Source: Acidobacteriota bacterium
Lineage (GTDB): Bacteria > Acidobacteriota > Terriglobia > Terriglobales > SCQP01
DNA length: 64,000 nucleotides
Assembly (NCBI GenBank): GCA_027315185.1
Contig: DAHUYO010000002.1
Coordinates: forward strand, 23,800 to 87,799
Reading direction: 5' to 3'
Notes under the pieces: model-generated
Databases searched by the model: none
What the model was told of the DNA's origin: nothing
What the model saw: the letters and a program-made list of their open reading frames with translations, nothing else
Shown: positions 1 through 64,000 of the stretch, in pieces
How positions within the stretch are numbered: the first letter of the stretch is position 1
Layout: every line of letters starts with the position of its first letter
Made by a program: the position numbers and the translations under genes

Positions 1-305
1 CGGCGGTCGGGGGTCCGCCCGCACCCGCCGCGCCCGGCCGCCAGCCCGCAGGCCACCAGCGCCCGCTGCCCGGCCTCCCTGAGGCCGCCGTGGGCGACGA
101 GCACCGCGGCCCCTGTGCGAATGGCGTTGAAGTCCGCAGCGAGCCCCTTGGCCCTCGCCGAGTCCCCGGGCGCGCCGTGCCAGCCCATGAACGCGGCGCG
201 GTCGCGGAGGATCACCGGAACCCAGTCCGCAACCGTTCCGGGTCCGTTCACGTTGGCCGAGATGACCCAATATCTGCGCCGATTATCGCCGCGGGGCGTC
301 GCCAT
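1..305 (-). CDS. hypothetical protein, N-terminal part only (runs off left edge); fourth gene of a tight minus-strand operon
   Basis: ATG at 305 (complement) is preceded by AAGGAAA and lies 10 nt after the TGA (316-318) of the upstream gene. The frame reads MATPRGDNRRRYWVISANVNGPGTVADWVPVILRDRAAFMGWHG... and stays open to position 1. It is absent from the ORF track because it has no stop in the window. No family recognised. Confidence 0.4.
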   Translation of the reverse strand, partial: MATPRGDNRRRYWVISANVNGPGTVADWVPVILRDRAAFMGWHGAPGDSARAKGLAADFNAIRTGAAVLVAHGGLREAGQRALVACGLAAGRGGCGRTPDR

Positions 306-315
306 GGGTTTCCTT

Positions 316-1269
316 TCATCTTTGAGGACGCTGCGCTAGCCGCCTGCGCGGGGTGCGCCCCTGCCCCGCGCTCCTCCGGGCGCTGCGCGCCCGCTGCTTG
401 GGCGCCCCTTTGCCGAGCTGGCCGGAGCCGCGCGCTTCGACGACCCGCTCCGCACGCTGGATTCCAAGCGGCGTGATGCAGACGCGGGCGGACCCCTGCT
501 CGTACTCAACCATGCGCTCCCTGTGGAGCGGCTTCAGGACGTCCCGCCGGAAAACCGCCGTGCTCGCCTGGCCGACCCAATGCGCCACGTCGCATTCAGC
601 AACCCATCCGGTCCGCGAATAGAGCAGGACCAGTGCCTGGTCGCGCTGGCTCATTGCGGGGTCCAATACCCGCCTTGTCCCCCCAACACCCCAGACCAGC
701 GGGTGCTTCCGCTCAGCGAGGGCGTCCGCGAGGTCCTGGGCAGCGGCAGTGGTTACCCCGTGGAACACACGCACCAGTTCGGCCATTACCCAGCTAGCCA
801 TCCCGAGGACGAGGGTCGCGTCCATCAGGTTCGGATCGACATCGCCGCCGACGTGGCCCACACCCCTGTTGTTGCGGACGTCGTAGAGGACCGGGAGCGC
901 CCGCGGGATCAGAACGCGGAGGCTGTGGTCGCCCACGCGATTCGGACCGGCCGGCATTTGCTCGAGGGCCTGGCAGGCCGCGACTACGTTTTTGGGCTTC
1001 GTTGGCGCCTGCGGGTATTTCCCAGTTAGCGCGCCCAGGAGCACGCCATGCACGATCTCGCAGAACTTCCCACCGTTCAGCTCGGACGGCTCCCATTTAT
1101 GGTTCGCGTAATTCGCGGTTATTTCGCGGTACGCCGCGAGGAGGGGATCGCGGAACGCGGGCGGGATTGCGCCGAGCGCGCCTGCGGGGTCCAAGCCTAG
1201 CCCCCCGCCCCGGCCATCTCTTTGACGAGTTCCGCCGCCCTCCGCAGCCCGGGGGCCGTCAGTGTCCAA
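316..1269 (-). CDS. HEPN-like (Abi_C-like) domain protein, candidate RNase/defence effector
   Basis: Long ORF with normal amino-acid composition. It contains LYDVRNNRGVGHVGGDVDPN, which fits the HEPN Rx4-6H (RN...H) signature as in Abi_C-type proteins. The real start is probably TTG at 1194, directly after the upstream stop (1197-1199), rather than 1269. Confidence 0.55.
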   Translation of the reverse strand: MDTDGPRAAEGGGTRQRDGRGGGLGLDPAGALGAIPPAFRDPLLAAYREITANYANHKWEPSELNGGKFCEIVHGVLLGALTGKYPQAPTKPKNVVAACQALEQMPAGPNRVGDHSLRVLIPRALPVLYDVRNNRGVGHVGGDVDPNLMDATLVLGMASWVMAELVRVFHGVTTAAAQDLADALAERKHPLVWGVGGTRRVLDPAMSQRDQALVLLYSRTGWVAECDVAHWVGQASTAVFRRDVLKPLHRERMVEYEQGSARVCITPLGIQRAERVVEARGSGQLGKGAPKQRARSARRSAGQGRTPRRRLAQRPQR

Positions 1270-1784
1270 CCCTTCTCCCTCGAGCCGACGAGGGCCTTGC
1301 CGGCGGCCCCGCGGTAGTTGGCGTGGTTGCCCCTGTTATGGCAGCCGAGGTGCTTGCAGAGCTTCACGGCGTCGGCCTCCGCGAACTTCGGCGCGCCCGA
1401 CCCTAAGAGGGCGCAGACGCCAGCGAGCAGGTACGTGTTGATCGTCCTCTCTTTCTCTGTCGCGCCGGCGATGCCGCCGATCACCTCGGCCGCCCCGTCG
1501 TCGACGTGGAACACCGCCGCGACCATGGCATGGTCCAGGCCGTTCATCTTCATCCAGGCGCTGACGGCTGCGTTTGGCGTGCCCGCTGGGACGGGCGCGG
1601 CCGGGGCCACCGCCGCAGGCGCCCCTGGCGGCGCCGCGCCGTGAAGGGCGCTCACTGCGGCGAGGGCGCGCGTCCTTTCATCGGCGCTGAGGGGCGCGAG
1701 CAACCGGTCGATTTCGGCGACGACGTCGCCCGGCGTCTTCGAACCGCTGGAAGCCCCTTTATTTGCCATAGACCCACCTGCCAC
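1197..1784 (-). CDS. hypothetical protein (Ala/Pro-rich linker plus C-terminal globular domain)
   Basis: ORF in operon context. The likely start is ATG at 1769 (MANKGASSGSK...), which overlaps the frame-corrected stop of the upstream gene (TAA 1759-1761). No family recognised. Confidence 0.5.
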   Translation of the reverse strand: MAGGSMANKGASSGSKTPGDVVAEIDRLLAPLSADERTRALAAVSALHGAAPPGAPAAVAPAAPVPAGTPNAAVSAWMKMNGLDHAMVAAVFHVDDGAAEVIGGIAGATEKERTINTYLLAGVCALLGSGAPKFAEADAVKLCKHLGCHNRGNHANYRGAAGKALVGSREKGWTLTAPGLRRAAELVKEMAGAGG

Positions 1785-2129
1785 CGGCCCTCTTCCTCCC
1801 CAGCGCCTTCCGCTTGACCAGGGCGAGGAGGACGCCGGACAACGTCGTTACCGGGTACATATACCCCTTTTCCTCAGGCACTTTGGAGATTTCACCGAGA
1901 CCCGGGGCATGTCGAAGAAGCCGGACTCCCTGAGGTCCGCAACCAGCTCCGAGGCGGTGGGGCGCCTCTTGCCAGCGCCCCTGCCTGGGCGCTGGCCGTC
2001 TGGTGCCGGAGCGGGCCGCCGCGGGCTACCGCCGTCGTTGACCGCAGCGAGGAACGATGACACCTCCGCCACGGTCCCCTCGACGGTCACCAGGGCACCG
2101 CCTTTTAGCTTTAATGTAGCCTTCGCCAC
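1759..2129 (-). CDS. small hypothetical protein with wHTH-like C-terminus; apparent frameshift at 1901-1907
   Basis: The track ORF 1848-2129 ends ...LRESGFFDMPRVSVKSPKCLRKRGICTR*. After the CCCCGGG run (plus-strand cccgggg, 1901-1907), the -1 frame reads GLGEISKVPEEKGYMYPVTTLSGVLLALVKRKALGRKRAGGRWVYGK*. This looks like a winged-helix segment. It ends at 1759-1761, overlapping the next gene's ATG (1769) in the usual operon style. Confidence 0.45.
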
Positions 2130-2270
2130 TGCGTTAAATCACAAGTCTATCAGATACGGGGGTGTTATTGCGTCGGCTTGCCGCGCGCGCCGTGAGTGGC
2201 CATCCGGGGGCTCGGGCGCCCGGGGCAGGGGCGAATGGTATAGTTCCTAGCGGCGAAGGGGCGGCGAGGG

Positions 2271-2969
2271 ATGCGCATCCGCGACATGAGCTGGCGGGAT
2301 GTCGAGGCCTACCTGGCGCGGGACGACCGCGCGGTGCTGCCCCTCGGCAGCACCGAACAGCATGCCGGGCTAAGCCTGGCGACGGATTGGATATTGGCGG
2401 AGCGGGTAGCCGAGCAAGCGGCGGAGCCGCTGGGCGTCGCCGTCTTCCCCGCCCTGCCCTACGGCGTGACGCCCTATTTCACCGCCTTTCCGGGAACCAT
2501 CACGCTAACCGCCGAGACCTATCTCCGCGTGATCGCCGAGGTGGTCGCGGGATTGGCGCAGCAGGGATTCCGGCGGATTCTGCTGGTCAACGGCCACGGC
2601 GGCAACTCGTTCGCCGCGGAGGCGGCGGCGGAAGCGGGACGGCGGGCCGGGGCCCAGGTGAAGCTGCACAACTGGTGGAACGCGCCGCGGACCTGGGCGC
2701 AGGTGATGGCCACCGATCCGGTCGCCGGCCATGCGTCCTGGATGGAAAACTTCCCCTGGACGCGGCTGCCCGGCGCTACGCCGCCGGAAGCGCAAAAGCC
2801 GCCATTGGACATGGCGGCGACGCGGGCGCTGGAACCGCGGCAGGTGCGGGAACGAATCGGCGACGGCAACCTGGGCGGGAAATACCAGCGCGGCGATGCG
2901 GAGATGGAGGCGATTTGGCAGGCGGGCGTCGCGGAAACGCGGCGGGCGATTGCCGAAGATTGGGGCTAG
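2271..2969 (+). CDS. creatininase family protein (creatinine amidohydrolase/MftE-like)
   Basis: Family hallmarks are present: LPLGSTEQHAGLSLATD, PYGVTPYF and LLVNGHGGN. Length 232 aa. Confidence 0.85.
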   Translation: MRIRDMSWRDVEAYLARDDRAVLPLGSTEQHAGLSLATDWILAERVAEQAAEPLGVAVFPALPYGVTPYFTAFPGTITLTAETYLRVIAEVVAGLAQQGFRRILLVNGHGGNSFAAEAAAEAGRRAGAQVKLHNWWNAPRTWAQVMATDPVAGHASWMENFPWTRLPGATPPEAQKPPLDMAATRALEPRQVRERIGDGNLGGKYQRGDAEMEAIWQAGVAETRRAIAEDWG

Positions 2970-3105
2970 GGCCCAGGTTTGGGCGGCGAGGGCCGAGGGT
3001 CCGGCGGGCTGGCGCCGGCCCCAGCGCGGCGGGACCGAGCTCGCAAGCCCCGGTTCGGCGCCATGCCAAGCGCGGCTGGGTGGGGCGGATGTCCGGATTG
3101 GAACT

Positions 3106-3951
3106 ATGCCAACGGCAATCGTGGTGCATGGCGGCTGCGGGCGGGTCGAGGAAAACTCGCTGGCGGAGCGGCGCGCGGGCGTGCGGCAGGCGGCGGAGCG
3201 AGGCTGGGAGATTCTGCGCGCGGGCGGCAGCGCGCTGGACGCGGCGGAGGCGGCGGTGGTGGTGCTGGAGGATCTGCCGCTGTTCAACGCCGGGCGCGGC
3301 TCGGCGCTGACCCGCGACGGACGGATCGAGATGGACGCGGCGATCATGGACGGCGCCACGCGACGGGCGGGGGCGGTGGCCTGCGTCAGCCGCGTCGCGA
3401 ACCCCATCCGATTGGCGCGGCGGGTGATGGAGGCCAGCCCGCACGTGATGCTGTGCGCCGCCGGCGCGGAGGAGTTCGCCGCGCAGCAGGGAATTCCCGC
3501 CTGCGATTGGCGGGACCTGGTCGTCGCGGAGCGGCGGAGCCAGTGGGAACGGGAGCATGGCACGGTCGGCGCGGTGGCGCTGGACGCAGGCGGCGGGTTG
3601 GCGGCGGCGACCTCCACCGGCGGCACCAGCGGCAAGCTGCCGGGGCGCATCGGCGACACGCCGATTATCGGCGCCGGCACCTACGCCGACCGGGCGACGG
3701 CGGTGTCCTGCACTGGAACGGGGGAATCCATTCTGCGCATGACGCTGGCCAGATTGGCGGCGCTCTGGCGGGAGCGGCTGGGCGATGCGCAGGCGGCGGC
3801 GGAACGGGCGCTGGCGGAATTGGCGGCGGAGGTGGGCGGCGAAGCGGGGCTGATTCTCGTGGATCGCGATGGACGGCTCGCCATCGCCCACAACACGCCG
3901 CATATGCCGGTCTGCGCCATCCATGCGGGCGGCATCGAGGTGCGCAGCTAG
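3106..3951 (+). CDS. isoaspartyl peptidase / L-asparaginase (Ntn hydrolase, IaaA family)
   Basis: MPTAIVVHGG..., LFNAGRGS, and HGTVGAVALD (autoproteolytic Thr context) followed by TSTGG. I chose the internal ATG at 3106 because the 5' extension of the track ORF (from 2731) is Arg-rich junk overlapping the previous gene. Confidence 0.9.
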   Translation: MPTAIVVHGGCGRVEENSLAERRAGVRQAAERGWEILRAGGSALDAAEAAVVVLEDLPLFNAGRGSALTRDGRIEMDAAIMDGATRRAGAVACVSRVANPIRLARRVMEASPHVMLCAAGAEEFAAQQGIPACDWRDLVVAERRSQWEREHGTVGAVALDAGGGLAAATSTGGTSGKLPGRIGDTPIIGAGTYADRATAVSCTGTGESILRMTLARLAALWRERLGDAQAAAERALAELAAEVGGEAGLILVDRDGRLAIAHNTPHMPVCAIHAGGIEVRS

Positions 3952-3969
3952 ATAGGAGTTAGACACGCG

Positions 3970-5568
3970 GTGGACGGCGGCGGCGCACACAAAGCGGCGA
4001 GCGGCAGGGCGAAGCGGGCGCGGGATTCGCTGAGCGGAACGTCGGTCAACCGCGGGCCGTCCACGAAGCTGGCGGCGGGCGGCGCGCATCCGCGGCGGGC
4101 ATTCCTGGTCTTGTTTTTTGTCGAGATCTGGGAGCGCTTCGGCTACTACGGCATGGCCTCCATCATGGTGCTGTACATGGTGCGGCGCCTGGGGCTGGGG
4201 GACGCGCGGGCGGACGCCATCTGGGGGGCGTTTTCGGCCCTGGTCTACGCCATGCCGATGATCGGCGGCTACGTCGGCGACCGCGTGCTGGGGGCGCGGC
4301 GCACGCTGGTGCTAGGAGCGGCGGCGCTGGGGCTGGGGTATGTGTTTTTGGCGGTCCCGCTGCAGGCGGCGTTTTTTCCGGCCATGGGCTTGATCGCCAT
4401 GGGCGGCGGATTGTTCAAGGTCAATCCCAACAACCTCGTCTCCCGCCTGTATGAAGGCGACCACTCCAAGCTGGATATTCTTTTCACAATTTATTACATG
4501 TCGCTCAACATCGGCTCCTTTGTCTCCATCCTGCTGACGCCGTGGATCAGCAACCATCCGCGGTGGGTGGTGACGGTCGCCGGGCTGCGCTTCGATAGCT
4601 GGCACCTGGCATTCGGACTCAGCGCCCTGGGGCTGACGGCGGGGCTGACCAGCTACGCGATCTGGCGGCGATATTTGGCGCCGTATGGCACGGCGCCGGA
4701 CTTCGCGCCGCTGCGTTGGGGCCGGCTGGGGATCGTTCTGCTGGCGTCGGCGGCCGGCGTGGGCGCGCTGGCGGAGATCGTCCGCCACCAAGCGGCGGCG
4801 GTGACGGTGGTGGGCATCTTCCTTTTGCTGATTGTCGTGATCTTCGCGCGTCTGCTGGCGACCGACGATGCCCGCGCCCGGGGGCGGGTGTGGGCCTGCA
4901 TCGCCTTCACCGTCATGTCGGTGGTCTGGGCGGTGTACAACCAGCAGATTTACACCTCGCTGACGCTGTTCGCGCTGCGCAACGTGCGGCATCAGCTGCT
5001 CGGCGTGCACGTTTCCGCGGCGCAGTTTCAGGACCTGAACCAGTTTTGGCTGGTGTTGCTGGCCCTGCCGCTGGCCTGGTTCTACCAGCGCATGGCGCGG
5101 ACGCCGCGGGGCGATTTTTCCATGGCGGCGAAATATGCCGCGGGCTTGTATTTGCTAGCTCTCGCGTTCCTGCTGTACGCCGGCGGCGGATGGGCGGCGC
5201 GGGGCGGGATGGTTTCGCCGTGGTGGCTGGTGGCCGGGTATGGGGCGCAGTCGCTGGGCGAACTGCTGATCAGCGCGCTGGGGTTTTCCATGGTGGCGCA
5301 ACTGGCGCCGGAGCGGGCGCGGGGCGTCACCATGGGCGCATGGTTTTTGGGCATGGGCGCGGGCATGTACGCGGGCGGCATGGTGGCGGGCATGGCTAGC
5401 GTGCCCGCGGGCCTAACGCGGGCGGCGGAAACGCTGCCGTTTTATATGCACGTGTTCCTGTGGCTGGCCGCCGGCGCGCTGGTCTGCGCCCTGGCGGCGA
5501 CGGCGATCACGCCGCTGCTGAATCGCTATACCGCCGCGCCGGTCGCGGCCAAACCCGAACCGGCGTAG
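3970..5568 (+). CDS. POT/PTR2 family proton-dependent oligopeptide transporter
   Basis: Contains the PTR2 signature FFVEIWERFGYYGM and is multi-pass hydrophobic throughout. The GTG start at 3970 is uncertain. Confidence 0.9.
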   Translation: MDGGGAHKAASGRAKRARDSLSGTSVNRGPSTKLAAGGAHPRRAFLVLFFVEIWERFGYYGMASIMVLYMVRRLGLGDARADAIWGAFSALVYAMPMIGGYVGDRVLGARRTLVLGAAALGLGYVFLAVPLQAAFFPAMGLIAMGGGLFKVNPNNLVSRLYEGDHSKLDILFTIYYMSLNIGSFVSILLTPWISNHPRWVVTVAGLRFDSWHLAFGLSALGLTAGLTSYAIWRRYLAPYGTAPDFAPLRWGRLGIVLLASAAGVGALAEIVRHQAAAVTVVGIFLLLIVVIFARLLATDDARARGRVWACIAFTVMSVVWAVYNQQIYTSLTLFALRNVRHQLLGVHVSAAQFQDLNQFWLVLLALPLAWFYQRMARTPRGDFSMAAKYAAGLYLLALAFLLYAGGGWAARGGMVSPWWLVAGYGAQSLGELLISALGFSMVAQLAPERARGVTMGAWFLGMGAGMYAGGMVAGMASVPAGLTRAAETLPFYMHVFLWLAAGALVCALAATAITPLLNRYTAAPVAAKPEPA

Positions 5569-5607
5569 GCGGCCGCGCGAACGCCTCGCCCACAGCGCTG
5601 CGCGCTG

Positions 5608-5670
5608 AATTGATAGGCGCGGGCCCCGGCCCCGCCGCTGGCGGGGCGTCCCGCTCTGATTGGCGCGGCG
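5608..5670 (+). repeat. GC-rich palindromic intergenic element, family A (REP-like)
   Basis: aattgataggcgcGGGCCCCGGCCCCGCCGCTGGCGGGGCGTCCCGCtctgattggcgcgg. The CCCCGCC/GGCGGGG arms form a hairpin. It lies 40 nt after the POT transporter stop. Confidence 0.85.
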
Positions 5671-5957
5671 CGGAGCGCCGCTTACGCGCCCAGCTGGGCC
5701 GGGGACCCGGGGCCCAGCCCGGCTATTGGTTGGCGCGGGGCGTTGCCCCGCTTGCGCGTCGCTGGGGGCCGCGCCGCTTCTCTTGCCGGGGGCGGGCCGC
5801 AGCGCTCGCTCGTGCGCCGTGGGCGCACGGGAAGTTTCGCGGCCTTCCCGCACCTGCTTTGCCCCGCGGGCAAAAGGCGCGGCCCCTGCGAGACGATCCA
5901 CGCCGATTCGCATTCGCGGGGTGATACGCGGTTAGCCGCGGTTGGGGTGATGCGCGG

Positions 5958-6536
5958 TTACCCGCGCTTCGGACGATAAACGGCGGCGACGACGCCGGTG
6001 TCGGTGGCCTTGCTCCGGACCAGCTCGAAGACCGCCGGAGCGCCGCCGTCGGGGAACAGGCGGCGGCCGGAACCGAGCACGATGGGATGAATGAGCAGGG
6101 CGAATTCATCCACCAAGCCGCGGTGCAGCAACGACTGGACCAGCACCCCGCTGCCCATGATGATGACGTCCTTGCCTGGCTCTTGCCGCAGCCCGGCCAC
6201 GCCATCGGCGGCTTCGCCGGCCAGGAGAATGGAGTTGTTCCAAGGCAGCGGCTCGCGCAGCGTGCGGGAGGCGACGTACTTGGGAATGTTTTCCAGAAAC
6301 GCCGAATACGGGCTTTCGGTGCGCTTGGGCCAGACGGAATAAAAATGCTCGTAGGTGCGGCGGCCGAACAGCAACGCGCCGGTGTTGGCCATGACCTCGC
6401 CGGCGGCGGACATGGCGTTGTAGCCGACGCCCCAGCCGCCATGCGTGAAGCCATCGCGGCGGTCTTCCTCCGCGCTCGCCGGCCCTTGCATCACGCCGTC
6501 GAGCGTGAGGTTGATGAAGGCGACGATTTTGGCCAT
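5958..6536 (-). CDS. dihydrofolate reductase family protein (RibD C-terminal domain, YyaP-like)
   Basis: MAKIVAFINLTLDGVMQGP..., LLFGRRTYE and DVIIMGSGVLVQSLL...DEFALLIHPIVLGSGRRLF. Start taken at ATG 6536. Confidence 0.85.
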   Translation of the reverse strand: MAKIVAFINLTLDGVMQGPASAEEDRRDGFTHGGWGVGYNAMSAAGEVMANTGALLFGRRTYEHFYSVWPKRTESPYSAFLENIPKYVASRTLREPLPWNNSILLAGEAADGVAGLRQEPGKDVIIMGSGVLVQSLLHRGLVDEFALLIHPIVLGSGRRLFPDGGAPAVFELVRSKATDTGVVAAVYRPKRG

Positions 6537-6754
6537 GGTTCCCGAGCTCCGTCGGCGAAGGCGTTGCCCGCGCACCGAGCGCCTCCGCGTTCGGCGTTGA
6601 TTCTATCTCAGCCGCTCCGCCGAAGGAAGCATTCGCACCCGAGCCGGCAGGCGCCTCTCGCGGTTGGGACCCAGGCCGGGGGAGAATTCGCAAGCGCGGA
6701 CGCGCGAGGGAACCTGCGCCCGCCAGCGACGATGCGAACCGGGGATGGAGCGGC

Positions 6755-6913
6755 TCACTCTAGACCGCGGCGCACCAGATTGCGGAACAGGATGACGATG
6801 ATCATGGCGACCCAAAGACCGAGGAAGATATCGGCGATGAAGGCCAGAACATGGGTCAGCAGCAAGATGATCCAAATAGCTAAAACAACCGCCCACAACC
6901 AATACCAGGGCAT
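6755..6913 (-). CDS. small membrane protein (lmo0937-like, 52 aa)
   Basis: Found by hand because it is below the ORF-track size cut-off: MPWYWLWAVVLAIWIILLLTHVLAFIADIFLGLWVAMIIVILFRNLVRRGLE*. It has two hydrophobic helices and a basic tail, as in the lmo0937 small-protein family. Local GC is lower than in the flanks. Confidence 0.5.
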   Translation of the reverse strand: MPWYWLWAVVLAIWIILLLTHVLAFIADIFLGLWVAMIIVILFRNLVRRGLE

Positions 6914-7121
6914 GGGACCGACCCCCAGGCACCGCTGCCGCAGGCGCGCCTAAGCTTGGGATGCGGGACGAGCGGCTGCGGGAAGCCCCAAGCTGCCCTG
7001 ACAAATTGCCTGGCGCGGCGACGACGTGGAGCGGCGGAATGCCGCGGCGTTTTCGCGCCGACTTCGCCGCAAGCGCAAACGGCGCTTTCCCCGGCCGCTG
7101 GGACAATGGCGACGGCGGTAC

Positions 7122-9023
7122 TTAGGCAGTGGCCGAGGCGGTGGATGCAGCGGCGGGCGGCGGAGCAGCGCCGCGCTGATTGAAGATGCGGCGATAGAGC
7201 GACTCGCGGCGCTGGGCGCGGGTGGCGGCGGTGGTGATGTAACGAATCGAGAGGTCACCACCGGCGGCGCTGGGCTTGATTTGCACCACGGGACTGAACT
7301 CCAGCTTGGCGGCGGCGATGCCGGCCGGCGCGGAGCCGCCGCGCCAGTGATGGTGCTCCTGGTGCTGTTCCTCCCATTCCTTGGCGGCCAAAGCGGCGTC
7401 GGCGCGAGTTTCCTCATCCACCAAGGCGGCAATGGCGGCCATGGACTGCGGCGTCCATGGCGCGCCGCTGACGGGCGCGAGGCGAATTTCATCCCACAGC
7501 CATTGGCCGCGGGTGGAGAAGTTGAAATAGGGGCCGGTGAACACGAAGCTGTTGGGCAGGTAGACGCGGCGTCCGGTGGCGTGGCCGGGTTCGGTCCAGT
7601 TGCCGGCTTCCTGCAAAACGGTGCGCAAGAGCGTGATCTCCACCACTTCGCCGTTGACGCCGTTGATTTCGACCCAATCGCCGGGGGTGACGCCGCGGCG
7701 GCCGATGACCACGAACCAGCCGGCGAAGCTGAGGATCGTTTCCTCCATGGCGACCGTCAGTCCGGCGCCGGCGAGGCCGAGGAAGGTGAGCCACTGCGCC
7801 GGCCTGCCGACGGCGATCAGCAGCAGCCAGAGCAAAGCGACCATTCCCAGCACGAAGCGGGTCAAGTGGCGGACGGTGTGGACGCGGCGGCGCTCGGCGC
7901 GCCAGCGGCGGGCGGCGCGGCCCGCCAGCCAATCGAGGATCAGCAGGACGGCGAAGCCGGAGAGGATCTCCAGCCACATGCCGAGGGCGTCATGCATGGC
8001 CAGTTCCTGCTGCGCCAAGGTTATCTCAACCCAGCGCTGGTAATCGCCGGCCAGTTGCCGCTGGCGCTCGGCGGCGTGGTCCAGGCTGATCAGGCGGCGC
8101 TGGCCCTCGGCGAGTTCCTCGGCGCGATGCACCGCGCTCTGCGTGCGCGCGGTGATGCCGCCGAGGCCGGCGCCGCGGCCGACCTGGCGCAGGCGGGCCA
8201 AATCGCCAGCCATGCGCTGCGCATTTTGCGCCTCGGCGTGGTGCAGTTGATCGTGCAGGCGGTTGTGCGCGGCGACGGCGGCGGCGGCAGCGGCGGAGCT
8301 TTGCGCCTGGGCCCAGCGCAGGGCCTTCAGCTTGGCCGCCAACAGATGCCAGCTGGTGAACAAGACCGCCAGTCCTTGCGCGGTTTCCGGATTGCGGGCC
8401 TTGCTTTGCGAACGCCAGCGCTGCCGGTATTTTGCCGCCAGTTGGCGCGCCGCCGACTGCGCCCGCTGAGCCTGGGCCAAGACCTGCTGCGGCGTCATCA
8501 GGGCGGCGGCGCGGGCGCGGCGCAGATCCTGGCGGGCATCGTCCAGCCGGGCCTGGTCCAGTTGCAACTGCGCCTGGGTCAGGTCGTGTTCCGCCAGGAG
8601 CCGCGGGCGCCGCAGCAGCGGCGCGGCGGCGATTTGCCGCGCCAGGGCTTGCTCGGCGGCCTGTTCCCGGCGCAAAGCGGCGCGCGCGGCGTCGTAGCGG
8701 GCCCATTCCGGGCCGCGATGATCCTCGGCCTCGTCCGCTTGCGCCGCCAGATTGTGCTGCAAGGCGGTCCGCACCATCGCCGCGGCGGCGGTCTGCGCCT
8801 GTTGCGCCAGCTGCTGTTCCTCCGGCGTATCCGCCAAGCCGGACATGGCGCTGGCGATGACCAGCGGCCGCTCATCGTCGGGAATCTGCACGCGCCGGCG
8901 GCCGCTGGCAGGAAACCCCGAAGCGCCCGACGCCAAGCCGGTCCACCACCACGCCGCGGCGCAGCCCGCCAACAGAAGGACAAACCCCAACCATCCCGCG
9001 GTGCGGGTCGAAATTCTGGCCAT
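7122..9023 (-). CDS. mechanosensitive ion channel family protein (large MscS/MscK-like)
   Basis: MscS core GDWVEINGVNGEVVEITLLRTVLQE, preceding TM helices, and a long Ala/Gln-rich periplasmic N-terminal region with a signal or anchor sequence. GGAGAA RBS before ATG 9023. Confidence 0.9.
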   Translation of the reverse strand: MARISTRTAGWLGFVLLLAGCAAAWWWTGLASGASGFPASGRRRVQIPDDERPLVIASAMSGLADTPEEQQLAQQAQTAAAAMVRTALQHNLAAQADEAEDHRGPEWARYDAARAALRREQAAEQALARQIAAAPLLRRPRLLAEHDLTQAQLQLDQARLDDARQDLRRARAAALMTPQQVLAQAQRAQSAARQLAAKYRQRWRSQSKARNPETAQGLAVLFTSWHLLAAKLKALRWAQAQSSAAAAAAVAAHNRLHDQLHHAEAQNAQRMAGDLARLRQVGRGAGLGGITARTQSAVHRAEELAEGQRRLISLDHAAERQRQLAGDYQRWVEITLAQQELAMHDALGMWLEILSGFAVLLILDWLAGRAARRWRAERRRVHTVRHLTRFVLGMVALLWLLLIAVGRPAQWLTFLGLAGAGLTVAMEETILSFAGWFVVIGRRGVTPGDWVEINGVNGEVVEITLLRTVLQEAGNWTEPGHATGRRVYLPNSFVFTGPYFNFSTRGQWLWDEIRLAPVSGAPWTPQSMAAIAALVDEETRADAALAAKEWEEQHQEHHHWRGGSAPAGIAAAKLEFSPVVQIKPSAAGGDLSIRYITTAATRAQRRESLYRRIFNQRGAAPPPAAASTASATA

Positions 9024-9070
9024 GCCGGTTCTCCTATCCTACGATGGCCCGGCGGGCCGGGCGCCGGGCC

Positions 9071-9125
9071 ATTGATTCACGCGGGCCCCAGCCCCGCCGC
9101 CGGCGGGGCGTCCCGCTTGGCGCGC
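9071..9125 (+). repeat. family A palindromic element
   Basis: attgattcacgcGGGCCCCAGCCCCGCCGCCGGCGGGGCGTCCCGCttggcgcg, between the mscS-like and aminotransferase genes. Confidence 0.85.
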
Positions 9126-9145
9126 GGCCTGTGGCATTCTGGCGG

Positions 9146-10315
9146 GTGGAAGACGCGCCGTCCTTTGCCCAACATTTCGCCTCCCCCCTCGGCCGCGCCT
9201 GGCTGAACTGCGCCCAGCAGGGCCCGTTGCCCAACGCGGCGGTGCGCGCCGCGCTGGAGGTGGTGGAAGAGAAAGCCCGGCCCTTCCGCATGAGCGACGA
9301 TCGCTATGCCGCCGTGCCCCGGGAGCTGAAGTCTCGGCTGGCGCGGCTGATCGCCGCCATAGAAAGTGAAATCGTCCTGGGCAATAGCGCTTCCTACGGC
9401 CTGCAAACGATCGCCAACGGCTTGGATTGGCGGGCGGGGGATGAAGTCCTGCTGCTGCGCGGCGATTTTCCCGCCTCGACACTGCCGTGGCAGGTGCTGG
9501 AGCGGCGCGGCGTGGCAATCCGCTGGCTGGAACCGCGCGGCGCCGCGCCGCTGCCGGACGAGCTGGCGGCGGCGCTGGGCGCCAAGACGCGGGTGTTTTG
9601 CGCCAGTTGGGTCAACTCCTTCACCGGCGCGGCGCTGGATTTGACGGCGCTGGGCGAATGCTGCCGGCGGCGCGGCGCATGGTTCGTCGTCAACGCTTCG
9701 CAGGCGCTGGGCGCGCTGACGCTGGACGTCAGCCGGACGCCGGTGGACGCGGTCAGCAGTTGCGGCTACAAGTGGCTGTGCGGACCGTACGGAACCGGCT
9801 TTGCGTGGCTGTCGCCCCGGCTGCTGGCCGCCGTGCAGCCGACACAGGTCAATTGGTTCGCGGCGCAGCAAGCGGCGCTGGCGGCGGGACCACAGGGCGG
9901 CGCGCTGAATCACATGCGGGATCTCACCGTGCCGGCGGAGGCGATGGGCACGGCGGCGCTGGATGTGTTCAACACCGCCAACTTCTTCAACTTCGTTCCG
10001 TGGACGGCGGCGCTGGACACCTTGCTGGACTGCGGACCGGAGCGGGTCGCCGCCTATGACCGCGAGCTGGTAGCGCGCCTGCTGGCAGCCCTGGACCGCA
10101 GCGCCTATCGCGTGCTGTCGCCGGAACCGGCGGAGTCGGCGATCGTGGTGATCAGCCATCGCGAGCCAGCTCGAAACGCGGCGATACACGCCGCGCTGGC
10201 GGCGGCGGGGGTGGACATCAGCTTGCGCGAGAACAACCTGCGCTTTTCGCCGCATTTTTGCAACACCGACGAGGAGATTGGCCGCGCCGCCGGCGAACTC
10301 CGGCGGCTGGCGTAG
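9146..10315 (+). CDS. aminotransferase class V-fold PLP enzyme (cysteine desulfurase/selenocysteine lyase-like)
   Basis: AWLNCAQQGPLP..., FCASWVNSFTG and SCGYKWLCGPYGTGF (PLP-Lys context). The track ORF starts at 9044, but 9071-9125 is a repeat element, so GTG 9146 is more plausible. Confidence 0.8.
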   Translation: MEDAPSFAQHFASPLGRAWLNCAQQGPLPNAAVRAALEVVEEKARPFRMSDDRYAAVPRELKSRLARLIAAIESEIVLGNSASYGLQTIANGLDWRAGDEVLLLRGDFPASTLPWQVLERRGVAIRWLEPRGAAPLPDELAAALGAKTRVFCASWVNSFTGAALDLTALGECCRRRGAWFVVNASQALGALTLDVSRTPVDAVSSCGYKWLCGPYGTGFAWLSPRLLAAVQPTQVNWFAAQQAALAAGPQGGALNHMRDLTVPAEAMGTAALDVFNTANFFNFVPWTAALDTLLDCGPERVAAYDRELVARLLAALDRSAYRVLSPEPAESAIVVISHREPARNAAIHAALAAAGVDISLRENNLRFSPHFCNTDEEIGRAAGELRRLA

Positions 10316-10350
10316 GCGCCAAGCCGGCGGCGATAACCGCGGCGGCGCAG

Positions 10351-10400
10351 CATTGACGGGCGCGGCCCTGGCCCGGCCGCTGGCGCGGCGTCCCGCGAGC
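10351..10400 (+). repeat. family A palindromic element (degenerate)
   Basis: cattgacgggcgcGGCCCTGGCCCGGCCGCTGGCGCGGCGTCCCGCgagcg, 36 nt after the aminotransferase stop. Confidence 0.7.
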
Positions 10401-10426
10401 GGCGAGATCGGTTGCAGGAGAGTGCA

Positions 10427-11185
10427 ATGGCGGACCAAATGTTACGCGGCCGCGTCGCGGTCGTGACCGGGGCCAGCAAGGGGCTGGGAAAAGCCATGGC
10501 GGTTGCGCTGGCGCGGTCGGGAGCGACGGTGGCTCTAGTGGCGCGCAGCGGCGAGCTGCTGGAGCAAGCGAGGGCGGAGATTGACGCCCAGGGCGGCGAG
10601 TCGCATGTCGTGGTTGCGGACCTCCGCGAGGAGTCCGACGTCGCCCGCATGGCCGGGCAGGTCCGCCGCGCGGTCGGCTCACCCGACATCCTGATCAACA
10701 ACGCGGGCATGAATCTCCGCAAGCCGCTGCACGAATTCACGCTGACGGAGTGGCGGCTGATCATGCAGACGAACCTGGACAGCGCGTTCCTTTGCTCGCG
10801 CGCGTTTGTCCCGGGCATGATCGAGAAGCATTTTGGCCGCATCATCAACATCGCTTCCACCATGGCGCACGTAGCGCTGGCGCATCGCGCCGCCTACTGC
10901 GCCAGCAAGTTCGGCGTTTTGGGAATGACCAAGGCCCTGGCGCTGGAGCTGGCGCCGCATGGGGTCACCGCCAACGCGATCAGTCCGGGACCGTTCGCCA
11001 CGGAAATGAACACCGTCCTGATGCAGGACCCGGTGCGCAATGCGCAGTTCATTTCCCACATACCCGTCGGCCGCTGGGGCAAGGCGGAGGAACTCGGGCC
11101 GCTGGTCACCTTTCTCTGTTCGGAGGCGGCCGGATTTATCACCGGCGCCGACATCCTGATTGACGGGGGCTGGACGGCGCAGTAG
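10427..11185 (+). CDS. SDR family oxidoreductase (FabG/gluconate 5-dehydrogenase-like)
   Basis: VVTGASKGLG, NNAG, the YCASK catalytic motif and a C-terminal ITGADILIDGGWTAQ. AGGAGA RBS before ATG 10427. Confidence 0.9.
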   Translation: MADQMLRGRVAVVTGASKGLGKAMAVALARSGATVALVARSGELLEQARAEIDAQGGESHVVVADLREESDVARMAGQVRRAVGSPDILINNAGMNLRKPLHEFTLTEWRLIMQTNLDSAFLCSRAFVPGMIEKHFGRIINIASTMAHVALAHRAAYCASKFGVLGMTKALALELAPHGVTANAISPGPFATEMNTVLMQDPVRNAQFISHIPVGRWGKAEELGPLVTFLCSEAAGFITGADILIDGGWTAQ

Positions 11186-11369
11186 CAGCCGGCGGCGAGG
11201 AGTCTGGGTTTTCGCGTTGCTAGGCGCCGGCTCCAGCCCCGCCGCGAATGGGCGCGCGGCGGCTGGCCGAGGTCACCGCGCGAGGCGCCTCTGGCGAACC
11301 GCCAGCGGCTCAGCTACGCTAACGGTGCCGGCGGCAGGAGCGCTCGCCGCGGGCCTGCAAGGAGAACCC

Positions 11370-12131
11370 ATGTCCGACGTTTCCCTGCCGCGGCAGATCC
11401 GCCGCCTGCGTATTTTTGCCACCGCCGCCACCGTGATCGCGGCCGCCGCGCTGCTGGTCGCCGCCGAGGCGGTGCATGCCGCGCGCGACGCAACCTTCAA
11501 CACGCTCACCGTGCATCGCCTGATCCTCCGGGATCAGCGCGGCCGCCTGGCGATGGTGCTAACGAACCACGACCAGCCGATGCCGAGCGTCATCAATGGG
11601 CAGCGATTTCCGCGCAGCGGCGGCGGCGGCAACGAGATCATCTTCTACAATCGCCTGGGCAACGAACAGGGCGGCCTGCTGTGGACCGGCCAGCGCGGCG
11701 GACGCGACGGCGGCCAGAGAGGCGCCGGCGCCGCCAGCAGCACCAACGTCTTGTCATTCGACACCGTGAACACCGACCAACTGCTGCAAGTGGACGACGG
11801 CGACGACCATGGCCGCTTCTTTTCCTACATCACCGGCTGGAACCGCGCCGACTTCAACCGGCCGCGGTACCTCCGTCTGTTTCAGCGCCTTGCCGCCGCT
11901 AAAACCCCGGCCGCCCGCCGTGCGGTTTTGCGCAGCCCGGCCGGACAGGCCTATCTGCGCGGCACGGCGCGGCGGTACCTTGTCGGCTACAACCGCCGCA
12001 ACACCGCGATGGTGATGCTGGCCGACGCGCAGGGCCGGCCTCGCATCAAGATGTTCGTGACTCCGGCGGGCAAGGCGGAGCTGGAGTTTCTCAGCGCCAT
12101 GGGCGCGGTCGTCGCCCGCTATCCAAAGTGA
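11370..12131 (+). CDS. hypothetical membrane-anchored/secreted protein
   Basis: AAGGAGAA RBS before ATG 11370. N-terminal anchor RRLRIFATAATVIAAAALLVAAEAVHA. No family recognised. Confidence 0.55.
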   Translation: MSDVSLPRQIRRLRIFATAATVIAAAALLVAAEAVHAARDATFNTLTVHRLILRDQRGRLAMVLTNHDQPMPSVINGQRFPRSGGGGNEIIFYNRLGNEQGGLLWTGQRGGRDGGQRGAGAASSTNVLSFDTVNTDQLLQVDDGDDHGRFFSYITGWNRADFNRPRYLRLFQRLAAAKTPAARRAVLRSPAGQAYLRGTARRYLVGYNRRNTAMVMLADAQGRPRIKMFVTPAGKAELEFLSAMGAVVARYPK

Positions 12132-12379
12132 TGCGGCGCGGCATCGCAGGGCGCGGGTCGGCGGCGTTCCCACGGGCTGGGGCTGCATTGCGACCCGCGC
12201 GGGCCCCGCGCCTTGCGGGTGCTTGCCCGCTGTACGCGCCCGCGGGCCATTGATAGGCGCGGCCCCCGCGATAAGCCCGGCGCACAGAGGCCGAGGCCCG
12301 TTCCATGCTCTCGGCCCAGCCGCGTCCCAGCCCACGCCCGCACGTCGCCTGGGCCGCGCCGACGCTACTGCTGCTGCCG

Positions 12380-13072
12380 CTACATCATGGGCTTTTGCGG
12401 CATGGGCTTCTGCGGCGGCATGCGGCCGCCCCACATACCGCCCCCGCCATGGCCCATCCGCATCATCATGCGCCCATGCATGGCTTGCAGGCGGCGCCAT
12501 TGTTCCGGGGTCAGGATGCGCCGAATGGTCAGGCGGAAATGCACGCCGGCCTGCGCCGACGCCAGGCGCTGCTGTTCGATGCGGGCCAACTGATGGTCAA
12601 TGGCGGCCTCATCCGGCTGCGCCGCCATCATCAGGCGGGCGACTTCGAGGCGGCGCACCTGCTGATTGGCGCGGTCCATGATGCGGGTCTTCCGCCAAGT
12701 GAAGAAGGCGTCACTGAGCTTCTGCGCCTGCTCCGCGGTCAAGCCCAGGCGCTGCCGCAGCATGGACCAATGGGCCATCATGCCCATGCGGCCCATCGGG
12801 CCCATCATACCGGCGTGCATGCCGGCGCCCATGCCGCCGCGCATGGCCATGCCTCCGCGGCGACCCCAGCCGAGCTCACGCTGCATCCCGCCGCGCCACG
12901 CCATGCGCCGGATGATGACGGTGCGCCCCGGGCCGCCGCAGCCGGCGTCGCGGATGCGAACCGCGACTTGCCGGGCCGGCCCGCCTTCGGGCCCGCCCGG
13001 CCCTTGCGCCCACGCCAGCGGCGCCAGCGCCATCAGGCCCGCCGCCGCAAGAACTGCAATGTGCTTATTCAT
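12380..13072 (-). CDS. Spy/CpxP/ZraP family periplasmic protein with Met/His/Gly-rich segments
   Basis: AAGGAAAT RBS before ATG 13072. Signal peptide MNKHIAVLAAAGLMALAPLAWA. Two LTxxQ motifs (LTAEQAQKL, LTPEQWRRL). Met-rich stretches MGAGMHAGMMGPMGRMGMMAH and HGRMMMRMGHGGGGMWGG. Confidence 0.75.
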   Translation of the reverse strand: MNKHIAVLAAAGLMALAPLAWAQGPGGPEGGPARQVAVRIRDAGCGGPGRTVIIRRMAWRGGMQRELGWGRRGGMAMRGGMGAGMHAGMMGPMGRMGMMAHWSMLRQRLGLTAEQAQKLSDAFFTWRKTRIMDRANQQVRRLEVARLMMAAQPDEAAIDHQLARIEQQRLASAQAGVHFRLTIRRILTPEQWRRLQAMHGRMMMRMGHGGGGMWGGRMPPQKPMPQKPMM

Positions 13073-13470
13073 ATTTCCTTTCACGCCCGGTGGAGCGACG
13101 GGGTTACGCCCTACAATGGAGGTCCGCAACGCGGCCGGTGCGTCTGGGTACGATTTCGCGGGAGTGGGCAATTCGCGTTCGCCGCCGCCGACCGGGGCAG
13201 CGGCGCGCATGGAACTGCGTGCTTGCGGAACGCATGGCCGGGTTGCGGAGACCCAACGATGGCGGCCGGCGTGGAAGGACGTTCCCCACCCAGCGCCGGC
13301 CACCATCGTTTCGCTCGCTCTTCACGGTTGATTGCCGGCGGCCAAGCAAAAGGTTCCCGGCATTTATCGGCGCGGGCGCTGCGCGGCTTGCGCCTGGCGT
13401 GAGGCGCTGCCCGGCTTGGCTCTTGGCGCGGCGCGGAGCGCGGTTCCACGGGGGCGGGAGCACGGGCCCA

Positions 13471-13515
13471 CTGCTTGGCGCGGGCCCCAGCCCCGCCGCC
13501 GGCGCGCCGGCCGCG
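13471..13515 (+). repeat. family A palindromic element (right arm degenerate)
   Basis: ctgcttggcgcGGGCCCCAGCCCCGCCGCCGGCGCGCCGGCCGC. Confidence 0.65.
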
Positions 13516-13613
13516 GAGACAAACCAGCGGCGCTACACTAACCCCACTCACGCCAAACAGCCCAACTCGCCCGGGAGTGATGGGTGACGGGTCGGCAAGA
13601 CACAGGAGAACCA

Positions 13614-14696
13614 ATGTCAGACTATTCGCGCCGAGACTTCGGCAAACTGGCCGCCATCGGGCTGCCGCTGATGACCCAACCCAAGGCGTGGGCCGGCGGA
13701 CCCCGCCCCAATGCCGCCGACGAGCCGCGCGCCGCCGGAGACGCGCCGCCGCAATTCTTCCCGCCGCGCAAGGCGGAGGCGCCGGTGCCCGCTCCCGCGG
13801 GCGGCTGGAAGGCCCATATGGGCCTGGAGCTGTACACGGTGCGGGATCTGATGGCCAAGGACCAGGAAAAGACCATGGCCGCGGTCGCGGCGATCGGCTA
13901 CAAGGAAGTGGAACCGATTGATTACGGCGGGCTGAGTCCGAAACAATACCGCGCGCTGCTGGACCGCTACGGGCTGGTTGCGCCCAGCACCCATGCCATC
14001 ACGCCGCCGGGGCCGGGGCTGGAGAAGCGGCTGGAAGGCTACCAGATCATCGGGCACCGGTATACCTGGATCTTTCCGACGCGGCCGCTGCCGCCGGGCT
14101 TTCACTTTCCGCCGCCGCATCCGGCCCATCACGGCGGCCACCACGCGCCGCGGAAACCGTTCCACTTCCCAGCCGCGACGCCGGAGTCCACCAAGCGGGA
14201 CGCGGAGACCTACAACCGCTGCGGCCGGATCGCCAAGAAATTCGGCATTCAGATCCTGATCCACAACCACGCCATCGAGTTCGAATATTTCCCCGGCACT
14301 ACGCGCTGCCCGTACGACATTCTGCTGGCGGAGACCGACCCGGAACTGGTGGTGATGCAGCTGGACATCGGCTGGTCGTCGGTGGCGGGCGTCAGCGCGC
14401 TGGATCTGTTCCGCGCCCATCCCGGCCGCTTCGTGCTGTGGCATGTGAAGGACGTGATGGACCTGAACTATCTGTTTCCGCAACCGATCATGAGCGAATG
14501 GCAGCGCATGATGGCGTCGGGACGGAAGATCGTTCCGGTGGGACAGGGAGACGTGAGCTATCACCCCATCTTCGAGCAGTGGAAAACCGCCGGCATGCTG
14601 CATTTTTGCGTGGAGCAGGATAACGCGGCGCAGTGGGGCGATTCGGTCGCCGCCGCGCGCACCAGCTACCAGGCCCTGGTGGAAATGCTGGCCTAG
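13614..14696 (+). CDS. sugar phosphate isomerase/epimerase (xylose isomerase-like TIM barrel) with Tat-type signal
   Basis: GGAGAA RBS before ATG 13614. The twin-arginine-like N-terminus is SRRDFGKLAAIGLPL. AP-endonuclease-2/TIM-barrel-like blocks (LELYTVRD, ILIHNHAIEF, WHVKD). Confidence 0.75.
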   Translation: MSDYSRRDFGKLAAIGLPLMTQPKAWAGGPRPNAADEPRAAGDAPPQFFPPRKAEAPVPAPAGGWKAHMGLELYTVRDLMAKDQEKTMAAVAAIGYKEVEPIDYGGLSPKQYRALLDRYGLVAPSTHAITPPGPGLEKRLEGYQIIGHRYTWIFPTRPLPPGFHFPPPHPAHHGGHHAPRKPFHFPAATPESTKRDAETYNRCGRIAKKFGIQILIHNHAIEFEYFPGTTRCPYDILLAETDPELVVMQLDIGWSSVAGVSALDLFRAHPGRFVLWHVKDVMDLNYLFPQPIMSEWQRMMASGRKIVPVGQGDVSYHPIFEQWKTAGMLHFCVEQDNAAQWGDSVAAARTSYQALVEMLA

Positions 14697-14702
14697 TCCA
14701 CC

Positions 14703-14755
14703 GATGGGCGCGGGACCTAGCCCCGCCGCAGGCGGGGCGTCCCGCTTACGCGCCG
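14703..14755 (+). repeat. family A palindromic element
   Basis: gatgggcgcGGGACCTAGCCCCGCCGCAGGCGGGGCGTCCCGCttacgcgcc, 7 nt after the isomerase stop. Confidence 0.85.
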
Positions 14756-14775
14756 CGGACCGCGCGCCGTCCAGC

Positions 14776-15969
14776 CTAGGCCCACAGCCGAAGCTGGGCG
14801 GCGGCCGGCGGCGTTTCGGCTTCGGGTGGTGGATGCAGCGGCAGGCCGATGCGCGCCGCCAGCTTGGCCACGCGCGCGGACAGCTGTTGGCGATAGGCGG
14901 CGGGCAGATACGGCGAGGCCGCGAACTGGCGGCGGTAGGCGGCGGACAGGCGGGGAAACCGCTGTTCTAAAAATGGCAGGAACTGCGCCGCGGCGGCGGG
15001 TTGCAGGAACAGCCCGCCGGCGGAGAAAAACGCCGCGCCGGCATCTTGGGCGGCGGCCATCAACGGCGCCAGGTTTTCCTCGGAGTCGGTGATGCCGGGC
15101 AGCACCGGCGCGCACATCACGCCGGCGACCAGCCCGGCGGCGCGCAGGCGGCGCAGCGCGTGCAGACGCAGATCGGGGCGCGGCGCGCGCGGCTCCAGCC
15201 GCCGGGCCAGGACGCAATCCGCGGTGGTGATGGTGAGGCGAATGACCAGGCGGTTGGCGGCGGCCACCCGCGCCAGCAGGTCAATGTCGCGGACCACCAG
15301 CGCGCTTTTGGTCACCAATCCCAAACGCAGATCCCGGGCCCCGGCGAAGACTTCCCATAAGGAGCGGGTCACGCCGAACTGCCGCTCCGCCGGCTGATAC
15401 GGATCGGTGGCGGTGCCGATGGCGATGCTTTCCCCCAACCGCACCTTGCGCAGTTCCCGCCGCAGGTGCTCGGCGGCCTGGTGCTTGGCGAAGATCTTGC
15501 GTTCGAAGTCCGCCGGCCGGCGCAGCTCCAAAAACTCATGCGCGTAGCGCGCGTAGCAATACTGGCAGCCGAATTCGCAGCCGCGATAGGGGTTGATGGT
15601 CCATTGAAACGGCACGCGGCGGGAGCGGCAGCGGGTGAGGATGCCGCGCGTTTCGATGGCAAAAAACTCCACGCCGCGGTGCGGCGCGAGCGCCTCGGCG
15701 GCGGCGGCCAAGGCGGCGCCGGCATTCCCCGCCGGGCGCTGGGTTAGGACCGCCGCGGCGCCCGCCGCTGCCGGCTTGGGCCCGCGTTCCCGCCCAAACC
15801 CAGGCCCAAGCCCCGGCCCCAGCCCCGGCGCAAGTCCCGGCGCCGGTTCCGGCCATAAAAGCGCGCTAGACGGCCCGCTAGACGAACGCCCCATGGCGGA
15901 CCGGGCCGGAGTCGCCTCCGCCGCGGCTTCCGCCGCCCGCTGCGTCGCCGCCCTCACTGGCCCGCCCAT
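14776..15969 (-). CDS. radical SAM protein (SplB/PA0069-like)
   Basis: INPYRGCEFGCQYCYARY carries the CxxxCxxC radical-SAM cluster motif. The N-terminal ~90 aa (including APGLAPGLGPGLGPG) look non-genuine, so the true start is probably well downstream of 15969. Confidence 0.8.
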   Translation of the reverse strand: MGGPVRAATQRAAEAAAEATPARSAMGRSSSGPSSALLWPEPAPGLAPGLGPGLGPGFGRERGPKPAAAGAAAVLTQRPAGNAGAALAAAAEALAPHRGVEFFAIETRGILTRCRSRRVPFQWTINPYRGCEFGCQYCYARYAHEFLELRRPADFERKIFAKHQAAEHLRRELRKVRLGESIAIGTATDPYQPAERQFGVTRSLWEVFAGARDLRLGLVTKSALVVRDIDLLARVAAANRLVIRLTITTADCVLARRLEPRAPRPDLRLHALRRLRAAGLVAGVMCAPVLPGITDSEENLAPLMAAAQDAGAAFFSAGGLFLQPAAAAQFLPFLEQRFPRLSAAYRRQFAASPYLPAAYRQQLSARVAKLAARIGLPLHPPPEAETPPAAAQLRLWA

Positions 15970-16021
15970 GGGGGCATTATCTTCGCTTTTTCTTCGCCGT
16001 GCAAGCCGCGGCCGCGGGCCT

Positions 16022-18181
16022 TTAGCGCGGGGCCGGAGGGCCGTCCGGCATTAGATGCTTCTCCAAAAACCGCGTGGTGGCGCGGTAGGCGCGCATCCAG
16101 GTATGCCAGCGCAGGAAGACATGCACCTCATCCGGAAAGACCAACTGCTGGAAGGGCACATGGGCCGCACGCAGGCGCTGCACCAGATCCACGGTCTGGC
16201 AGAAGCAGACGTTGCGGTCGTCATCCCCCTGGATGAGCAAGACCGGCGACTTCCAGGTGGAGATGTAGGCGTCGGGGGAGGACTTCCAGGCCAGCTTCTT
16301 GGCCGCGGCGAGATCGGAGGCTGTGGGATCGTGGATCCGCCACACGTGGACGCCATGCATGTCCACGCCGGCGGCAAAGAGGCTGGAATTCTTGGCCAAG
16401 CCCATGGCGGTGAGGAAGCCTCCATAGGAACCACCCCAGAGGCCGATGTGATGGGAATTGACGTAGGGAAGATTCCGCAAATACCGTCCCGCCGCCCATA
16501 CGTCCTGATATTCGCTGGCGCCGCGCGGGCCGGCGTGCGCGGGATAACGGAAATGGAAGCCGTACATGATGCCGGTGCGGTAATTGACCGACAGCACCAC
16601 GAAGCCTTGGTTCACCAGATATTCGTTCTCGGCGTAGGCATTGTGGTAATAGCCCATGGGGTTGAAGCCGAGCATCATTTGGCGCATGGAGCCGCCATGC
16701 ACGAAGACCACCGCGGGAAGCCGGCCGCGCCGGCCGCGGGGCACGAAGAGCTGGGCGTGCAAGGTGAACAAACCGTCGGGGCTGCGGAAGAGGACTTGTT
16801 TGGGAGTGACCATCTTCGCCGACGGGTAATTCTTGATGAGCCAGGCGGCCAGCATGCGCCGCTGGCCGTGGCCGATAACGAAGGGCATGGCCGGGACGGT
16901 CGCGCTGGAGCCGAGGCAGAGCAGATAGCGGCCGTCGCCGGTTTGCACCGGCGTCCATTCGATGGTCTTGCCGGTGGTGATGGCCTGCTGCGGACCGCCG
17001 GCCAGCGAAACCTCCCAGATGTGGCGGCGGTCCACGTCATTTTGGTTGGAGGAATAGAACAAGGCGCGGCCGTCGGCGCTGAGCGTGACGTCCTTGACAT
17101 CGAAATCACCGGGCGTCAGCTTGCGCAGGGCGCCGCCGCCGGGATTGAGCAGGTAAAGATGCATGTGGCCGTCGCGCCAGGACGGCATGACGATGCCCAG
17201 GCGGGTGAAGAGGAAATCCTTGGGCATGAACTGCCAGCCGGGATAGGTGTCCTCGGGACGGCCGCCACTGGAAAAAATTTTGCGCCCCCGGCCGGTCGCG
17301 GCGTTGGCGATCCAGATCTGATAGGGCCGCGGGCGCCAATGCAGGATGGGGGCATGCAGCATCAGGCCCGGCTGGCGGACAAAGGCGATCTGGCGGCCAT
17401 CCGGCGACCAGCGCGGCAGCGAGTCCCGATCCACGCTGGGCGCTAAATACGTCAGGCGCGGGCGGCCAAAATGATAGACGGCGATGAAGCCGTGATCGCC
17501 GCGCTGGCTGGCGAAGGCGATGGCCTTGCCGTCCGGGGACCAGCGGGGATCCGTATTGTGGCCGCGGACATAGCAGAGCGCGCGCGCCGGCTGGGCGCCG
17601 CTGACCGGCGCGATCCAGATCTCGCTTCGCGCCGCCCACGCCGCCCATTGCCCGTTGGGCGAGAGCTCGATATCCTCGCAACCCTCGCCTGGGCATTGCA
17701 TTTCACCCAACTCGCGCGGCTGTCCGGCGAGCGGACCATCGAGCTGGACCGCCCAAACATCTTGATGCGGGCGCGTCACCAGGCTGGCGGGATCGGCGAC
17801 CTGGCCTTGGGCGTTGGTGGAGCTGCCGAGGGAAAAGACCGCCGTGCGGCCATTGGGGGTCAAACGCAGACTGCGAATGACGCCGCCGTCATCGGCGGTG
17901 TAATGCGTGAGTTGGCGTGGATGGAAGCGCGGCCCGTCGGCCACCCAAACGTTGCGCACGCCACGAATATCGAAGACCCATGCAACCCGGGCGCCGCGCC
18001 GCGCGGCGGTCAACTCCGAGGGGAAGGCGAAGTCCATCGCCTGCCGCAAGGTGAAGCTGCCGGGGCGCGGTGGCGCATCCGCCGTCCCGGGCCGGGGTTG
18101 CGGGGGCCGGGCCGCGGCGATGGTGACGGCGATGGTGACGAGGAGAACAATCGCGGTTGCGCACAGACCGGAGCGGGACAT
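16022..18181 (-). CDS. S9 family serine peptidase (prolyl oligopeptidase/DPP-like with beta-propeller)
   Basis: Signal/anchor N-terminus, TolB-like WSPDG repeats, nucleophile motif GLWGGSYGGFLT, and a C-terminal D...H region (LLIQGDDDRNV, FPDEVHVF). Confidence 0.9.
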   Translation of the reverse strand: MSRSGLCATAIVLLVTIAVTIAAARPPQPRPGTADAPPRPGSFTLRQAMDFAFPSELTAARRGARVAWVFDIRGVRNVWVADGPRFHPRQLTHYTADDGGVIRSLRLTPNGRTAVFSLGSSTNAQGQVADPASLVTRPHQDVWAVQLDGPLAGQPRELGEMQCPGEGCEDIELSPNGQWAAWAARSEIWIAPVSGAQPARALCYVRGHNTDPRWSPDGKAIAFASQRGDHGFIAVYHFGRPRLTYLAPSVDRDSLPRWSPDGRQIAFVRQPGLMLHAPILHWRPRPYQIWIANAATGRGRKIFSSGGRPEDTYPGWQFMPKDFLFTRLGIVMPSWRDGHMHLYLLNPGGGALRKLTPGDFDVKDVTLSADGRALFYSSNQNDVDRRHIWEVSLAGGPQQAITTGKTIEWTPVQTGDGRYLLCLGSSATVPAMPFVIGHGQRRMLAAWLIKNYPSAKMVTPKQVLFRSPDGLFTLHAQLFVPRGRRGRLPAVVFVHGGSMRQMMLGFNPMGYYHNAYAENEYLVNQGFVVLSVNYRTGIMYGFHFRYPAHAGPRGASEYQDVWAAGRYLRNLPYVNSHHIGLWGGSYGGFLTAMGLAKNSSLFAAGVDMHGVHVWRIHDPTASDLAAAKKLAWKSSPDAYISTWKSPVLLIQGDDDRNVCFCQTVDLVQRLRAAHVPFQQLVFPDEVHVFLRWHTWMRAYRATTRFLEKHLMPDGPPAPR

Positions 18182-18261
18182 GTGTGGAGGATACGGGGTT
18201 TAAGGGCCGGGGTCCAGGATTGAGGGACACCGCGCCGCGGGCGTTGCCTGGCACGGACCCC

Positions 18262-18610
18262 GGACCGGCCGCGCCGAGCGCGACCGCACGCAAGCCAGAG
18301 GCATAGCCCACCATGCGCGCCGCGGTGCGTGGGGTGGGGCTTCTGCCCTGCGTGCGCACGAATGCTCTGATGGCGTCCCGCCATCGGCGGGGCCGTCGCC
18401 CTCCGGGCGGCGGGAAATGCGACAGTCGGGATGGCGGTCCGCGAGTTCCGTTGCGGCGGACGCTGGCCCGGTAGACGCCCGCGGGCTAGAACCCGCCGCA
18501 CACGGACTAAAGCCCGTACCACGCCCTCCGCGCAGCCGTGTGCGAGCCGCGACTTTTTCGCGCCGCCCTGGCCCAGGCGCAATGCCGTCGGCGCGGCCGC
18601 GGGGTGGCCG
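18262..18610 (+). repeat. composite long intergenic repeat (modules P, Q, nested A-like hairpin, twin-hairpin module)
   Basis: Modules shared with 63490-63700 (inverted) and 53335-53510: cgcgaccgcacgcaagccagaggcatagccca, ggggtggggcttctgccctgcgtgc, gccgtcgccctccgggcggcg and cccgcgggctagaacccgccgcacacggactaaagcccgt. Confidence 0.75.
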
Positions 18611-18614
18611 ACGC

Positions 18615-20225
18615 TTAGAGGTGGAGGTGAAAGCGGAGGCCGTAGACCTGGAGCGGGCCGCGGGCACGGTTGTAGCCGGGGTTGATGAAGAACTGCACGT
18701 CCGGCGCCAGCGAGATGCCGCGCCACACGTGCAGGTTGTAATACAGCTCCTCGATGCGCTCCCGGCCATAGGTAAGGGCGCCATCGCCCAACTGGAAGCC
18801 GAGCCCGCCCGCGGCCAAATAGGCCTGATGGGCGGAAGAGATGCCGTTGCTGATGAACGCGACGCCCGCGTGGTCCCGCCGGCGCCGCCACAGCCGGCCC
18901 GCGACCTGCGCGCCCGCCTCCACGGTATTGTTCACCTCGGTATAGCTGTAGCTTTCCTGCGCGCCATTGTTCCAGCCTGCGCGGGCGAACAAGCCAAGAT
19001 CCGGGCCCACCGCCTGCTGCCAATTCCAGGCGAAACCGTACTCGGAGGCGGGAATCGCCACCGCGTTGACGTTGGGGACCGGGGTGCGGCCGGCGCGCCA
19101 AGCGGCCAAGGCATTGGCGAAGCTGCCCATGCGGGCATGATCATCAAAAAACAACAGGCGCATCTTGCCGTTCGAGGCCGGGGCATAGGCCCAGTCCACC
19201 TCGGCATTTTCGGCGCGAAAGACGCCCAGGTCAAGGCTAAGGAACTCCTGGTTGGGTAGTTTGGTCATCAGCGCTTCGGCGAAGCGCAGCGTCCAGGGAC
19301 CATCATCGAACTCGCCATACGCGCCATAGGTGTAGCCGCGGGTGTTGGCGGCGTAATCCCAGGCGCCGTCATTGTCGGCGGTCCAGTTCAAAAACTGATT
19401 GTGATCGGAGTTGGCGTAGGCGTTGCGGTCGAAGAAATCCGCCAGCGACATCTTCCCGAAGTACAGTTCCAAGCGCCGGCGGTCCAGGTGATGGGCCAAC
19501 TCCAGGTAGTTCGGGGTATTGGCGATGCGCCCGCCGCCCAAGCCGATGTTCCAATGCAGCATGCCGCGGGCCGCGTAGGGAGCGGGCGACAGCGCCACAC
19601 CGCCGGCGCGAACCGCATCCAGGTTCGGGAAGCCCGCCAGCCCCACGGTGCCGCTGAGGCCGGAGCCGGCGGAACTCTCCTCGTCATACAGAAACTCCAG
19701 TCCGCGGGTCAGGCGCACTCCGGCGAAGACGGTCTCCACTGTGGAGGCGGCGGTTTCGGCAATATTCTTGAAGCTGTTCGGTCCAGAATAGGCGGCAAAA
19801 AAGGCCGGATTGTGCTGGGTGACGACGTTCCATTGCGCCGCATACCAGATGCGATCCCTCAAGGTCCGCCGGGCTCGTTTGCCGCGCGCATGATTGCCTG
19901 GCGCGGGCCCCAGCCCAGGCGGCGGGGCGTCCCGCTGGGCACGCAGGCTGGGAGATCCCTTCGCTCCAGCCCCCGCCCGCGCGCCGCGGGGGCCGCGCCG
20001 CCGCGCCGGCGTAGGCGAACCGCGGCCCTCTTCCGAGCGCCGTAGGCGCGCAGCCAATGTCGCGGCCTTTTCGCGCCGACTTTGCCCCCGGCGCAAACAG
20101 CGCGACCCCCGGGAGTGGCGGTGGCCATGGGCGCGCCGGCCCTTTTCCGGTCGCGGAGCGGGCGCCGCGGCCCAGGCCATGGGAGCCACCGCCAGAAACA
20201 TGAGCATCACGCGAAATGTCCGCAT
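18615..20225 (-). CDS. carbohydrate-selective porin (OprB family), with repeat-derived Arg-rich insert after the signal peptide
   Basis: Signal peptide MRTFRVMLMFLAVAPMAWA, followed by about 110 aa encoded by intergenic-type repeats, then a typical OprB barrel (WNVVTQHNPAFFAAYSGPNSF ... FFINPGYNRARGPLQVYGLRFHLHL). Confidence 0.75.
   Translation of the reverse strand: MRTFRVMLMFLAVAPMAWAAAPAPRPEKGRRAHGHRHSRGSRCLRRGQSRREKAATLAARLRRSEEGRGSPTPARRRGPRGARAGAGAKGSPSLRAQRDAPPPGLGPAPGNHARGKRARRTLRDRIWYAAQWNVVTQHNPAFFAAYSGPNSFKNIAETAASTVETVFAGVRLTRGLEFLYDEESSAGSGLSGTVGLAGFPNLDAVRAGGVALSPAPYAARGMLHWNIGLGGGRIANTPNYLELAHHLDRRRLELYFGKMSLADFFDRNAYANSDHNQFLNWTADNDGAWDYAANTRGYTYGAYGEFDDGPWTLRFAEALMTKLPNQEFLSLDLGVFRAENAEVDWAYAPASNGKMRLLFFDDHARMGSFANALAAWRAGRTPVPNVNAVAIPASEYGFAWNWQQAVGPDLGLFARAGWNNGAQESYSYTEVNNTVEAGAQVAGRLWRRRRDHAGVAFISNGISSAHQAYLAAGGLGFQLGDGALTYGRERIEELYYNLHVWRGISLAPDVQFFINPGYNRARGPLQVYGLRFHLHL
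19891..19940 (+). repeat. family A palindromic element located inside the porin ORF
   Basis: tgattgcctggcgcGGGCCCCAGCCCAGGCGGCGGGGCGTCCCGCtgggc. Confidence 0.8.
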
Positions 20226-20400
20226 GGTATTGCCTTGCACCCAACCTGCATTCCCAGCCTAACCCGCGGGCGCGCGCGCCACCGGCGCGAAATGCCGCAT
20301 TGCACGCCGGCGCACGACGCTAGGCTTTGGCAAGGACGGATGCGCACACCGCCGGTCACGCGGCGGACCGATGCGGGCGGAGCCGCTCGCGAACAGGCGG

Positions 20401-22806
20401 CTAAGGCTCGCGCAAAACGGCGGCTGGCTCGGAATGCGCGGCGTGGCGGGCGGGCAGGTAGCAGGCGGCCAACGCGACGAGCAAGAGCGTGGCGAGCGCG
20501 ACGGCGAACACCATGGGATCTCCGGCGGAGACGCCGTAGAGCAGCGTTCCCAGCCAAGCCGTGCCCCACCAAGCGGCCAGCAATCCGGCGGCAGCGCCGG
20601 CCAGCGCCAATACCATGCCCTGGCCGGCCACCAAGCGGAGAACCTGGCCGCGTTGCGCGCCGAGAGCCAGGCGGATGCCGGCCTCGCGGCGGCGGCTGGC
20701 GGCGATCTGCGCCATGGTGGCGTAAAGGCCGACCGCCGCCAACAGCAGCGCCAGCGCGGCGAACAAACCGAGCAGCCAGGTGGCGAAGCGCAGCCGCGCG
20801 AAGGCGCCGGCCACCAACGCCGACATGGGTTGGACGGAGAAGACGGGGAGCTGCGGATCCAGCCGCGCCACGGCGGCCCGCAGCGGGCCCACCGCCGCCC
20901 GGGCCGGACCCGCGGTGCGAACGACCACCGTTTGATCGCCGAAGACGAAAAACTGGCGCTCGGTGAAATAGATCATCGGCGCGACGGGACGGCGGAAGGA
21001 ATCGCGGCGGATGTCACCGACCTCGCCCACGATCCGAGTTTGGAGTTTTCCCGAACCAAAGCGGACATCCAAGCGCCGGCCCACGGGACTCTGGCCGGCC
21101 AGATAGCGCCGGACGAAGGCGCGGTTGACCAGGATCACCTCTTGCGATTTGGCGTTGTCCGTAACTTGGAAGCCGCGGCCGCGCAGCAGCGGAGCGCCAA
21201 GGGCGCGGACATAATCCAGCGTGACGACGTTGAACGGGACCGCGGGCCGCTGGGCGGCGGGCTGCGGATGGAGCGGCCAGTTGATGGTTACCGCATAGGG
21301 AGGATTACCGGTAAACGGCGCGGAATGGCCGGAGCCGGCCGCGACGACGCCGGGCTGCGCTTCCAAACCGGCGGCCAGGCGATTGTAAAAGCGGTTCATC
21401 CGCCGCGGCGAATAGCGCGCGGTGGGCAGGCTGACCGCGGCGGTCAGCAAATGGCGGGCCTGGAAACCGGGATTGACCGCTTGCAGGCTGGCCAAGCTGC
21501 GGAGCAGCAGGCCGGCGGGGATCAGCAAGGCCAAGGTCAGGGCAAACTCGGCGGCGACCAGGACTCCGCGCCAGCGGCGCTGGGAACGGCTGTAGCTGCT
21601 ACCCCGGCCGCCCGCCTCCAGCGACAGGCGCAGATCGGGGCGGGCTAAACCGGCGGCGGGCAGCCAACCAAAGAGCAGCCCGGCGGCAAGGCCGACGCCA
21701 AGCGCGAACAGCAGCACCGGCCAACTCAAACCAGCCTGCGCCAAGCGGGGCACGTCGTGCGGCGCCAAGCGCAACAAGGCGGGCATCGCCAGCCAGGCCA
21801 AGGCCAACCCGGCGACGCCGCCAAGCACGCCCAGCACGGCGCTTTCGGCCAACAGCTGCCGCGCCAAATGGCCTTGCCCGGCGCCCAAGGCCGCCCGCAC
21901 CGCCAATTCCTGGCGGCGGCCGGCGCCGCGCGCGAGCAGCAAATTGGAAACGTTGACGCAGGCGATCAGCAGCACCAATCCCACGGCGGCAAACAACAGC
22001 CACAGCGCGCGCCGCGCCGGGCCGGCGATGGCCCGCTGCTCCGACTGCCCGCGGATTTTCAAGTGCGCATCGGCGACGGGATATTGCCGCGCCAGTTGGT
22101 CGGCAATGCCCGCCAGCTGCGCTTGCACCCGCGGCAATGACACGCCGGCGCGGCGGCGGCCGATCAGATGGAACAACCGCAGGCTGCGCTGCTGGGTAGG
22201 CGGGGTTTTTCCCACTTGCAGCGGCGCCACGGTGGTCCATACGTTCTGACGCTGGCCGAGGGGAAAGTGGAAGCCGGCGGGCATGACGCCAACGACGGCG
22301 TAATTCTGGCCATTGAGCACGATGCGCCGGCCCAACGCCGTTGGCTCGCCGCCGAAGTTTTGCACCCAAAGCCGGTGGCTCAGGATCGCGGCGTTGGCGC
22401 CGGCGGCCGCGCCGGGCTGGTCGTCGCCGCGGCGAAAGCCGCGGCCCAGCGCCGGCCGCACGCCGAGCACATGAAAGATGCCGCCTGCGGTGATCATGTC
22501 ATTGACCTCGCGCGGCTGGCCGCGGCCCGTGAGGGCGACGTCGTCGCCGACATAAGCGGCGATGCCGGTGAGGGTTTTCGCCCGCTGGCGCAGGCTGAGG
22601 TAGTCGGGATAGGAATAGGTAGCCGGGCCGATGGCGATCAATTGCCGTGGCTGGGCGAAGGGCAAGGGCGCCAGCAGCACCGCGCGCACGGCGCTGAAGA
22701 TGGCGGTGTTGGCGCCGATGCCGAGCGCAAAGGTCAGAATGACGACGGCGGCGAATCCGGGCGAACGCCGCAACTGGCGCAGAGCGGAGCAGATGTCAAG
22801 ACTCAT
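20401..22806 (-). CDS. ADOP family duplicated orphan permease (MacB-like ABC permease, two FtsX domains)
   Basis: N-terminus [30 protein letters not shown], two MacB_PCD/FtsX halves, and a C-terminus YLPARHAAHSEPAAVLREP. Length 801 aa. Confidence 0.9.
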   Translation of the reverse strand: MSLDICSALRQLRRSPGFAAVVILTFALGIGANTAIFSAVRAVLLAPLPFAQPRQLIAIGPATYSYPDYLSLRQRAKTLTGIAAYVGDDVALTGRGQPREVNDMITAGGIFHVLGVRPALGRGFRRGDDQPGAAAGANAAILSHRLWVQNFGGEPTALGRRIVLNGQNYAVVGVMPAGFHFPLGQRQNVWTTVAPLQVGKTPPTQQRSLRLFHLIGRRRAGVSLPRVQAQLAGIADQLARQYPVADAHLKIRGQSEQRAIAGPARRALWLLFAAVGLVLLIACVNVSNLLLARGAGRRQELAVRAALGAGQGHLARQLLAESAVLGVLGGVAGLALAWLAMPALLRLAPHDVPRLAQAGLSWPVLLFALGVGLAAGLLFGWLPAAGLARPDLRLSLEAGGRGSSYSRSQRRWRGVLVAAEFALTLALLIPAGLLLRSLASLQAVNPGFQARHLLTAAVSLPTARYSPRRMNRFYNRLAAGLEAQPGVVAAGSGHSAPFTGNPPYAVTINWPLHPQPAAQRPAVPFNVVTLDYVRALGAPLLRGRGFQVTDNAKSQEVILVNRAFVRRYLAGQSPVGRRLDVRFGSGKLQTRIVGEVGDIRRDSFRRPVAPMIYFTERQFFVFGDQTVVVRTAGPARAAVGPLRAAVARLDPQLPVFSVQPMSALVAGAFARLRFATWLLGLFAALALLLAAVGLYATMAQIAASRRREAGIRLALGAQRGQVLRLVAGQGMVLALAGAAAGLLAAWWGTAWLGTLLYGVSAGDPMVFAVALATLLLVALAACYLPARHAAHSEPAAVLREP

Positions 22807-22880
22807 GGCGTACCTTCCATCACCCTCAACACCATAGCGCCGCCGGCGGAGGTGGAACGCGGCGGGACGCGGCTCCCAGG

Positions 22881-25316
22881 TTAGCTCTCACGCAACGCGG
22901 CGGCGGGGTCGGTGCGCGCGGCGCGGCGGGCGGGCAGCCACGCCGCCAACGCGCCCGCCGCCAGCAACGCGGCGGCAACGACGGCGATAGTTGCCGGATC
23001 TGACGGGGTGACGGCGTACAGCAGGCTGGCCACCAGCCGGCCGGCCGCCAGCGCCGCCGCCACGCCGATCACCAAGCCGACGACGACCGGCGCGATGGCC
23101 TGGCGGATGACCTCACCGGCCAAGGCGCCCGGCCGCGCGCCCAACGCGGAGCGAATGCCGATCTCCTGGGTACGGCGGCCCACCGAGTACGCGACCACGC
23201 CATAGACGCCGAGGCCGGCGAGCAACAGCGCCGCCGCCGCGAACAACGCCAACAGGCTGGCTTCAAATCGCTGCGGGCCCAGCGCCGCCGCGGCCACGTG
23301 ATCCATGGTCTTGAAGTTCTGCACCGGCACGGTGGGATCCACCTTCCAAACGGCGAGCTGGATCTCCGGCGCTAAGGTGGCCGGCGCCAGGCGGGAGCGA
23401 ACCGCCACCACGGTTTCCACCCAAGGAAACGTCCAGTAGGGCTGGTAGACGACGTTCGCTGGGCGCTCGGTCGGCCGCTCCAGCACATCGGCGGCGATGC
23501 CGACGACGCGCAACTGGGCGCTGCCGTCACTGAATGTTTTCCCGATGGGAGATTGCCCAGGCCATATCGCGCGGGCCATATGACGGGAAATCACCGCCTC
23601 ATTGGGCGCGGCCTGCTGATCGGCGGCGGCGAAGCCGCGGCCGCGGAGAATGTGGATGCCCAGCGTAGAGAATACGCCGGGGCTGACGAAACGCACCTGC
23701 GCCAGAGGTTGTTGTTCGGCGGGCAGATGCCGACCGGGGATTTGGATGCCGTCGAACCAGGCGTCGCCGGCCAAGGGCAGGGAGGATATCAGCGCCGCGT
23801 GGGCCACGCCGGGCACGGCGCGCAAATTGGCCAAGACTTGGCCATCGAAACGGAGAATCGCCGCGTTCTTCTGGTAATAGCTCGAGCCGGGCAACACCAA
23901 CTGCACGGTCAAGACATGCCTGATGCGGATGCCGGATGGCCGGCCGGTCAAGGTCCACAAGCTGCGCAGAAACAGCCCGGCGGCGATAAGCAGCACGGCG
24001 CCCAGCGCCACCTCGGCGGCCACCAACGCCTCCCGCCAGCGCCGCGCGGGACGGCTTTCGGAGAGCGACCGGCCGCCACTGGCCAGCGCCAGTTGCGGAT
24101 CAGCGCGGCCGGCGCGCCAGGCAGGAGCCACGCCGAAGAGAATGGCGCTGACCATGGTGACGGCGGCGGCGAAACCGGCGACGCGCCAATCCCAAGGCAC
24201 GCCATGCGCCGGCGTCCAACCGGCGGGGATCCAGGCCAGCAAAGCCGCCTCACCCCACCAGGCAAGCAAAAGGCCAGCCGCGCCGCCGGCCAGCGCCAGC
24301 AGGAAGCTTTCTGCAAACTGGGAGCGCATCAAGCCCGCCCGGCCGGCGCCGAGCGCGGCGCGTACGCCCATTTCCCGTGTTCGCCCGGTGGCCCGAGCCA
24401 AGGCCAGATTCGCCAAATTGACGCAGCCGATCAGCAGAACCGCCAGCACCGCCGCCAGCAAAAGCCACAAGCCCTGCCGCGCCGAACCCGCCAGCGCCGT
24501 TTGCACCGGCGTCAGGATGGTCCAGATTTGGGCGGAAGGCGCGTAGCGGTGGGTGAGCTGGTTTTCGATGGCATCCAGCTGCGCGGTCGCCTGCGCAGCG
24601 GTCATTCCCGGGCGCAACCGCGCGATGACCTGATAGTTGTAATCGCCGGCGAGGGAATCCGCCGACGGACCGTGGTAGGCGATGCCGATGGGCGCCAGCA
24701 GGCCCGGGCGGCCGGTGATGAATCCGCCGCGGAAGGGCCAACGGAAGCCGGACGCCAAGACGCCAACGACCGTGTGCGGTTGATTGTTCAGCGTGACGAT
24801 TTTGCCAACGATCGCGGAATCGGAATGAAACCGCGCCGCCCACAAGCGATGGGTCAAGATGACCACCGGCGGACCGTTGGGCGCGTCCTCGGAGGGACGA
24901 AAGTTGCGGCCCAGTTCCAGCCGCGCGCCGAGCAGCGGCAGGAAGTTGGCCGAGACGCGGCCGGCCTTGAGCTGAGCCGGCGGCTGCCCGGCCTGAGTTA
25001 AGTCCATGCGGCCGCCCTGGGCGATGGCCATGCCGGAGAAGGCTCGCGCCCGCTGCCGCCAGGCATGGAACTGTTCGGGATTGTCGGGGATCCAGGGCTC
25101 TTGCAGTTTGGCCGCCATGGCGGCGTCTTCATGGATGACGACCAGCCGCCCTGGCTGGCGGTAGGGCAGCGGGGCGAGCAAGACGGCGTTCACCACGGTG
25201 AAAATCGCCACGCAGCCGCCGATCGCCAGCGCCAGCGTGGCGACGGAGATGAAGGTGAAGGCAGGGGCGCGGCGCAGCGCACGCGCCGCCTGCCGCAATT
25301 CATGCCGCACGGTCAT
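22881..25316 (-). CDS. ADOP family duplicated orphan permease (MacB-like)
   Basis: Same architecture as its neighbour: RALRRAPAFTFISVATLALAIGG..., C-terminus WLPARRAARTDPAAALRES. Length 811 aa. Confidence 0.9.
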   Translation of the reverse strand: MTVRHELRQAARALRRAPAFTFISVATLALAIGGCVAIFTVVNAVLLAPLPYRQPGRLVVIHEDAAMAAKLQEPWIPDNPEQFHAWRQRARAFSGMAIAQGGRMDLTQAGQPPAQLKAGRVSANFLPLLGARLELGRNFRPSEDAPNGPPVVILTHRLWAARFHSDSAIVGKIVTLNNQPHTVVGVLASGFRWPFRGGFITGRPGLLAPIGIAYHGPSADSLAGDYNYQVIARLRPGMTAAQATAQLDAIENQLTHRYAPSAQIWTILTPVQTALAGSARQGLWLLLAAVLAVLLIGCVNLANLALARATGRTREMGVRAALGAGRAGLMRSQFAESFLLALAGGAAGLLLAWWGEAALLAWIPAGWTPAHGVPWDWRVAGFAAAVTMVSAILFGVAPAWRAGRADPQLALASGGRSLSESRPARRWREALVAAEVALGAVLLIAAGLFLRSLWTLTGRPSGIRIRHVLTVQLVLPGSSYYQKNAAILRFDGQVLANLRAVPGVAHAALISSLPLAGDAWFDGIQIPGRHLPAEQQPLAQVRFVSPGVFSTLGIHILRGRGFAAADQQAAPNEAVISRHMARAIWPGQSPIGKTFSDGSAQLRVVGIAADVLERPTERPANVVYQPYWTFPWVETVVAVRSRLAPATLAPEIQLAVWKVDPTVPVQNFKTMDHVAAAALGPQRFEASLLALFAAAALLLAGLGVYGVVAYSVGRRTQEIGIRSALGARPGALAGEVIRQAIAPVVVGLVIGVAAALAAGRLVASLLYAVTPSDPATIAVVAAALLAAGALAAWLPARRAARTDPAAALRES

Positions 25317-25346
25317 TTTTATGCTCCCAGTGATACACTTTTATGC

Positions 25347-25592
25347 ATGCCACGCACCACATTGATGATTGAAGACATCCTGTTCCGGCAATTGAAGCGG
25401 CGCGCTGCGGAGCAGGGCCGCAGCTTCCAAAGCGTGGCCAACGAAGCGCTGCGCCAGGGCCTGGCGCCCGCCCCGGCCTCGAAATATAAATTGAAGTGGA
25501 CGAGTTGGCACGGCGAGCTGGCGTCCGGCCTGACGTGGGAGGATCTCGCCAATCGTGAGGTATTGTTCGACATCTTCGACGGACGCCGGTAG
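25347..25592 (+). CDS. vapB: type II antitoxin (VapB-like)
   Basis: 81-aa ORF MPRTTLMIEDILFRQLKRRAAEQGRSFQSVANEALRQGL... It sits 3 nt upstream of a PIN toxin gene. Confidence 0.75.
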   Translation: MPRTTLMIEDILFRQLKRRAAEQGRSFQSVANEALRQGLAPAPASKYKLKWTSWHGELASGLTWEDLANREVLFDIFDGRR

Positions 25593-25595
25593 GCC

Positions 25596-26027
25596 ATGGT
25601 AGCCCTGGACACGAATATCCTGGTCTACGCCGCCGACCGCGCTAGCCCGTTCCATCTCCCGGCGCGAGAGCTCATGACCGGCCTCGCGGAACGACCGGAG
25701 CCGTGGGCCCTGCCCTGGCCCTGTATTTATGAGTTCCTGCGAACGATTACGGGACGGGCGATCAGCCCGCCGATGCCGCCCGATTTGGCCTGGGCAAACG
25801 CCAAGGGCTTGATCCAAAGCCCGGGTGTTCGTCTCCTCTCTGAGACGCAGCGGCACGCCGCCGTTCTGGAGCAGGTGCTGCACGATTCCGGCGCCACCGG
25901 GAGCTTGTTGCACGATGCCCACATCGCCGCGCTGTGCATCGAACATGGCGTCTCCGAACTGGTCACCGCCGACCGCGACTTCCGCCGCTTCCGGGGGCTG
26001 CGCATCCACGACCCTTTTCGCGATTGA
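25596..26027 (+). CDS. vapC: type II toxin, PIN-domain ribonuclease VapC
   Basis: MVALDTNILVYA (first acidic PIN residue), followed by conserved acidic positions (LLHDAHIAAL, TADRDF). Length 143 aa. Confidence 0.85.
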   Translation: MVALDTNILVYAADRASPFHLPARELMTGLAERPEPWALPWPCIYEFLRTITGRAISPPMPPDLAWANAKGLIQSPGVRLLSETQRHAAVLEQVLHDSGATGSLLHDAHIAALCIEHGVSELVTADRDFRRFRGLRIHDPFRD

Positions 26028-26257
26028 GGCGGCGGCTGGGAGCTGCGCCGGGATGAGATCCGCGGCGGAATTGGCGAGGCGGGCCATAGCCAGAATGCAT
26101 GCACGCCGCCGCCCAAAAGCGGGCGCTGGAAAATCAAGGAGTTAAGCGCAGCGGGGGATGGCGGCAGCGTTCGCTTTTGGGACGCCGCTGTCCGGTCGCG
26201 AACATCGGTACGCGGACACCGATAGCGATGGCCGACCGCCGCGAGCGGCGGATCGGC

Positions 26258-27475
26258 CTATTGCACCGCGTGGGGAGCGTAGTAACCGTTCTTGGCGATG
26301 ACTTTGTACTTCAGCACCTTGCCCTTCTCGTTGACCACCTTGAGCGGCTTGCCATTGGGCGCCACCACGGACACCTTGACCTTGCGGAAGCTGCCGTCCA
26401 GCTTGCGGTCCGTGGAGCGGTAGTACACGACGTATTCGTTCCGCACCGCCGCCGAAATGTCCTGGAATACATCGGGAAACGCGCCTTCGAAGCGGGGCTC
26501 ATAGAAGCGGCCGCCGGTGAGCTTGGCCCAATAGCGGAGCTGATTGTCGCCCACGATGTAATTCATGTCCTGCATGGTGCCCATCATGCCGTTTTCCTGG
26601 AGGTATTGCCGCAAGGGCCAGGCGATGCTGACCGGAAAGATGGAGACGTTATGGGCATCGGCGACGATCTTCGTGACTTGATCGAAGTTCAAATGGCTGA
26701 ACGTGTTCAGCCCATCGGTGATCAAGACGATGACTTTTCGCCCTTTGATGCCGTTCATGCGATGAATGACGAAGGCCAGGGAATCGTAGAGATCGGCTTC
26801 GCTGAAGCCGGGAATTTGCTGCTGGTTGAGTCCGGAGTAGAGCGCCTCGCGATTGTGCGTGAAGTCCACGACGATGTGCGGACGCAGGTCATAGGTGACC
26901 AGCGCCATCCAGTCCTGTTTCTGGAGCTGCTGGGCGAAACTGTAGCTGGCCTCCAGGATGCGGTAGATGAACGGCCACCACTGGCTGCGAAACTCGACCA
27001 GCATGACGACGGTGATCGGCGCGTCGCTGGTATAGCTCACTTTGTCAATCTGCTGCGGCACGCCGTTTTCCAAAACGCGGAAATTGTTCTTGTGCAGATG
27101 GCCGATGAAGGCGCCGCCGTCGGTTTCCACCGTGACCGGCAGCGCCACTTCCGGGACATTGACCTTGAAGTTGTACTCCGGGTTCGTCGCCTTGGTTTTC
27201 GGCGGAGGCGGGGGAGGAGGCTGCGGCGCGGTGGGGGCCTTTTTGGGAATGATGATCGGCCCGTTGGGGTTGGGCTGCTGGGCGGCCGCCGGCAGCGCCA
27301 CCGCGGCGACCAAGCCAAGGGCAAGCAGCGCCATCAAGACCCGGCCACCCCCGGCGCGGCGCAGACGCCCGCTCCAGGGCGCCGCGGCCGGCGGACGCCG
27401 CTGGTCAGCGGCGGGCGACGAGACTGCACTTGGCGCGCCTCCGCGTTGGCGCAAAAGAGATGAGAGATGCCGCAT
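26258..27475 (-). CDS. VWA domain-containing protein (acidobacterial VWFA-related type)
   Basis: VVMLVEF...D.. and GRKVIVLITDGLNTFS (MIDAS-like), with C-terminal KVKVSVVAPNGKPLKV...KNGYYAP typical of the acidobacterial VWFA family. The start is uncertain: 27475, 27334 or 27703. Confidence 0.8.
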   Translation of the reverse strand: MRHLSSLLRQRGGAPSAVSSPAADQRRPPAAAPWSGRLRRAGGGRVLMALLALGLVAAVALPAAAQQPNPNGPIIIPKKAPTAPQPPPPPPPKTKATNPEYNFKVNVPEVALPVTVETDGGAFIGHLHKNNFRVLENGVPQQIDKVSYTSDAPITVVMLVEFRSQWWPFIYRILEASYSFAQQLQKQDWMALVTYDLRPHIVVDFTHNREALYSGLNQQQIPGFSEADLYDSLAFVIHRMNGIKGRKVIVLITDGLNTFSHLNFDQVTKIVADAHNVSIFPVSIAWPLRQYLQENGMMGTMQDMNYIVGDNQLRYWAKLTGGRFYEPRFEGAFPDVFQDISAAVRNEYVVYYRSTDRKLDGSFRKVKVSVVAPNGKPLKVVNEKGKVLKYKVIAKNGYYAPHAVQ

Positions 27476-27666
27476 TGCAGACCCCCTTGGGCCCGCTGGC
27501 CCGTGTGCCTCCATCATGGCGCAAGGAGGCTGCAAGTTCCAGTCCGGCGCCGCCGGGCCCCTTCGGCGGAATGGATTGCGAATCACAGCGCCCTCAATCC
27601 GCCGCCCGTGGGTCAGGTCCTCGGAGAGCAGCTCGCGGCAGCCCGGCATCCGGGCCGCCGCCGGCG

Positions 27667-28350
27667 TCAGAGCGCCTTCAGCATCGCTTCGGCGGCCTGC
27701 CACTGGGGGAAGCGCCGCTCCTCGGCCTGGAACTCCGGCGAATGCACGCAGCGGCGGCTGCCCTTCATTTTGATGGGGTACTTCAAGTGCAGCATCTCGT
27801 GATAGAGGACGTACTCGAGGGCAATGCGGGGCACGCGGGGAGAATCGAAGACGCGGCTGATGAGGATGGCGTTGTGCGCCGGGTCGTAGTGGCCCAAATG
27901 GCGGCGCGCCGCCCGCGGCGCCCAGCCCAAATTCGGCCGCGCCATCAGGCCATAAAAAAACCGCTGGTTCAGATCCTCGAAAATGGCCTCTAAGTCATGG
28001 TGCCGGCCGGCGGGCGGCTGGAGCCGTTTGCGGCCGCGGATTTGGCCGACCAGTTGGGCCTTGGCGGCGATCTCCTTGCGCCCGGCGAAGCGGCGATAGC
28101 GGGAGGGAAACAATGCCGGCACGGGCCGGCCGTAGAGCTTGCGCAGCAGGATCTGGGCCAGCGCCTCGATGACCGGCTCGGGCGCCGCCTCCAGCAGATC
28201 GCTGAGGCGCACCTTCAACACGCCGTCGCGGCGGCGGATGGTGCTGTTCATGCGGGTGAAGGGATAGAACTCGATCTGAATAGGCGGCGGCGGCGTGCGC
28301 GGCTTCAGCTCCCGGAACACCGCCAAAAAGGTGGCTTCCAGATCACGCAT
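27667..28350 (-). CDS. SprT-like / DUF45-type zinc metalloprotease
   Basis: HExxH in LEYVLYHEMLHLKY, followed by HSPEFQAEERRF. The start overlaps the upstream stop by 8 nt. Confidence 0.7.
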   Translation of the reverse strand: MRDLEATFLAVFRELKPRTPPPPIQIEFYPFTRMNSTIRRRDGVLKVRLSDLLEAAPEPVIEALAQILLRKLYGRPVPALFPSRYRRFAGRKEIAAKAQLVGQIRGRKRLQPPAGRHHDLEAIFEDLNQRFFYGLMARPNLGWAPRAARRHLGHYDPAHNAILISRVFDSPRVPRIALEYVLYHEMLHLKYPIKMKGSRRCVHSPEFQAEERRFPQWQAAEAMLKAL

Positions 28351-28966
28351 GGCGGGGCATCCGCCGCGGCGACGGCGCCAGCGCGGCGAAGAAGGGGAAA
28401 TGCTTGTGCTTCTTTTTCGCCGCCTTTTGTTCCGCCTGGCGGTGCTGAATCTTCGCCCAATCGTCCTGGGCGTCCTTGATGTGGCTGCGGGTGGCGTCCT
28501 GGGCGTCGCTGAGGGCGAACCGGTAGGTACGGAGGTCGGCCGGGGTGGAATGCTTGCGCACGGCGGCTAGCGTGGTCAAAAAGCCCCGCTCCGCCTTGAT
28601 GGCCTGGTGCAGCGGCTTTTTCAGCTTCGGCGGCCCGCTCATCTCGGAGGTGCGCCGGCCCGACATCCAGGTATCAAAGTTATCGTCCAGTTCGTTCAGG
28701 ATCTCGCGATATTGCCGCAGCATCAGGTGCATCGTGCCGCGGCGGCCGGGCAGATGGGAGGCTTGGAGCGATTGCAGCCGGCTGAGGCGCTCGCCGGCGA
28801 ACTTCAGCAGCAGTTTCACTCGCTTGCCGGGGTTGCCGGCGGCGCTGCGCATGGCGTTGGCCTCGCCGCGGGTCAAAGGATCGCGGCCGGGCAGCTGCGC
28901 GCGCAACGCCGGCGCGGCCCCGAGGCCCACGGCCGCCATCAGGACCAGAATCGCGCTCCATCGCAT
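28343..28966 (-). CDS. hypothetical secreted protein
   Basis: Signal peptide MRWSAILVLMAAVGLGAAPALRA from ATG 28966, 4 nt after the upstream stop. Helical, Lys/Arg-rich. No family recognised. Confidence 0.55.
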   Translation of the reverse strand: MRWSAILVLMAAVGLGAAPALRAQLPGRDPLTRGEANAMRSAAGNPGKRVKLLLKFAGERLSRLQSLQASHLPGRRGTMHLMLRQYREILNELDDNFDTWMSGRRTSEMSGPPKLKKPLHQAIKAERGFLTTLAAVRKHSTPADLRTYRFALSDAQDATRSHIKDAQDDWAKIQHRQAEQKAAKKKHKHFPFFAALAPSPRRMPRHA

Positions 28967-28970
28967 GCGA

Positions 28971-29477
28971 CTATTGTCTCCGATTCGAGTTCCCGCCATG
29001 CGGGTATCCAAAGTTTGGCGCGAGGATGAGGTGGCCATTCTTTTTGCGCGCGAACAGCCACTCCAGCAACATCCGGCGCCAGCGGGCGTAACGGCGCTGC
29101 ACCGCGGCGATGGCGGGCTGATCGGAAAAGCTGGCCTCTTGCCACAGGGCTCTAAGCCCATAGCTGATGCGCTGAAAGCGAATTTCCACATGGCGCATGC
29201 CGTCGCGCTTGCCGCGCCCAGCCTCGGCGCGCAGCAGCTGCATGCTTTCCGCGCCATGCCGCGCCAGCCGCTTCAGATTGCGATGGCCGGGCAAGGATTG
29301 GCTGGCCTCAAAACTGCGGCGCGCGCGCGCGAAGTCCATTTTGGCCAACTGGGCCAGCAACTCGGCGCGTTTGTGGCCATGCGCCTTGGCCGCCTTGGCT
29401 TGGAGCTGCGCATAGCTGGGGTGGGCCCAAAGGGGCAGCGCCAAAAGCAGAACGCTCAGCAGGATCGCGGTCCTCAT
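28971..29477 (-). CDS. hypothetical secreted protein
   Basis: Signal peptide MRTAILLSVLLLALPLWAHPSYA from ATG 29477. No family recognised. Confidence 0.55.
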   Translation of the reverse strand: MRTAILLSVLLLALPLWAHPSYAQLQAKAAKAHGHKRAELLAQLAKMDFARARRSFEASQSLPGHRNLKRLARHGAESMQLLRAEAGRGKRDGMRHVEIRFQRISYGLRALWQEASFSDQPAIAAVQRRYARWRRMLLEWLFARKKNGHLILAPNFGYPHGGNSNRRQ

Positions 29478-29568
29478 CTCCGCCTGTCTGCGATGCCGGC
29501 GGAGCGAGCCCCGCTGCGTCTCCTTGCTTCCCCCACGGTGGATGCGCCGAGCCTTCACCGCTCCCTCC

Positions 29569-30939
29569 TCAATGCCCCTGGACGATGAGGCGCAGCGTGA
29601 TCAGACGATGCCGCGCCTTGAAGTCCTCGTTGTAATGCCGCCCGTGATCGGCGGCCAGAAACGCCTCGTATTGCTGGATGGCGCGATGGTAATGGTGCAA
29701 GTGATCCCAACAAATCGCCCGCAGGAACTGCACCGGCCCGCTGGCGCCGGCCAGCGCGGCATAGCGGTTCAGCGCATCCAGCGCCGCCGGATATTGCTTT
29801 GTGCGGTACTCGGCGAAGCCCAGATCCCGCCAGGCCGGGGCCATCTTGGGCGCCAAGCGCACGGCCGCTCCCAAAGGCGGCGCCGCCTGCGCTTCCTGGC
29901 CGGCGAGCAGCAGGGCATGGCCCCATTGGTATTGCCGCCGCGGCGAGGCGGGCCGGGCGTGGGCCAATTGGGCAAAGTTGTCCGCCGCGGCGGCGTAACG
30001 ATGGGCTTCCATTTGCAGTTCCGCCAGCTCTTGCCGGGCGGTATCGTCACCGGGATTGCGCTGAAGCTCGGCGGCGAGCTGCCGCCGCGCGGCGGCGGAA
30101 TGGTGCTGGCGCACCAGCATCGCCGCCAGCCGGCGCTGCGCGACGGCATCGTCGGGCCGCAGGACGAGGTAGGCGCGGAGGGCGGTTTCCGCCCGCGGCC
30201 ATTGCCGGGCGCGGGCATAGGCGTCGGCCAGGGCGAGCTGCACCGGCGGGTTTTTGGGCTGTTGGCTCGCGGCCGCGGCCAGTTCCCGCGCCGCCGCGGC
30301 ATTGTCATCCGCCTGCAACAACAGCACGCCGGCATTGTAGGCGGCGGCGCCGGAACCGGGATCCAAGGCGGCGGATTGGCGATAGGCGGCGATGGCGGCG
30401 GCGCTTTGTCCCAGCGCCTGCCGCGCGCGGCCGAGTTCGAACCAGGGCTTGGCGTTCTTGGGCTGCAAGGCCGCCGCCGCGCGCAGCGGGGCCAGCGCCG
30501 ACTTGGGCTGATGCAGTTGCAGCAGGAGCAGACCGAGGTTGAGTTGCGCGGCGAAATGCTTGGGCGCGGCCTTCAGGCCCGCATGATAGGCGGCGACGGC
30601 CCGATGGGGATGCCCCAGCGCGGCTTCGGCATAGCCGAGAAACAACTGCGCCTGCGCCCGCGCCGGCGCGGGCGCAGGCGGATGGCCGGCCAGGAAGCGC
30701 CGCAGCGTTTGCACGGCGGCGGCAAAATCGTTTCGGCCCAGGGCCGCTTGGGCCTGCGCCAATCCGTGAGGATGCGCGCCACGCTTCAGTCCCTGGCCGC
30801 GCGCTTGCGCGCTGGGCCGTTGCGCGCCCGCGCCGGCGTGACCCGCCTGCGCGCTAGCGCCCATGTTTCCAGGGCGCCGCGGCCGGCCCATCGCAGGGAC
30901 CAGCGCCAGCATTGCCGCCAACAGCCAGCAACCCACCAT
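29569..30939 (-). CDS. tetratricopeptide (TPR) repeat protein, secreted/anchored
   Basis: N-terminal hydrophobic MVGCWLLAAMLALVPA, then many A..Y..AL..P....A...LG repeats. ATG 30939 lies just downstream of the uvrA stop (30945). Confidence 0.8.
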   Translation of the reverse strand: MVGCWLLAAMLALVPAMGRPRRPGNMGASAQAGHAGAGAQRPSAQARGQGLKRGAHPHGLAQAQAALGRNDFAAAVQTLRRFLAGHPPAPAPARAQAQLFLGYAEAALGHPHRAVAAYHAGLKAAPKHFAAQLNLGLLLLQLHQPKSALAPLRAAAALQPKNAKPWFELGRARQALGQSAAAIAAYRQSAALDPGSGAAAYNAGVLLLQADDNAAAARELAAAASQQPKNPPVQLALADAYARARQWPRAETALRAYLVLRPDDAVAQRRLAAMLVRQHHSAAARRQLAAELQRNPGDDTARQELAELQMEAHRYAAAADNFAQLAHARPASPRRQYQWGHALLLAGQEAQAAPPLGAAVRLAPKMAPAWRDLGFAEYRTKQYPAALDALNRYAALAGASGPVQFLRAICWDHLHHYHRAIQQYEAFLAADHGRHYNEDFKARHRLITLRLIVQGH

Positions 30940-30944
30940 CGCCC

Positions 30945-33902
<2,958 letters not shown>

Positions 33903-33960
33903 AGCCGGAAATTCGCCCCCACCCCAAACCTTCAATTATAACGGGCGGCGGTCGGCGGCT

Positions 33961-35460
33961 TCAGGCGCGGTCCGCGGCGGCGGGCGCGGCGAATGGCCAT
34001 TCCCGCCGCCGCGCCGCCCGCCACAAATACAGCACCACGCCGGCGGCGGCGATGGCGATGGCGAGAAACAGCTGCTGGCCGAAGGCGTGGCGGGAAACCA
34101 CGACGTAGAGGAACCCGACGATGGCCACGACGACGGGGATCGGATACAGCCACATGCGGAATGGCCGCGGCGTTTCCGGATGCTTCCAGCGCAGCCACAG
34201 CAGCCCGAACTGTTGCAGCGAAAACTGGAGCAGCACGCGAATGACCACCAGCGCGGCGATGACCTGCGCCAACTGGAAGAAGCAAAACGCCATCGCCGTC
34301 AGGCCCATCGCCACCAGGGAAACATGGGGGAATTTATGGCGGGGATGCAGGCGCTGGAAGCTCTTGAAGAAATTGCCATCCAGGGCAGCGGCGTAGGGCA
34401 CGCGGGAGTAGCCGAGCAACAGGGAAAAAATGGAGCCGAAGGCGGTCCAGATGATCAGCAGCGTCACGGCGTCCGCGGCCCAGGAGCCGTAGATGCGCTG
34501 CATCATCACCGAAACCACCGACAGCTGGGCGCTGGCCCGGCCGCCCGACAGCATCTCCCGCCACGGCACCACGCCCAGCAGGCTGATGTTCATGACGATG
34601 TAGATGGCCGCCACCGCCAGAATGGAATAAATGACCGCGCGGGGAATGTTGCGCTCCGGGTCGCGCACCTCGCCGCCCAAATAACAGATGTTGTAGTAGC
34701 CCCAGTAGTCGTAGATCGAGATCAGCAGCGCGCCGCCCAGGCCGAGAAAGAAACCGCTGGAGAAGCGGAAGGCGCCGGGGGGAAAGCTGAAGGCGCGATG
34801 GGCGTCGAAGTGGGTGACGCCGGCGAAGACGATCCAGGCCACGGTCAGCAGCACGCCGCCGCACAGGAACTGCGTCACCCGCCCGACGCCGCTGATGTTG
34901 CGATACAGCAGCAGCATCGCCAGGCCGCAGACGCCGATCGCCGCCAGCGTGCCGGCCGTCACCGCCAGATGCGCGTGAATGGCGCCGCCCAGCGGCAGAG
35001 GCAGGGCGAAGGTGTGCTGGAACCAGACGCGGCGCAGCGGCGGGAAAAGATAGCTGGCGTAGTCGGCCAAGCCAATGCAGCCGGTGGCGATGGAAAGCGG
35101 GGCGCTAAAGCTGAGCTGCCAGATGAACAAAAACGAGACCAGCCGGCCCAAGCCCGAGGCCCCATAGATTTGCTTCAGGTATTCATAAGGACCGCCGGCG
35201 CGCGGCATGGAGGCGCCGAGTTCAGCGCTGACCAGCCCGTCGCAAAGGGCCAACAGCGCGCCCAGGATCCAGCCCAGCATGGCCTGCGGACCGCCCATGG
35301 CGGCGACGATCAGCGGGATGGTAATGAACGGCCCGACGCCGATCATGTCGAGCATGTTCAGCGCCACCGCGCCGCCCAGGCCCATGCCGCGCTCCAAATG
35401 GGGGCGGGCGGCGGGCTCCGCCGGAGCATTCACAGGAACCGGATTGGCGGGACGTTCCAT
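33961..35460 (-). CDS. APC family amino acid permease
   Basis: MLDMIGVGPFITIPLI...LVSAELGASMPRAGGPYEYL, with 12 or more hydrophobic segments. Start ATG 35460. The upstream part of the track ORF is not protein-like. Confidence 0.88.
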   Translation of the reverse strand: MERPANPVPVNAPAEPAARPHLERGMGLGGAVALNMLDMIGVGPFITIPLIVAAMGGPQAMLGWILGALLALCDGLVSAELGASMPRAGGPYEYLKQIYGASGLGRLVSFLFIWQLSFSAPLSIATGCIGLADYASYLFPPLRRVWFQHTFALPLPLGGAIHAHLAVTAGTLAAIGVCGLAMLLLYRNISGVGRVTQFLCGGVLLTVAWIVFAGVTHFDAHRAFSFPPGAFRFSSGFFLGLGGALLISIYDYWGYYNICYLGGEVRDPERNIPRAVIYSILAVAAIYIVMNISLLGVVPWREMLSGGRASAQLSVVSVMMQRIYGSWAADAVTLLIIWTAFGSIFSLLLGYSRVPYAAALDGNFFKSFQRLHPRHKFPHVSLVAMGLTAMAFCFFQLAQVIAALVVIRVLLQFSLQQFGLLWLRWKHPETPRPFRMWLYPIPVVVAIVGFLYVVVSRHAFGQQLFLAIAIAAAGVVLYLWRAARRREWPFAAPAAADRA

Positions 35461-35556
35461 CGGCGCGAACAGGACCGCGGGCGAATCCCTTGAGCATAAC
35501 CCCCGCCCGCCAGCCGCCCCGCAGGCTATAATCGCCCCGTCGCCAGGAGAGGCCCA

Positions 35557-37233
35557 ATGCGCCATCATCGGCTCACTGCCGGTTGGATCACCGCCATCCT
35601 GCTGGCTGCGGGCGCCTTCGCCGCGCCGCGGCCGCCCCGCCATCCGTTCGACATCGTGATCACCGGCGGCCACATCTATGACGGCACCGGCTCGCCGTGG
35701 TACTCCGGCGACATCGGCATCCGTGACGGCCGCATCGCCGCCATCGGCGATCTGCGCGGCGCGCCGCGGCGGAAGACTATTGGCGCCCGCGGCCTGGCGG
35801 TCGCGCCGGGCTTCATTGACATGCTCGACCAATCGGGCCGCAGCATCCTCCGCCATTCCCGACTGGTGTCAAAAATCTACCAGGGCATCACGACCGTGGT
35901 CACCGGCGAGGGCACGTCGGTGGCGCCGCGCTGGCCCGGCGCCCACGGCCGCGGCGCCGCCGGACCCGGCTGGACGACGTTTGCCCAGTACTTCGCCCAG
36001 ATCCAGCGCCGCCGCATCGGCGTCAACTTGGCCAGCTTTGTCGGCGCGGCCACGGTGCGGGAAATGGTTCTCGGCGATGGCGACGTGCAGCCGACGGCGG
36101 CGCAGCTGCGGCGCATGCAGGCGCTGGTGCGCCAGGCCATGCGCGACGGCGCGGTCGGGCTTTCCACCGCACTGCAATATCCCCCAGCCCCATTCGCCAA
36201 AACGCCGGAGCTGATCGCGCTGGCCCGCGCCGCCTCCGAATACGGCGGCATCTACGCCACCCACCTGCGCAGCGAAGGCGCCAAGGAGCCGCAGGCGGTG
36301 GCCGAAGCCATCCGCATCGGCCGGGAGGCGCATATTCCCGTCGAGATTTTCCACATCAAGGAGGCCGGGCACGCCAACTGGGGCAAAATGCCGCAACTCG
36401 TCGCCCAAATTGACGCCGCCCGCGCCGCCGGCGTGGACATCTTCGCCAGCACCTACGCCTACACCGCCTGGTCCAACGGCCTGTCTTCCTTCATTCCGCC
36501 CTGGGCGCACATCGGCGGCGCGGCGGCGCTGGTGCGCAATCTCCGCAACCCGGCGACGCGCGCCCGCATTCGCGCCGACTTGCTGAACCCCGCCAGTTGG
36601 GGCAACAACGATTGGCAGGAAATACCGGGGCCCCAAGCCGTGGAGATCGTCGGCGTGCACAATCCGGCGCTGCGGCGTTTTGAAGGCGAGCGCCTCTCGC
36701 AAGTGGCCGCCGCCTGGCATGAGGACGCGATGGACGCGCTCTTCGATTTCCTGATCAAGGATGACGCGCAAACCTCCGTCGCCGTGTTCGGCATGAGCGA
36801 GCCGGATGTCGAACTGGCCCTGCGCCAGCCCTGGGTCTCCATCTGCACCGACGCCACCGGCACTTCGCCTTCCCCCACCGCGCACCCGCATCCGCGCGCC
36901 TACGGCACCTTCCCCCGCATCCTGCGGAAATATGTCCGGCAGGATCACCTGCTGACCTTGGCCGACGCCATCCGCAAGATGACCGCCCTGCCGGCGGCGC
37001 AAATGCGATTCAGCGATCGCGGCGTCATCAAGCGCGGCATGTGGGCGGACCTGGTCGTCTTCAATCCAACCACCATCCGCGACCGCGCCACCTACAACCA
37101 TCCCCAGCATTTCGCCCAAGGCATGGAATGGGTGCTGGTGAACGGCGTGCCGGTCATCGCGCAGGGAAAAATGACCGGCGCCCTGCCGGGCCGCGTGCTG
37201 CGCGGCCCGGGGTATCGCTCGCCCGCGCCTTGA
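35557..37233 (+). CDS. N-acyl-D-amino-acid deacylase (D-aminoacylase) family amidohydrolase, secreted
   Basis: Signal-like N-terminus, DIVITGGHIYDGTGSPWYSGDIGIRDGRIAAIGDL, GFIDMLD, and a C-terminal VLVNGVPV block. GGAGAGG RBS. Confidence 0.88.
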   Translation: MRHHRLTAGWITAILLAAGAFAAPRPPRHPFDIVITGGHIYDGTGSPWYSGDIGIRDGRIAAIGDLRGAPRRKTIGARGLAVAPGFIDMLDQSGRSILRHSRLVSKIYQGITTVVTGEGTSVAPRWPGAHGRGAAGPGWTTFAQYFAQIQRRRIGVNLASFVGAATVREMVLGDGDVQPTAAQLRRMQALVRQAMRDGAVGLSTALQYPPAPFAKTPELIALARAASEYGGIYATHLRSEGAKEPQAVAEAIRIGREAHIPVEIFHIKEAGHANWGKMPQLVAQIDAARAAGVDIFASTYAYTAWSNGLSSFIPPWAHIGGAAALVRNLRNPATRARIRADLLNPASWGNNDWQEIPGPQAVEIVGVHNPALRRFEGERLSQVAAAWHEDAMDALFDFLIKDDAQTSVAVFGMSEPDVELALRQPWVSICTDATGTSPSPTAHPHPRAYGTFPRILRKYVRQDHLLTLADAIRKMTALPAAQMRFSDRGVIKRGMWADLVVFNPTTIRDRATYNHPQHFAQGMEWVLVNGVPVIAQGKMTGALPGRVLRGPGYRSPAP

Positions 37234-37320
37234 GATTCGGCTGCGCCGTGCGGTTTCCGCGCCGCCCGCCGCGCCCGCAGCGGCCGTGCGCGTCGGGCCT
37301 TCGCGCGACCCTGAGGGGCG

Positions 37321-38148
37321 TCACCGCCGGCACATGGGCGGACGCGTGCGGGGGCGATTTGTGGGCCCGCGCCTATTGCCTATCCGATGACGGGCGGCGC
37401 GTTTTTCGATGGCGGCGATCGCCCGCTGGGCTTGGCTGCAAATGTCGTAGCTGCGGTGGGGATGGCAGGTGGGGTCGGAACCGGCAACGCGGCGGAGCAC
37501 AGCAATGTCCGCCGGCGTGCCCACCAGGCCGAGGGCCCATACCGCGGTGAAGCGGACGGAGATGGAGCGGCCCCGCGCCGCCGCGCGCAGCTGGCCTAGC
37601 GCCCATTTCTCCTGAGCCGCCGTAAGGGGATGCCGGATTTTTCCCTCCGCCTGACGCTGAAGCATGAACGCCAGCACGCCGATCGCCTGGGCCCGCCAGG
37701 GATCCAGCGGGTCCGCTAGTAGCCTCCGTACCGCAGGCAGGGCCCTGGCGCCCTCGGCGGAAACGTCGAACGCAAACGCGCGCCGTGGGTCGTGAGCACC
37801 GAAGATCAAGGCGCGCAGGATAAACGGATCGCGAAAGCCGAAAGCCTTCTGCACGACGTCGGAAAGCTCGGCGCCCAGCTCGGCGAGGCCCTCTGGCGTC
37901 TCCCGGCCGCAGGAAAAGTTGGCCCGGAAAATGCGGTTATCTCCGGCAAGGACGCGCGCCAGCGCCCGGCCCACTGCGGGGTTTCGGAGCATCCGCTTGT
38001 CGCGGACGAGTTCGCGCTGGCCCTTGGCTCGCGTCGCCAGGTTCCGCGACGCCACCATCGCCAGGATCCTGTGCTGAGCGGCGGTAATCGCAGCGCTGGG
38101 CGGCGACTGTAACGCCAACGCCGCGCCGAGAAGAGCGGCTGCGATCAT
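37321..38148 (-). CDS. hypothetical secreted all-alpha (HEAT/ARM-like) protein; candidate partner of orphan tip CT3
   Basis: Signal peptide MIAAALLGAALALQSPPSAA from ATG 38148 (GGGGGGA upstream; alternatives are 38184 and 38229). Helical repeat-like composition. Unrelated to partners A and B. Confidence 0.5.
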   Translation of the reverse strand: MIAAALLGAALALQSPPSAAITAAQHRILAMVASRNLATRAKGQRELVRDKRMLRNPAVGRALARVLAGDNRIFRANFSCGRETPEGLAELGAELSDVVQKAFGFRDPFILRALIFGAHDPRRAFAFDVSAEGARALPAVRRLLADPLDPWRAQAIGVLAFMLQRQAEGKIRHPLTAAQEKWALGQLRAAARGRSISVRFTAVWALGLVGTPADIAVLRRVAGSDPTCHPHRSYDICSQAQRAIAAIEKRAARHRIGNRRGPTNRPRTRPPMCRR

Positions 38149-38422
38149 ATGTCCCCCCGCCGTCAGAACCCGACCCGCCGCCATTCGGGCCCCATTTCGC
38201 TGGGCAGCCGCCGGAGCGCCAGTCGGCATGAAGGTGGTTGAGGCTTGACTCGTTCTCCGGCTCCGCGCAAGCTCCGGCGTCCCAGGCGTCAGCGTGGAGC
38301 GTTCCACATGGCCTGGTCGCCAAAGGTCGCAAAATCTATGGCGGTGCCGAACATGTGCTGGCGATCCGCCGTGCCGCCGATCGCCGCGTTGTGCGCGGGG
38401 TTGCGGTAGCCGCTCATTGCGG

Positions 38423-38784
38423 TCAGGGGGTGCCTCCGTTGTCCGCCCGCGTCGCCTCAATGCCCGCGAGAAGCGAGGACCGCAAAATGGCGCAGGTGTA
38501 ATCTTCGCTGACCGTCAGCTCGGCGACGCTGAAATTCGCCGTCGAGGCGTTGTTGGTGAAGTCCGAACAGTTGGGGACGAAGGGCACGCCGTTCTGCTCC
38601 ACGTTGTAGGTAATGTATTCCTGAACCAGCGCGCCCCGGTTGCCGCTCTGCGGGCTGGGCGGGTCGCCGCAGAGCGTCACCGTCGCCGGCGGCGGCGGGC
38701 TGAGGGTGACCGGAGCGGAGTAGCGGCTCGAGGAATCGTCGTAACCGTAGCAGCCAACTCCGCCCAGCCTGATGGGCTCAGGCC
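38423..38784 (-). other. orphan C-terminal cassette 3 (short constant stub plus unrelated tip CT3) of the polymorphic locus
   Basis: It begins immediately after the partner B stop (38785-38787). It encodes ...PIRLGGVGCYGYDDSSSRYSAPVTLSPPPPATVT, which matches ITLGGVNCYGAYDTSSCYSAPVTLSPPPPATVT of the main gene. This is followed by the novel tail LCGDPPSPQSGNRGALVQEYITYNVEQNGVPFVPNCSDFTNNASTANFSVAELTVSEDYTCAILRSSLLAGIEATRADNGGTP*. The track ORF is 38423-38863 from a GTG. Confidence 0.65.
38676..38724 (-). repeat. 49-bp third copy of the constant-region repeat (orphan cassette 3)
   Basis: gtcaccgtcgccggcggcggcgggctgagggtgaccggagcggagtagc matches 41746-41794 with 1 mismatch. Weaker similarity continues to about 38775. 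Confidence 0.85.
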
Positions 38785-39531
38785 TCACGTGCCGCCACCT
38801 GGGTGGCTGCTCGCAGAGACCCCCGGGATCGGCGGGGCCGGGGCCTGCGCCAGCGGGATCCACCGCCAGCTCGCCAGGCCGCCCATGGCGTCGCCCCGGG
38901 TTCTCGGGAGCCTCGGGAACACGACCACGGAGGAGAATTGCGGGGCACTGCGCATTGCGAGTGACAACACCCTGCGGACCATGACGTGCTCAAGAGTGCG
39001 GCGCGGAAGCTGACAGCCGAGGCCGGGCAGTGTCGGGCCGGCGATGACCATGGCGCCCGGTAGGGATGGTGAGGCCGCGGTGAGCTCGGTCAATTGCGGC
39101 AGGAACAACCCAACCGGCCCCGCCAGACGGACACGCGGCAGGCGCCAATTTAGAAAATTCTGCCGCCGCCGCCGGAGCGGGCCGTAGGTAAACCACGCGA
39201 CTCCGCCGCGCCGGCGCCAGGAGTATCCCGGGGCGGCGGCCGCCAGCTCCCCGAGAAGGGCGGCGGGCGTGAGCCTGCCGGCGGGGATTTTGGCCTGCGG
39301 GACCGGTGCGACCGAGACGATAGATACGGGGATCCCCGCTCGGTGGGCGATGTCCAAAATGGCCGAATCCAGCCGTAAAGTGCGCGCCGACCACGTGAGC
39401 GGGCGCCGGAGGCGGAGAGCGACGGCACGCTTCAGGCCGGCGGGGCCGCACGGTAGGGACGGAGGCGTGCCCCGCGCGGCGCGGGGAACCAGCAGTGCGG
39501 CGGCAAGCAGCGGTGCGCAGGCTCGCATCAT
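38785..39531 (-). CDS. small secreted partner protein B (paralogue of A) of orphan cassette 2
   Basis: The start ATGATG overlaps the TGA of cassette 2 (CAATGATG). Signal peptide MMRACAPLLAAALLVPRAARG. Blocks shared with A: LTWSARTLRLDSAILDIAHRAGIPVS, LTPAALLGELAAAAPGYSW, QNFLNWRL and ASWRWIPL. Confidence 0.75.
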   Translation of the reverse strand: MMRACAPLLAAALLVPRAARGTPPSLPCGPAGLKRAVALRLRRPLTWSARTLRLDSAILDIAHRAGIPVSIVSVAPVPQAKIPAGRLTPAALLGELAAAAPGYSWRRRGGVAWFTYGPLRRRRQNFLNWRLPRVRLAGPVGLFLPQLTELTAASPSLPGAMVIAGPTLPGLGCQLPRRTLEHVMVRRVLSLAMRSAPQFSSVVVFPRLPRTRGDAMGGLASWRWIPLAQAPAPPIPGVSASSHPGGGT

Positions 39532-40295
39532 TGCCCGTTCACGGTAATCTGCGCGCAAGCGTAGCCGAGCGCGTTGGTACGGACGCCGACGCCGTTCGCG
39601 GATATGGTCTGCGTAACGCTGAGGGCGCACGAACCGGCGGGCGGGCAGCTCCCCGTGGAGCAGGCCGTGGAGCAGAGCGCCAGCGTGTCCGCGCTGGCGA
39701 AGTCGCCGTTGGAGTCGGTGGCCGTTTGCGTGGCGACGGGCATGCCTGTTTGCGTGCCGCAGCTGTCCGATCCCGGGACAAAGCCCTCCGCGATCGGGAT
39801 GCGGGCGATGCCAATCGCCCCGAGGGCGTCGCGCAACTGATACTCGATTTGTCGTTCGGCGCCGCAGGGATAGCCCCCGTCCGCAGCGCTGCACGGGAAG
39901 GTCATCTGCGTCCCTGTGTCGCCCACCACGCCCAGGCTCGTCGGGTCGCGGACGGTGATCCCGCTGACGGGAACCGAAGCGCTCTCGCCCGCGGTGGTGT
40001 AGTCGAGCGTGATCGTCGTGTCGCCAACGGCGCTGCTTTCGGCGGCGGCGCTGTAGGTGATCGTCGCGCCGCTCCCCGACAGGCCCACGGTGCCCTTGTT
40101 GGCACTCCAGGCGTGGCTGCCGCCGCTGGGGTCAACCGAGGCCGTACACGTGCCGGAGGTGTCGAACGCCCCTGTCCCTGTGCCCATAACCAATGTGGCG
40201 GCGCTACAGGCCACGGATACGCTGGGCGTCACCGTCGCCGGCGGCGGAGGGCTGGTCGGCGGCCGGAGCGCTGACCCTACCGGGGTGCGGGACAT
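39528..40295 (-). other. orphan C-terminal cassette 2 (constant region copy plus tip CT2)
   Basis: It encodes PPPPATVTPSVSVACSAATLVMGTGTGAFDTSGTCTASVDPSGGSHAWSANKG...ITVRDPTSL, which differs from the main gene by one residue (H for Y). A diverged Cys-rich tip follows, ending ...YACAQITVNGQ*. An in-frame ATG at 40295 overlaps the partner A 3' end, so independent translation is possible but unproven. Confidence 0.7.
39933..40254 (-). repeat. 322-bp direct repeat, copy 2 (constant region of orphan cassette 2)
   Basis: Aligned by hand to 41449-41770 at a constant offset of 1516 bp. I counted 6 mismatches in 322 bp. Confidence 0.9.
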
Positions 40296-41044
40296 GGGGA
40301 CGGAGCGCAGATTGGATGAAGGTTGTAAATCGGCGATTGCGTGAACGGGATCCACTGCCAGCTGGAGAGGGCCGCCTCGATGTCGGCTCGGCTGAACGGC
40401 GGCGCGTGGGGAAACGTCATCTGGGAGGTGAAGCTGGGGTTGTGGGAGAGCACCATGCGCAATATCGCGCCCGCGGTCGCTCCATGCATCGTGGCGGGCG
40501 CCAGCGGCCGCCCCGGGAGCTGCGGCAAAAAGCCTTCGATGGGCGCAGTCGGCTTCTCGCCCGGGTTGATGTTCCACAGCGCCTGGCCGAGCCAAAGAAG
40601 ATTGTCCCCCGGGTTGGGGCGGACTGAGTAGGTCGCCAACTTCCAGTTGAGCGGGTTCTGCGGGCTGCGGGACAACTGCGCGGCATAGAACCGGACCACC
40701 CCGCCCGCCGCGTCCCAGGCGTACCCTGGCGCCGCGCCGGCAAAGCGCCCGAGCAGCGCCGCCGGCGCGAGTTCCGCCTGCGGGACCTGCACCACCGGCA
40801 GCGGCTGCTCCAGCAGCATGGACACCGGAATTCCGGACCGGCGGGCGACGTGCCGGACCGCGCGGTCCAACGGCAGGTGGCGCGCGCTCCAGCGGAGCGG
40901 CTCCCTTAGTCGCGCCGCGACGCAGGCGCCGTCATTGGGAGGGCATGGCGGGGGCAGTACCCGGTCAGCGGCGGCCGGCGAGCGGGCCAGCGGCGCGGAC
41001 CACAAGATGAACAGGGCCAACGCCCGCGTGAGGTCCGTCCTCAT
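40277..41044 (-). CDS. small secreted partner protein A (candidate immunity/chaperone) of main tip CT1
   Basis: The ATG overlaps the main-gene stop (CAATGA). Signal peptide MRTDLTRALALFILWSAPLARSPAAA. Length 255 aa. Homologous to partner B. Confidence 0.75.
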   Translation of the reverse strand: MRTDLTRALALFILWSAPLARSPAAADRVLPPPCPPNDGACVAARLREPLRWSARHLPLDRAVRHVARRSGIPVSMLLEQPLPVVQVPQAELAPAALLGRFAGAAPGYAWDAAGGVVRFYAAQLSRSPQNPLNWKLATYSVRPNPGDNLLWLGQALWNINPGEKPTAPIEGFLPQLPGRPLAPATMHGATAGAILRMVLSHNPSFTSQMTFPHAPPFSRADIEAALSSWQWIPFTQSPIYNLHPICAPSPCPAPR

Positions 41045-43689
41045 TGTCCGTTCACCGTGATTTTGGCGCAGCCGTATGCGACGGCATTATTGCGCACCGC
41101 GAGGCCGTTGGCGTACCAGGTTTGGCCAACCGTCTCCTGGCAGGAGCCCGGCGGTGGGCATGCTCCAGTGGAGCAGGAGCTCGAGCACAGGGCCAGGGTG
41201 TCGGCGGTTGGGAACTCCCCGTTCGCCTGGGTCACACCACTGGTGGCGCGCGGCGTCGCGGGAACCCCGGCGCAGCCATCGACGCCAGCCGTGAACGCCT
41301 CCTGCACCGGAATTCCGCCGACCTCGACGGCGCCGAGCCCGTCTGCCACCTGGTACACGATCTGCCGCTGCGCGCCGCAGCTGTAGTCGCCCAGGCCCGC
41401 AGCTGAGCAGTTGAACGTCTGCTCGGTACCGGTGTCGCTGAGCACCAGCAGGCTCGTCGGGTCGCGGACGGTGATCCCGCTAACGGGAACCGACGCGCTC
41501 TCGCCCGCGGTGGTGTAGTCGAGCGTGATCGTCGTGTCGCCAACGGCGCTGCTTTCGGCGGCGGCGCTGTAGGTGATCGTCGCGCCGCTCCCCGACAGGC
41601 CCACGGTGCCCTTGTTGGCACTCCAGGCGTAGCTGCCGCCGCTGGGGTCAACCGAGGCCGTACACGTGCCGGAGGTGTCGAACGCCCCTGTCCCTGTGCC
41701 CATAACCAGTGTGGCGGCGCTACAGGCCACGGATACGCTGGGCGTCACCGTGGCCGGCGGCGGCGGGCTGAGGGTGACCGGAGCGGAGTAGCAACTGGAC
41801 GTGTCGTAGGCGCCGTAGCAGTTGACGCCGCCCAGGGTAATCGGGTCGAATTCGACGTTGATGGTGGTTTCGCCCGGACCAACGCCGACCAATTCGCCCC
41901 CGGAATACACTGTGACCTGCGTGTTAGTGACGGTAATGGTGGCGATCAGCACGTCCTGTTGGCCGTTGCAGTAGCAGCCGAAGGGCTGAATGCTGAGCTT
42001 GCCGTTCACGTCCAGCAGCAGCGTGGCCGGGCTGAGGCCGAAGTTGTCGTAGGTGCAGCAGGGGTCGCAATAACAGCCGCAGGTGCCGTTGGCGGGGTTG
42101 TAGACGGCGACCTCGGCGTTGAGATGCAGCCAGGTGGTGTGGCTGTCGGCGCTCTCGAAGCTCATGCTGCCGGATTGCTCTGTCATTTGGAATTGCCGGC
42201 CTTTGTGGTCCGCGCGCCCGGAAGCGATCAGCTGCCAAAGATCAATCGTCTCCGAGGCCATCGGAGCCAAATGCACCGGCAGGGTGTACCGGCCGCTGCC
42301 GTCCGCGTAGCGCAGGCGGACCAGGATGTCCTCTGCGGTTGCGCCGGTGTTCCACAAGGTGATCATGGTGTCATAGCCGCCACCGGTGGCCCAATAGGAT
42401 TCGCGTTTGCCGAAGCTGCGCTGGACCGGTTCCGGCAGCACGGCAAAGACGAAGCTGCCGCTGAGGTCCACGCTGCCGGCGGCAACAATAAGGTCGCCCT
42501 CGTGCCCGGTGAAGGAGACCATTACGTTGACCGAGCCGTCGAAGCCGGCGAGGCCCGCCGCGCTGAGAATGCCCTGCATGTCGACCTGTGCGCTGCCGCC
42601 GGGGGCAAAGCGCAGCGGCGGCAGGGCGTACCGGTCGCTGCTGTCGGCGGGCGCGGAAGCGGTCCCGTCCTGGCTGCCCTCCGGCTGCCAGCACAGGGTG
42701 ACATGGACATCGAGCGGCGCGGCGCCGGCGTTGCGCAGGACCAGGTAGGGCTGGAAGCGGAGGCTGGGACGGAAGCCCAGCGCGGGATCGGGCATGCCGA
42801 CCAGCAAACCGGGGGCGGCGTAGCGGTAGCTTGCGGCGGCGCCGCCGCGATCGTGAAAGCCATAGGGCATGTGGTCGGAGTAGCCTTCGGCGTTGTTCTC
42901 CAGTAGCCCGGCGACCAGCAACTGGCCCATGATGCCCCGGTAGTTGATGGTGATGCCGCCGGAGGAAGCGAGATAGCCGCGGATCTGGGCGATCTGGCCG
43001 GACAGGTCGAGCAGTTGCGACTGGTGCGGGCCGAGCGCAACGCTCTTGGCCGGCAGCGGCGCCCCCGAGGAGCCGGTGATTTGATAGCTCACGTCCAGGT
43101 CCTGGCCGGAGGTGTTGGCCAGCGACAGCAGTCCATGGACTCCGGGGTCATGCCGCCACCACAGCATTTCGATGCGGTGCGGCGCCGGTCCCGGATCGGG
43201 GATCGGCGCGCCAACACCCACCGGCTGGACGACCTGGGGCGGCTGGAACGCGTCGGTGAAGATCAGGCTGCGGCCGGCATCCAGCATCTGCATGCTGGCG
43301 ACGACGTGGCCGGGCGAGCTCCACGTGTAGCTCAGCTCGGCGCTGCCATGCGCAGGCGCTGCCCCCGGCGGAAGAATGGCGTTCAGGGCGCGGTTGATAT
43401 TGACATCGGCCTCGCCGCCGGCAGGGAGGATTACTGCCGGCAGGGTGAGCTGGCTGCCGTCCGGCGTAAACAGCGACGGGGTCACCATGAGTGGCGCGGT
43501 AATAAGGGAGTTTTTGATGTGGATGGTCGAGACAAAGCCGCCATCGGTTCGCCATAGCCCGCAGAACAGCGAGCAGGTTGCCATCGCGCCCATGGCGGCG
43601 CCGGGGCTCGCCGCACCGGCCATCTTCGCGCCATCCGCCATCACCGCCCGAATCGCAGCCGCCCGCGGCTTGGGCTTGGGCAAGGCCAA
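41041..43689 (-). CDS. large secreted beta-rich protein with Big_2-like Ig domain, constant stalk and Cys-rich variable C-terminal tip CT1 (main gene of the polymorphic cassette locus)
   Basis: 882-aa ORF with normal composition. Ig-like segment LSPATLLLDVNGKLSIQPFG...VLIATITVTNTQVTVYSGGELVGVGPGETTINVEF. Constant region duplicated downstream. The tip has 8 Cys and ends ITVNGQ*. The track start (TTG 43689) lacks a signal peptide, which is encoded in another frame just upstream. Confidence 0.8.
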   Translation of the reverse strand: MALPKPKPRAAAIRAVMADGAKMAGAASPGAAMGAMATCSLFCGLWRTDGGFVSTIHIKNSLITAPLMVTPSLFTPDGSQLTLPAVILPAGGEADVNINRALNAILPPGAAPAHGSAELSYTWSSPGHVVASMQMLDAGRSLIFTDAFQPPQVVQPVGVGAPIPDPGPAPHRIEMLWWRHDPGVHGLLSLANTSGQDLDVSYQITGSSGAPLPAKSVALGPHQSQLLDLSGQIAQIRGYLASSGGITINYRGIMGQLLVAGLLENNAEGYSDHMPYGFHDRGGAAASYRYAAPGLLVGMPDPALGFRPSLRFQPYLVLRNAGAAPLDVHVTLCWQPEGSQDGTASAPADSSDRYALPPLRFAPGGSAQVDMQGILSAAGLAGFDGSVNVMVSFTGHEGDLIVAAGSVDLSGSFVFAVLPEPVQRSFGKRESYWATGGGYDTMITLWNTGATAEDILVRLRYADGSGRYTLPVHLAPMASETIDLWQLIASGRADHKGRQFQMTEQSGSMSFESADSHTTWLHLNAEVAVYNPANGTCGCYCDPCCTYDNFGLSPATLLLDVNGKLSIQPFGCYCNGQQDVLIATITVTNTQVTVYSGGELVGVGPGETTINVEFDPITLGGVNCYGAYDTSSCYSAPVTLSPPPPATVTPSVSVACSAATLVMGTGTGAFDTSGTCTASVDPSGGSYAWSANKGTVGLSGSGATITYSAAAESSAVGDTTITLDYTTAGESASVPVSGITVRDPTSLLVLSDTGTEQTFNCSAAGLGDYSCGAQRQIVYQVADGLGAVEVGGIPVQEAFTAGVDGCAGVPATPRATSGVTQANGEFPTADTLALCSSSCSTGACPPPGSCQETVGQTWYANGLAVRNNAVAYGCAKITVNGQ
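41449..41770 (-). repeat. 322-bp direct repeat, copy 1 (constant region of main gene)
   Basis: See the partner copy at 39933-40254. Confidence 0.9.
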
Positions 43690-43712
43690 CGGATCAAACG
43701 GCAGGGATTGGG

Positions 43713-43841
43713 CTATGCGGCGGGGGGGCCGTTTTGCGGCGCCGCCGGGGCGGCGTGGGGACGGGAGGCGAAGAGCCCGACGGCTAGGGCGGCGGCGACG
43801 GGCAACAGCACGTAACGAGCAGGACCAGACAGCGACTTCAT
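43713..43841 (-). CDS. 42-codon ORF encoding a Sec signal peptide, probably the displaced 5' end of the large protein gene
   Basis: MKSLSGPARYVLLPVAAALAVGLFASRPHAAPAAPQNGPPAA*. The main ORF frame is open from just upstream of this ATG. One extra G in the G7 tract (43722-43728) would fuse the two frames. Confidence 0.55.
   Translation of the reverse strand: MKSLSGPARYVLLPVAAALAVGLFASRPHAAPAAPQNGPPAA
43722..43728 (-). repeat. homopolymer tract (G7 on plus strand, C7 in the mRNA sense) at the signal-peptide/body frame junction
   Basis: Read directly: cgggggggcc at 43721-43730. A +1 nt change places MKSL...NGPP in frame with RRIAQSLPFDPLALPKPKP... of the 882-aa ORF. Confidence 0.6.
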
Positions 43842-44094
43842 ACTAAAATCAGTCCCCGCTGGTCAGAGTAGTACCGCAACACCCGCATTAGTCAACAGAA
43901 AAATTCACCAGCCCATTTTTTGTAGCTAGCTCCCTTGTCATTAACTAAAAGGTTATTCCAGCGGGCGCCACGGCGGCCGGAGGAAAAACCTGCTTGCCGC
44001 CCCCGCGGCGGCCCGGCCCGACCGGCGCCGCCCAACCGCGAGCACGGGCGCCACCGGCGCGGCGCCTCACGGCGGCGGGCGGCGTCCGCGCCTT

Positions 44095-44150
44095 GCAAAT
44101 CGGGACGCCCCGCCGGCGGCGGGGCTGGGACCTGCGCCCGGCAATGAGTT
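44095..44150 (-). repeat. family A palindromic element (inverted orientation)
   Basis: gcaaatcGGGACGCCCCGCCGGCGGCGGGGCTGGGACCtgcgcccggcaatgag, upstream of the PIG-L gene. Confidence 0.85.
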
Positions 44151-44186
44151 GCCGCGCCCCGCCTGGGCAGAGGACAATACAGCCTT

Positions 44187-47117
44187 ATGGTTCAACTTCG
44201 TTCGCGGCAGTTCCCTGCCTCGCGCCGCCCGCGGCGCGCCTTTGCGCCGGCGGTCGCGGCCGCCGCCGGCTTCATCGTTCTCGCCGCGCTGCTGGCCGCC
44301 GCCGCCACGCCCTCCCCCAAGCGGGTGCGCATCGCCCCCACCGCCAATGCCCAGCCGCTGCCCTTTCAAACCGGGGCGGCGGGATTGTGGCAGATGCTGC
44401 TGAAGCTGGACACCCGCGCCAGCCTGATCCACATTGACGCCCACCCCGATGACGAAGACGGCGGCATGCTGGCCTATGAAAGCCGCAAGCTGGGCGCGCG
44501 CGTGGCGCTGCTGACGCTGAACCGCGGCGAAGGCGGGCAGAACGCCATGTCCAATGATTTCCTGGACCGCCTGGGCCTGGTGCGCACCGAGGAGCTGCTG
44601 GCGGCGGACCGCTACTACGGCGTGCAGCAATATTTCAGCCGCGTCATTGACTTCGGCTTCTCCAAGCACAAGGCCGGGTCGCTGAAGCAATGGGGCTTCC
44701 AGCGCGTGCTCAGCGACGTGGTGCGCGTGGTGCGCATGGATCGGCCGCTGGTCATCACCTCGCCGTTTGTCGGCGCCGCTAGCGACGGCCATGGCAACCA
44801 CCAGGTTTCCGGGGAAATGGCGCAGCTGGCCTTCAAGGACGCCGGCAATCCCAAGATGTTCCCCAATCAGATCCGCGCCGGGCTCCGTCCCTGGACGCCG
44901 CTGAAGATGTACGCTCGGGTCCCCTTCGCCCGCATCGTCCATGGCCGCATGTTTGACTACGCCACCCGCCACTGGCGGCCCGCGCGTTTTCGCAACTACA
45001 TCACCGGCCGCTGGATTCAGGGCAAGCCTTCGGCCACGCTGTCCATCCCCGAAGGCCAGTACGATCCCTGGCTGGGCGAGTCCTACGTCCAGCTGGCCCG
45101 CACCGGCTGGGGCCTGCAAAAGACGCAAAACGGCGGCGGCTTCATCGTGCTGCCGGGGCCCGTCAACTCCCGCTATCACCGCTACGCCTCGCGCGTGCCC
45201 GCGCCGGCGCATGAGAGCAGCTTTTTTCAGGGCATCAACGTCACGCTGCCCGGCATCGCCGATTTGGCGCCGCGCGGGCAGGCGCCGTTTCTGCGCCCCG
45301 CGCTGGTGCGCCTCAGCCGGTTGGTGGCCATCGCCATGCGGCAGTACCGGCCCGGCCGGCCGGAGGCGATCGCACCGCTGCTGGCCGACGGCCTGCGCCA
45401 AACCAAGGCCCTAATCGCCCAGACCCGCGCCAGCGGCCTGGCGTCCCTGCCCAAATACAACGTCCTCTATGAGCTGCGCATCAAGCGCGCCCAGTTCAAT
45501 GATGCGCTGCTGATGGCGCTGGGCGTCACCATGCAGGCGCGGGTGGCGCCGGCGCGGCTGCGGCGGGGCTTTTTCGGCTTCATCAACGTGAGCCCGACAT
45601 TTCCGTTCGCCATTCCGGGCCAGCATTTCCACGTCGCCGTGCATGTCGCCGATCAGGGCACGCAGGCGCTGGGCGGCGTTCATGTTTGGCTGGCGGGACC
45701 GCGGGGCGAGCATTGGGCGCTGGCGGCGGACGGGACGCCGGTGACCGCGCTGGCCGCGGGCCGCGCCGCCGATCAGGCATTCTCCGTTGGCGTGTCGCGC
45801 GACGCGGCGCCGACCGAGCCCTATTTTTACCGTCCCAATACCGAGCAGGCGTATTACGACCTGCGCCAGCCGCAATACCGCGATCTGCCCTTCGCGCCGT
45901 ATCCGCTGGCGGCGTGGGTGGAAACCCGCTACGACGGTGCCACCGCGCGCATGGCCGAAGTGGTGCAGGTGGTCCAGCGGGAGGATGGCCGGGGGACGGT
46001 GCTGCATCCGTTGGCGGTGACGCCGGCCATCTCGGTGATCATCCATCCCCACGCCGGCATCGTGCCGCTGGGGCAGAAGCAATTCCCGCTGACGGTGGCC
46101 ATCCGCAGCGAGGCGCAGGGCCCGGCGCGCGGCACGGTCCGCCTGGACCTGCCCGCCGGCTGGCGCGCCGCGCCGGCGGCGGCGCCCTTCGCCATCGGCC
46201 ACACCGGCGACGAGCAAACGGTGCAGTTCTCCGTAACCCCGAGCGGATTGTCCGAGCGGAGCTATGTGCTGCACGCCGTGGCCAGCTACGGCGGCCGGGA
46301 ATACCGCCAGGGCTTCGTCACCACCGGCTACCCCGGCCTCCGCCCCTACAACTATTACCGCCCCGCGCTGTACCGCACCACCGGCGTGGACGTGAAGACG
46401 GCCCGCGGGTTGCGCATTGGCTACGTCATGGGCACGGGCGATTCGGTGCCGCAGGCGCTGCGCGACCTGGGCATTCATGTGCATTTCTTGAGCGCGCAGG
46501 ATTTAGCCAGCGGCAATCTGGACCGCTACAGCGAAATCATGCTCGGCATCCGCGCCTACGCCAACCGCCCCGAACTGGCGCTGAACAACGCCCGCCTGCT
46601 GGCCTACGTGCACCAGGGCGGCGTGGTGGTGGTGCAATACCAGACGATGGAGTACAACCATAACTACGGCCCCTACCCGCTAAACCTAGAGCCGGACGCG
46701 GTGGTGGTGCATGAGCATTGCCCGGTGCGGCTGCTGCTGCCGCATAGCCCGGTATTGAGCTGGCCCAACCGCATCACGCTGCGCGATTTCGCCGGCTGGT
46801 TCGAGGAACGCGGCCACGGCTTCATGGGCAGTTGGGCGCCGCAGTATCGCGCGCCGCTGGAGATGCACGATCCCGGCCAGTCACCGCAGCGCGGCGGTTT
46901 GCTCTATGCCCGTTACGGCCGCGGGGCCTATGTCTATTTGGCCCTGGCGCTCTACCGCCAGTTGCCGGAGGGCGTGCCCGGCGCCTTCCGTCTGATGGCC
47001 AATTTGCTCAGCCTGCCGCGCAACCCCTGGCTGCATCCGCACGGCGGCGCCGCGGCGGCGGCGAAACTGCCGGCCGCGGCGCCGCGCAGCCTGCGGGTCC
47101 TGCCGGCGGTCGAATAG
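44187..47117 (+). CDS. PIG-L (LmbE) family deacetylase, large multidomain, membrane-anchored
   Basis: N-terminal anchor, then IDAHPDDEDGGMLAYESRKG...LLTLNRGEGGQN and GHGNHQ (the PIG-L zinc motif set). Long C-terminal extension. Length 976 aa. Confidence 0.85.
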   Translation: MVQLRSRQFPASRRPRRAFAPAVAAAAGFIVLAALLAAAATPSPKRVRIAPTANAQPLPFQTGAAGLWQMLLKLDTRASLIHIDAHPDDEDGGMLAYESRKLGARVALLTLNRGEGGQNAMSNDFLDRLGLVRTEELLAADRYYGVQQYFSRVIDFGFSKHKAGSLKQWGFQRVLSDVVRVVRMDRPLVITSPFVGAASDGHGNHQVSGEMAQLAFKDAGNPKMFPNQIRAGLRPWTPLKMYARVPFARIVHGRMFDYATRHWRPARFRNYITGRWIQGKPSATLSIPEGQYDPWLGESYVQLARTGWGLQKTQNGGGFIVLPGPVNSRYHRYASRVPAPAHESSFFQGINVTLPGIADLAPRGQAPFLRPALVRLSRLVAIAMRQYRPGRPEAIAPLLADGLRQTKALIAQTRASGLASLPKYNVLYELRIKRAQFNDALLMALGVTMQARVAPARLRRGFFGFINVSPTFPFAIPGQHFHVAVHVADQGTQALGGVHVWLAGPRGEHWALAADGTPVTALAAGRAADQAFSVGVSRDAAPTEPYFYRPNTEQAYYDLRQPQYRDLPFAPYPLAAWVETRYDGATARMAEVVQVVQREDGRGTVLHPLAVTPAISVIIHPHAGIVPLGQKQFPLTVAIRSEAQGPARGTVRLDLPAGWRAAPAAAPFAIGHTGDEQTVQFSVTPSGLSERSYVLHAVASYGGREYRQGFVTTGYPGLRPYNYYRPALYRTTGVDVKTARGLRIGYVMGTGDSVPQALRDLGIHVHFLSAQDLASGNLDRYSEIMLGIRAYANRPELALNNARLLAYVHQGGVVVVQYQTMEYNHNYGPYPLNLEPDAVVVHEHCPVRLLLPHSPVLSWPNRITLRDFAGWFEERGHGFMGSWAPQYRAPLEMHDPGQSPQRGGLLYARYGRGAYVYLALALYRQLPEGVPGAFRLMANLLSLPRNPWLHPHGGAAAAAKLPAAAPRSLRVLPAVE

Positions 47118-47309
47118 GCCTCGGACGCGCCCCGCGCCCGAGGCGCGCCCGCGCGGGAACCTCGAACCCGAGGCGCTTGGACCGGCCGGATCGGACGGAC
47201 CAATCCGGGGCAGCCCTGGGCCCAAACGGCCAGGAATCACGCAGCAAAACGAACACCCTGCGGAATATTCTCGAAATCCGTCGTCTAATACAGTATTAGG
47301 TGGGTATAG

Positions 47310-48572
47310 ATGCTCCTCAAATTCACCGTCGAGAACTACCTTTCGATCCGCGAAAAGCAGGAACTTTCCCTCGTTGCGACCGGCGGCCTCCGCAGTGGGC
47401 CCACGGTTGCCCTGGGCAGGGCGGGGCATTTCGGCGTGCTCCCCGCAGCCGCGATCTACGGCGCCAACGCCGCCGGAAAGACGAATGTCCTCGCCGCCCT
47501 TGCGTTCGCGGCGGCGGCGGTTCGGTTCTCGCAAACCAACTGGCCTGCGAACGGCGGCGTGCCGCGCGTGCCGTTCCGGCTCGACCCTCGATGGAAAATG
47601 CGGCCGACGGCCATTGAGTTCGACCTCTGGCTGGACGGTGCGCGGCACACCTACGGGTTCGAGGCGGACGATGAGCGGGTCCTCAGGGAGTGGCTGGACG
47701 ATTTTCCAAACGGTCGCCGCAGAATGCGCTTCACGCGTGACGGTGGGCGATTCGAGTTCGGCCGCGGCTTCGGTGGCGCGCTCGCGAGAAAGGTGACACG
47801 CGGGAACAGCCTGTACCTTTCGGCGGCCGCCCAGAGCAATCAGCCCGAGGCAAAGAAAATTTCGGGCTGGTTCACCGACGGGGTCGCGTTCGTGATGGGC
47901 CCGCGGCTGCCTGGCCCTGGGGAATTCGGGAGGGCCGTTGGCGATTCCAAGGTCGCCGCCGAGATCAGCCAGGCCCTGGCCGGAGCAGACCTGGGCATAA
48001 CGGGCTTCAGGATGAAATCGGGCCAGATCGACAAGGAGTACATGGCAATCTACGAGCGGATTCGCCGCGCCGTCCCGGAAGCGGAGCTCCCGGCAAGCCC
48101 GGAGGCCAACAGCCTCGCCTTCGCGCACCGCGCCGAGGGGGGCCCGGTGGAGATCGAACTCGGGCAGGAGTCGGCGGGAACGGTCTCCTACCTCGGCCTG
48201 CTTCTCCACGCCCGTGAGGCGCTAGCGCGCGGCGCCGTCCTTTGCGTCGACGAGATCGAAAGGGCCCTGCACCCGCTGCTAGCCGGGGAGGTTGTCCGGT
48301 TCTTCCAGGATCCTCGGCGTAACAGGTCGGGAGCCCAACTCGTCTTCAACACCCACGACACCAACCTCCTGAGCGGAGACCTGCTCCGCCGCGACCAGGT
48401 GTGGTTCACCGAGAAGGACCGGAACGGTGCCACGCACCTCTACCCACTGACCGACTTCAAGCCCCGCGGAGACGAGAGCCTGGCAAAGGGCTACCTCCAG
48501 GGTCGGTACGGTGCTCTGCCGTTCTTGGGAGAGCTGGGCGAGGTATTGCTATGGCGGGACGGGAATGCCTAA
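47310..48572 (+). CDS. AAA/ABC-type ATPase (COG1106, AbiLi/RloA-like)
   Basis: MLLKFTVENYLSIREKQELSL..., Walker A IYGANAAGKTNVLAAL, Walker B-like LCVDEIERALHP, then LVFNTHDTNLL. Local GC is visibly lower. AT-rich promoter-like DNA at 47230-47309. Confidence 0.85.
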   Translation: MLLKFTVENYLSIREKQELSLVATGGLRSGPTVALGRAGHFGVLPAAAIYGANAAGKTNVLAALAFAAAAVRFSQTNWPANGGVPRVPFRLDPRWKMRPTAIEFDLWLDGARHTYGFEADDERVLREWLDDFPNGRRRMRFTRDGGRFEFGRGFGGALARKVTRGNSLYLSAAAQSNQPEAKKISGWFTDGVAFVMGPRLPGPGEFGRAVGDSKVAAEISQALAGADLGITGFRMKSGQIDKEYMAIYERIRRAVPEAELPASPEANSLAFAHRAEGGPVEIELGQESAGTVSYLGLLLHAREALARGAVLCVDEIERALHPLLAGEVVRFFQDPRRNRSGAQLVFNTHDTNLLSGDLLRRDQVWFTEKDRNGATHLYPLTDFKPRGDESLAKGYLQGRYGALPFLGELGEVLLWRDGNA

Positions 48573-49185
48573 GCGCGTGCCCCAAGGGCTACGCCGCAAG
48601 CTCGGTGCGGTCCCGCCGTTTGCGCGGATCGCAGTCGTCTGCGAGGGTGAGGTCACGGAGCCGAAGTACCTCAACGCACTCAAGGGCGCGGAGCTGGCCA
48701 GCAGCGCCCACATCATTGAGGTCAAGGGAGGCGTCGGGGTACCGCTGACCGTGGTGCGTAGGGCAGTCAAGCTAAAAAAGGGCGGAAACTACGACGAGGT
48801 CTGGTGCGTTTTCGATGTCGACGACCATCCGAAGCTGCCAGAAGCGCTAGATCAGGCTTGCGCCAACGGCCTGAGGTTGGCTGTCTCGAACCCATGTTTC
48901 GAACTCTGGGGCCTCCTCCATTTTCAAGACCAGCGCTCCGAGCTTGGGCGCAAGCAATTGTGCAGTAAGCTGAAGAAGCACCTCCCGGGCTACAAAAAGG
49001 CCCTCGCCTTCGAAAAGCTTGACCCGAATCGCGAGCTCGCCCTTCGGCGGGCAGCCGGCCTGGACAGGATGCACAGAAACGACAAGAAGCCGCCCAGTTC
49101 GAATCCATCAACCGGGGTGGCCGCGCTCGTCGAGAAGATCGCTGGCCTCGGCCGAGCCGCCCGCCTCAAGAAACTCGGGCGATGA
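48565..49185 (+). CDS. RloB family protein (TOPRIM-like, AbiLii-like)
   Basis: The ATG overlaps the ATPase stop by 8 nt. IAVVCEGEVTEPKYL (TOPRIM Glu), VWCVFDVDDHP (DxD) and AVSNPCFELWGLLHF are RloB hallmarks. Confidence 0.85.
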   Translation: MPKRVPQGLRRKLGAVPPFARIAVVCEGEVTEPKYLNALKGAELASSAHIIEVKGGVGVPLTVVRRAVKLKKGGNYDEVWCVFDVDDHPKLPEALDQACANGLRLAVSNPCFELWGLLHFQDQRSELGRKQLCSKLKKHLPGYKKALAFEKLDPNRELALRRAAGLDRMHRNDKKPPSSNPSTGVAALVEKIAGLGRAARLKKLGR

Positions 49186-49232
49186 TCCGCGGCGTTGCTA
49201 CCGGCTGCCGCGCCGGGCCGTCCAACCCAGGC

Positions 49233-51677
49233 ATGACGGACCTTTGGGCGGGCGGACCGGGCAGTTGGGCGCGAGCGGGGTGGCGGGCCATCCGGCGCTC
49301 GCCGGGACTGAGCGCGGTGGCGATCGTGACCTTGGCGCTGGGCATCGGCGCCAACACCGCGGTCTTCAGCGTCGTGGACGCGGTGCTGCTCCGCCCCCTG
49401 CCCTACGCGCAGCCGCAAAGGCTAGTGGCGATTCGCGAGAGCGCGCCGCCGCAATTTCCGGTCATGTCCGTCTCGCTGCCGGACTATTACGACTGGGTGC
49501 AGCAAACTAAGACGCTGGAACTGGGGGCGTACCGCCAGACCGGCTTCAATTTGACCGCGCCGGGCACGCAGCCGGAAGCCCTGCAAAGCGCCCAGGTCAC
49601 CGCCAATTTATTTCCCATCCTCGGCGTCCAGCCGCAACTGGGCCGCGATTTCACCGCCAAGGAAGACGCGCCCGGCGGGCCGCGCGTGGCGATGCTGTCC
49701 AACGCCCTGTGGCGGCGGCGCTTCGGCGGCAACCGCCAAATCGTGGGCCGGGCCGTAACGCTGAACGGCAATCCCTATACCGTCATCGGCGTCATGCCGC
49801 CGGGCTTCGATTTTCCCGGCAAGATTCGGCTGTGGGTTTCCCTCGGCGCGCTGCGCGCCACCAAACCGTTATCTAACCGGGGCAATCATCCGGGAATCGT
49901 CGGTATTGGGCGGCTGCGCGCCGGGTCCACGCTGGCCCAGGCGCGGGCGGAAATGACCGCCATCGCCCGGCGCCTCAGCCTGGCCTATCCCAAAAGCAAC
50001 ACCGGCGTGGGCGTGCGCCTGGTCCGCTATCTGCAATATTCCGTACGCGGCGCGGGCGCGGCGCTTTGGGCGCTGCTGGCGGCGGTGGGGCTGGTCCTGC
50101 TGATCGCCTGCGCCAATCTGGCCAATTTACTGCTGGCGCGGGCGGCGGCGCGGCGGCAGGAGTTCGCCGTGCGCGCGGCGCTGGGCGCCAGCCGCCGGCA
50201 AATTTGGACGCAGGTTTTTGGCGAAAGCCTGACGCTGGCGCTGCTGGGCGGCGCGGCGGGGTTGGCCGTGGCGGCCATCGGCGTGCATATGGCCATACCG
50301 TTGATGCCGCCCGATCTGCCCCGCGCGCGCCAGCTCGGGCTCGATTGGCGCGTGTTGCTGTTTACCATCGCGGTGGCCGTCGCCTGCGGCGTGCTGTTCG
50401 GCTTGGCGCCCGCCTGGCGCCACGGCGAGACCGGCGTACATGACGCGCTGAAGGAAGGCGGACGCGGCGGCGCCGAAGCCCGCGGCGGCCGCCGCCTGCG
50501 CGACGCGCTGATCGTCGCCGAGGTTGCCCTGGCGCTGGTGCTGCTGGCGGGCGCGGGATTGCTGCTGCGCAGCTTCATGGCGGTGTTGAGCACCAGCCCG
50601 GGTTTCAATCCGCGGCACGAATTGTTGTTCGAAGTTACCCTGCCGCAGCGGCGCTTTCCCAAAGCGCCGCAACAGGCGGCGTTCTTCCGCCAGGCGCTGG
50701 TGCAACTGCGCCGCTTGCCCGGCGTCACCGCCGCCGCGGTTTCCATGCCCATGCCCTTTACCGGCAGCGACTGGGAAAGCGATTACCGCGTCGTGGGCCG
50801 GCCCAAACCCGCGCCGGGCCATTCGCCCTCGAGCAACTTCGCCATCGTCAGCCCCAGCTTCTTCCGCACCATGCGCATCCCCTTGTTGCGCGGCCGCTAT
50901 TTCACCGCCGCCGACAACGCCAAAAGCCCCCACGTGGTGATCATCAGCCAAGATTTCGCCCGCAAGGATTGGGGCGGGGCCGCCCGGGCCGTCGGCCAGC
51001 AGATCAAAACCCAGGGCTTCACGGCCACCATCGTCGGCGTGGTTCCCCGCATCAAGACCGAGGGCCTAACCGGCGACACGGAGATGGACAAGCTGCCGGA
51101 GGCCTATGTTCCCCTGGCGCAGTATCCGGTCAACGACATCTTCTTCGCCCTGCGCGCCGCGCCGGGCCTGAACCCGCTGGCGCTGGCGAATCCAGCGGGG
51201 CGGGCCATCCAATCGCTGGACGCGAACCTGCCCATCGCCAACATCAGCACCATGTCCGCCCTGGTGGCCCGGTCGCTGGCGCCGCGCCGGCTGTCGCTGG
51301 TGCTGGTGCTGGTCTTCGCCGCACTGGCGCTGATCCTTGCCGCGGTCGGCATCTACGGCGTCATGTCCTATGCCGTCGCCCGCACCACCCATGACCTGGG
51401 CCTGCGCATGGCGCTGGGCGCGCGGCGGCGGGACGTGGTGGGCTTGGTGCTGCGACGCGGCCTTCTGCTGGCCGGAGCCGGTGCGGCGGCCGGCTTGGCC
51501 CTGGCGTTGGGTTTAGGCCGATTGGTCGCGGGCTTCCTCTTCGGCGTCCGCGCCGATAATGCCGCCGTCCTAATTGCCGTGGCCGCGGTGCTGCTGGCCG
51601 TGGCGCTGCTCGCCTGTTACCTGCCCGCCCGCCGCGCCAGCCGCGTGGACCCCATGGAAGCGCTGCGCTACGAATAG
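49233..51677 (+). CDS. ADOP family duplicated orphan permease (MacB-like)
   Basis: [30 protein letters not shown], two FtsX halves, and C-terminus [19 protein letters not shown]. Start taken at ATG 49233. Confidence 0.9.
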
Positions 51678-51683
51678 GCTCCT

Positions 51684-51740
51684 TATTGACAGGCGCGGGC
51701 CCCAGCCCCGCCTGCGGCGGGGGCGTCCCGCTTGGACCGG
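51684..51740 (+). repeat. family A palindromic element
   Basis: ttattgacaggcgcGGGCCCCAGCCCCGCCTGCGGCGGGGGCGTCCCGCttggaccgg, 7 nt after the ADOP stop. Confidence 0.85.
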
Positions 51741-51927
51741 CGCGGCGCCGGGGACCGCGCCGCCTCATTTGCCGGGGCCGGACCGAAGCGTTCCTCTGCG
51801 CGCCACGGGCGCGCTGGGAGTTTCGCGGTCTTTCCACCGATGCTGGGGCAAAAGGCGCGGCCCCCGCGATGGGCCACTTTGCCGCGCCGCGCGCCGCGCT
51901 GCCTTATGCCGCGCCATCCCTCATCGC

Positions 51928-53196
51928 ATGGCCGAAGCCGCCAAGCCGGACACGCTGCCGTTCCGCCGCGTAGTTCTCATTGTGTTGGATGGCGTCGGCG
52001 CCGGGGCTCTGCCCGACGCCGCGCGCTATGGCGACGCCGGCGCCGATACGCTGGGCCATATTCACGCCCGCCAACCGTTGCGCATCCCGAACCTGCGGCG
52101 CTTGGGCATCGGCCATTTGCACCCCGCCTTGGGCCGCGGCGCCGCCGCGCCGCTCGGTTCTTATGGCCGGTGCGCGATCGTCTCCGACGGCAAGGACACC
52201 ACCACCGGCCATTGGGAAATGGCGGGGATCATTTTGCAGCAGGGATTTCCCACCTATCCGCATGGCTTTCCTCGCGAGCTGATCGCCGCGTTCGAAACCC
52301 GGATCGGACGGCCCACCTTGGGCAATGTCGCCGCCAGCGGCACGGAGATTATCGAGCGGCTAGGCGCGGAGCATATGCGCACCGGCGCGCCGATCGTCTA
52401 CACCTCCGCCGACAGCGTCTTCCAGGTCGCGGCGCATGAGGATGTCATTCCCGTCTCCGAGTTGTACCGCATCTGCGCCATCGCCAGAGATTTGCTGCAA
52501 GGTCCGCACCGGGTGGGGCGGGTGATTGCGCGCCCGTTCACCGGCCCGGGTCCGGGCCGATTCCAGCGCACGCGCCGGCGGCATGATTACGCGGTTCCGC
52601 CGCCCGAGGGCATGCTGCTCGACCAGCTAGCCGTGGCGGACGTGCCGGTGCTGGCCGTCGGCAAAATCGCCGACATTTTTCTCGGCCGCGGCATCCAGCG
52701 CCACTTGCCCATGGATTCGAACGCTCACGCCATGCGGCAGATCGAGGCGGCGCTCGGCGGCTTCCCGCGCGGCTTGCTCTTCGCCAACCTGGTGGACTTC
52801 GACATGCTGTATGGCCATAGGAACGACGTCGCCGGTTTCGCCGCCGCCTTGGAAGCCTTCGACGCCGATTTGGGCCGCCTATTGCCGGCATTGCGAGCCG
52901 CGGATTTATTGCTGCTTACCGCCGACCATGGCTGCGATCCCACCACCGCCACCACGGATCATTCCCGGGAATACGCGCCGCTCCTGGCCTACGCCCCCGG
53001 CGCCGCCGGCGAGAATTTGGGCATGTGCGCCTCCCTGGCGGATCTCGGCAAAACCGTGGCGGACGCCTTCGCAGTGCCGCTGGAACATGGGGATTCCTTT
53101 TTGCCGCGCATACGGCCCGCGCCCGCGCGCCAGGCCGCCCAGCGCCAAACACCCCGCCGACCGGTCCGGAATCGGCGCCAGCGCAGCGAAAGCTAG
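51928..53196 (+). CDS. deoB: phosphopentomutase
   Basis: [60 protein letters not shown] and [10 protein letters not shown]. The upstream part of the track ORF (from 51574) overlaps the previous gene and a repeat. Confidence 0.92.
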
Positions 53197-53334
53197 GATG
53201 GCCGTCCCGGCTGCCCAGCGAAGCTGCCGCCCCGGCCGTCATTCACCGCCGCCAAACGCTCCGTCGCTCAGCGCGGATTAGGCCCCAGCCCCAGGAGGCG
53301 TCGCCGCATCCCCCATCCCCCGTCCCTCGTCCCC

Positions 53335-53510
53335 CGTTCGTTGGGTAGGGCTCCTGCCCTGCGTGCCGTCGCCTCCCGGGCGGCGCAATCTCGCCGCCCC
53401 GCCCGCGCAAAGAACTTGGGATGGGCGGCCCCGCCTGTCCGCCCCGCGCTACCCGGCCGCGCCGAGCTCGACCCTACGCAAGCCGGAGGCATACCCCACC
53501 GCATGAAGCC
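53335..53510 (+). repeat. composite intergenic repeat (modules Q then P)
   Basis: gggtagggctcctgccctgcgtgccgtcgcctcccgggcggcg ... cctacgcaagccggaggcataccccacc. Confidence 0.7.
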
Positions 53511-53718
53511 TCGTCCGCGCCCAATGCTAGCGGGCCGGCGGCCCGCGCCCCCCAGGGCAGCCCCGCCAGCGGGAGCGTCCGGCACACGTGCGACTGATCC
53601 GCATTCCGCCCAGCGCCAGAGGAAACGTATGCCTGCAAGGATGCCTGGCCGCAGGAACGGTGGCGGGCGGCGGCGGGGGAATGATACTGTCGGCGTAACT
53701 GCCCTCTTCGCGGCGCGT

Positions 53719-55149
53719 ATGCCCTGTCGCCTCAATCCACGGTCCGTGCCGGTCGTGATCCTTCTAGCCGGCGCCTTGCTGGCCAGTTGCGGCGGCAACC
53801 GCGGCCTGAACGGAATTGGCGCCACCCCCAGCGGCGGCGGCCAAGCCGGCGCGGTGACGCTCTCGCTCAGCGATCCCGCCACCTGCGGCGGCGGCGCGCC
53901 GTACACCGCGGTCTATCTCACCATCACCGACGTCGAGGCCAGCCCCAACGCCAACGCCGCGCCCGGCGATTCCAGCTTCGTGGACCTGACGCCCAACCTC
54001 AAATCGGCGCCGATGCAGATTGATCTGGTGGGCGGCTCCAGCCAGTGCATTTTGGCCACGCTGGCCAATGCGGTCCAGGCGACGGCGCAAAAGTACGCGC
54101 AGATTCGCGTGTTCCTGGCGCCGGATTCGGATGCTGGATCCATTTCGGCGAACCAGTGCGGCAACTACGCCAACTGCGCGGTCACCTCCGGAGGCACGAC
54201 GCCCATCGCCGTGGGTACGGCGGCGACGAATGGCATCGCCATTACCGGAGCGGCGCTGGACGGCGGCTTCACCGTCAGCAGCGGCGCCACGGCCACGGTG
54301 AACGTGAACTTCGACATCTGCGCCGATCTGGCGGCGAACGCCAGCGGCCAGCTCACGCTCAATCCCGCGCTCAGCGCCGGCGCCATCAACGCGCAAGGCG
54401 ACACTATCAGCGGAACGTTCCAGGACGGAACCACGCACGCGCCGGTGACCGGGCCGGTGCTGGTGGCGCTGGAACAAAATCAAAGCGGCACGGACCGCGT
54501 GCTGATGCAGACCTTCGCCGCCAGCAGCGGTTCGTTCCAGTTTTGCCCCGTGCCCGCGGGCAATTATGAAGTGGTCGCCGGCGCGGTGAGCAGCAGCGGC
54601 GGGCAATATTCGCCCACCGCGGTGTTGCAGGTGCCGAACGGCGCCAATTTATCCAGTCCGCCGGTACCTCTCTATGCCGGCAACGGAACCAACGGTTCGC
54701 CGGCGACCATCTCCGCCACCGTCACCAGCAGCGGCAGCGGCAACGCGCCCGTGCCGGTGGCGGCCAGCCTAACACTGCAAGCGAAGGTCACGCCCAGCGC
54801 CGGCGCAACTTATTCGCTGGCAATCCCGCTTCCGGCGAAAGCCGCGACGGTGTTCCCGTTGGCCACCGCCACTGCTTCCACCTGCGCCGCCGGAACCGCC
54901 TGTGCTGGCCCGCTCACGCTGCAAGCCCCGGCCCTGTTCGTCAGCTTTGGGCAATACGCCGCCGGCGCCATGCTGATCCAGAACAACACCAACGTCTCGG
55001 CGGCCTATCTGCTGGACGCCCGCGCCTCCGTGCTGGCTGGCGCCGGCCAGCCCGACTGCACCCCCGCGGAAGTGACGCAGACGCCCGGCCAAATCTCCCC
55101 CAACGCGAATCTCACCGCGCCGCCGCTGGCCTTTACCGGCTGCCAATAG
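53719..55149 (+). CDS. DUF4382 domain lipoprotein
   Basis: Lipobox LLAGALLASCGG. The N-terminal block VTLSLSDPA...YLTITDVEA...FVDLTPN...MQIDLVGG...YAQIRVFL fits the DUF4382 pattern. The rest is Ser/Thr/Ala/Gly-rich. The upstream 126 codons of the track ORF are repeat DNA. Confidence 0.7.
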   Translation: MPCRLNPRSVPVVILLAGALLASCGGNRGLNGIGATPSGGGQAGAVTLSLSDPATCGGGAPYTAVYLTITDVEASPNANAAPGDSSFVDLTPNLKSAPMQIDLVGGSSQCILATLANAVQATAQKYAQIRVFLAPDSDAGSISANQCGNYANCAVTSGGTTPIAVGTAATNGIAITGAALDGGFTVSSGATATVNVNFDICADLAANASGQLTLNPALSAGAINAQGDTISGTFQDGTTHAPVTGPVLVALEQNQSGTDRVLMQTFAASSGSFQFCPVPAGNYEVVAGAVSSSGGQYSPTAVLQVPNGANLSSPPVPLYAGNGTNGSPATISATVTSSGSGNAPVPVAASLTLQAKVTPSAGATYSLAIPLPAKAATVFPLATATASTCAAGTACAGPLTLQAPALFVSFGQYAAGAMLIQNNTNVSAAYLLDARASVLAGAGQPDCTPAEVTQTPGQISPNANLTAPPLAFTGCQ

Positions 55150-55336
55150 CCGCGCACGCGCCCCAGGAGGGGCGGCCCGCCGGCCGAACGCAAGTGCTCC
55201 GCCGCGGCGACCATGGCGTCCTTGCGGCGCGGCGGAGCGCCGCGGGGTGGAACCAATGGATAGGCGCGGCCCCCGCGACTGGCGAGCTACGAGCGCTGGT
55301 AGTAGCCAAATCGGCTGTCTATGCTAATCCGTTCGC

Positions 55337-58267
55337 ATGGCAAACGGCTCCCCCACGCTCCGTAGGCTGGCCCTTACCCTGCTGCTGGCCGCCGCGTTCG
55401 CCCTCGCCGCGTTCGCCCAAACTCCGGATACCGCCGCCATCCGCGGCGTCGTCACCGACCCCAGCGGCGCGGCGGTCCCGGCGGCGGTGGTCGTCGCCCA
55501 CAACAGCCAGACGGGGGCGCGCTACACCGCGATCACAGGAGCGCACGGGCAGTTTCACCTGGCGGATTTGCCCGTGGCCGGACGGTATTCCCTGCGCGCC
55601 TCGCATCCCGGTTTCGCCGCCGCCGCCGTCCATCGCCTGCGCCTCACCGGCGGCCAGACAGCCAGCGTCACGCTGACTCTCCCGCTGGCCGGCACATCCG
55701 CCGAGGTCACCGTCACCGGAGCGGTGGGCGTGGTCAACGCCCGCGAGCCGCAACTGGGCATCACCCTGGGCCGCAGGCAGTTGGCCGCGACGCCGCTGCC
55801 CAACCGCCGCCTGACCAGCGTGGCGCTGCTGAACTCCGCCAACCGCCAGGCGCTGAACCAAGGCGATGAGTTCCAGAACCAGACCATGTTCACCACCAAC
55901 GGCGCGGGCCGGCGGCAGACCAGCTTCGAGGTGGACGGCAGCACGGGCAATGACAGCTGGGGCCGCCAGAGCATCTTCACCAATGTCCCGCTCGACGCCA
56001 TCCAGCAGTTGACCGTGCTGACCAACGCCTTCTCCGCCCAGTACGGCGGCACCATGGGAGCGGCGGTGAACATCGTCACGCGCAGCGGCGGCGACCATTG
56101 GCACGGCTCGCTGCTGGAAGCCTGGCGGCCCGGCGCCACGGAGGGCGCCCTCCCGGGGCTTACCAAGCTGTTCGATGGCCAAAGCGCCGCCACTGACGTG
56201 CTCCACCAAACCGCGTGGAGCCTGTCGGGGCCGCTGACGCGCAATACGCAGTTCTATTTGGCCGGCGAACTCAGCTACCAAGACCGCGGCTCGCTGATCA
56301 CCTCGCCGGCCGCGCCCGGGGTCTTCACCGGGCATTACCGCGACGGCATGGAGTATTTCCGCCTCGACCACCAGTTCAGCGATACCCACCGGGCGTTCCT
56401 CCGCCTCGATGCCGACCGCTTCTACGACACCAACCCCAACAACGCCGTCGGCGGCTTCGCCCTGCCCAGCTCCGACCGCATCTACCAGCGCCGCACCTAC
56501 ACGGTGCAGGGCGGCGACGACCTGGCCCTGGGCGCGGATTTCGTCAACGCCCTGCGGCTGCAATTCCAGCTGGCTTCGCCGATCACCAGCTTCACGCCGG
56601 CGGCGTACAGCACGCAGTACGTGGTGCCGAACGTGCTGACCGCGGGCGCTTCGCAGTCCGCCTACCTGCTGAACCATCAATATGAAGTGACCGATACGCT
56701 GAGCGTCGTCCACGGCCCGCATGAAATCAACTTTGGCGCCGATGCCATCGTTTCCGCCGCCGGCGGCGACAGCCTGGAAAGCGGCGGGCCGATCACCGCG
56801 GGTCAGGTCACGTTCAACCCCTGCCCGGCGGGGCTGACGCTGGCCTACTGCGCCTCGCCCGCCTACCTTACGCTCGCCAACGTGCAGCGCTACACGCAGG
56901 GCTTCGGCAACGCCAGCTACACGGTGGACAGCACCCTGTGGGCGCTGTTCGCGCAGGATCACTACCAGCTGGGGCGGAACCTGACGCTGGACTACGGCCT
57001 GCGCTATTCGCAGCAGACCTTCAGCGATTCCCGCGGTGATATCGCGCCGCGGCTGGGCTTCGCCTACGACTTTCATGGCACGGTCGTGCGCGGCGGCTAT
57101 GGATTGTTCTATGGCCAGTTGCCGGACAATTTGGCCGGCAACTACGCCATTGATGGGCCGCAAGGAACGTTCAACTACACCGCCTTCCCCGGCGGCATCG
57201 GCTTCCCGGCCAGTCTCTCGGCGCTGCCCTTGCCCGCCTTTCCGGCCGGCGTGGTGCTGCCACCGCGCAGCATCTACGTCCGCCCTGGCGACAGCGCCTA
57301 TCTTGATCCGTTCTTCCCCACCTCCGTGCTGCCCTTGTACCCGACGGCGTTGGTCAACCCCTACGCCGAGCAATGGACGCTGGGCGTGCAGCGCGCCGTC
57401 GCCCCAGGCTGGATGCTCAGCCTGGACTACGTCGGTTCGCATTCCGTGCACGTCAACCGCCGGCTGGACATCAACCCCCCGGCGCCGTTCGTCCGCACCG
57501 CCCCCGGCCAGGTCCTCTCGCCGGGCGCGGCCAACTGCACTCGGCCGTATTGGGTGTGGTGGTACCGGCAGCGCGGGCTGGCCTGCCTGGCGTCGCCGCC
57601 CGCCGGCTATCCCCAACCGCCGTACAGCATCATTGACACCAGCATCAACGACGGGTACGGCTTCTACGACGGGCTGGAGGCCAACCTGGAGCACCGCTTC
57701 GCCGGCGGATTTTCGCTGCTGGCCAGCTACACCTGGTCGCACACGCTGGACAACGTGGATCCGGACGTCAAATCGCCCGACCAGATGCCCAACCTGAATA
57801 CCCAGACCGGCGCCGCCGAATACGGTAACGCCGCCTTCGACCAGCCGCAGCGGCTGGTGGTCAGCGGCACCTGGACGGGGCCCTGGGCCCTGCAAATCGG
57901 CGGCGTGGAGACGCTGGCCTCCGGGCTGCCCTACAACATCGTGACCGGCGCTAACAACAGCGGCGACGGCCAAACCGCCGACCGGCCAGTGATCCACGGC
58001 GCGGTCATCGGCCGCAACACGGCTCGCGGCACGCCCTTCTACGAAACCGATCTGTTCGTGCAGCGGGCGATGATGCTCACCGAAACTCTGCGCCTCAATC
58101 TCCGCCTGGAGTCGTTCAACCTGTTCAACCACGCCAACGTGGTCGGCTTCAATGGCGTCTGGGGCAACGGCGCCACGCCGGCGCCGGGCTTCGGCCAGCC
58201 ACTCAGCGGCATCACCAACGTGCTGCCCCCGCGCGAGATCCAGTTCCTCGCCCAGCTGTCGTTTTAG
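55337..58267 (+). CDS. TonB-dependent receptor with carboxypeptidase-regulatory-like N-terminal domain
   Basis: Signal peptide, IRGVVTDPSGAAVPAAVVVAHN...G.F.L.DLPVGRY (CarboxypepD_reg), plug/barrel blocks, and a C-terminal barrel strand REIQFLAQLSF. Confidence 0.9.
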   Translation: MANGSPTLRRLALTLLLAAAFALAAFAQTPDTAAIRGVVTDPSGAAVPAAVVVAHNSQTGARYTAITGAHGQFHLADLPVAGRYSLRASHPGFAAAAVHRLRLTGGQTASVTLTLPLAGTSAEVTVTGAVGVVNAREPQLGITLGRRQLAATPLPNRRLTSVALLNSANRQALNQGDEFQNQTMFTTNGAGRRQTSFEVDGSTGNDSWGRQSIFTNVPLDAIQQLTVLTNAFSAQYGGTMGAAVNIVTRSGGDHWHGSLLEAWRPGATEGALPGLTKLFDGQSAATDVLHQTAWSLSGPLTRNTQFYLAGELSYQDRGSLITSPAAPGVFTGHYRDGMEYFRLDHQFSDTHRAFLRLDADRFYDTNPNNAVGGFALPSSDRIYQRRTYTVQGGDDLALGADFVNALRLQFQLASPITSFTPAAYSTQYVVPNVLTAGASQSAYLLNHQYEVTDTLSVVHGPHEINFGADAIVSAAGGDSLESGGPITAGQVTFNPCPAGLTLAYCASPAYLTLANVQRYTQGFGNASYTVDSTLWALFAQDHYQLGRNLTLDYGLRYSQQTFSDSRGDIAPRLGFAYDFHGTVVRGGYGLFYGQLPDNLAGNYAIDGPQGTFNYTAFPGGIGFPASLSALPLPAFPAGVVLPPRSIYVRPGDSAYLDPFFPTSVLPLYPTALVNPYAEQWTLGVQRAVAPGWMLSLDYVGSHSVHVNRRLDINPPAPFVRTAPGQVLSPGAANCTRPYWVWWYRQRGLACLASPPAGYPQPPYSIIDTSINDGYGFYDGLEANLEHRFAGGFSLLASYTWSHTLDNVDPDVKSPDQMPNLNTQTGAAEYGNAAFDQPQRLVVSGTWTGPWALQIGGVETLASGLPYNIVTGANNSGDGQTADRPVIHGAVIGRNTARGTPFYETDLFVQRAMMLTETLRLNLRLESFNLFNHANVVGFNGVWGNGATPAPGFGQPLSGITNVLPPREIQFLAQLSF

Positions 58268-58277
58268 GCGGCGCCGC

Positions 58278-58345
58278 ATTGATGGACGCGGGGTGGGCGC
58301 GGGCCCCAGCCCCGCCGCTGGCGCGGCGTCCCGCGGCAATTGGCG
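58278..58345 (+). repeat. family A palindromic element
   Basis: cattgatggacgcggggtgggcgcGGGCCCCAGCCCCGCCGCTGGCGCGGCGTCCCGCggcaattggcg, 11 nt after the TonB-dependent receptor stop. Confidence 0.85.
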
Positions 58346-58503
58346 TCCCGCCCCGCGAAGCGGTCTCTCATTCCTAGCGTTTTCTAATGAAAATCGGATC
58401 GCTAAGTTGTTTATTTTCTGTGAACAGGAATCAGGGTAGTCACGAAAATCGTGAGAGACGCGGGCGGCGGCAAACCGCCCCCGCAACAGGCTACGCTGAG
58501 GCG

Positions 58504-58794
58504 ATGACGGCGGTGCGGTTCACGGTGCGGGGCGCGGTGCAAGGCGTCGGCTATCGCGCTTTCGCGCAGCGGGAGGCGGCAGCGCTGGGATTGCGCGGCT
58601 GGGTGCGCAACCGCTGGGACGGGGCGGTGGAAGGCGTGGCGATCGGGGGCGAGGAAAAGCTCGCCGCCTTCCGCCACGCCTTGGAGCGCGGTCCCGCCGC
58701 CGCCCGCGTGGAGCGGGTGGAGATGGCGCCGGCGGTGATGGACCGCGAAGAGATGGCCGGCATCTCCGGCTTCCGCATTGAACTCAGCGGCTGA
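58504..58794 (+). CDS. acyP: acylphosphatase
   Basis: FTVRGAVQGVGYRAFAQREAAALGLRGWVRNRWDGAVEG is the classical acylphosphatase signature. Length 96 aa. Confidence 0.9.
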   Translation: MTAVRFTVRGAVQGVGYRAFAQREAAALGLRGWVRNRWDGAVEGVAIGGEEKLAAFRHALERGPAAARVERVEMAPAVMDREEMAGISGFRIELSG

Positions 58795-58882
58795 GCCCGC
58801 CATTGTGCGAGCCACCGCGGCGCCCCGACAAACGGCAGGACCATCGCCGTCCCGGCCCCCACTTCCCGCGCATTGCGTCCGC

Positions 58883-60145
58883 TCAAAAATATGTCTGCAC
58901 GATATCCACCACGCGGTACTCGGCATCCAGCACTGGTATTGCCCGCCATTTATCAAACGTCAGGCAGGGATGCGAAATATCGCATCCAATCAAATCGCCG
59001 ACGCGCAGGTCATCCTCCGCGGCGCAGCGCAAGTACGCATGCTGGTCCATCATCTTCGTGATCGCCCAATGCCCGGGCGCGGCCGACGGCTGCTCCTGCC
59101 CGGGCCGGAATCGCAGCGCCGGCATGGGGAATCCCGCATCAAACGCCGCGTCCCGCTTGCCCAACGTCAGAATCGCCTTCTCCGCCTCCGGCACCGACTG
59201 CACATACGCCCACACCTGCATCGCCGGCTGCAATCCCGAGTGCATGCGCCGTGCCACCGGATTGTTCGCCAGAATCCTCTTTTGCGCCTCCCGGTACGCG
59301 CCGGCATCGTGGGTCAAATAGCACCCGGGACGCAAGACAATCTCCACCGCCTCGCCTAGCCCCGCCTGTGAGAACTCCTCGGCCACCACGTCATACCACG
59401 CGGAACCCGCCCCGGAAAGCACCGCGGGCCGCAGCCCAAAACGCCCCTCCGCCGCCAGCCCGCGCGTTACCTCGACCGCCCGCCGCAAAAATTGTCGAAT
59501 GGCGGCCTCACCGTCAAGCACCCCTTCATACAATTCCAAGCCGCGCAGCGCGACGGAGCCCTCCCATTGCGTCAGCGCCGCCAGCACCGCCCGCAACTGC
59601 TCCTCATCGCGCACGCCGGTGCGCCCGCCCATCACACCCAGTTCCAGCAGCACCGGCAGCCGCTGGCCCCGGCCGGCGAAAAACGCCCCTAGCTGGTCCA
59701 CCTGCGCCGCGGAATCCACCAGGCAGAAATACGCGAAATCCGCATCCTCCAGCAGCCGCGACACGATGGCCATATTTTCCCGGCCCACCAACTGGTTCGC
59801 CATCAGCACGCGCCGTACGCCGTGCTCATACGCCACCCGCGTCTGCTGCGGCGTGGCCAGCGTAATACCCCAGGCTCCATGCTCCAGTTGCATGGCGAAC
59901 AGCGCCGGAGCCATCGTCGTCTTGCCATGCGGCGCCAGCTTGAGGCCATAGGCGGCGATAAACTCCTGCATCCACCGCAGGTTGTGCCGCAACCGGTCTT
60001 GGTACAGCACGGCGGTGGGCAGGCTCAGGTCTTCCCGCAGCAGACTCCAGCCGCGCCGCGCGATTTCCGCCGCGCTCGCCGCCGCCTCCAGGTAGCCGAT
60101 GCCCTTGTACAGCGGGGATATCGCCGTCGGTTGAGCCTGTTTCAC
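58883..60145 (-). CDS. PLP-dependent amino acid deaminase/aldolase (alanine racemase N-terminal fold, D-serine deaminase DSD1/D-threonine aldolase-like)
   Basis: LKLAPHGKTTMAP (PLP-Lys), GITLATPQQ and the C-terminal domain CDISHPCLTFDKW. Start GTG 60145 with GAGG upstream. The track ORF begins at 60280. Confidence 0.8.
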   Translation of the reverse strand: MKQAQPTAISPLYKGIGYLEAAASAAEIARRGWSLLREDLSLPTAVLYQDRLRHNLRWMQEFIAAYGLKLAPHGKTTMAPALFAMQLEHGAWGITLATPQQTRVAYEHGVRRVLMANQLVGRENMAIVSRLLEDADFAYFCLVDSAAQVDQLGAFFAGRGQRLPVLLELGVMGGRTGVRDEEQLRAVLAALTQWEGSVALRGLELYEGVLDGEAAIRQFLRRAVEVTRGLAAEGRFGLRPAVLSGAGSAWYDVVAEEFSQAGLGEAVEIVLRPGCYLTHDAGAYREAQKRILANNPVARRMHSGLQPAMQVWAYVQSVPEAEKAILTLGKRDAAFDAGFPMPALRFRPGQEQPSAAPGHWAITKMMDQHAYLRCAAEDDLRVGDLIGCDISHPCLTFDKWRAIPVLDAEYRVVDIVQTYF

Positions 60146-60254
60146 GGAAGCCTCGCGGGACGACGATTGCTCTTTGATGCGCGCAAGATGCGATCGGCGC
60201 TCCGCCGCCCGCGCAAATTCGCCTCCACAGAGCAATACTCGATCCAGGTCCCCG

Positions 60255-61718
60255 ATGCCGGCGCCCTCCCAATGCGACACCTTGATCCGTCATGCCCAGG
60301 TCATCAATGGCGCCGACCTCAAAACGACCATAGCAGATGTCGCCATTCGCGGCGAACGCATCGTCGCCGTGGGCCCGGCGCTGGCAATCCAAGCCGAAAC
60401 CTCCATCGCGGCGGATGGTCTGACCCTCGCTCCCGGCTTCATAGACACCCACACGCATGACGACACCAGCGTCATAGAAGCCCCGGAAATGCTGCCTAAG
60501 ATCTCGCAGGGAGTCACCACCGTCATCGTCGGCAACTGCGGCATCTCGGCCTCGCCCGTCACCCTGCGCGGCGCACCGCCCGATCCCATGAATCTTCTCG
60601 GCGGCGCATCCCTCTTTCGGTATCCGCGCTTCTCCGGCTACGTCGCCGCCGTCAACCGCGCCCAACCCGCTGTCAACGTCGCCGCGCTCATCGGCCACAC
60701 CGCGCTCCGCGCCAATCACCTGGACCGCCTCGACCGCCCCGCCGTTCCCGACGAAATCGCCGCCATGCGCGCCCAGTTGCGGGAGGCCCTGGACCACGGC
60801 GCGCTCGGCCTTAGCACCGGCCTCGCCTATGCCAACGCCCGCGCCGCCACGGCGCGGGAAGTTCTCGCGCTCCTGCGGCCCGTCGCCGCCGCCGGCGGCA
60901 TCTACGCCACCCATCTGCGCAGCGAAGCCCATGCCGTCCTCGATGCGCTGCGGGAGGCCTGCGATCTCGGCCGCACCGCCAACGTGCCCGTCGTCATCTC
61001 CCACCTCAAGTGCGCCGGCATGGACAACTGGGGGCGCGCCGAGGAGGTCCTCGCGTTTCTCGGCCAGGCGCGCTCCGGCCAGCCCATCGGCTGGGATTGC
61101 TACCCGTACGCGGCCAGCTCCAGCACTCTCGACGTGGGGCAAGTGGACGAGCGAATCGGCATCACCATTACCTGGAGCGAACCGCACCCCGAGGTCGCCG
61201 GCCGCACGCTGGCGCAAATCGCGGAACGGTGGAACCTTCCGCAGATGGACGCCGCGCGCCAACTCCAGCCCGCCGGCGCCATTTATCACAATATGTCGGA
61301 GCAAGACATGCGCCGCATCCTCCGGCACGCCGCGGCCATGATCGGCTCCGACGGCCTCCCCCACGATCCTCGCCCCCATCCCCGCCTTTGGGGCGCCTTC
61401 CCCAGGGTGCTCGGCCGCTACTGCCGCCAGGAAAAGCTGTTTTCCCTTCCCCAAGCCATCCGCAAAATGACATGGCTGCCCGCGCGGCGATTCGGCCTCA
61501 CCGACCGGGGCGCCATTCGCGCCGGATATTTCGCCGATCTCGTCCTCTTCGATGCGGACCGCATCTTGGACGCCGCCACCTTCACCCGCTCCCAGCAGCC
61601 CGCGCGGGGAATCAAGGCGGTATGGGTCAACGGCGTGCAAACCTATGGCAGGGGCGGAATGACCGGCCAGCGCCGCGGCCGGTTTCTGCCGCGGGCGCCA
61701 ATCCAATGGATTCCGTAG
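60255..61718 (+). CDS. N-acyl-D-amino-acid deacylase (D-aminoacylase) family amidohydrolase
   Basis: DTLIRHAQVINGADL...DVAIRGERIVAVG, GFIDTHTHDD, ISHLKCAG and VWVNGV. Start ATG 60255. Confidence 0.88.
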   Translation: MPAPSQCDTLIRHAQVINGADLKTTIADVAIRGERIVAVGPALAIQAETSIAADGLTLAPGFIDTHTHDDTSVIEAPEMLPKISQGVTTVIVGNCGISASPVTLRGAPPDPMNLLGGASLFRYPRFSGYVAAVNRAQPAVNVAALIGHTALRANHLDRLDRPAVPDEIAAMRAQLREALDHGALGLSTGLAYANARAATAREVLALLRPVAAAGGIYATHLRSEAHAVLDALREACDLGRTANVPVVISHLKCAGMDNWGRAEEVLAFLGQARSGQPIGWDCYPYAASSSTLDVGQVDERIGITITWSEPHPEVAGRTLAQIAERWNLPQMDAARQLQPAGAIYHNMSEQDMRRILRHAAAMIGSDGLPHDPRPHPRLWGAFPRVLGRYCRQEKLFSLPQAIRKMTWLPARRFGLTDRGAIRAGYFADLVLFDADRILDAATFTRSQQPARGIKAVWVNGVQTYGRGGMTGQRRGRFLPRAPIQWIP

Positions 61719-61767
61719 CCGGATGACGGTGCGCAAAACCAATCGCGGCACGAAAGGAAGGTCGGCA

Positions 61768-62160
61768 TTGAGTCTCAAGCGATACGGCGTTGCAGGCGGC
61801 AAGGGCGCGGGAGGTCAGCATCTTCCTTTCGCGCGGGCGGTGGAAGCGGATGGTTGGCTGCACGTCTCTGGCCAGGTGCCGATGGTGAACGGTGAACTGG
61901 TCACGGGCAGCATCACGGTCCAGGCGCGCCAGGCCATTCAGAATCTGGTCGCCATCCTCAATGAGGCTGGATATGGCCCGGAGCACGTGGTCCGCTGCGG
62001 CGTCTGGCTGCATGATCCGCGCGACTTCCCCGCGTTCAACGCTGTCTTTCGCGAATTCTTCGGCGAACATCCGCCCGCGCGCGCCTGCGTCGTCTCCAGC
62101 ATGGTGGTGGACTGCAAGGTGGAAATAGACTGCGTCGCCTACAAAAGCCCCCGGGCCTGA
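61768..62160 (+). CDS. RidA family protein (YjgF/enamine-imine deaminase)
   Basis: PFARAVEADGWLHVSGQVP..., QARQAIQNLVAILNEAG, FNAVFREFFGEHPPARACV and VEIDCVAY. TTG 61768 has a GAAAGGAAGG RBS. The in-frame ATG 61723 has none. Confidence 0.88.
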   Translation: MSLKRYGVAGGKGAGGQHLPFARAVEADGWLHVSGQVPMVNGELVTGSITVQARQAIQNLVAILNEAGYGPEHVVRCGVWLHDPRDFPAFNAVFREFFGEHPPARACVVSSMVVDCKVEIDCVAYKSPRA

Positions 62161-62290
62161 TTCGGCGCGCCGAGCCTATTGGATAGGCGCGGGCCCCGCG
62201 CCGCTGGCGGCGAGTTTCTCGGCCCTCCCGCGCCTGCTCTGCTCCCCGGGCAAAAGGCGCGGCCCCCGCGACCAGGTTCACACTCGTTCT

Positions 62291-63439
62291 TTGGCCATGG
62301 AAACCAATTCAGCGAACCGCCCCGTCTTCGCCTACCTCGGCGCCTACACCGGCGCCTACACCGGCGGCAACGCGAATGGCAGCGAGGGCATTTACCAGTT
62401 TGAGCTAAACCCGCGCACGGGCGAGCTTTCCAACCGTCGGCTCGCCGCCCGAACGCCCAACCCGTCGTGGCTGACCCTGCATCCCTCCCGGCGCTTTCTC
62501 TACGCCGTCAACGAAGTCGAAAACTATGCCGGCGGCGGCTCGGTCAGCACCTTCGCCGTGGACCGCGCCACCGGAAACCTGCGCCTGCTCAACACCGTCC
62601 CTTCCGGCGGTTCGGGACCCGCGCACATCAGCCTGGACGCCGCCGGCCAATGGGCCTTGGTCGCCAACTACATCGGCGGCGCCATCGCCGTGCTCCCCGT
62701 CCATGCCGACGGCTCGCTCGGCAACGCAGTCTGCGTGCGCCATGGCGTTGGCGCCACAGCCGCCACGCACGCAGCTGGCGCAGGTGCCGAAAGCGCCGCC
62801 GGCGGGTGCGATGCTGCCTCCCACGCGCACATGATCCAGGCCAACCTCGACAATCGCTTCGTCATCGCCACCGACCTCGGCCAGGATCGCATCTACAGTT
62901 TTCAGTTGCATCCCGCCACGGGGCAACTCACGCCCGTGCCCGCGCAGCCTTTTGTCTCCCTGCCGGCCGGTGCCGGCCCGCGCCATTTCGTCTTTCATCC
63001 CAACCGGCGCTGGTTTTACTGCTTGCAGGAGGCGGCGTCCACAGTTGCTTTCTTCCTCTACGACTCCTCGCAGGGAACGCTGCATCTCCGGCAAACCATC
63101 TCCGCACTGCCGCCCGGAACCACTGGCGCCAACTTCTCGTCGCACGTTGCGCTCGGCCCTTCCGGCCACGTGCTCTATGCCGCCAATCGGCTGCATGACG
63201 CGATTTCCGTTTTCACCGTCGGCGCCGATGGCGAACTTGCCTTCGTCGGCGAAAGCCCCACCATGGGCGGCTACCCGCGCAGCTTTGCCATCGAACCCGG
63301 CGGCAGGTTCCTGTTTGCCTGCAACCAACACACGGACAACATCACCTGCTTCCACATCGGCCCTGACGATGGCCTGCTCCATTTCACCGGCCATGCCATT
63401 CCGGTGCCCGCGCCAGCCTGCCTGCTCTTCCTCGCATAG
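62291..63439 (+). CDS. lactonase family protein (7-bladed beta-propeller, 6-phosphogluconolactonase-like)
   Basis: NPSWLTLHPSRRFLYAVNE, GSGPAHISLDAAGQWALVANY, GAGPRHFVFHPNRRWFY and YPRSFAIEPGGRFLFACNQ. Confidence 0.85.
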   Translation: MAMETNSANRPVFAYLGAYTGAYTGGNANGSEGIYQFELNPRTGELSNRRLAARTPNPSWLTLHPSRRFLYAVNEVENYAGGGSVSTFAVDRATGNLRLLNTVPSGGSGPAHISLDAAGQWALVANYIGGAIAVLPVHADGSLGNAVCVRHGVGATAATHAAGAGAESAAGGCDAASHAHMIQANLDNRFVIATDLGQDRIYSFQLHPATGQLTPVPAQPFVSLPAGAGPRHFVFHPNRRWFYCLQEAASTVAFFLYDSSQGTLHLRQTISALPPGTTGANFSSHVALGPSGHVLYAANRLHDAISVFTVGADGELAFVGESPTMGGYPRSFAIEPGGRFLFACNQHTDNITCFHIGPDDGLLHFTGHAIPVPAPACLLFLA

Positions 63440-63489
63440 CGCACCCGGGCGCCGCGCCCCGACAAACCGCAGTAGGTCACTCCGCCCGG

Positions 63490-63700
63490 CTGTCACTCCC
63501 CGCCGCCCGGGAGGGCGACGGTACGCAGGGCGGGAGCCCTACCCCACGCTTCCGCGCAAAGGTCCCCGGCACGCGAGACGTTCCCGCCGCGCGTAACGTG
63601 GGGTATGCCTCCGGTTTGCGTGCGGTCGCGCTGCATGCGGCCGGGCGCGTGGAACAGGCTTCAGCCTGTGTGCTGCGGGCTTTAGCCCGCAGGCGCGCAC
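63490..63700 (-). repeat. composite long intergenic repeat (inverted copy of the 18.3-kb unit)
   Basis: Contains cgccgcccgggagggcgacggtacgcagggcgggagccctaccccacg, gtggggtatgcctccggtttgcgtgcggtcgcg and acaggcttcagcctgtgtgctgcgggctttagcccgcagg. Confidence 0.75.
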
Positions 63701-63707
63701 AACGGGC

Positions 63708-63760
63708 AATGACGGGCGCGGGCCAAAGCCCAGCCGTCGGCGGGGCGTCCCGCTGACAAG
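63708..63760 (+). repeat. family A palindromic element
   Basis: aatgacgggcgcGGGCCAAAGCCCAGCCGTCGGCGGGGCGTCCCGCtgacaagg. Confidence 0.75.
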
Positions 63761-63857
63761 GAAAGCAGCCCGCAACAGCGGGTTCGTGGGACGGCCAGCC
63801 TCGGCCGCCGGAGCTGGCCTCCCCCGCCAACCCGAGCCAATTCGCGCCGACCGCGGC

Positions 63858-64000
63858 CTACCGCCGCGAATGCGCCTTCAGCGCCGCCCGCGCCTCGCGT
63901 TCGGCTTCGCGCCGCCGTACGGTCTCCCGCTTATCGAAGAGCTGCTTGCCGCGGGCCAAGCCCAGTTCGACCTTCACCCGGCCGTTCTTGAAATACAGCC
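63858..64000 (-). CDS. smpB: SsrA-binding protein, C-terminal part only (runs off right edge)
   Basis: The complement reads ...[46 protein letters not shown], the conserved SmpB C-terminus. Stop at 63858-63860. Confidence 0.85.

Follow-up and report, generated by a model that had tools for sequence, protein, structure and literature searches.

A strain-variable block in an Acidobacteriota genome contains one copy of a widespread unannotated gene cassette, a plausible toxin or defence module, beside a putative modification-dependent nuclease

Four tightly packed genes at one end of a stretch of acidobacterial DNA raise two questions: do they encode a defence system, and which of the four belong to it? 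A sequence-only reading of the window (the whole 64,000-nucleotide stretch that we analysed, positions 23,800 to 87,799 of contig DAHUYO010000002.1) had proposed that they form an uncharacterised defence or abortive-infection operon with a HEPN-type RNase as its effector. We number the genes g1 to g4 in the direction of transcription. The features that the argument needs are as follows.

2130 to 2231, strand not assigned: island-specific upstream region, presumed to contain the promoter of g1 to g4; about 40 nt upstream of the creatininase ATG (2271), homology to sister strains without the block begins again
1759 to 2129, minus strand: g1, small adaptor-type protein, 123 aa if intact; the open reading frame as it stands is 1848 to 2129 (93 aa)
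1900 to 1902, minus strand: frameshift site in g1; in the alignment, the G-run of the coding strand reads GGG in the window, against GGGG in the sister strain
1197 to 1769, minus strand: g2, conserved 190-aa partner of g3, upstream of g3 in most of 80 loci
316 to 1194, minus strand: g3, putative effector (P0001), 292 aa, with an N-domain (residues 1-160), a winged helix (165-259) and a tail (260-292)
853 to 879, minus strand: invariant motif V-R107-N-N-R110-G-V-G-H114 of g3, read from the sequence and continuing as V-G-G-D-V-D-P-N to about 829
418 to 702, minus strand: C-terminal winged-helix domain of g3 (residues 165-259), from AF2 secondary structure and Foldseek
1 to 305, minus strand: first 101 of the 326 codons of g4, encoding its N-terminal putative reader domain; the predicted nuclease domain lies beyond the window, and the full gene is at 1964 to 2944 of Logan contig L001

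The genes are as closely spaced as had been described. The stop codon of g2 (1197-1199) is 2 nt from the TTG start of g3 (1194), and a 10-nt spacer between the stop of g3 (316-318) and the ATG of g4 (305) contains a ribosome-binding site (AAGGA, 311-315). The 11-nt overlap of g1 (stop at 1759-1761) with the ATG of g2 (1769) exists only if the end of g1 is read in the -1 frame. A promoter scan of the upstream region found no sigma-70 consensus.

Together the four genes make up a block of about 3 kb at the window edge, with its right edge near 2232, that varies between strains. Sister strains without the block have a different gene in the same slot between RNR and creatininase, and two diverged strains (about 85% nucleotide identity between them) have all four genes, which were gained or lost as a single block. 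This comparison supports the view that the block is accessory and strain-variable. In the comparison with the sister strain, dN/dS is 0.3-0.4. The GC content of the block (0.65-0.70) is barely different from that of the flanks. A retron- or CRISPR-like reading was rejected: Rfam and repeat scans of positions 1-4000 were empty.

The genes also proved to be unannotated, as the sequence-only reading had supposed: they match nothing in Pfam, NCBIfam, PADLOC or PHROG. The closest PADLOC-DB v2 scores were noise (PDC-M07B for g1, E = 0.028; JetB for g4, E = 0.0073), and PDB sequence and profile searches with g1 to g4 and with the 555-aa alternative gene gave no meaningful match. In other genomes the four genes do not stay together. 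We examined 80 loci, in genomes from many phyla, that carry g3 homologues. The g2 family was directly upstream of g3 in 52 of these by tblastn and in 58 by HMM, a g1-like protein was present in 3, and none had a g4-family gene closer than 6 kb to g3 by either method. No conserved gene follows g3. The conserved core is g3 with a translationally coupled small upstream partner and not a four-gene operon. The minus strand from 316 to 2129 holds a single copy of this cassette, which is widespread and unannotated.

What, then, is g4? As had been described, the gene opens with RYWVISANVNG...AFMGW and runs off the window; the catalytic part, outside the window, was read from contig L001, where the full protein has 326 aa. 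Among 76 diverse relatives, E207, D241, E252 and K254 are invariant, which matches the E...D...(D/E)xK pattern, and in the IGQLLDY segment that follows the motif G267, D271 and Y272 are invariant as well. Some relatives are fused to SAD_SRA (4), EVE (1) or Pua-like (1) domains, or to ScoMcrA_N and SRA_ScoMcrA. From these family features we take g4 to be a PD-(D/E)xK nuclease with a putative reader domain at its N-terminus, and probably a type IV (modification-dependent) restriction enzyme. Over 209 aa, the C-terminal domain of g4 is 35% identical to its homologue in P0124, and P0124 has the ScoMcrA_N and SRA_ScoMcrA domains of the ScoMcrA/SRA type IV enzymes; in contrast, the N-domain of g4 encoded at 1-305 matched no reader model in the libraries searched, Pfam among them. 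ScoMcrA itself has an HNH nuclease domain, unlike the PD-(D/E)xK domain predicted for g4.

One could imagine that all four genes are a single system in which g1 to g3 sense or regulate and g4 cuts DNA. Their common direction, the short g3-g4 spacer with its ribosome-binding site, their presence together in two diverged strains and their gain or loss as one block would all fit. Nevertheless, this is the least probable of the explanations that we considered: besides the lack of g4 near g3 in the 80 other genomes, the g4 family (2,081 representatives by its family profile) is far wider than this pairing, and its members elsewhere adjoin a RAMA-domain protein or a Ser/Thr kinase. We infer from these family features that g4 is a separate gene, co-transcribed with the cassette and travelling with it in this lineage.

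Within the cassette, g3 is coupled to its partner: across phyla, g2 and g3 abut or overlap by 1-4 nt. Where the g2 family is missing, its place before g3 is taken by other small proteins with N- or C-terminal modules in common with g2 (hhalign probability 83-98%), and many of these alternative partners have a common wHTH-like C-terminal domain. One or two small modular partners, translationally coupled to g3, always stand upstream of it; here they are g2 and a frameshifted g1. Furthermore, the nearest relative of a g3 has the same type of partner in 70% of cases, as compared to 42% after shuffling (maximum 60%), so partner type co-varies with g3 clade.

The g2 protein has the length of 190 aa and the Ala/Pro linker (residues 44-68) that had been attributed to it. 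The linker joins an N-terminal helical motif (LxPLxxxERxRxxxAxxxLhG) to a C-terminal domain of about 120 aa with the pattern W72...Y113...C138...N148-H149...GSKxxGWxLTxPG. All members of the family (a 44-sequence alignment and 79 further homologues) are "hypothetical" and have no Pfam domain. A zinc site formed by C138, C143 and H149 was rejected because C143 is not conserved in the alignment.

The g1 protein was described as small with a wHTH-like C-terminus, and this is true only of its intact form. Its parts are an N-terminal module (MAKATLKLKGGxxVTVEGT), a linker rich in Pro, Gly and Arg, and the wHTH-like C-terminus, which the window encodes only in the -1 frame: the loss of 1 nt near 1900-1902 interrupts the gene and leaves the 93-aa frame. 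The sequence-only reading had read across this site. The deletion is also present in an independent Logan assembly (contig L001). In the sister strain (L083, 137-508), one extra base in the G-run gives an intact 123-aa orthologue, and L005 encodes a full-length homologue with 52% identity. The part of g1 after the frameshift, read in the original frame, has a dN/dS of 0.19.

The putative effector, g3, belongs to a large family. More than 2,500 homologues (90%-identity clusters), 50-60% identical and all "hypothetical," are found in Alphaproteobacteria, Acidobacteriota, Patescibacteria, Planctomycetota, Cyanobacteria, Bacteroidota, Streptomyces and Chlamydiae, and an alignment of 30 sequences from many phyla has 57 invariant columns. 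Searches with g3 against Pfam (E <= 1), NCBIfam, PADLOC, PHROG and PDB profiles gave no match. The N-domain is predicted to be all-alpha, with a confident AF2 model (pLDDT 88, pTM 0.86); the tail is basic, disordered and specific to this lineage.

The sequence VRNNRGVGH, which had suggested a HEPN protein, is indeed present in g3. It lies in a loop (R-N-N-R-G-V-G-H-x-G-G-D) between helix 89-105 and helix 121-145, immediately before the latter, and 100 homologues all have R107, R110, G111, G113 and H114. We estimate that a protein with the size and composition of g3 would contain about two Rx4-6H strings by chance; by this estimate, the non-random part of the motif is the invariance of those five residues. 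The arrangement R107-x6-H114 fits the HEPN motif, Rx4-6H before the last core helix, with the caveats that Rx6H is the outer limit of that motif and that the loop in which the residues lie is rich in Gly, has a low pLDDT and is not part of the helix.

HEPN domains dominate the top PDB matches of the N-domain, but none of the matches is significant (every Foldseek E > 0.1). The best is sacsin (3o10, probability 0.85, TM 0.44/0.52, E = 0.56), and the others include AbiV (9bj5-7, E about 1-4, probability 0.13-0.30), 2hsb, 1ufb and the C-domain of the nucleotidyltransferase ANT(4'). HEPN family profiles (Abi_C, HepT, Swt1/Abi2, AbiU2, AbiV and others) did not match g3. When 30 family members were compared to Pfam at E <= 10, no HEPN or Abi model matched and only spurious UBM hits appeared, and hhalign of the N-domain against a genuine HepT-like sequence (L023), a comparison of low power, gave no signal. 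The fold evidence for HEPN is weak, and we regard the N-domain as possibly HEPN-like.

The same loop could be read differently. The N-domain might be an enzyme that binds or transfers nucleotides, similar to Fic or to the nucleotide-binding HEPN domain of kanamycin nucleotidyltransferase, that modifies a protein or nucleic acid and uses G-V-G-H-V-G-G-D to bind phosphate. The loop is Gly-rich, invariant and followed by the N-terminus of a helix; ANT(4') is among the matches of the N-domain; and the top Foldseek matches of full-length g3 are Fic proteins that have a winged helix at the C-terminus (4rgl, E = 0.024; 7cb8, E = 0.071), whose build of helical domain, conserved loop and winged helix is similar. 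However, these structures superpose poorly on g3 (rmsd 17-22 Å, TM 0.16-0.21), the matches vanish for the N-domain alone, there is no Fic or Doc match in Pfam, and the Fic motif HxFx(D/E)GNGRxxR is missing from the g3 alignment. We rejected g3 as a Fic/Doc protein on account of the missing motif and the lost matches, and we consider a nucleotide-handling enzyme of any of these kinds to be quite improbable.

The sequence-only reading had noted that compact operons with HEPN effectors are frequent in anti-phage islands. We found no enrichment of known defence genes around the cassette: the 135 nearest flanking proteins from the 80 loci are mostly housekeeping, no flank family recurs more than 2-3 times, and the top Pfam families (LepA, RpoD, UvrA and others) each occur in at most 2 loci. 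PADLOC hits in the flanks are sparse; MTase, pAgo and dGTPase each appear at about one locus. The window is an exception in that the restriction-like g4 adjoins the cassette. Flanks are unrelated from locus to locus, and about 5 of 45 loci have a tRNA or tmRNA within a few hundred nt of the cassette, too few for a tRNA-linked island, which we rejected. By tblastn, the g3 family was absent from 72,556 plasmids and from 50,697 phage records, and 2.9 million viral contigs of IMG/VR yielded a single partial hit at a contig end.

This distribution, along with the C-terminal domain of g3, bears on whether g1 to g3 are instead a regulatory complex that binds nucleic acid, with the g3 N-domain sensing a ligand through its Gly-rich loop and with g1 and g2 as co-regulators. 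The winged helix is confidently predicted and matches those of MarR, HxlR and AspA (Foldseek probability 0.95-1.0 over about 80 columns), and many of the alternative partners also have wHTH-like domains. The very high conservation of g3, its housekeeping neighbours and its absence from phages and plasmids also count in favour of a regulator. On the other hand, no target gene or operon is conserved nearby, g3 has a patchy distribution that looks horizontally transferred, the block is strain-variable, and the invariant R/H loop and the many invariant charged residues look catalytic. We judge a regulatory role to be unlikely, if the strongest of the rival explanations.

Comparison with known conflict systems points to several partial resemblances. 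HEPN-MNT (HepT/MntA) modules are also compact mobile operons with a small upstream partner, an all-alpha protein, an R...H motif and scattered contexts. However, neither g1 nor g2 is the cognate minimal nucleotidyltransferase of such a module: Pfam searches found no NTase domain in either (NTP_transf and Polbeta did not match). Also, g3 has an extra winged helix and has no HepT or HEPN match in Pfam. Proteins of the AbiJ type have a HEPN domain together with accessory domains that vary (PMC3710099). The putative HEPN domain of g3 would be N-terminal and its accessory winged helix C-terminal. Abi_C gave no hit; and the lactococcal Abi systems differ in that the g3 family is absent from the plasmids and phage records searched. 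In the type IX retron Retron-Kva2, a winged-helix protein wraps around its partner, a divergent HEPN nuclease, and keeps it inactive (bioRxiv 10.64898/2026.07.14.738597). The pairing of g3 with small wHTH-bearing partners may parallel this as an analogy of parts, although the cassette has no reverse transcriptase or ncRNA, the flanks of the other loci have no RT either, and the winged helix of g3 is fused to its helical domain.

Our preferred explanation, to which we assign a probability of roughly 40%, is that g1 to g3 are a conflict module similar to toxin-antitoxin or abortive-infection systems. The cassette has the generic traits of a type II-like toxin-antitoxin module: two genes in an operon, a small upstream partner coupled to a putative effector, mobility and variable contexts. 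We counted in its favour the coupling and synteny of g2 and g3, the mobility, the dN/dS, the invariant R/H residues, the confident N-domain model with HEPN domains as its leading matches, the g4 neighbour and the precedent of the type IX retron. Counted against it were the non-significant fold matches, the lack of HEPN or Abi profile hits, the position of the motif in a loop, the conservation of g3, which exceeds that of typical toxins, the lack of defence-island enrichment, the absence from plasmid and phage collections, and the partners, which resemble no known antitoxin in Pfam, in the PDB or by source names. In such a module, g3 is predicted to be the effector, most probably a HEPN-type RNase whose R107/H114 site would be completed on dimerisation; its winged helix would dock nucleic acid or a partner; and g2 (with g1) would bind g3 and hold it inactive or gate it on a trigger. 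The block as a whole is a plausible toxin or defence module.

More tentatively, and with a good deal of doubt, we propose that g2 and g3, with an optional g1-like protein, are an unrecognised and widespread immune or conflict family outside of defence islands, in which interchangeable modular adaptors control a highly conserved, divergent HEPN-like domain fused to a winged helix. If the cassette is indeed a toxin or immune module, it would add a widespread family that defence screens based on islands miss; Pfam, NCBIfam and PADLOC have no model for it, and it does not lie in defence islands. The partners, in which N- and C-terminal modules are shuffled, would be well suited to work on how adaptors control an effector of the HEPN type, and the unusually high conservation of g3 between phyla may reflect a conserved target in the cell. 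Separately, g4 points to a large unannotated family of putative reader-nuclease fusions that may be a source of new modification-dependent restriction specificities.

The sequence-only reading had placed four co-directional minus-strand genes with tight junctions at window 1-2129 and had taken them for one operon, a candidate defense or abortive-infection module. The genes and their coordinates are as proposed, except that g1 is broken by a frameshift:

2129 to 1759, minus strand: g1, 123 amino acids if intact; stop codon at 1759-1761, with an 11-nt overlap with the ATG of g2 (1769)
1769 to 1197, minus strand: g2, 190 amino acids; ends 2 nt before the TTG start of g3 (1194)
1194 to 316, minus strand: g3, 292 amino acids; followed by a 10-nt spacer with AAGGA and then the ATG of g4 at 305
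853-879, minus strand: the stretch of g3 that encodes VRNNRGVGH
305 to beyond position 1, minus strand: g4, 326 amino acids in full; runs past the window edge

Both the gene call (P0001) and an alignment of homologs at their N-termini back the TTG start of g3, and the Ala/Pro linker of g2 spans residues 44-68. An exact-sequence look-up placed g2, g3, and g4 on one 102,865-bp NCBI contig. We found the complete g4 on a Logan contig from the same organism (L001), where a convergent gene for class II ribonucleotide reductase (RNR) lies beyond it. A creatininase gene, divergent from the block, starts at 2271.

As it stands, g1 is a 93-residue reading frame that ends at 1848; the wHTH-like C-terminus, like the 1769/1759 junction, is found in the -1 frame only. 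Thus, g1 is not the intact gene that had been described: it is split here and is intact (123 amino acids) in the sister strain L083. In an alignment to L083, the G-run at window 1900-1902 is one G shorter, and the 1-nt deletion (within window 1895-1906) is also present in an independent Logan assembly. The part of g1 past the shift still looks constrained in its original frame (dN/dS = 0.19), which suggests that the lesion is recent, or possibly a read-level error. The other three genes are under purifying selection (dN/dS = 0.30-0.41 against the sister strain).

The genes are indeed uncharacterized: homologs of g3 (about 258 amino acids and 50-60% identical to it) form over 2,518 clusters at 90% identity, and every label is hypothetical. 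Scanning a single genome for each species turned up 172 relatives, spread over Alphaproteobacteria, Acidobacteriota, Patescibacteria, Planctomycetota, Cyanobacteria, Bacteroidota, Streptomyces, Chloroflexota, Chlamydiae, and further groups. We fetched 80 g3 loci, and g2 homologs lie directly upstream of g3 in 52 (by tblastn) or 58 (by HMM) of them, abutting g3 or overlapping it by 1-4 nt; almost all of the remaining loci have some other small protein (150-240 amino acids) there. A g1-family protein is present in just 3 of the 80 loci and a g4-family protein in none (by tblastn and the family HMM), so the four genes do not form a conserved operon. No gene is conserved downstream of g3 among these loci; same-strand genes there include an S9 peptidase, a serine recombinase, a HepT/MNT fusion, and ArdC. 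In a cyanobacterium (L023 6941-7843), a fused Polbeta nucleotidyltransferase and HepT-like_2 (HEPN) protein is encoded about 180 nt downstream of g3; that is, a genuine HEPN toxin-antitoxin gene adjoins the cassette.

We grouped the small proteins upstream of g3 into clusters and compared them with hhalign. The N-terminal helical motif of the g2 family is common to clusters c7, c9, and c15, and a wHTH-like C-terminal domain is common to c4, c5, c7, c9, c10, and c15; the C-terminal domain of the g2 family is its own. The N-terminal module of g1 ("MAKATLKLKxGxxVTVEGT") is seen again in loci L005, L048, and L071. Furthermore, the type of partner follows the clade of g3: nearest relatives match in 70% of cases, versus 42% when shuffled (maximum 60% across 500 shuffles). 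Together with the synteny counts, this modularity and co-variation imply that the conserved entity is g3 together with a B-type adaptor and, optionally, one of the A type. Some loci have tandem adaptors upstream of g3, either two g2-family paralogs (L031 4848-5998) or one c7 and one c15 protein (L070 2197-3329). In L071 (6772-7287), the g1-type module belongs to a protein encoded directly downstream, not upstream, of g3, so the gene order of the cassette is not fixed.

A word-indexed search gave no more than four relatives of g4; with a full HMMER profile, the number rose to 2,081 representatives (1,264 at E <= 1e-10). Across 76 diverse members, E207, D241, E252, and K254 are invariant, and the motif runs on as ...IGQLLDY; this is a PD-(D/E)xK signature. 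In the relative P0124, the g4-type C-terminal domain lies behind ScoMcrA_N and SRA_ScoMcrA domains; other members have SAD_SRA, EVE, or Pua-like domains, and another relative (P0123) adjoins a RAMA-domain gene. No model matched the N-domain of g4, which is its sole part within the window. We best read g4 as a type IV restriction-like reader-nuclease that is tied to the cassette in this lineage alone. A putative nuclease so close to g3 could be the effector of a true four-gene system, but its family is missing from the other loci and we consider this improbable; g4 would instead be an independent neighbor.

In the AlphaFold2 model of full-length g3 (pLDDT 83), the N-domain is all-alpha, residues 165-259 form a winged helix, and the tail is basic and disordered. 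The Arg-rich tail of about 33 residues (260-292; window 319-417) is present in the sister strain and shorter in a few other homologs (P0041, P0071), and most homologs lack it. By Foldseek, MarR, HxlR, and AspA match the winged helix at a probability of about 1.0. This, along with the wHTH-like domains of the partners, would suit a non-toxic regulatory complex, which we view as rather unlikely.

Modeled alone (pLDDT 88, pTM 0.86), the N-domain has predicted helices at residues 12-30, 41-57, 70-78, 89-105, 121-145, and 149-160. The invariant segment R107-N-N-R110-G-V-G-H114-V-G-G-D-V-D-P-N122 forms a low-confidence loop that precedes helix 121-145. Foldseek found no significant match for this domain in the PDB. 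HEPN domains dominate the top of the non-significant list, which is headed by sacsin 3o10 (E = 0.56, probability 0.85, TM 0.44/0.52) and includes several AbiV chains (9bj5-7), AF_0298 (2hsb), TT1696 (1ufb), and the C-domain of ANT(4'). Atypically for HEPN toxins, g3 is very highly conserved (57 invariant columns in 30 sequences) and its loop is glycine-rich. Thus, the motif noticed in the sequence proved to be invariant, but the evidence for the fold is weak, and we regard a HEPN-like fold and motif as plausible rather than demonstrated. Alternatively, g3 might use the glycine-rich loop as a nucleotide-binding or nucleotide-transferring enzyme, as the ANT(4') match could hint; this seems quite unlikely. 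The best matches to the full-length model of g3 were two Fic proteins, 4rgl and 7cb8 (E = 0.02-0.07), whose C-terminal part is likewise a winged helix. We rejected this identity because the matches vanish with the isolated N-domain, the Fic motif is absent, and the rmsd is 17-22 Å.

Enrichment near known defense genes had been proposed as a check. The genes flanking g3 in the 80 loci are mutually unrelated and mostly housekeeping, and known defense models match them only sporadically. The g3 family has no match in 72,556 plasmids or 50,697 phage records; the only viral-contig match is a partial one in IMG/VR, at a contig end (L088 5773-7754; UViG_3300014202_000164), where the genes run resolvase, c4-type adaptor, g2-type adaptor, and the beginning of g3, the same A-B-g3 order as in the window. 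Scanning the window region for Rfam families and for repeats gave no match.

The whole four-gene block is accessory in this lineage. Strains whose creatininase is at least 90% identical have, in the RNR-creatininase slot, one unrelated 555-residue gene that runs on the opposite strand. Homology to strains without the block is lost just past the terminator hairpin of RNR and, on the other side, about 40 nt short of the ATG of creatininase. This alternative cargo (L084 6301-7968, versus window <1-2231) has no Pfam or PDB match. Read by eye, its C-terminus has a PD-(D/E)xK-like string (DIDLLFVDEGARAVLIAESKW), so the slot may be a hotspot for nuclease or defense cargo.

What stands of the original interpretation is an uncharacterized, accessory cassette with an invariant motif; it is neither a conserved four-gene operon nor a resident of defense islands, and its HEPN fold is weakly supported. 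We give a probability of roughly 40% to a toxin-antitoxin or abortive-infection-like cassette, in which g3 would be an effector that targets nucleic acids, probably as a HEPN-type RNase, g2 (plus g1) its cognate gating or neutralizing partners, and g4 independent. The anatomy, conservation, and synteny of these genes, the modular build of the partners, and the variability of the block are established here, while RNase activity, neutralization by g2, and any defensive role are inferred. In two loci, g2 homologs seem to be disrupted by frameshifts next to an intact g3 (L029 5365-6001 and L030 5434-6001); both are "MFD" MAGs, and assembly error is possible. If real, these splits would argue against g2 as an essential antitoxin. 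What is new, if this is a HEPN-like conflict module, is its modular partner proteins.

Follow-up and report, generated by a model that had tools for sequence, protein, structure and literature searches.

A decayed M15 peptidase tip and its intact HEAT-like neighbour in a polymorphic-toxin-like locus of an acidobacterium

The third orphan cassette of the locus described here, which lies on the minus strand of a 64,000-nucleotide stretch of acidobacterial DNA (hereafter, the window), is probably a recently decayed peptidoglycan-hydrolase toxin cassette that has retained its periplasmic immunity gene, within a locus resembling those of polymorphic toxins. The tip of cassette 3 (CT3) is an M15-family (LAS-type) zinc peptidase domain, decayed in this genome, and the intact gene directly downstream of it encodes a HEAT-like protein. 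M15 domains and HEAT-family proteins of these kinds are strictly adjacent across scaffolds and lineages.

Results

Cassette 3 departs from the main gene at a short shared stub

The open reading frame (ORF) of cassette 3 runs from 38863 to 38423 on the minus strand and stops at a TGA (38425-38423), 83 aa past its junction. A DNA alignment of the three junctions in the window delimits a stub with homology to the main gene (..LGGV.CYG.YD..S..YSAPVTLSPPPPATVT; 38672..38765, minus strand): cassette 3 pairs with the main gene from approximately 38765 to 38672 (~95 nt) and is near-identical to it over the last ~48 nt. The PPPPATVT motif lies, on the minus strand, at 38698-38675 in cassette 3, at 41766-41743 in the main gene and at 40250-40227 in cassette 2. 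The sequences branch right after GTGACGC, from which point cassette 3 reads LCGDPP... and the main gene PSVSV..., placing the junction after 38675. This agrees with the preliminary description of the locus, in which cassette 3 branched at PPPPATVT such that it would replace the stalk as well as the tip. Stub lengths of the orphan cassettes range from the ~95 nt seen in the window up to ~115 aa in two related contigs (L003 and L005), and the stub presumably serves as a recombination handle. A promoter scan of 37100-39000 found no match to the sigma-70 model, which is itself uninformative for this phylum.

The tip showed no similarity to CT1 (BLASTP E=0.26), in keeping with the earlier assignment of CT3 to a family distinct from that of CT1 and CT2, and its family is that of Peptidase_M15_3.

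The tip is an M15 peptidase domain broken by three deletions

CT3 had initially been described as a tip of about 85 aa separated from the next gene by a 275-nt gap, which proved to be mistaken. Rather than a spacer, the 275 nt that separate the two ORFs are coding sequence for the rest of the tip domain in two further frames, so the true tip is ~175 aa long, a Peptidase_M15_3 domain whose frame is disrupted by three deletions relative to its intact homologues. A remote homology search with CT3, as had been proposed, was informative: the frame-corrected 175-aa tip matches PF08291 (Peptidase_M15_3) with E=6e-11 and 42.9 bits, where the cut-off is 23.2, and the match runs across the first frameshift, at the junction of segments 1 and 2 below. 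The uncorrected 146-aa ORF alone gave no domain match, and an NCBIfam search with the tip found none either. PF08291 is also matched by 63 of the 64 relatives of the tip, and when a profile of the homologues was searched against the PDB, the closest solved relative was a muramoyl-pentapeptide carboxypeptidase from Streptomyces albus (1LBU; E=4e-11). Both zinc-ligand motifs, H-x6-D (QHMFGTAID) and H-x-H/D (NHLHADW), remain readable at the codon level in the remnant, and the H, D, H and D zinc-ligand positions are invariant in its relatives (alignments A1, A2 and A3).

The remnant consists of three segments, all on the minus strand. Segment 1 (38426..38674), in the frame of the stub, translates as LCGDPP...FSVAELTVSEDYTCAILR...RADNGGTP and then meets the premature TGA (38425-38423); it is 84% identical to an intact homologue (P0001) and bears W->C and F->V at positions conserved among relatives. 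The first frameshift site (38426..38430), placed by alignment with L001 3412-4100, is a 1-nt deletion at or beside a run of 5 C where homologues have 6 C (..GGTPLTV..). Segment 2 (38301..38426), in a second frame, reads LTAMSGYRNPAHNAAIGGTADRQHMFGTAIDFATFGDQAMWN and contains the H-x6-D motif. It is followed by a 2-nt deletion (38300..38303), where the window has GGA--ACG and the aligned relatives (L001, L003 and L021) have GGAACACG. Segment 3 (38153..38302), which is again in the first frame, reads TLHADAWDAGACAEPENESSLNHLHADWRSGGCPAKWGPNGGGSGSDGG, contains the H-x-H/D motif and equals L021 except for the indels. At the third frameshift site (38153..38158), alignments with L021 and other intact relatives show 6 G in the window versus 7 G; in those relatives, the M15 domain ends with GGGDI-TGA, overlapping the ATG of the next gene (ATGA). 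With three frame-breaking deletions and a premature stop, cassette 3 holds no continuous ORF for a folded enzyme. As judged from its sequence, the M15 tip is thus a pseudogene in the window's genome, with intact relatives that include P0001, P0002, L005 9159-10004, L007 2-619 and the M15 domain of a syntenic contig (L021) that is 96.1% identical to the window over 4.9 kb. The preliminary description had foreseen that cassette 3 might turn out to be a decaying fragment with a disrupted frame; that is what we find, and the idea of a functional CT3 in this genome falls with it, leaving the polymorphic-toxin reading of the locus unaffected.

The frame changes could alternatively be sequencing or assembly errors in what is really an intact orphan M15 tip, whose translation would be coupled to that of the HEAT gene by the ATGA. 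Homopolymer runs (C5 vs 6, G6 vs 7) do account for two of the sites, the source is apparently a draft or MAG-type assembly with a 102,865-bp contig, and, apart from the indels, the window does not differ from L021 between 38300 and 38108 (~190 nt). However, every frame-breaking indel relative to L021 falls within 38468-38158, inside the M15 remnant, and the ~4 kb of coding sequence around it, which includes the HEAT, amidohydrolase and permease genes, is free of them. Elsewhere in the window, 35 G/C runs of at least 5 nt lie within 26 kb of intact long ORFs, and ORFs of 800-996 aa are unbroken. Furthermore, one of the lesions is a 2-nt deletion outside any homopolymer, and the indels are accompanied by non-conservative W->C and S->R substitutions, both at near-invariant positions. 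We therefore regard error as an unlikely source of the frameshifts. The dN/dS of the frame-corrected remnant (0.17-0.24) is indistinguishable from that of intact copies; as it is not relaxed, the inactivation, if real, must be recent.

The downstream gene is intact and encodes a HEAT-like protein

The next gene (37321..38148, minus strand) is intact, and its product is a HEAT-like helical-repeat protein of 275 aa whose N-terminus resembles a signal peptide, an assignment based on a sub-threshold HEAT_2 match, on its orthologues and on its adjacency to M15 domains. The initial view of it as a helical-repeat protein with a signal peptide, unrelated to the A/B proteins, is supported: it is not similar to protein A (E=3.9), it matches PF13646 (HEAT_2) at 25.7 bits, under the cut-off of 27.7, and its N-terminus (MIAAALLGAALALQSPPSAA), as read by eye, is uncharged and hydrophobic with an AxA-like SAA. 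NCBIfam and PDB sequence searches returned no match. Its distant homologues carry canonical signal peptides, and the HEAT part of one homologue (P0049) was modeled with confidence (pLDDT 80-95) as an alpha-solenoid, with alphaRep and PP2A-A as structural matches. We presume that the HEAT-like protein is the cognate periplasmic immunity or inhibitor protein of the M15 tip.

The start originally given for this gene, ATG 38148, is borne out by the ATGA overlap together with an in-frame upstream stop in relatives, which fix it at that position. An upstream ATG (MAAGRV..; 38182..38184, minus strand) is in the frame of the HEAT gene solely through the G-run deletion and is unlikely to be the native start; where relatives have 7 G, its frame stops 5 codons ahead of ATG 38148 (alignment read by eye). 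Orthologues are 83-96% identical, and dN/dS values of 0.17-0.23 indicate that the gene is under purifying selection. An intact gene under such selection is what would be expected if it protects against neighbours that have an active tip.

M15 and HEAT are paired across scaffolds and lineages

Co-occurrence of CT3 with the helical protein in other genomes, suggested earlier as a check on their association, is seen across scaffolds and lineages, other Acidobacteriota included. In every readable context, the M15 domain is followed by a HEAT-family gene (the window, L001, L004-L010, L012, L013 and L021-L023), and all six HEAT homologues found belong to M15-HEAT pairs wherever their context is readable. 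Further pairs occur in one Terriglobales MAG and one Bryobacterales MAG, and the pair also stands behind a DUF7948+SBBP scaffold (HEAT HMM E=3e-39) and a Fn3_assoc/Big_2 scaffold (6e-42). Tandem orphan HEAT genes with no enzyme are found at L005 11122-12585 and L009 1398-2603.

Six proteins combine a signal peptide, M15 and HEAT in a single chain. Such fusions are unusual for toxin/immunity pairs, and an enzyme that carries its own regulatory or pro-domain would account for them too. A model of one of them (P0049, from a 6-sequence alignment) is confident for the HEAT half, with the M15 half (pLDDT ~30) too poor for an interface to be read.

Unrelated tips alternate at one junction of an unnamed scaffold

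The scaffold of the main gene is ~600 aa long and all-beta, with a confident model for residues ~20-600 for which Foldseek searches against the PDB returned generic Ig-like strings alone, at TM ~0.1 (alpha-2-macroglobulin, S-layer proteins and LigA). Neither the scaffold nor protein A has an NCBIfam match, and the scaffold has no Pfam match as well; no trafficking domain is recognised in it by either database, and no secretion genes were found in the window. Several scaffold homologues carry Sec-type signal peptides; the window's main protein has no evident one.

Many scaffold types carry the M15 tip at their C-terminus (139 clusters at E<=1e-30), and hits of the M15 subfamily number 7,644 in all. 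The tip ends unrelated scaffolds (DUF7948+SBBP, Fn3_assoc/CHB_HEX_C/Big_2, Kelch and He_PIG), and in two N-terminally truncated fragments (P0030 and P0033) it comes directly after the conserved core of the scaffold found here. In contig L006, an IPT-like tip occupies the same PPPPATVT junction and is followed by a different signal-peptide protein. The tips seen at PPPPATVT are thus of the CT1/CT2, M15 and IPT-like types, and scaffold homologues bear further types; A/B-family genes come after CT1-type tips. These examples corroborate the modular mixing of unrelated tips behind a scaffold that the preliminary description had proposed. We also considered the first gene of L001 as a main gene with a captured M15 orphan. 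L001 1-6656 equals L006 3159-9810 (99.2%, BLAST), and the recombinant haplotype was rejected because the L001 contig begins inside the orphan's stub.

Discussion

Comparison with known systems

The arrangement most closely recalls the orphan CdiA-CT/CdiI and Rhs-CT/RhsI arrays, in which promoter-less fragments encoding C-terminal toxin domains come after a full-length gene, every fragment having short main-gene homology and its own downstream immunity gene; the stub homology is thought to permit tip replacement by recombination, and the orphans often decay, with their immunity genes persisting (PMC3150448, PMC3967940). Here too, a main gene is accompanied by orphan fragments with stubs and by downstream immunity-type genes. 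However, this scaffold is not CdiA, Rhs or a member of any recognised trafficking family, and there are no CdiB, T6SS or T7SS genes near the locus. Both the tips and the immunity proteins have signal-peptide-like N-termini, which points to the periplasm or cell wall as their site of action rather than the cytoplasm.

M15-like domains have also been listed among predicted T6SS effectors: WHIX effectors include predicted "Peptidase M15-like" members (PMC12135965), and the Acinetobacter effector Tpe14 has Peptidase_M15_3 (PMC6833914). As in the periplasm-acting Tae/Tai and Tge/Tgi pairs of T6SSs, which use a peptidoglycan hydrolase as the antibacterial domain, a cell-wall hydrolase domain is followed immediately here by an immunity-type gene whose product has a signal-peptide-like N-terminus, but the locus has no T6SS, VgrG, PAAR or WHIX marker, the presumed immunity protein is a HEAT-like solenoid, and the M15 subfamily has an N-terminal extension of its own (CGDxRDxIIxEY...CxDF). 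The S. albus zinc D-Ala-D-Ala carboxypeptidase (PDB 1LBU), which we take to be MEROPS M15A, shares with the tip an F..AEL...SGYR..xN..VGG..S.H..G.A.D core that includes the H/D zinc ligands. This bacteriolytic enzyme is secreted and acts on peptidoglycan peptides; unlike the tip, it has an N-terminal peptidoglycan-binding domain and is standalone, with neither a partner inhibitor gene nor a polymorphic scaffold.

For the HEAT-like protein, a precedent is Imm-HEAT, an all-alpha HEAT-repeat protein found directly after polymorphic toxin tips (in that survey, those of Ntox34 and Tox-REase-7 toxins) and presumed to neutralise them by binding (Zhang et al. 2012, PMC3482391). By description, our protein is like Imm-HEAT in position and probably in fold class; its partner is instead a peptidase. 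Colicin M and pesticin are diffusible, cell-wall-targeting bacteriocins, neutralised by the periplasmic immunity proteins Cmi and Pim, respectively; they are plasmid-borne, with enzymatic folds other than M15 and known receptor and translocation domains. The pair described here would share with them a cell-wall target and periplasmic immunity.

A toxin cassette or a cell-wall enzyme

In the scenario that we favour, cassette 3 would be an orphan toxin/immunity module in a polymorphic-toxin-like locus of a Terriglobales-type acidobacterium. Recombination at the PPPPATVT stub would join the M15 tip to the ~600-aa all-beta scaffold, and the scaffold-borne tip, once exported, would attack the peptidoglycan of a competitor by cleaving its peptide bonds; in the producer's own periplasm, the HEAT-like protein would bind to the peptidase and block it. 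The copy in this genome would recently have lost its activity through the three deletions together with changes at near-invariant residues, with the intact immunity gene still protecting against neighbours with an active tip. Toxicity, the peptidoglycan target, inhibition by the HEAT-like protein, the export route and switching by recombination are all points that we infer.

M15 and HEAT might instead be a secreted cell-wall remodelling or lytic enzyme and its regulatory or pro-domain partner, with the main gene encoding a surface or S-layer-like protein whose exchangeable enzymatic ends act on the wall of the cell itself or help it to feed on dead cells. Such an enzyme would sit well with the six natural single-chain fusions, with a scaffold resembling generic Ig-like strings (S-layer proteins included), with a window that has no secretion or injection machinery nearby, and with other tips of the scaffold family that, from their sequences read by eye, look 3D/DPBB-like and cell-wall-acting. 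It sits poorly with arrays of promoter-less orphan cassettes whose stubs are homologous to the main gene, with tips that alternate at one junction, with the extra orphan HEAT genes that lack enzymes (L005 and L009) and with a decayed enzyme beside a conserved partner. These are signatures of conflict systems rather than of housekeeping enzymes, and we give the enzymatic alternative only a small chance.

That the frame changes are functional, with programmed frameshifting or homopolymer phase variation switching the tip on and off, we reject as very improbable: two sites are short G/C runs and the G-run deletion does put the upstream ATG in frame with the HEAT gene, but three independent shifts would be required, none is conserved in any relative (all are single-frame), the runs are short (5-7 nt) and, even if read through, the cassette would yield no deliverable protein since it has no scaffold.

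Implications

For the window itself, the practical outcome is modest. As read here, the cassette is a pseudogene, which annotation pipelines render as a "hypothetical protein" of 121 aa plus what looks like a spacer. The M15/HEAT pair is of wider interest as a candidate new peptidoglycan-hydrolase/inhibitor pair, and its wide distribution and strict co-location make it a readily testable one.

Acidobacteriota are abundant soil bacteria, and to our knowledge their means of competition are almost unstudied. In this locus and its relatives, the polymorphic-toxin pattern is seen in full: different tips share one junction, cassettes occur as orphans and immunity genes are retained. The scaffold is unnamed in databases, and the tips and partners point to the cell wall and periplasm. 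We tentatively suggest, as a possibility going well beyond the reading of cassette 3 itself, that the PPPPATVT-type scaffold may represent an undescribed Acidobacteriota class of polymorphic toxins that delivers cell-wall hydrolases with no known secretion system, and that the HEAT partner of the M15 tip may be an inhibitor module with two forms, one encoded by a separate immunity gene and the other the C-terminal pro-domain of single-chain signal peptide-M15-HEAT proteins. If true, such a two-state inhibitor would tie zymogen-type self-protection to toxin/immunity pairs in evolution.

Cassette 3 carries a disrupted M15 peptidase domain

Features of the locus lie on the minus strand unless marked (+). 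The 882-aa main gene (43689-41041) is followed by the signal-peptide protein A (41044-40277), by cassette 2, which repeats the main gene's C-terminus as an orphan (ending at 39528), by the A-like protein B (ending at 38785) and, as the fifth element, by cassette 3 with its helical gene. The motif PPPPATVT occurs in the main gene (41766-41743), cassette 2 (40250-40227) and cassette 3 (38698-38675). Cassette 3 DNA can be aligned to the main gene over approximately 38765-38672 and then diverges abruptly (LCGDPP... vs. PSVSV...); what lies past the junction is not similar to CT1, the main gene's tip (BLASTP E=0.26), nor is the 275-aa helical protein encoded next similar to A (E=3.9). The short stub followed by a tip unlike CT1 and a gene unrelated to A, as the preliminary description had it, is therefore present in the sequence.

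The 275-nt interval between tip and helical gene, previously taken for a gap, is instead coding and carries the rest of an M15 domain in shifted frames. When 38900-38050 was translated in three frames, the second frame, after the stop at 38425-38423, was found to encode LTAMSGYRNPAHNAAIGGTADRQHMFGTAIDFATFGDQAMWN, and the original frame picks up again as TLHADAWDAGACAEPENESSLNHLHADWRSGGCPAKW.... Joined into a 175-aa frame-corrected sequence, the segments match Pfam Peptidase_M15_3 (E=6e-11, 42.9 bits, cut-off 23.2) across the first frame change; a domain search with the cassette 3 ORF alone returned no match. A profile of M15 homologues hit PDB 1LBU, the Streptomyces albus G muramoyl-pentapeptide (zinc D-Ala-D-Ala) carboxypeptidase, at E=4e-11, and the H-x6-D and H-x-H/D motifs, invariant among relatives, are kept in the remnant.

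Searched against proteins, the joined sequence recovered homologues in a single frame: P0001 (84% identical; same scaffold stub, C-terminal end GGGDI), P0002 (76%) and P0005 (40%, N-terminal part different); P0003 is how the database annotates the cassette 3 ORF itself, as a 121-aa protein. DNA alignments with relatives place three deletions in cassette 3: 1 nt in or adjoining the C-run at 38430-38426, 2 nt at 38303-38300 (GGA--ACG in the window, GGAACACG in relatives) and 1 nt in the G-run at 38158-38153 (6 G vs. 7). Relative to intact homologues, cassette 3 thus fits the decaying, frame-disrupted fragment that the preliminary description had named as counting against it. In the intact relatives the M15 TGA overlaps the next gene's ATG (ATGA) and, in the helical frame, a stop lies five codons before it, which fixes ATG 38148 as the start of the helical gene, in agreement with the preliminary description; the in-frame upstream ATG 38184 is a by-product of the G-run deletion. 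At the other end, the GTG of the 121-aa call overlaps gene B's TGA stop (GTGA, window 38785-38788), so translational coupling from gene B could, in principle, yield a shortened stub-plus-partial-M15 peptide.

The helical partner accompanies M15

The helical protein gave only a sub-threshold HEAT_2 match, and a PDB sequence search found no solved relative. Its six database homologues (63-96% identity) lie directly 3' of an M15 gene in every context read (a set without P0008 and P0010), in most cases overlapping it by 4 nt. In the syntenic composite locus L006/L001, a HEAT-family gene follows each of the four M15 cassettes; the pair recurs behind a different N-terminal part in locus L004, and in one Terriglobales and one Bryobacterales MAG. 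With a HEAT profile built in this analysis, HEAT genes were also detected downstream of M15 on DUF7948+SBBP and Fn3_assoc/CHB_HEX_C/Big_2 scaffolds (E=3e-39, 6e-42). Extra HEAT-family genes without a peptidase occur downstream of an M15-HEAT pair in loci L005 (11122-12585) and L009 (1398-2603), and L005 has two HEAT units in tandem, fused in one ORF; these peptidase-less genes look like orphan immunity genes.

Signal peptide, M15 and HEAT are joined in one polypeptide in 6 of 64 relatives (P0047, P0049, P0052, P0055, P0061 and P0083; alignment A3), a diverse set with 35-47% identity to P0049. In the predicted model of one fusion, the HEAT half is a confident alpha-solenoid with matches to alphaRep, PP2A-A and armadillo proteins; the M15 half was modeled poorly, so that the interface is unreadable. 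Given the six fusions, the "immunity" module could double as a cis-inhibitory pro-domain. They also leave some room for the main rival explanation, an M15 enzyme that serves ordinary wall turnover under a dedicated regulator or pro-domain, but this is disfavored by the arrays of orphan cassettes, by HEAT genes that stand alone and by the pattern of decay.

M15 tips and the scaffold are modular

An exhaustive M15 profile search returned 7,644 proteins with E<=1e-3, of which 139 reached E<=1e-30. Almost always the domain is at the extreme C-terminus, in proteins of 170-1,096 aa, behind N-terminal parts that include Big_2, He_PIG, Kelch, SBBP, DUF7948, TSP_3, fn3, PKD and M23. The preliminary description would have been undermined by a cassette 3 tip without homologues on other scaffolds, or by a helical protein widespread without such a neighbor; M15 tips on many N-terminal types, and M15 directly upstream of the helical homologues in the contexts read, therefore dispose of both objections.

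The main-gene scaffold (its all-beta N-terminal part) has no Pfam or NCBIfam domain. Its 18 homologues (750-980 aa, 30-49% identity), all "hypothetical", have several different C-terminal ends; in P0030 and P0033, which are N-terminally truncated fragments, an M15 tip follows the scaffold's conserved core. In L006, the full-length gene (3-2243) has an IPT-like segment and a further domain after the same PPPPATVT junction, and the next gene downstream encodes a signal-peptide CarboxypepD_reg protein (2209-2940); together these would be a fourth tip/partner type. The scaffold model is confident over residues ~20-600, a string of beta-sandwich domains, with low-confidence tips, and Foldseek found only generic Ig-like assemblies with low TM-scores. 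Clear signal peptides are present in several scaffold homologues and absent from the window protein and some others. Among P0014, P0015, P0018 and P0026, several 40%-identical homologues have classical ones, and all share GLWRTDGGF(V/I)STI just after the N-terminus with the window's main protein, whose start is uncertain (TTG 43689, frame open to 43842; no evident signal peptide). The CT1-type tip of the L005 main gene (4126-6564) lacks ~60 aa found in the orphan copy at L001 1485-2399 (between ..GDTDVY and EVTDG..), an in-frame deletion inside the tip.

Decay versus error

L021, an independent assembly 96.1% identical to the window over 4.9 kb and syntenic with it, amidohydrolase and permease included, has an intact M15 domain. 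The only indel between the two outside the M15 region is of 29 nt at ~33981, inside a GCCGCCGCGG repeat at the 3' end of the amino-acid permease gene; the HEAT, amidohydrolase and permease genes are free of frame-breaking indels relative to L021. Sequencing or assembly error retains a small probability as the source of the three frameshifts, because two of the three fall in homopolymers and the flanking sequence does not otherwise differ from L021, but against it the frame-breaking differences are all confined to 38468-38158, 35 G/C runs of at least 5 nt sit within 26 kb of intact long ORFs in the window, and the remnant has W->C (DYTCAILR) and S->R (TADRQH) substitutions at positions near-invariant across 64 relatives. 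Recent inactivation has most likely turned the cassette 3 M15 gene into a pseudogene; dN/dS of the frame-corrected remnant (0.17-0.24) is not yet relaxed, and that of the HEAT gene is 0.17-0.23. Although the L021 allele is 96-100% identical elsewhere, segment 38480-38420 of the remnant (SSLLAGIEATRADNGGTP) is closer to the P0002-type M15 paralogue than to that allele, pointing to a patch of gene conversion from a type of cassette that the window no longer carries.

Compared with its 99%-identical counterpart in L006 (3291-3788), the first M15 orphan of L001 carries a 1-nt insertion at about 640-700 (..DFATL RRPSK..), so that its ORF continues in the frame of the HEAT gene; either the assembly is wrong here or this is a further M15 copy with a disrupted frame. 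The last L001 cassette, orthologous by position to cassette 3, has an 11-nt deletion just past the junction (8880-8900), and its M15 domain is intact yet out of frame with the stub.

Proposed mechanism and relation to known systems

From established knowledge of M15/LAS peptidases and periplasm-acting effector/immunity pairs, we infer every step of a toxin-immunity mechanism. The scaffold-borne M15 tip would cut the peptides of competitors' peptidoglycan, and the HEAT protein would, after export, bind and block that tip in the producer's periplasm. Orphan cassettes would serve as a silent reservoir, the expressed tip being replaced by recombination at the stub; in this genome the reservoir M15 copy would have decayed and the immunity gene been kept.

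The architecture of the locus resembles CdiA-CT and Rhs orphan arrays (PMC3150448, PMC3967940), and the M15 tip/HEAT partner pair resembles T6SS peptidoglycan-hydrolase effectors with signal-peptide immunity proteins, whereas the scaffold matches none of the described trafficking families. No T6SS, CDI, Rhs or T7SS genes lie within the window (G+C ~69%), where the neighbors include a CarboxypepD_reg/TonB-type outer-membrane protein, a MacB/FtsX protein, a PIG-L protein, an amidohydrolase and UvrA. Taken with the Terriglobales labels on homologues of the scaffold, these features indicate an acidobacterium. An AAA_21 ATPase with an AbiEii-type Pfam annotation (47310-48572 (+), E=4e-31) sits between the PIG-L and MacB/FtsX genes, near the toxin locus. 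Predicted T6SS effectors already include M15-like domains (PMC12135965, PMC6833914), and HEAT-repeat immunity proteins are a recognized class, surveyed without peptidase pairing (PMC3482391). Orphan-array architecture, M15-like effectors and the HEAT immunity class are thus already known, and the window's own cassette is most likely a pseudogene. Among the scaffold homologues P0014, P0016, P0018, P0021 and P0022, several end in tips that by eye are like 3D/DPBB-type (MltA/RlpA-like) domains (..IDLADGTFNDLG..YWRFQ; ..VLWRFNN); if this reading is true, the scaffold family would be specialized for cell-wall enzymes.

Follow-up and report, generated by a model that had tools for sequence, protein, structure and literature searches.

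A Poly-C Run of Variable Length between Signal Peptide and Body: A Candidate Phase-Variation Locus in an Uncultured Terriglobales Bacterium

Gene Structure

The minus strand of the window (the whole 64-kb stretch of DNA analyzed here) carries a gene for a large protein whose predicted signal peptide and body lie in different reading frames that meet at a run of seven cytosines. The locus comprises the following features:

41041–43689, minus strand: body ORF, 882 codons from a TTG
43690–43721, minus strand: body-frame codons RRIAQSLPFDP, directly 3′ of the run and upstream of the first possible start
43722–43728, minus strand: poly-C run at the frame junction (C7 in the mRNA, G7 on the plus strand)
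43713–43841, minus strand: signal-peptide ORF, 42 codons, conserved in eight other assemblies
43890–43895, minus strand: −35-like TTGACT of a putative promoter, with TACTACT (43873–43867) after 16 nt

The signal-peptide ORF, MKSLSGPARYVLLPVAAALAVGLFASRPHAAPAAPQNGPPAA, starts at ATG 43841 and ends at a TAG stop (43715–43713). Read by eye, it comprises an n-region with K2 and R9, an h-region (LLPVAAALAVGLFA) and a c-region (SRPHA-A), after which the window allele continues with APAAPQNGPP followed by an out-of-frame AA and the stop. Candidate cleavage points, also judged by eye only, lie between LFA and S or between PHA and A. The ORF aligns with N-terminal hydrophobic segments of distant homologs, and the N-terminus is probably a cleaved Sec-type signal. 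Farther upstream, the block ttctgTTGACTaat..gcggTACTACTct is kept in three related strains (L001, L029, and L032). A generic sigma-70 scan found no canonical promoter at this site, and TTGACT...TACTACT is called a putative promoter because it is conserved, which is the sole basis for the call.

Across the C7 run the body frame is −1 relative to the signal-peptide ORF. It stays open as far back as 43842 without an ATG, GTG, or TTG upstream of 43689, bearing out the description in an earlier note of an 882-aa ORF that lacks a signal peptide of its own and is nevertheless open to the ATG of the small ORF; the coordinates given there for both ORFs and the run hold on the minus strand. In-silico translation also reproduced the claim that one added nucleotide yields a single 933-codon ORF, with the same junction (...QNGPPRRIAQSLPFDPLA...), and removal of two cytosines likewise gives a continuous ORF, of 932 codons. 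In the window the phases fusing signal peptide with body are therefore C5, C8, and C11, C8 encoding a pre-protein of 933 aa in which the junction is Pro-Pro. The fused-junction peptides expected are ...APQNGPPR / RIAQSLPFDPLALPK, and CCACCGCC is an example of an interrupted-run version of the C tract. Third-position GC content (GC3) follows the signal-peptide frame up to the junction and the body frame past it, the changeover lying at about 43737–43706. The frame-split arrangement is confirmed. The RRIAQSLPFDP codons can be translated only by entry from the signal-peptide ORF because they lie upstream of the first possible start. A 51-codon open frame is unremarkable by itself at 69% GC, so the weight of the case comes from comparative data.

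The body is annotated by NCBI as an 866-aa protein from ATG 43641 without a signal peptide, and in each of the three complete loci (P0001, P0002, and P0015) annotation covers only the body. Its start codons are not conserved, being TTG/ATG in the window and GTG/ATG or TTG elsewhere. Besides four predicted beta-sandwich domains, it has a Cys-rich segment and a C-terminal module that varies. An AF2 model (pLDDT 74.5) has residues 1–85 disordered and the remainder all-beta, and Foldseek against the PDB returned weak matches only, to strings of macroglobulin/Ig-like beta-sandwich domains. Pfam gave no match for the large protein or its two downstream partners. The gene product is best explained as a large, secreted protein of all-beta structure from an uncultured Terriglobales bacterium, the taxonomic placement coming from named homologs of UvrA. 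The C-terminal module is swappable, with a silent spare copy downstream.

The C7 tract is the sole G/C run of at least 7 nt within the 64-kb window, against about 4.8 expected under order-2/3 Markov models and about 23 under an order-1 model. G/C runs are thus depleted in this genome (69% GC), and the placement of this one is exactly that of the frame junction. Run and placement together are more than chance, since the only G/C run of such length falls at the junction and varies from C7 to C15 in eight other assemblies.

Run Length among Related Strains

Relatives were found via cluster members of the divergently transcribed LmbE/PIG-L neighbor. The comparison set consists of nine assemblies from four sources (ENA, JGI, and Logan among them) representing eight strains including the window; L033–L035 were left out, as the contig ends first or has no match upstream. 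The eight assemblies besides the window represent seven distinct strains that are 88–98.6% identical and all have this signal peptide, run, and body. At the homologous position the run is C7 in L032, C8 in L001, C7 in L029/L030, C11 in L026, C11 in L031, C9 in L027, and C15 in L028, the C11 and C15 lengths being from short-read assemblies and possibly off by one. The flanks of the run are conserved while its length varies, and the C9, C11, C11, and C15 alleles belong to four strains 96–98.5% identical to one another. The comparison of the tract in related genomes called for by the earlier note therefore does not show a uniformly in-frame tract, and the length of the tract differs among the orthologs.

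In every allele a single +1 or −1 step in the run restores, in silico, a colinear full-length frame with the junction consensus ...HAAPAAPQ[NS][GA]PP(P)R[RH][IL]AQ[SP]LPFDP.... The one-step fusion spans 869–933 aa in the three complete genes and in the five partial loci continues without a stop as far as the contig reaches, and the nonjoining phases reach a stop after 41–52 codons. An extra nucleotide (−1 shift) is needed by the window, L032 (C7), and L028 (C15), that is, by 3/8 strains; the opposite correction (+1 shift, net −1 nt) is needed by the other 5/8 (L001, L029, L026, L031, and L027). No in-frame (ON) allele is present among the eight strains. With random phases, the probability of all being out of frame is (2/3)^8 = 0.04 by strain, or 0.088 for the six distinct alleles, making the lack of ON alleles only marginally significant and not decisive.

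A degenerate-peptide scan of JGI metagenome contigs, built from the window/L001 N-terminal alignment, found no relatives; a specific DNA-pattern scan of the same contigs recovered the L001 contig again and nothing else, and the samples containing the relatives are evidently absent from that collection; and a scan of representative genome contigs, from which the window species is absent, found distant family members only (≤45% identity). In distant members an N-terminal hydrophobic signal is in frame, 30–70 aa before a conserved GLWRTDGGF motif, and L002 has the QNG...PRRI junction in frame with no homopolymer. In a related pair of family members a second variable tract, G13 in L015 and G8 in L018, occurs in a conserved TTGACA-containing upstream region, a putative promoter.

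Both halves of the gene are under purifying selection. The body has a dN/dS of 0.16–0.21 at a dS of 0.35–0.70 (window vs. L001 and L026) and the signal-peptide ORF a dN/dS of 0.26–0.40 at a dS of up to 1.0. The first 14 body-frame codons differ between the window and L001 by six synonymous and three nonsynonymous changes, and the peptide RR[IL]AQ[SP]LPFDP[LM]A, encoded upstream of any start codon, is conserved in 9/9 loci. The signal-peptide ORF is intact in 9/9 loci, and no further stops or frameshifts occur within the 850–933 codons of the three complete genes. The only frame-breaking lesion is at the run, in every allele, and it is always one step from repair.

A Candidate Contingency Locus

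We propose that this gene is probably a simple-sequence-repeat phase-variation (contingency) locus with a reversible slipped-strand switch. Phase variation is favored because of the run-length polymorphism, the one-step repair, the purifying selection, and the in-frame distant homologs. The poly-C run, in a disordered linker about 10 codons past the signal peptide, would act as a localized hypermutable site at which cytosines are gained or lost through slipped-strand mispairing as the DNA replicates. One phase of run length would fuse the signal peptide to the body, giving the full pre-protein, and the other two would lead to an early stop, after 42–49 codons, so that the body would not be translated or at best would not be exported. 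The C7 allele of the window would then be genetically OFF, one insertion short of ON.

The locus shares several features with contingency loci, namely a repeat inside the reading frame, polymorphism among strains with conserved flanks, an in-silico toggle between full-length and truncated products, and selection, but only OFF alleles occur among the strains sampled (0/8 ON). C7 is at the low end of tract lengths known to switch. C11 is common to L026 and L031 despite a 4% sequence difference, and C7 is common to the window and L032, which is not as predicted for an extremely fast switch. The ON/OFF switch by homopolymer slippage raised as a candidate in the earlier note is the best fit to the comparative evidence, from which we infer frequent, reversible switching and the existence of ON cells expressing the protein.

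Alternative Explanations

A first alternative is obligate or leaky recoding, in which the out-of-frame arrangement is normal and a low, run-length-dependent amount of full-length protein is made when RNA polymerase or tRNA-Pro slips on the run. In the tRNA-Pro variant, the slip would occur on CCC_C (+1) or C_CCC (−1) as the ribosome pauses at consecutive prolines. That 8/8 strains are out of frame while both halves are under purifying selection speaks for recoding, as do runs of 9–15 C long enough to fill the RNA:DNA hybrid, the perfect re-pairing of tRNA-Pro on poly-C either way, and the phase of the window run, which forms a formal X XXY YYZ heptamer (C CCC CCC). Shifting by +1 of tRNA-Pro on CCC-N is established. 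However, the direction needed differs between strains (net −1 nt in five, +1 nt in three) and run length is not conserved, whereas the programmed sites known to us conserve both. All-G:C slippery sites are poor −1 frameshift sites, rC:dG hybrids disfavor transcriptional slippage, and pseudoknot-free folding of the 90 nt flanking the run in either direction, which looked for a frameshift stimulator or a slippage hairpin, gave nothing more stable than shuffled controls (z −0.9 to +2.8). Programmed transcriptional realignment usually involves a homopolymer of A/T, at least 9 nt long and of fixed length; here all eight strains are likewise out of frame, but the run is of C, 7–15 nt long, and in two phases. 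Given also that the lack of ON alleles is of marginal significance, we regard recoding as unlikely.

A conserved programmed −1 ribosomal frameshift is unsupported, with 5/8 strains needing the opposite shift and no stimulatory structure found in the pseudoknot-free folding; the −1 slip on C CCC CCC offered by the earlier note as an alternative is likewise unsupported as a conserved mechanism. It is doubtful, too, that the locus is a "leaky gate" at which the gene is never in frame in the DNA, slippage occurs from either phase, and the length of the run (C7–C15) sets the expression level. A gate of this kind would mean recoding in which neither the direction nor the length of the site is fixed.

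A pseudogene, frameshifted at a mutation-prone run and decaying as the length of the run drifts neutrally, would account for the disruption of every sampled allele, and two distant members (L018 and L007) also have signal peptides out of frame with the body, at nonhomopolymer sites. Decay is difficult to reconcile with the low dN/dS of the body over a dS of up to 0.7, with an intact and constrained signal-peptide ORF at all nine loci, with the three complete genes free of further stops and frameshifts, and with a lesion confined to the run and one step from repair in every allele. We consider it similarly doubtful that the gene is decaying.

Homopolymers are classic sites of consensus indels, and the window could in truth be C8 and in frame. 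Besides the uncertainty of the C11 and C15 lengths, coverage of L001 is only about 5× according to its contig name. A plain consensus error is nevertheless very improbable because an independent strain, L032, also has C7 in its own assembly (Logan), which is 98.56% identical to the window with zero gaps over 5.3 kb. All nine assemblies, made by different pipelines, are out of frame in two different phases, and differences of 7 versus 11 versus 15 are too large for miscalls. Within the window, 16/21 other homopolymers of at least 6 nt lie inside intact long ORFs, the remaining 5/21 are outside any long high-GC3 frame, and large genes of 976–996 aa are intact. The homopolymer sequencing error mentioned in the earlier note as the trivial explanation is accordingly unlikely. 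Least probable of all are two separate genes, a small exported or leader peptide and a cytoplasmic body translated from an internal start: although annotation calls the body alone in the complete loci, its starts are not conserved, each is preceded by a conserved body-frame peptide, the homologs are signal-peptide proteins, and the predicted Cys-rich all-beta body resembles an extracytoplasmic protein.

Relation to Known Systems and Implications

If the gene is phase variable, its closest parallel in layout is pilC of Neisseria gonorrhoeae, whose switch is a homo-G tract in the signal-peptide region (PMC5354566). In pilC of N. gonorrhoeae and N. meningitidis, as here, a G/C homopolymer lies near the 5′ end of the coding sequence, where the signal peptide of an exported protein is encoded; in pilC, frameshifts caused by changes in its length turn translation of the mature protein on or off, as proposed for the Terriglobales gene. 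The pilC genes differ in belonging to host-restricted pathogens rather than a free-living uncultured member of the Terriglobales and to an unrelated family, the present protein having no Pfam match. The pilC tract is also inside the signal peptide, whereas the Terriglobales run is just past the predicted signal peptide and is known from OFF alleles alone.

In length and base composition the run resembles that of Mycobacterium glpK, where a 7-nt G/C tract is accepted as phase variable at high GC (PMC10334774). In M. tuberculosis, homopolymers of at least 7 nt are rare and indels are concentrated there, and the 7-nt G/C coding run of glpK undergoes reversible frameshifts (PMC10334774). Unlike the gene described here, glpK encodes a cytoplasmic metabolic enzyme, its tract is in midgene, and ON is common with OFF transient; in the Terriglobales strains the run ranges from C7 to C15 and every allele sampled is OFF. 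Poly-G/C contingency loci of Campylobacter, Helicobacter, and Haemophilus (Moxon) are alike in having a hypermutable repeat, a surface or secreted product, and polymorphism between near-identical strains, and the related gene pair L015 and L018 also carries a tract, G13 and G8, in its putative promoter. Those genomes are AT-rich or of moderate GC and contain dozens of tracts, in contrast to the single G/C run of at least 7 nt in 64 kb at 69% GC in the present case. Recoding in dnaX, prfB, and IS elements is similar in that two overlapping frames meet at a slippery homopolymer, and the window heptamer is in the right phase; the Terriglobales site differs in that direction and length are not conserved, no stimulatory structure was found, and an all-C site is atypical.

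To our knowledge, almost all work on phase variation by simple repeats has concerned host-associated pathogens. According to a 2025 review, phase variation in soil and ocean bacteria is a gap in knowledge (PMC11868660), and a full-text literature search found no paper linking Acidobacteriota with phase-variable genes. The locus offers a concrete case in an uncultured member of the Terriglobales, in which one hypervariable C run would gate the export and translation of a large secreted protein. Given that every sampled allele is OFF, one may ask whether the gene is seldom expressed in situ or whether its expression depends on slippage during decoding. If our interpretation is correct, metagenome annotation silently miscalls such genes, as three pipelines did here in giving a protein without its signal peptide, and bet-hedging by contingency loci would operate in abundant free-living soil bacteria.

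Frame structure and ancestral architecture

Reading and translating the strand resolves the 5′ part of the gene into three elements.

43841-43713, minus strand: signal-peptide ORF of 42 codons, MKSLSGPARYVLLPVAAALAVGLFASRPHAAPAAPQNGPPAA, from ATG 43841 to TAG 43715-43713
43728-43722, minus strand: run of seven C in the mRNA (C7; G7 on the plus strand)
43689-41041, minus strand: body ORF of 882 codons from TTG 43689, frame offset +2/-1

Translation in all frames shows that the body frame is open upstream to 43842 and has no ATG, GTG or TTG there before 43689. All elements of the layout described in the earlier note are thereby borne out, and its continuous 933-codon ORF was reproduced: C7 plus one C gives the fusion ...QNGPPRRIAQSLPFDPLA..., and C7 minus two C a product of 932 codons. 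Long open frames alone mean little because the window has a GC content of 69%; GC3 is high in the signal-peptide frame to ~43737 and, downstream of ~43706, in the body frame, so the coding signal switches frame at the run. G/C homopolymers are strongly avoided: the run is the only one of at least seven in 64 kb, where order-2/3 Markov composition predicts ~4.8.

With the fused protein as query, 14 relatives were found. Homologues at 30-42% identity have a hydrophobic, signal-like stretch at the N-terminus, 30-70 residues ahead of an invariant GLWRTDGGF, both in called proteins and in 23 loci from species-representative genomes, nearly all Acidobacteriota MAGs (Terriglobia, Bryobacterales). In L002, a contig with a more distant family member (49% identical), the called start is too short and a same-frame upstream ATG gives MSARIWSKRNWILLTIFLLVLTVFATQNGLRHNDDYPRRI...; here the signal peptide is in frame with the body, the QNG...PRRI junction resembles that of the window, and the homopolymer is absent. 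Judged by these homologues, the ancestral architecture is signal peptide, linker and body. AlphaFold, applied to the first 605 residues (pLDDT 74.5), models residues 1-85 as disordered and then four beta-sandwich domains; Foldseek found weak similarity at most, to strings of macroglobulin/Ig-like domains, and a Pfam search with the big protein gave no match. The nearest named proteins to the UvrA encoded in the window come from Terriglobales MAGs (81% and 66% identity).

The NCBI protein of the window gene (P0001) begins at an internal ATG, without the signal peptide. Three independent pipelines each chose a different internal start (NCBI ATG, 866 aa; ENA ATG, 812 aa; JGI TTG, 875 aa; window region 43641-43689), and the signal peptide is missing from the called products of all three. 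Loci of this type are silently mis-annotated, with no frameshift flag raised.

A run of variable length between conserved flanks

The relative P0002 (74% identical) lies on ENA contig L001, where the signal-peptide ORF recurs upstream, the run is C8 and the body is read in frame +1. A third full-length relative, P0015 on L026, was obtained via cluster look-ups, and further assemblies were reached through contigs with the divergently transcribed LmbE/PIG-L neighbour, bringing the region to nine loci.

Run length and frame-restoring change by locus (the C11 and C15 counts may each be off by one)
Window: C7; +1 or -2 nt
L032: C7; +1 or -2 nt
L001: C8; -1 or +2 nt
L029 = L030: C7; -1 or +2 nt
L026: C11; -1 or +2 nt
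L031: C11; -1 or +2 nt
L027: C9; -1 or +2 nt
L028: C15; +1 or -2 nt

The DNA flanking the run is conserved, overall identity between loci being 88-98.6% (L029 and L030 are identical), and the C9, C15 and both C11 alleles are carried by four strains 96-98.5% identical. A single-step run change in every allele gives the colinear product ...HAAPAAPQ[NS][GA]PP(P)R[RH][IL]AQ[SP]LPFDP.... The 60.9-kb JGI contig with the C9 allele stops ~60 nt beyond the run, within the gene (L027:1-70); heterogeneity or divergence in the run or beyond it may have interrupted the assembly. Elsewhere on L001, a Peptidase_M15_3-like gene (11034-11879) carries a G7 run (11865-11871) at its 3′ end, where it overlaps the next gene (11876-12661).

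We propose, keeping the slippage switch suggested in the earlier note, that the run would be a site of localized hypermutation, its length altered by slipped-strand mispairing: it spans C7 to C15 across strains, its flanks are conserved and both halves of the gene are constrained. One phase in three would link signal peptide to body (ON), adding 1-5 prolines in the disordered linker, and in the other two translation would abort after 41-52 codons. The window allele would be OFF, one insertion short of ON. The proposed switch matches that of Neisseria pilC, whose homo-G tract lies in the signal-peptide region (PMC5354566), and the 7-nt G/C tract of glpK in high-GC mycobacteria, which is accepted as phase-variable (PMC10334774).

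An in-frame allele was found in none of the eight strains. With random phases the chance of this is 0.039 by strain and 0.088 by distinct allele, so the absence is suggestive, short of significance. In situ, ON cells may be in the minority, expression being costly or risky and assemblers reporting the majority; it is rather improbable that the out-of-frame alleles are instead decoded at low level because RNA polymerase or tRNA-Pro slips on the C run. Sequencing error, the trivial explanation offered earlier, is unlikely: C7 recurs in L032, a different strain assembled independently by Logan (98.56% identical to the window, 0 gaps over 5.3 kb), and each of the nine assemblies, produced by four pipelines, is out of frame, with two phases represented. 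The spread from 7 to 15 is too large for miscalls, and 16 of the 21 other homopolymers of at least six sit inside intact long ORFs, the remaining five lying outside any long high-GC3 frame.

Selection on both halves of the gene

Codon-based comparison of three complete genes gave dN/dS of 0.16-0.21 for the body (dS 0.35-0.70) and 0.26-0.40 for the signal-peptide ORF (dS up to 1.0), and no further stops or frameshifts in the body ORFs; a pseudogene is at odds with these selection data and the lack of secondary lesions. The 11-14 body-frame codons from the run to the first possible start are conserved (RR[IL]AQ[SP]LPFDP[LM]A) and differ mainly synonymously (6 synonymous vs 3 non-synonymous, window vs L001), while candidate body start codons are not conserved among loci. 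Protein-level selection on this stretch is possible only with translation entering from the signal-peptide ORF. A conserved programmed -1 frameshift, the earlier alternative of a ribosomal slip, is contradicted by the variation in run length and by five strains in which the shift would have to go the other way, and folding of the run flanks revealed no unusually stable RNA structure. A separate leader peptide with a cytoplasmic body fits neither the conserved pre-start peptide nor the family architecture.

Comparison of window 43713-43960 with L026:2700-2970 and L001:5700-5960 gave dS of 0.83 (signal-peptide part) and 0.35 (body) against L026, and 0.13 and 0.70 against L001; there are two promoter-region types, TTGACTaat...TACTACT and TTGACTtgag...GTAGGCT. 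The locus is mosaic, and these contrasts suggest a recombination breakpoint near the run.

Downstream cassettes and other tracts in the family

Four features follow the big gene, and L026 has the same gene order.

41044-40277, minus strand: 255-aa signal-peptide protein, directly after the big gene
40295-39528, minus strand: C-terminal module of the big gene, present as an "orphan" copy
39534-38785, minus strand: paralogue of the 255-aa protein, 40% identical
38668-38779, minus strand: 112-nt fragment, 80% identical to 41736-41847

The orphan module is ~99% identical to the big gene over its first ~97 aa and divergent over the last ~135 aa (74% overall). The layout of 38668-41044 resembles polymorphic-toxin (CDI/Rhs) loci, with a main gene and orphan C-terminus/partner cassettes, and also silent-cassette variable-protein loci, suggesting that the C-terminal module may be swappable by recombination.

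Two related but more distant members in Terriglobia MAGs (L015:577-612 and L018:3774-3800) share a conserved upstream region in which TTGACA is followed by poly-G of very different length (CA-G13-A in L015, G8 in L018); TACGGTTTACTCT and the start codon come after it. This second variable tract is a candidate for phase variation in a promoter spacer, and homopolymer switches may thus recur in the gene family. The signal-peptide part is also out of frame with the body in L018 (3850-3950; a 1-nt deletion relative to L015, not at a homopolymer) and in another distant member, L007 (3180-3340), where the frame changes between FPAVQAQS and MPAGMHMPPPMPQ; either case may reflect a pseudogene, an assembly error or a further switch.

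A full-text literature search found no paper tying phase-variable genes to Acidobacteriota, and a 2025 review counts soil bacteria among the gaps in knowledge of phase variation (PMC11868660). The mechanism is already known; the novelty lies in the organism, an uncultured member of the Terriglobales, in the gene family, and in a demonstration that draws on public assemblies alone.
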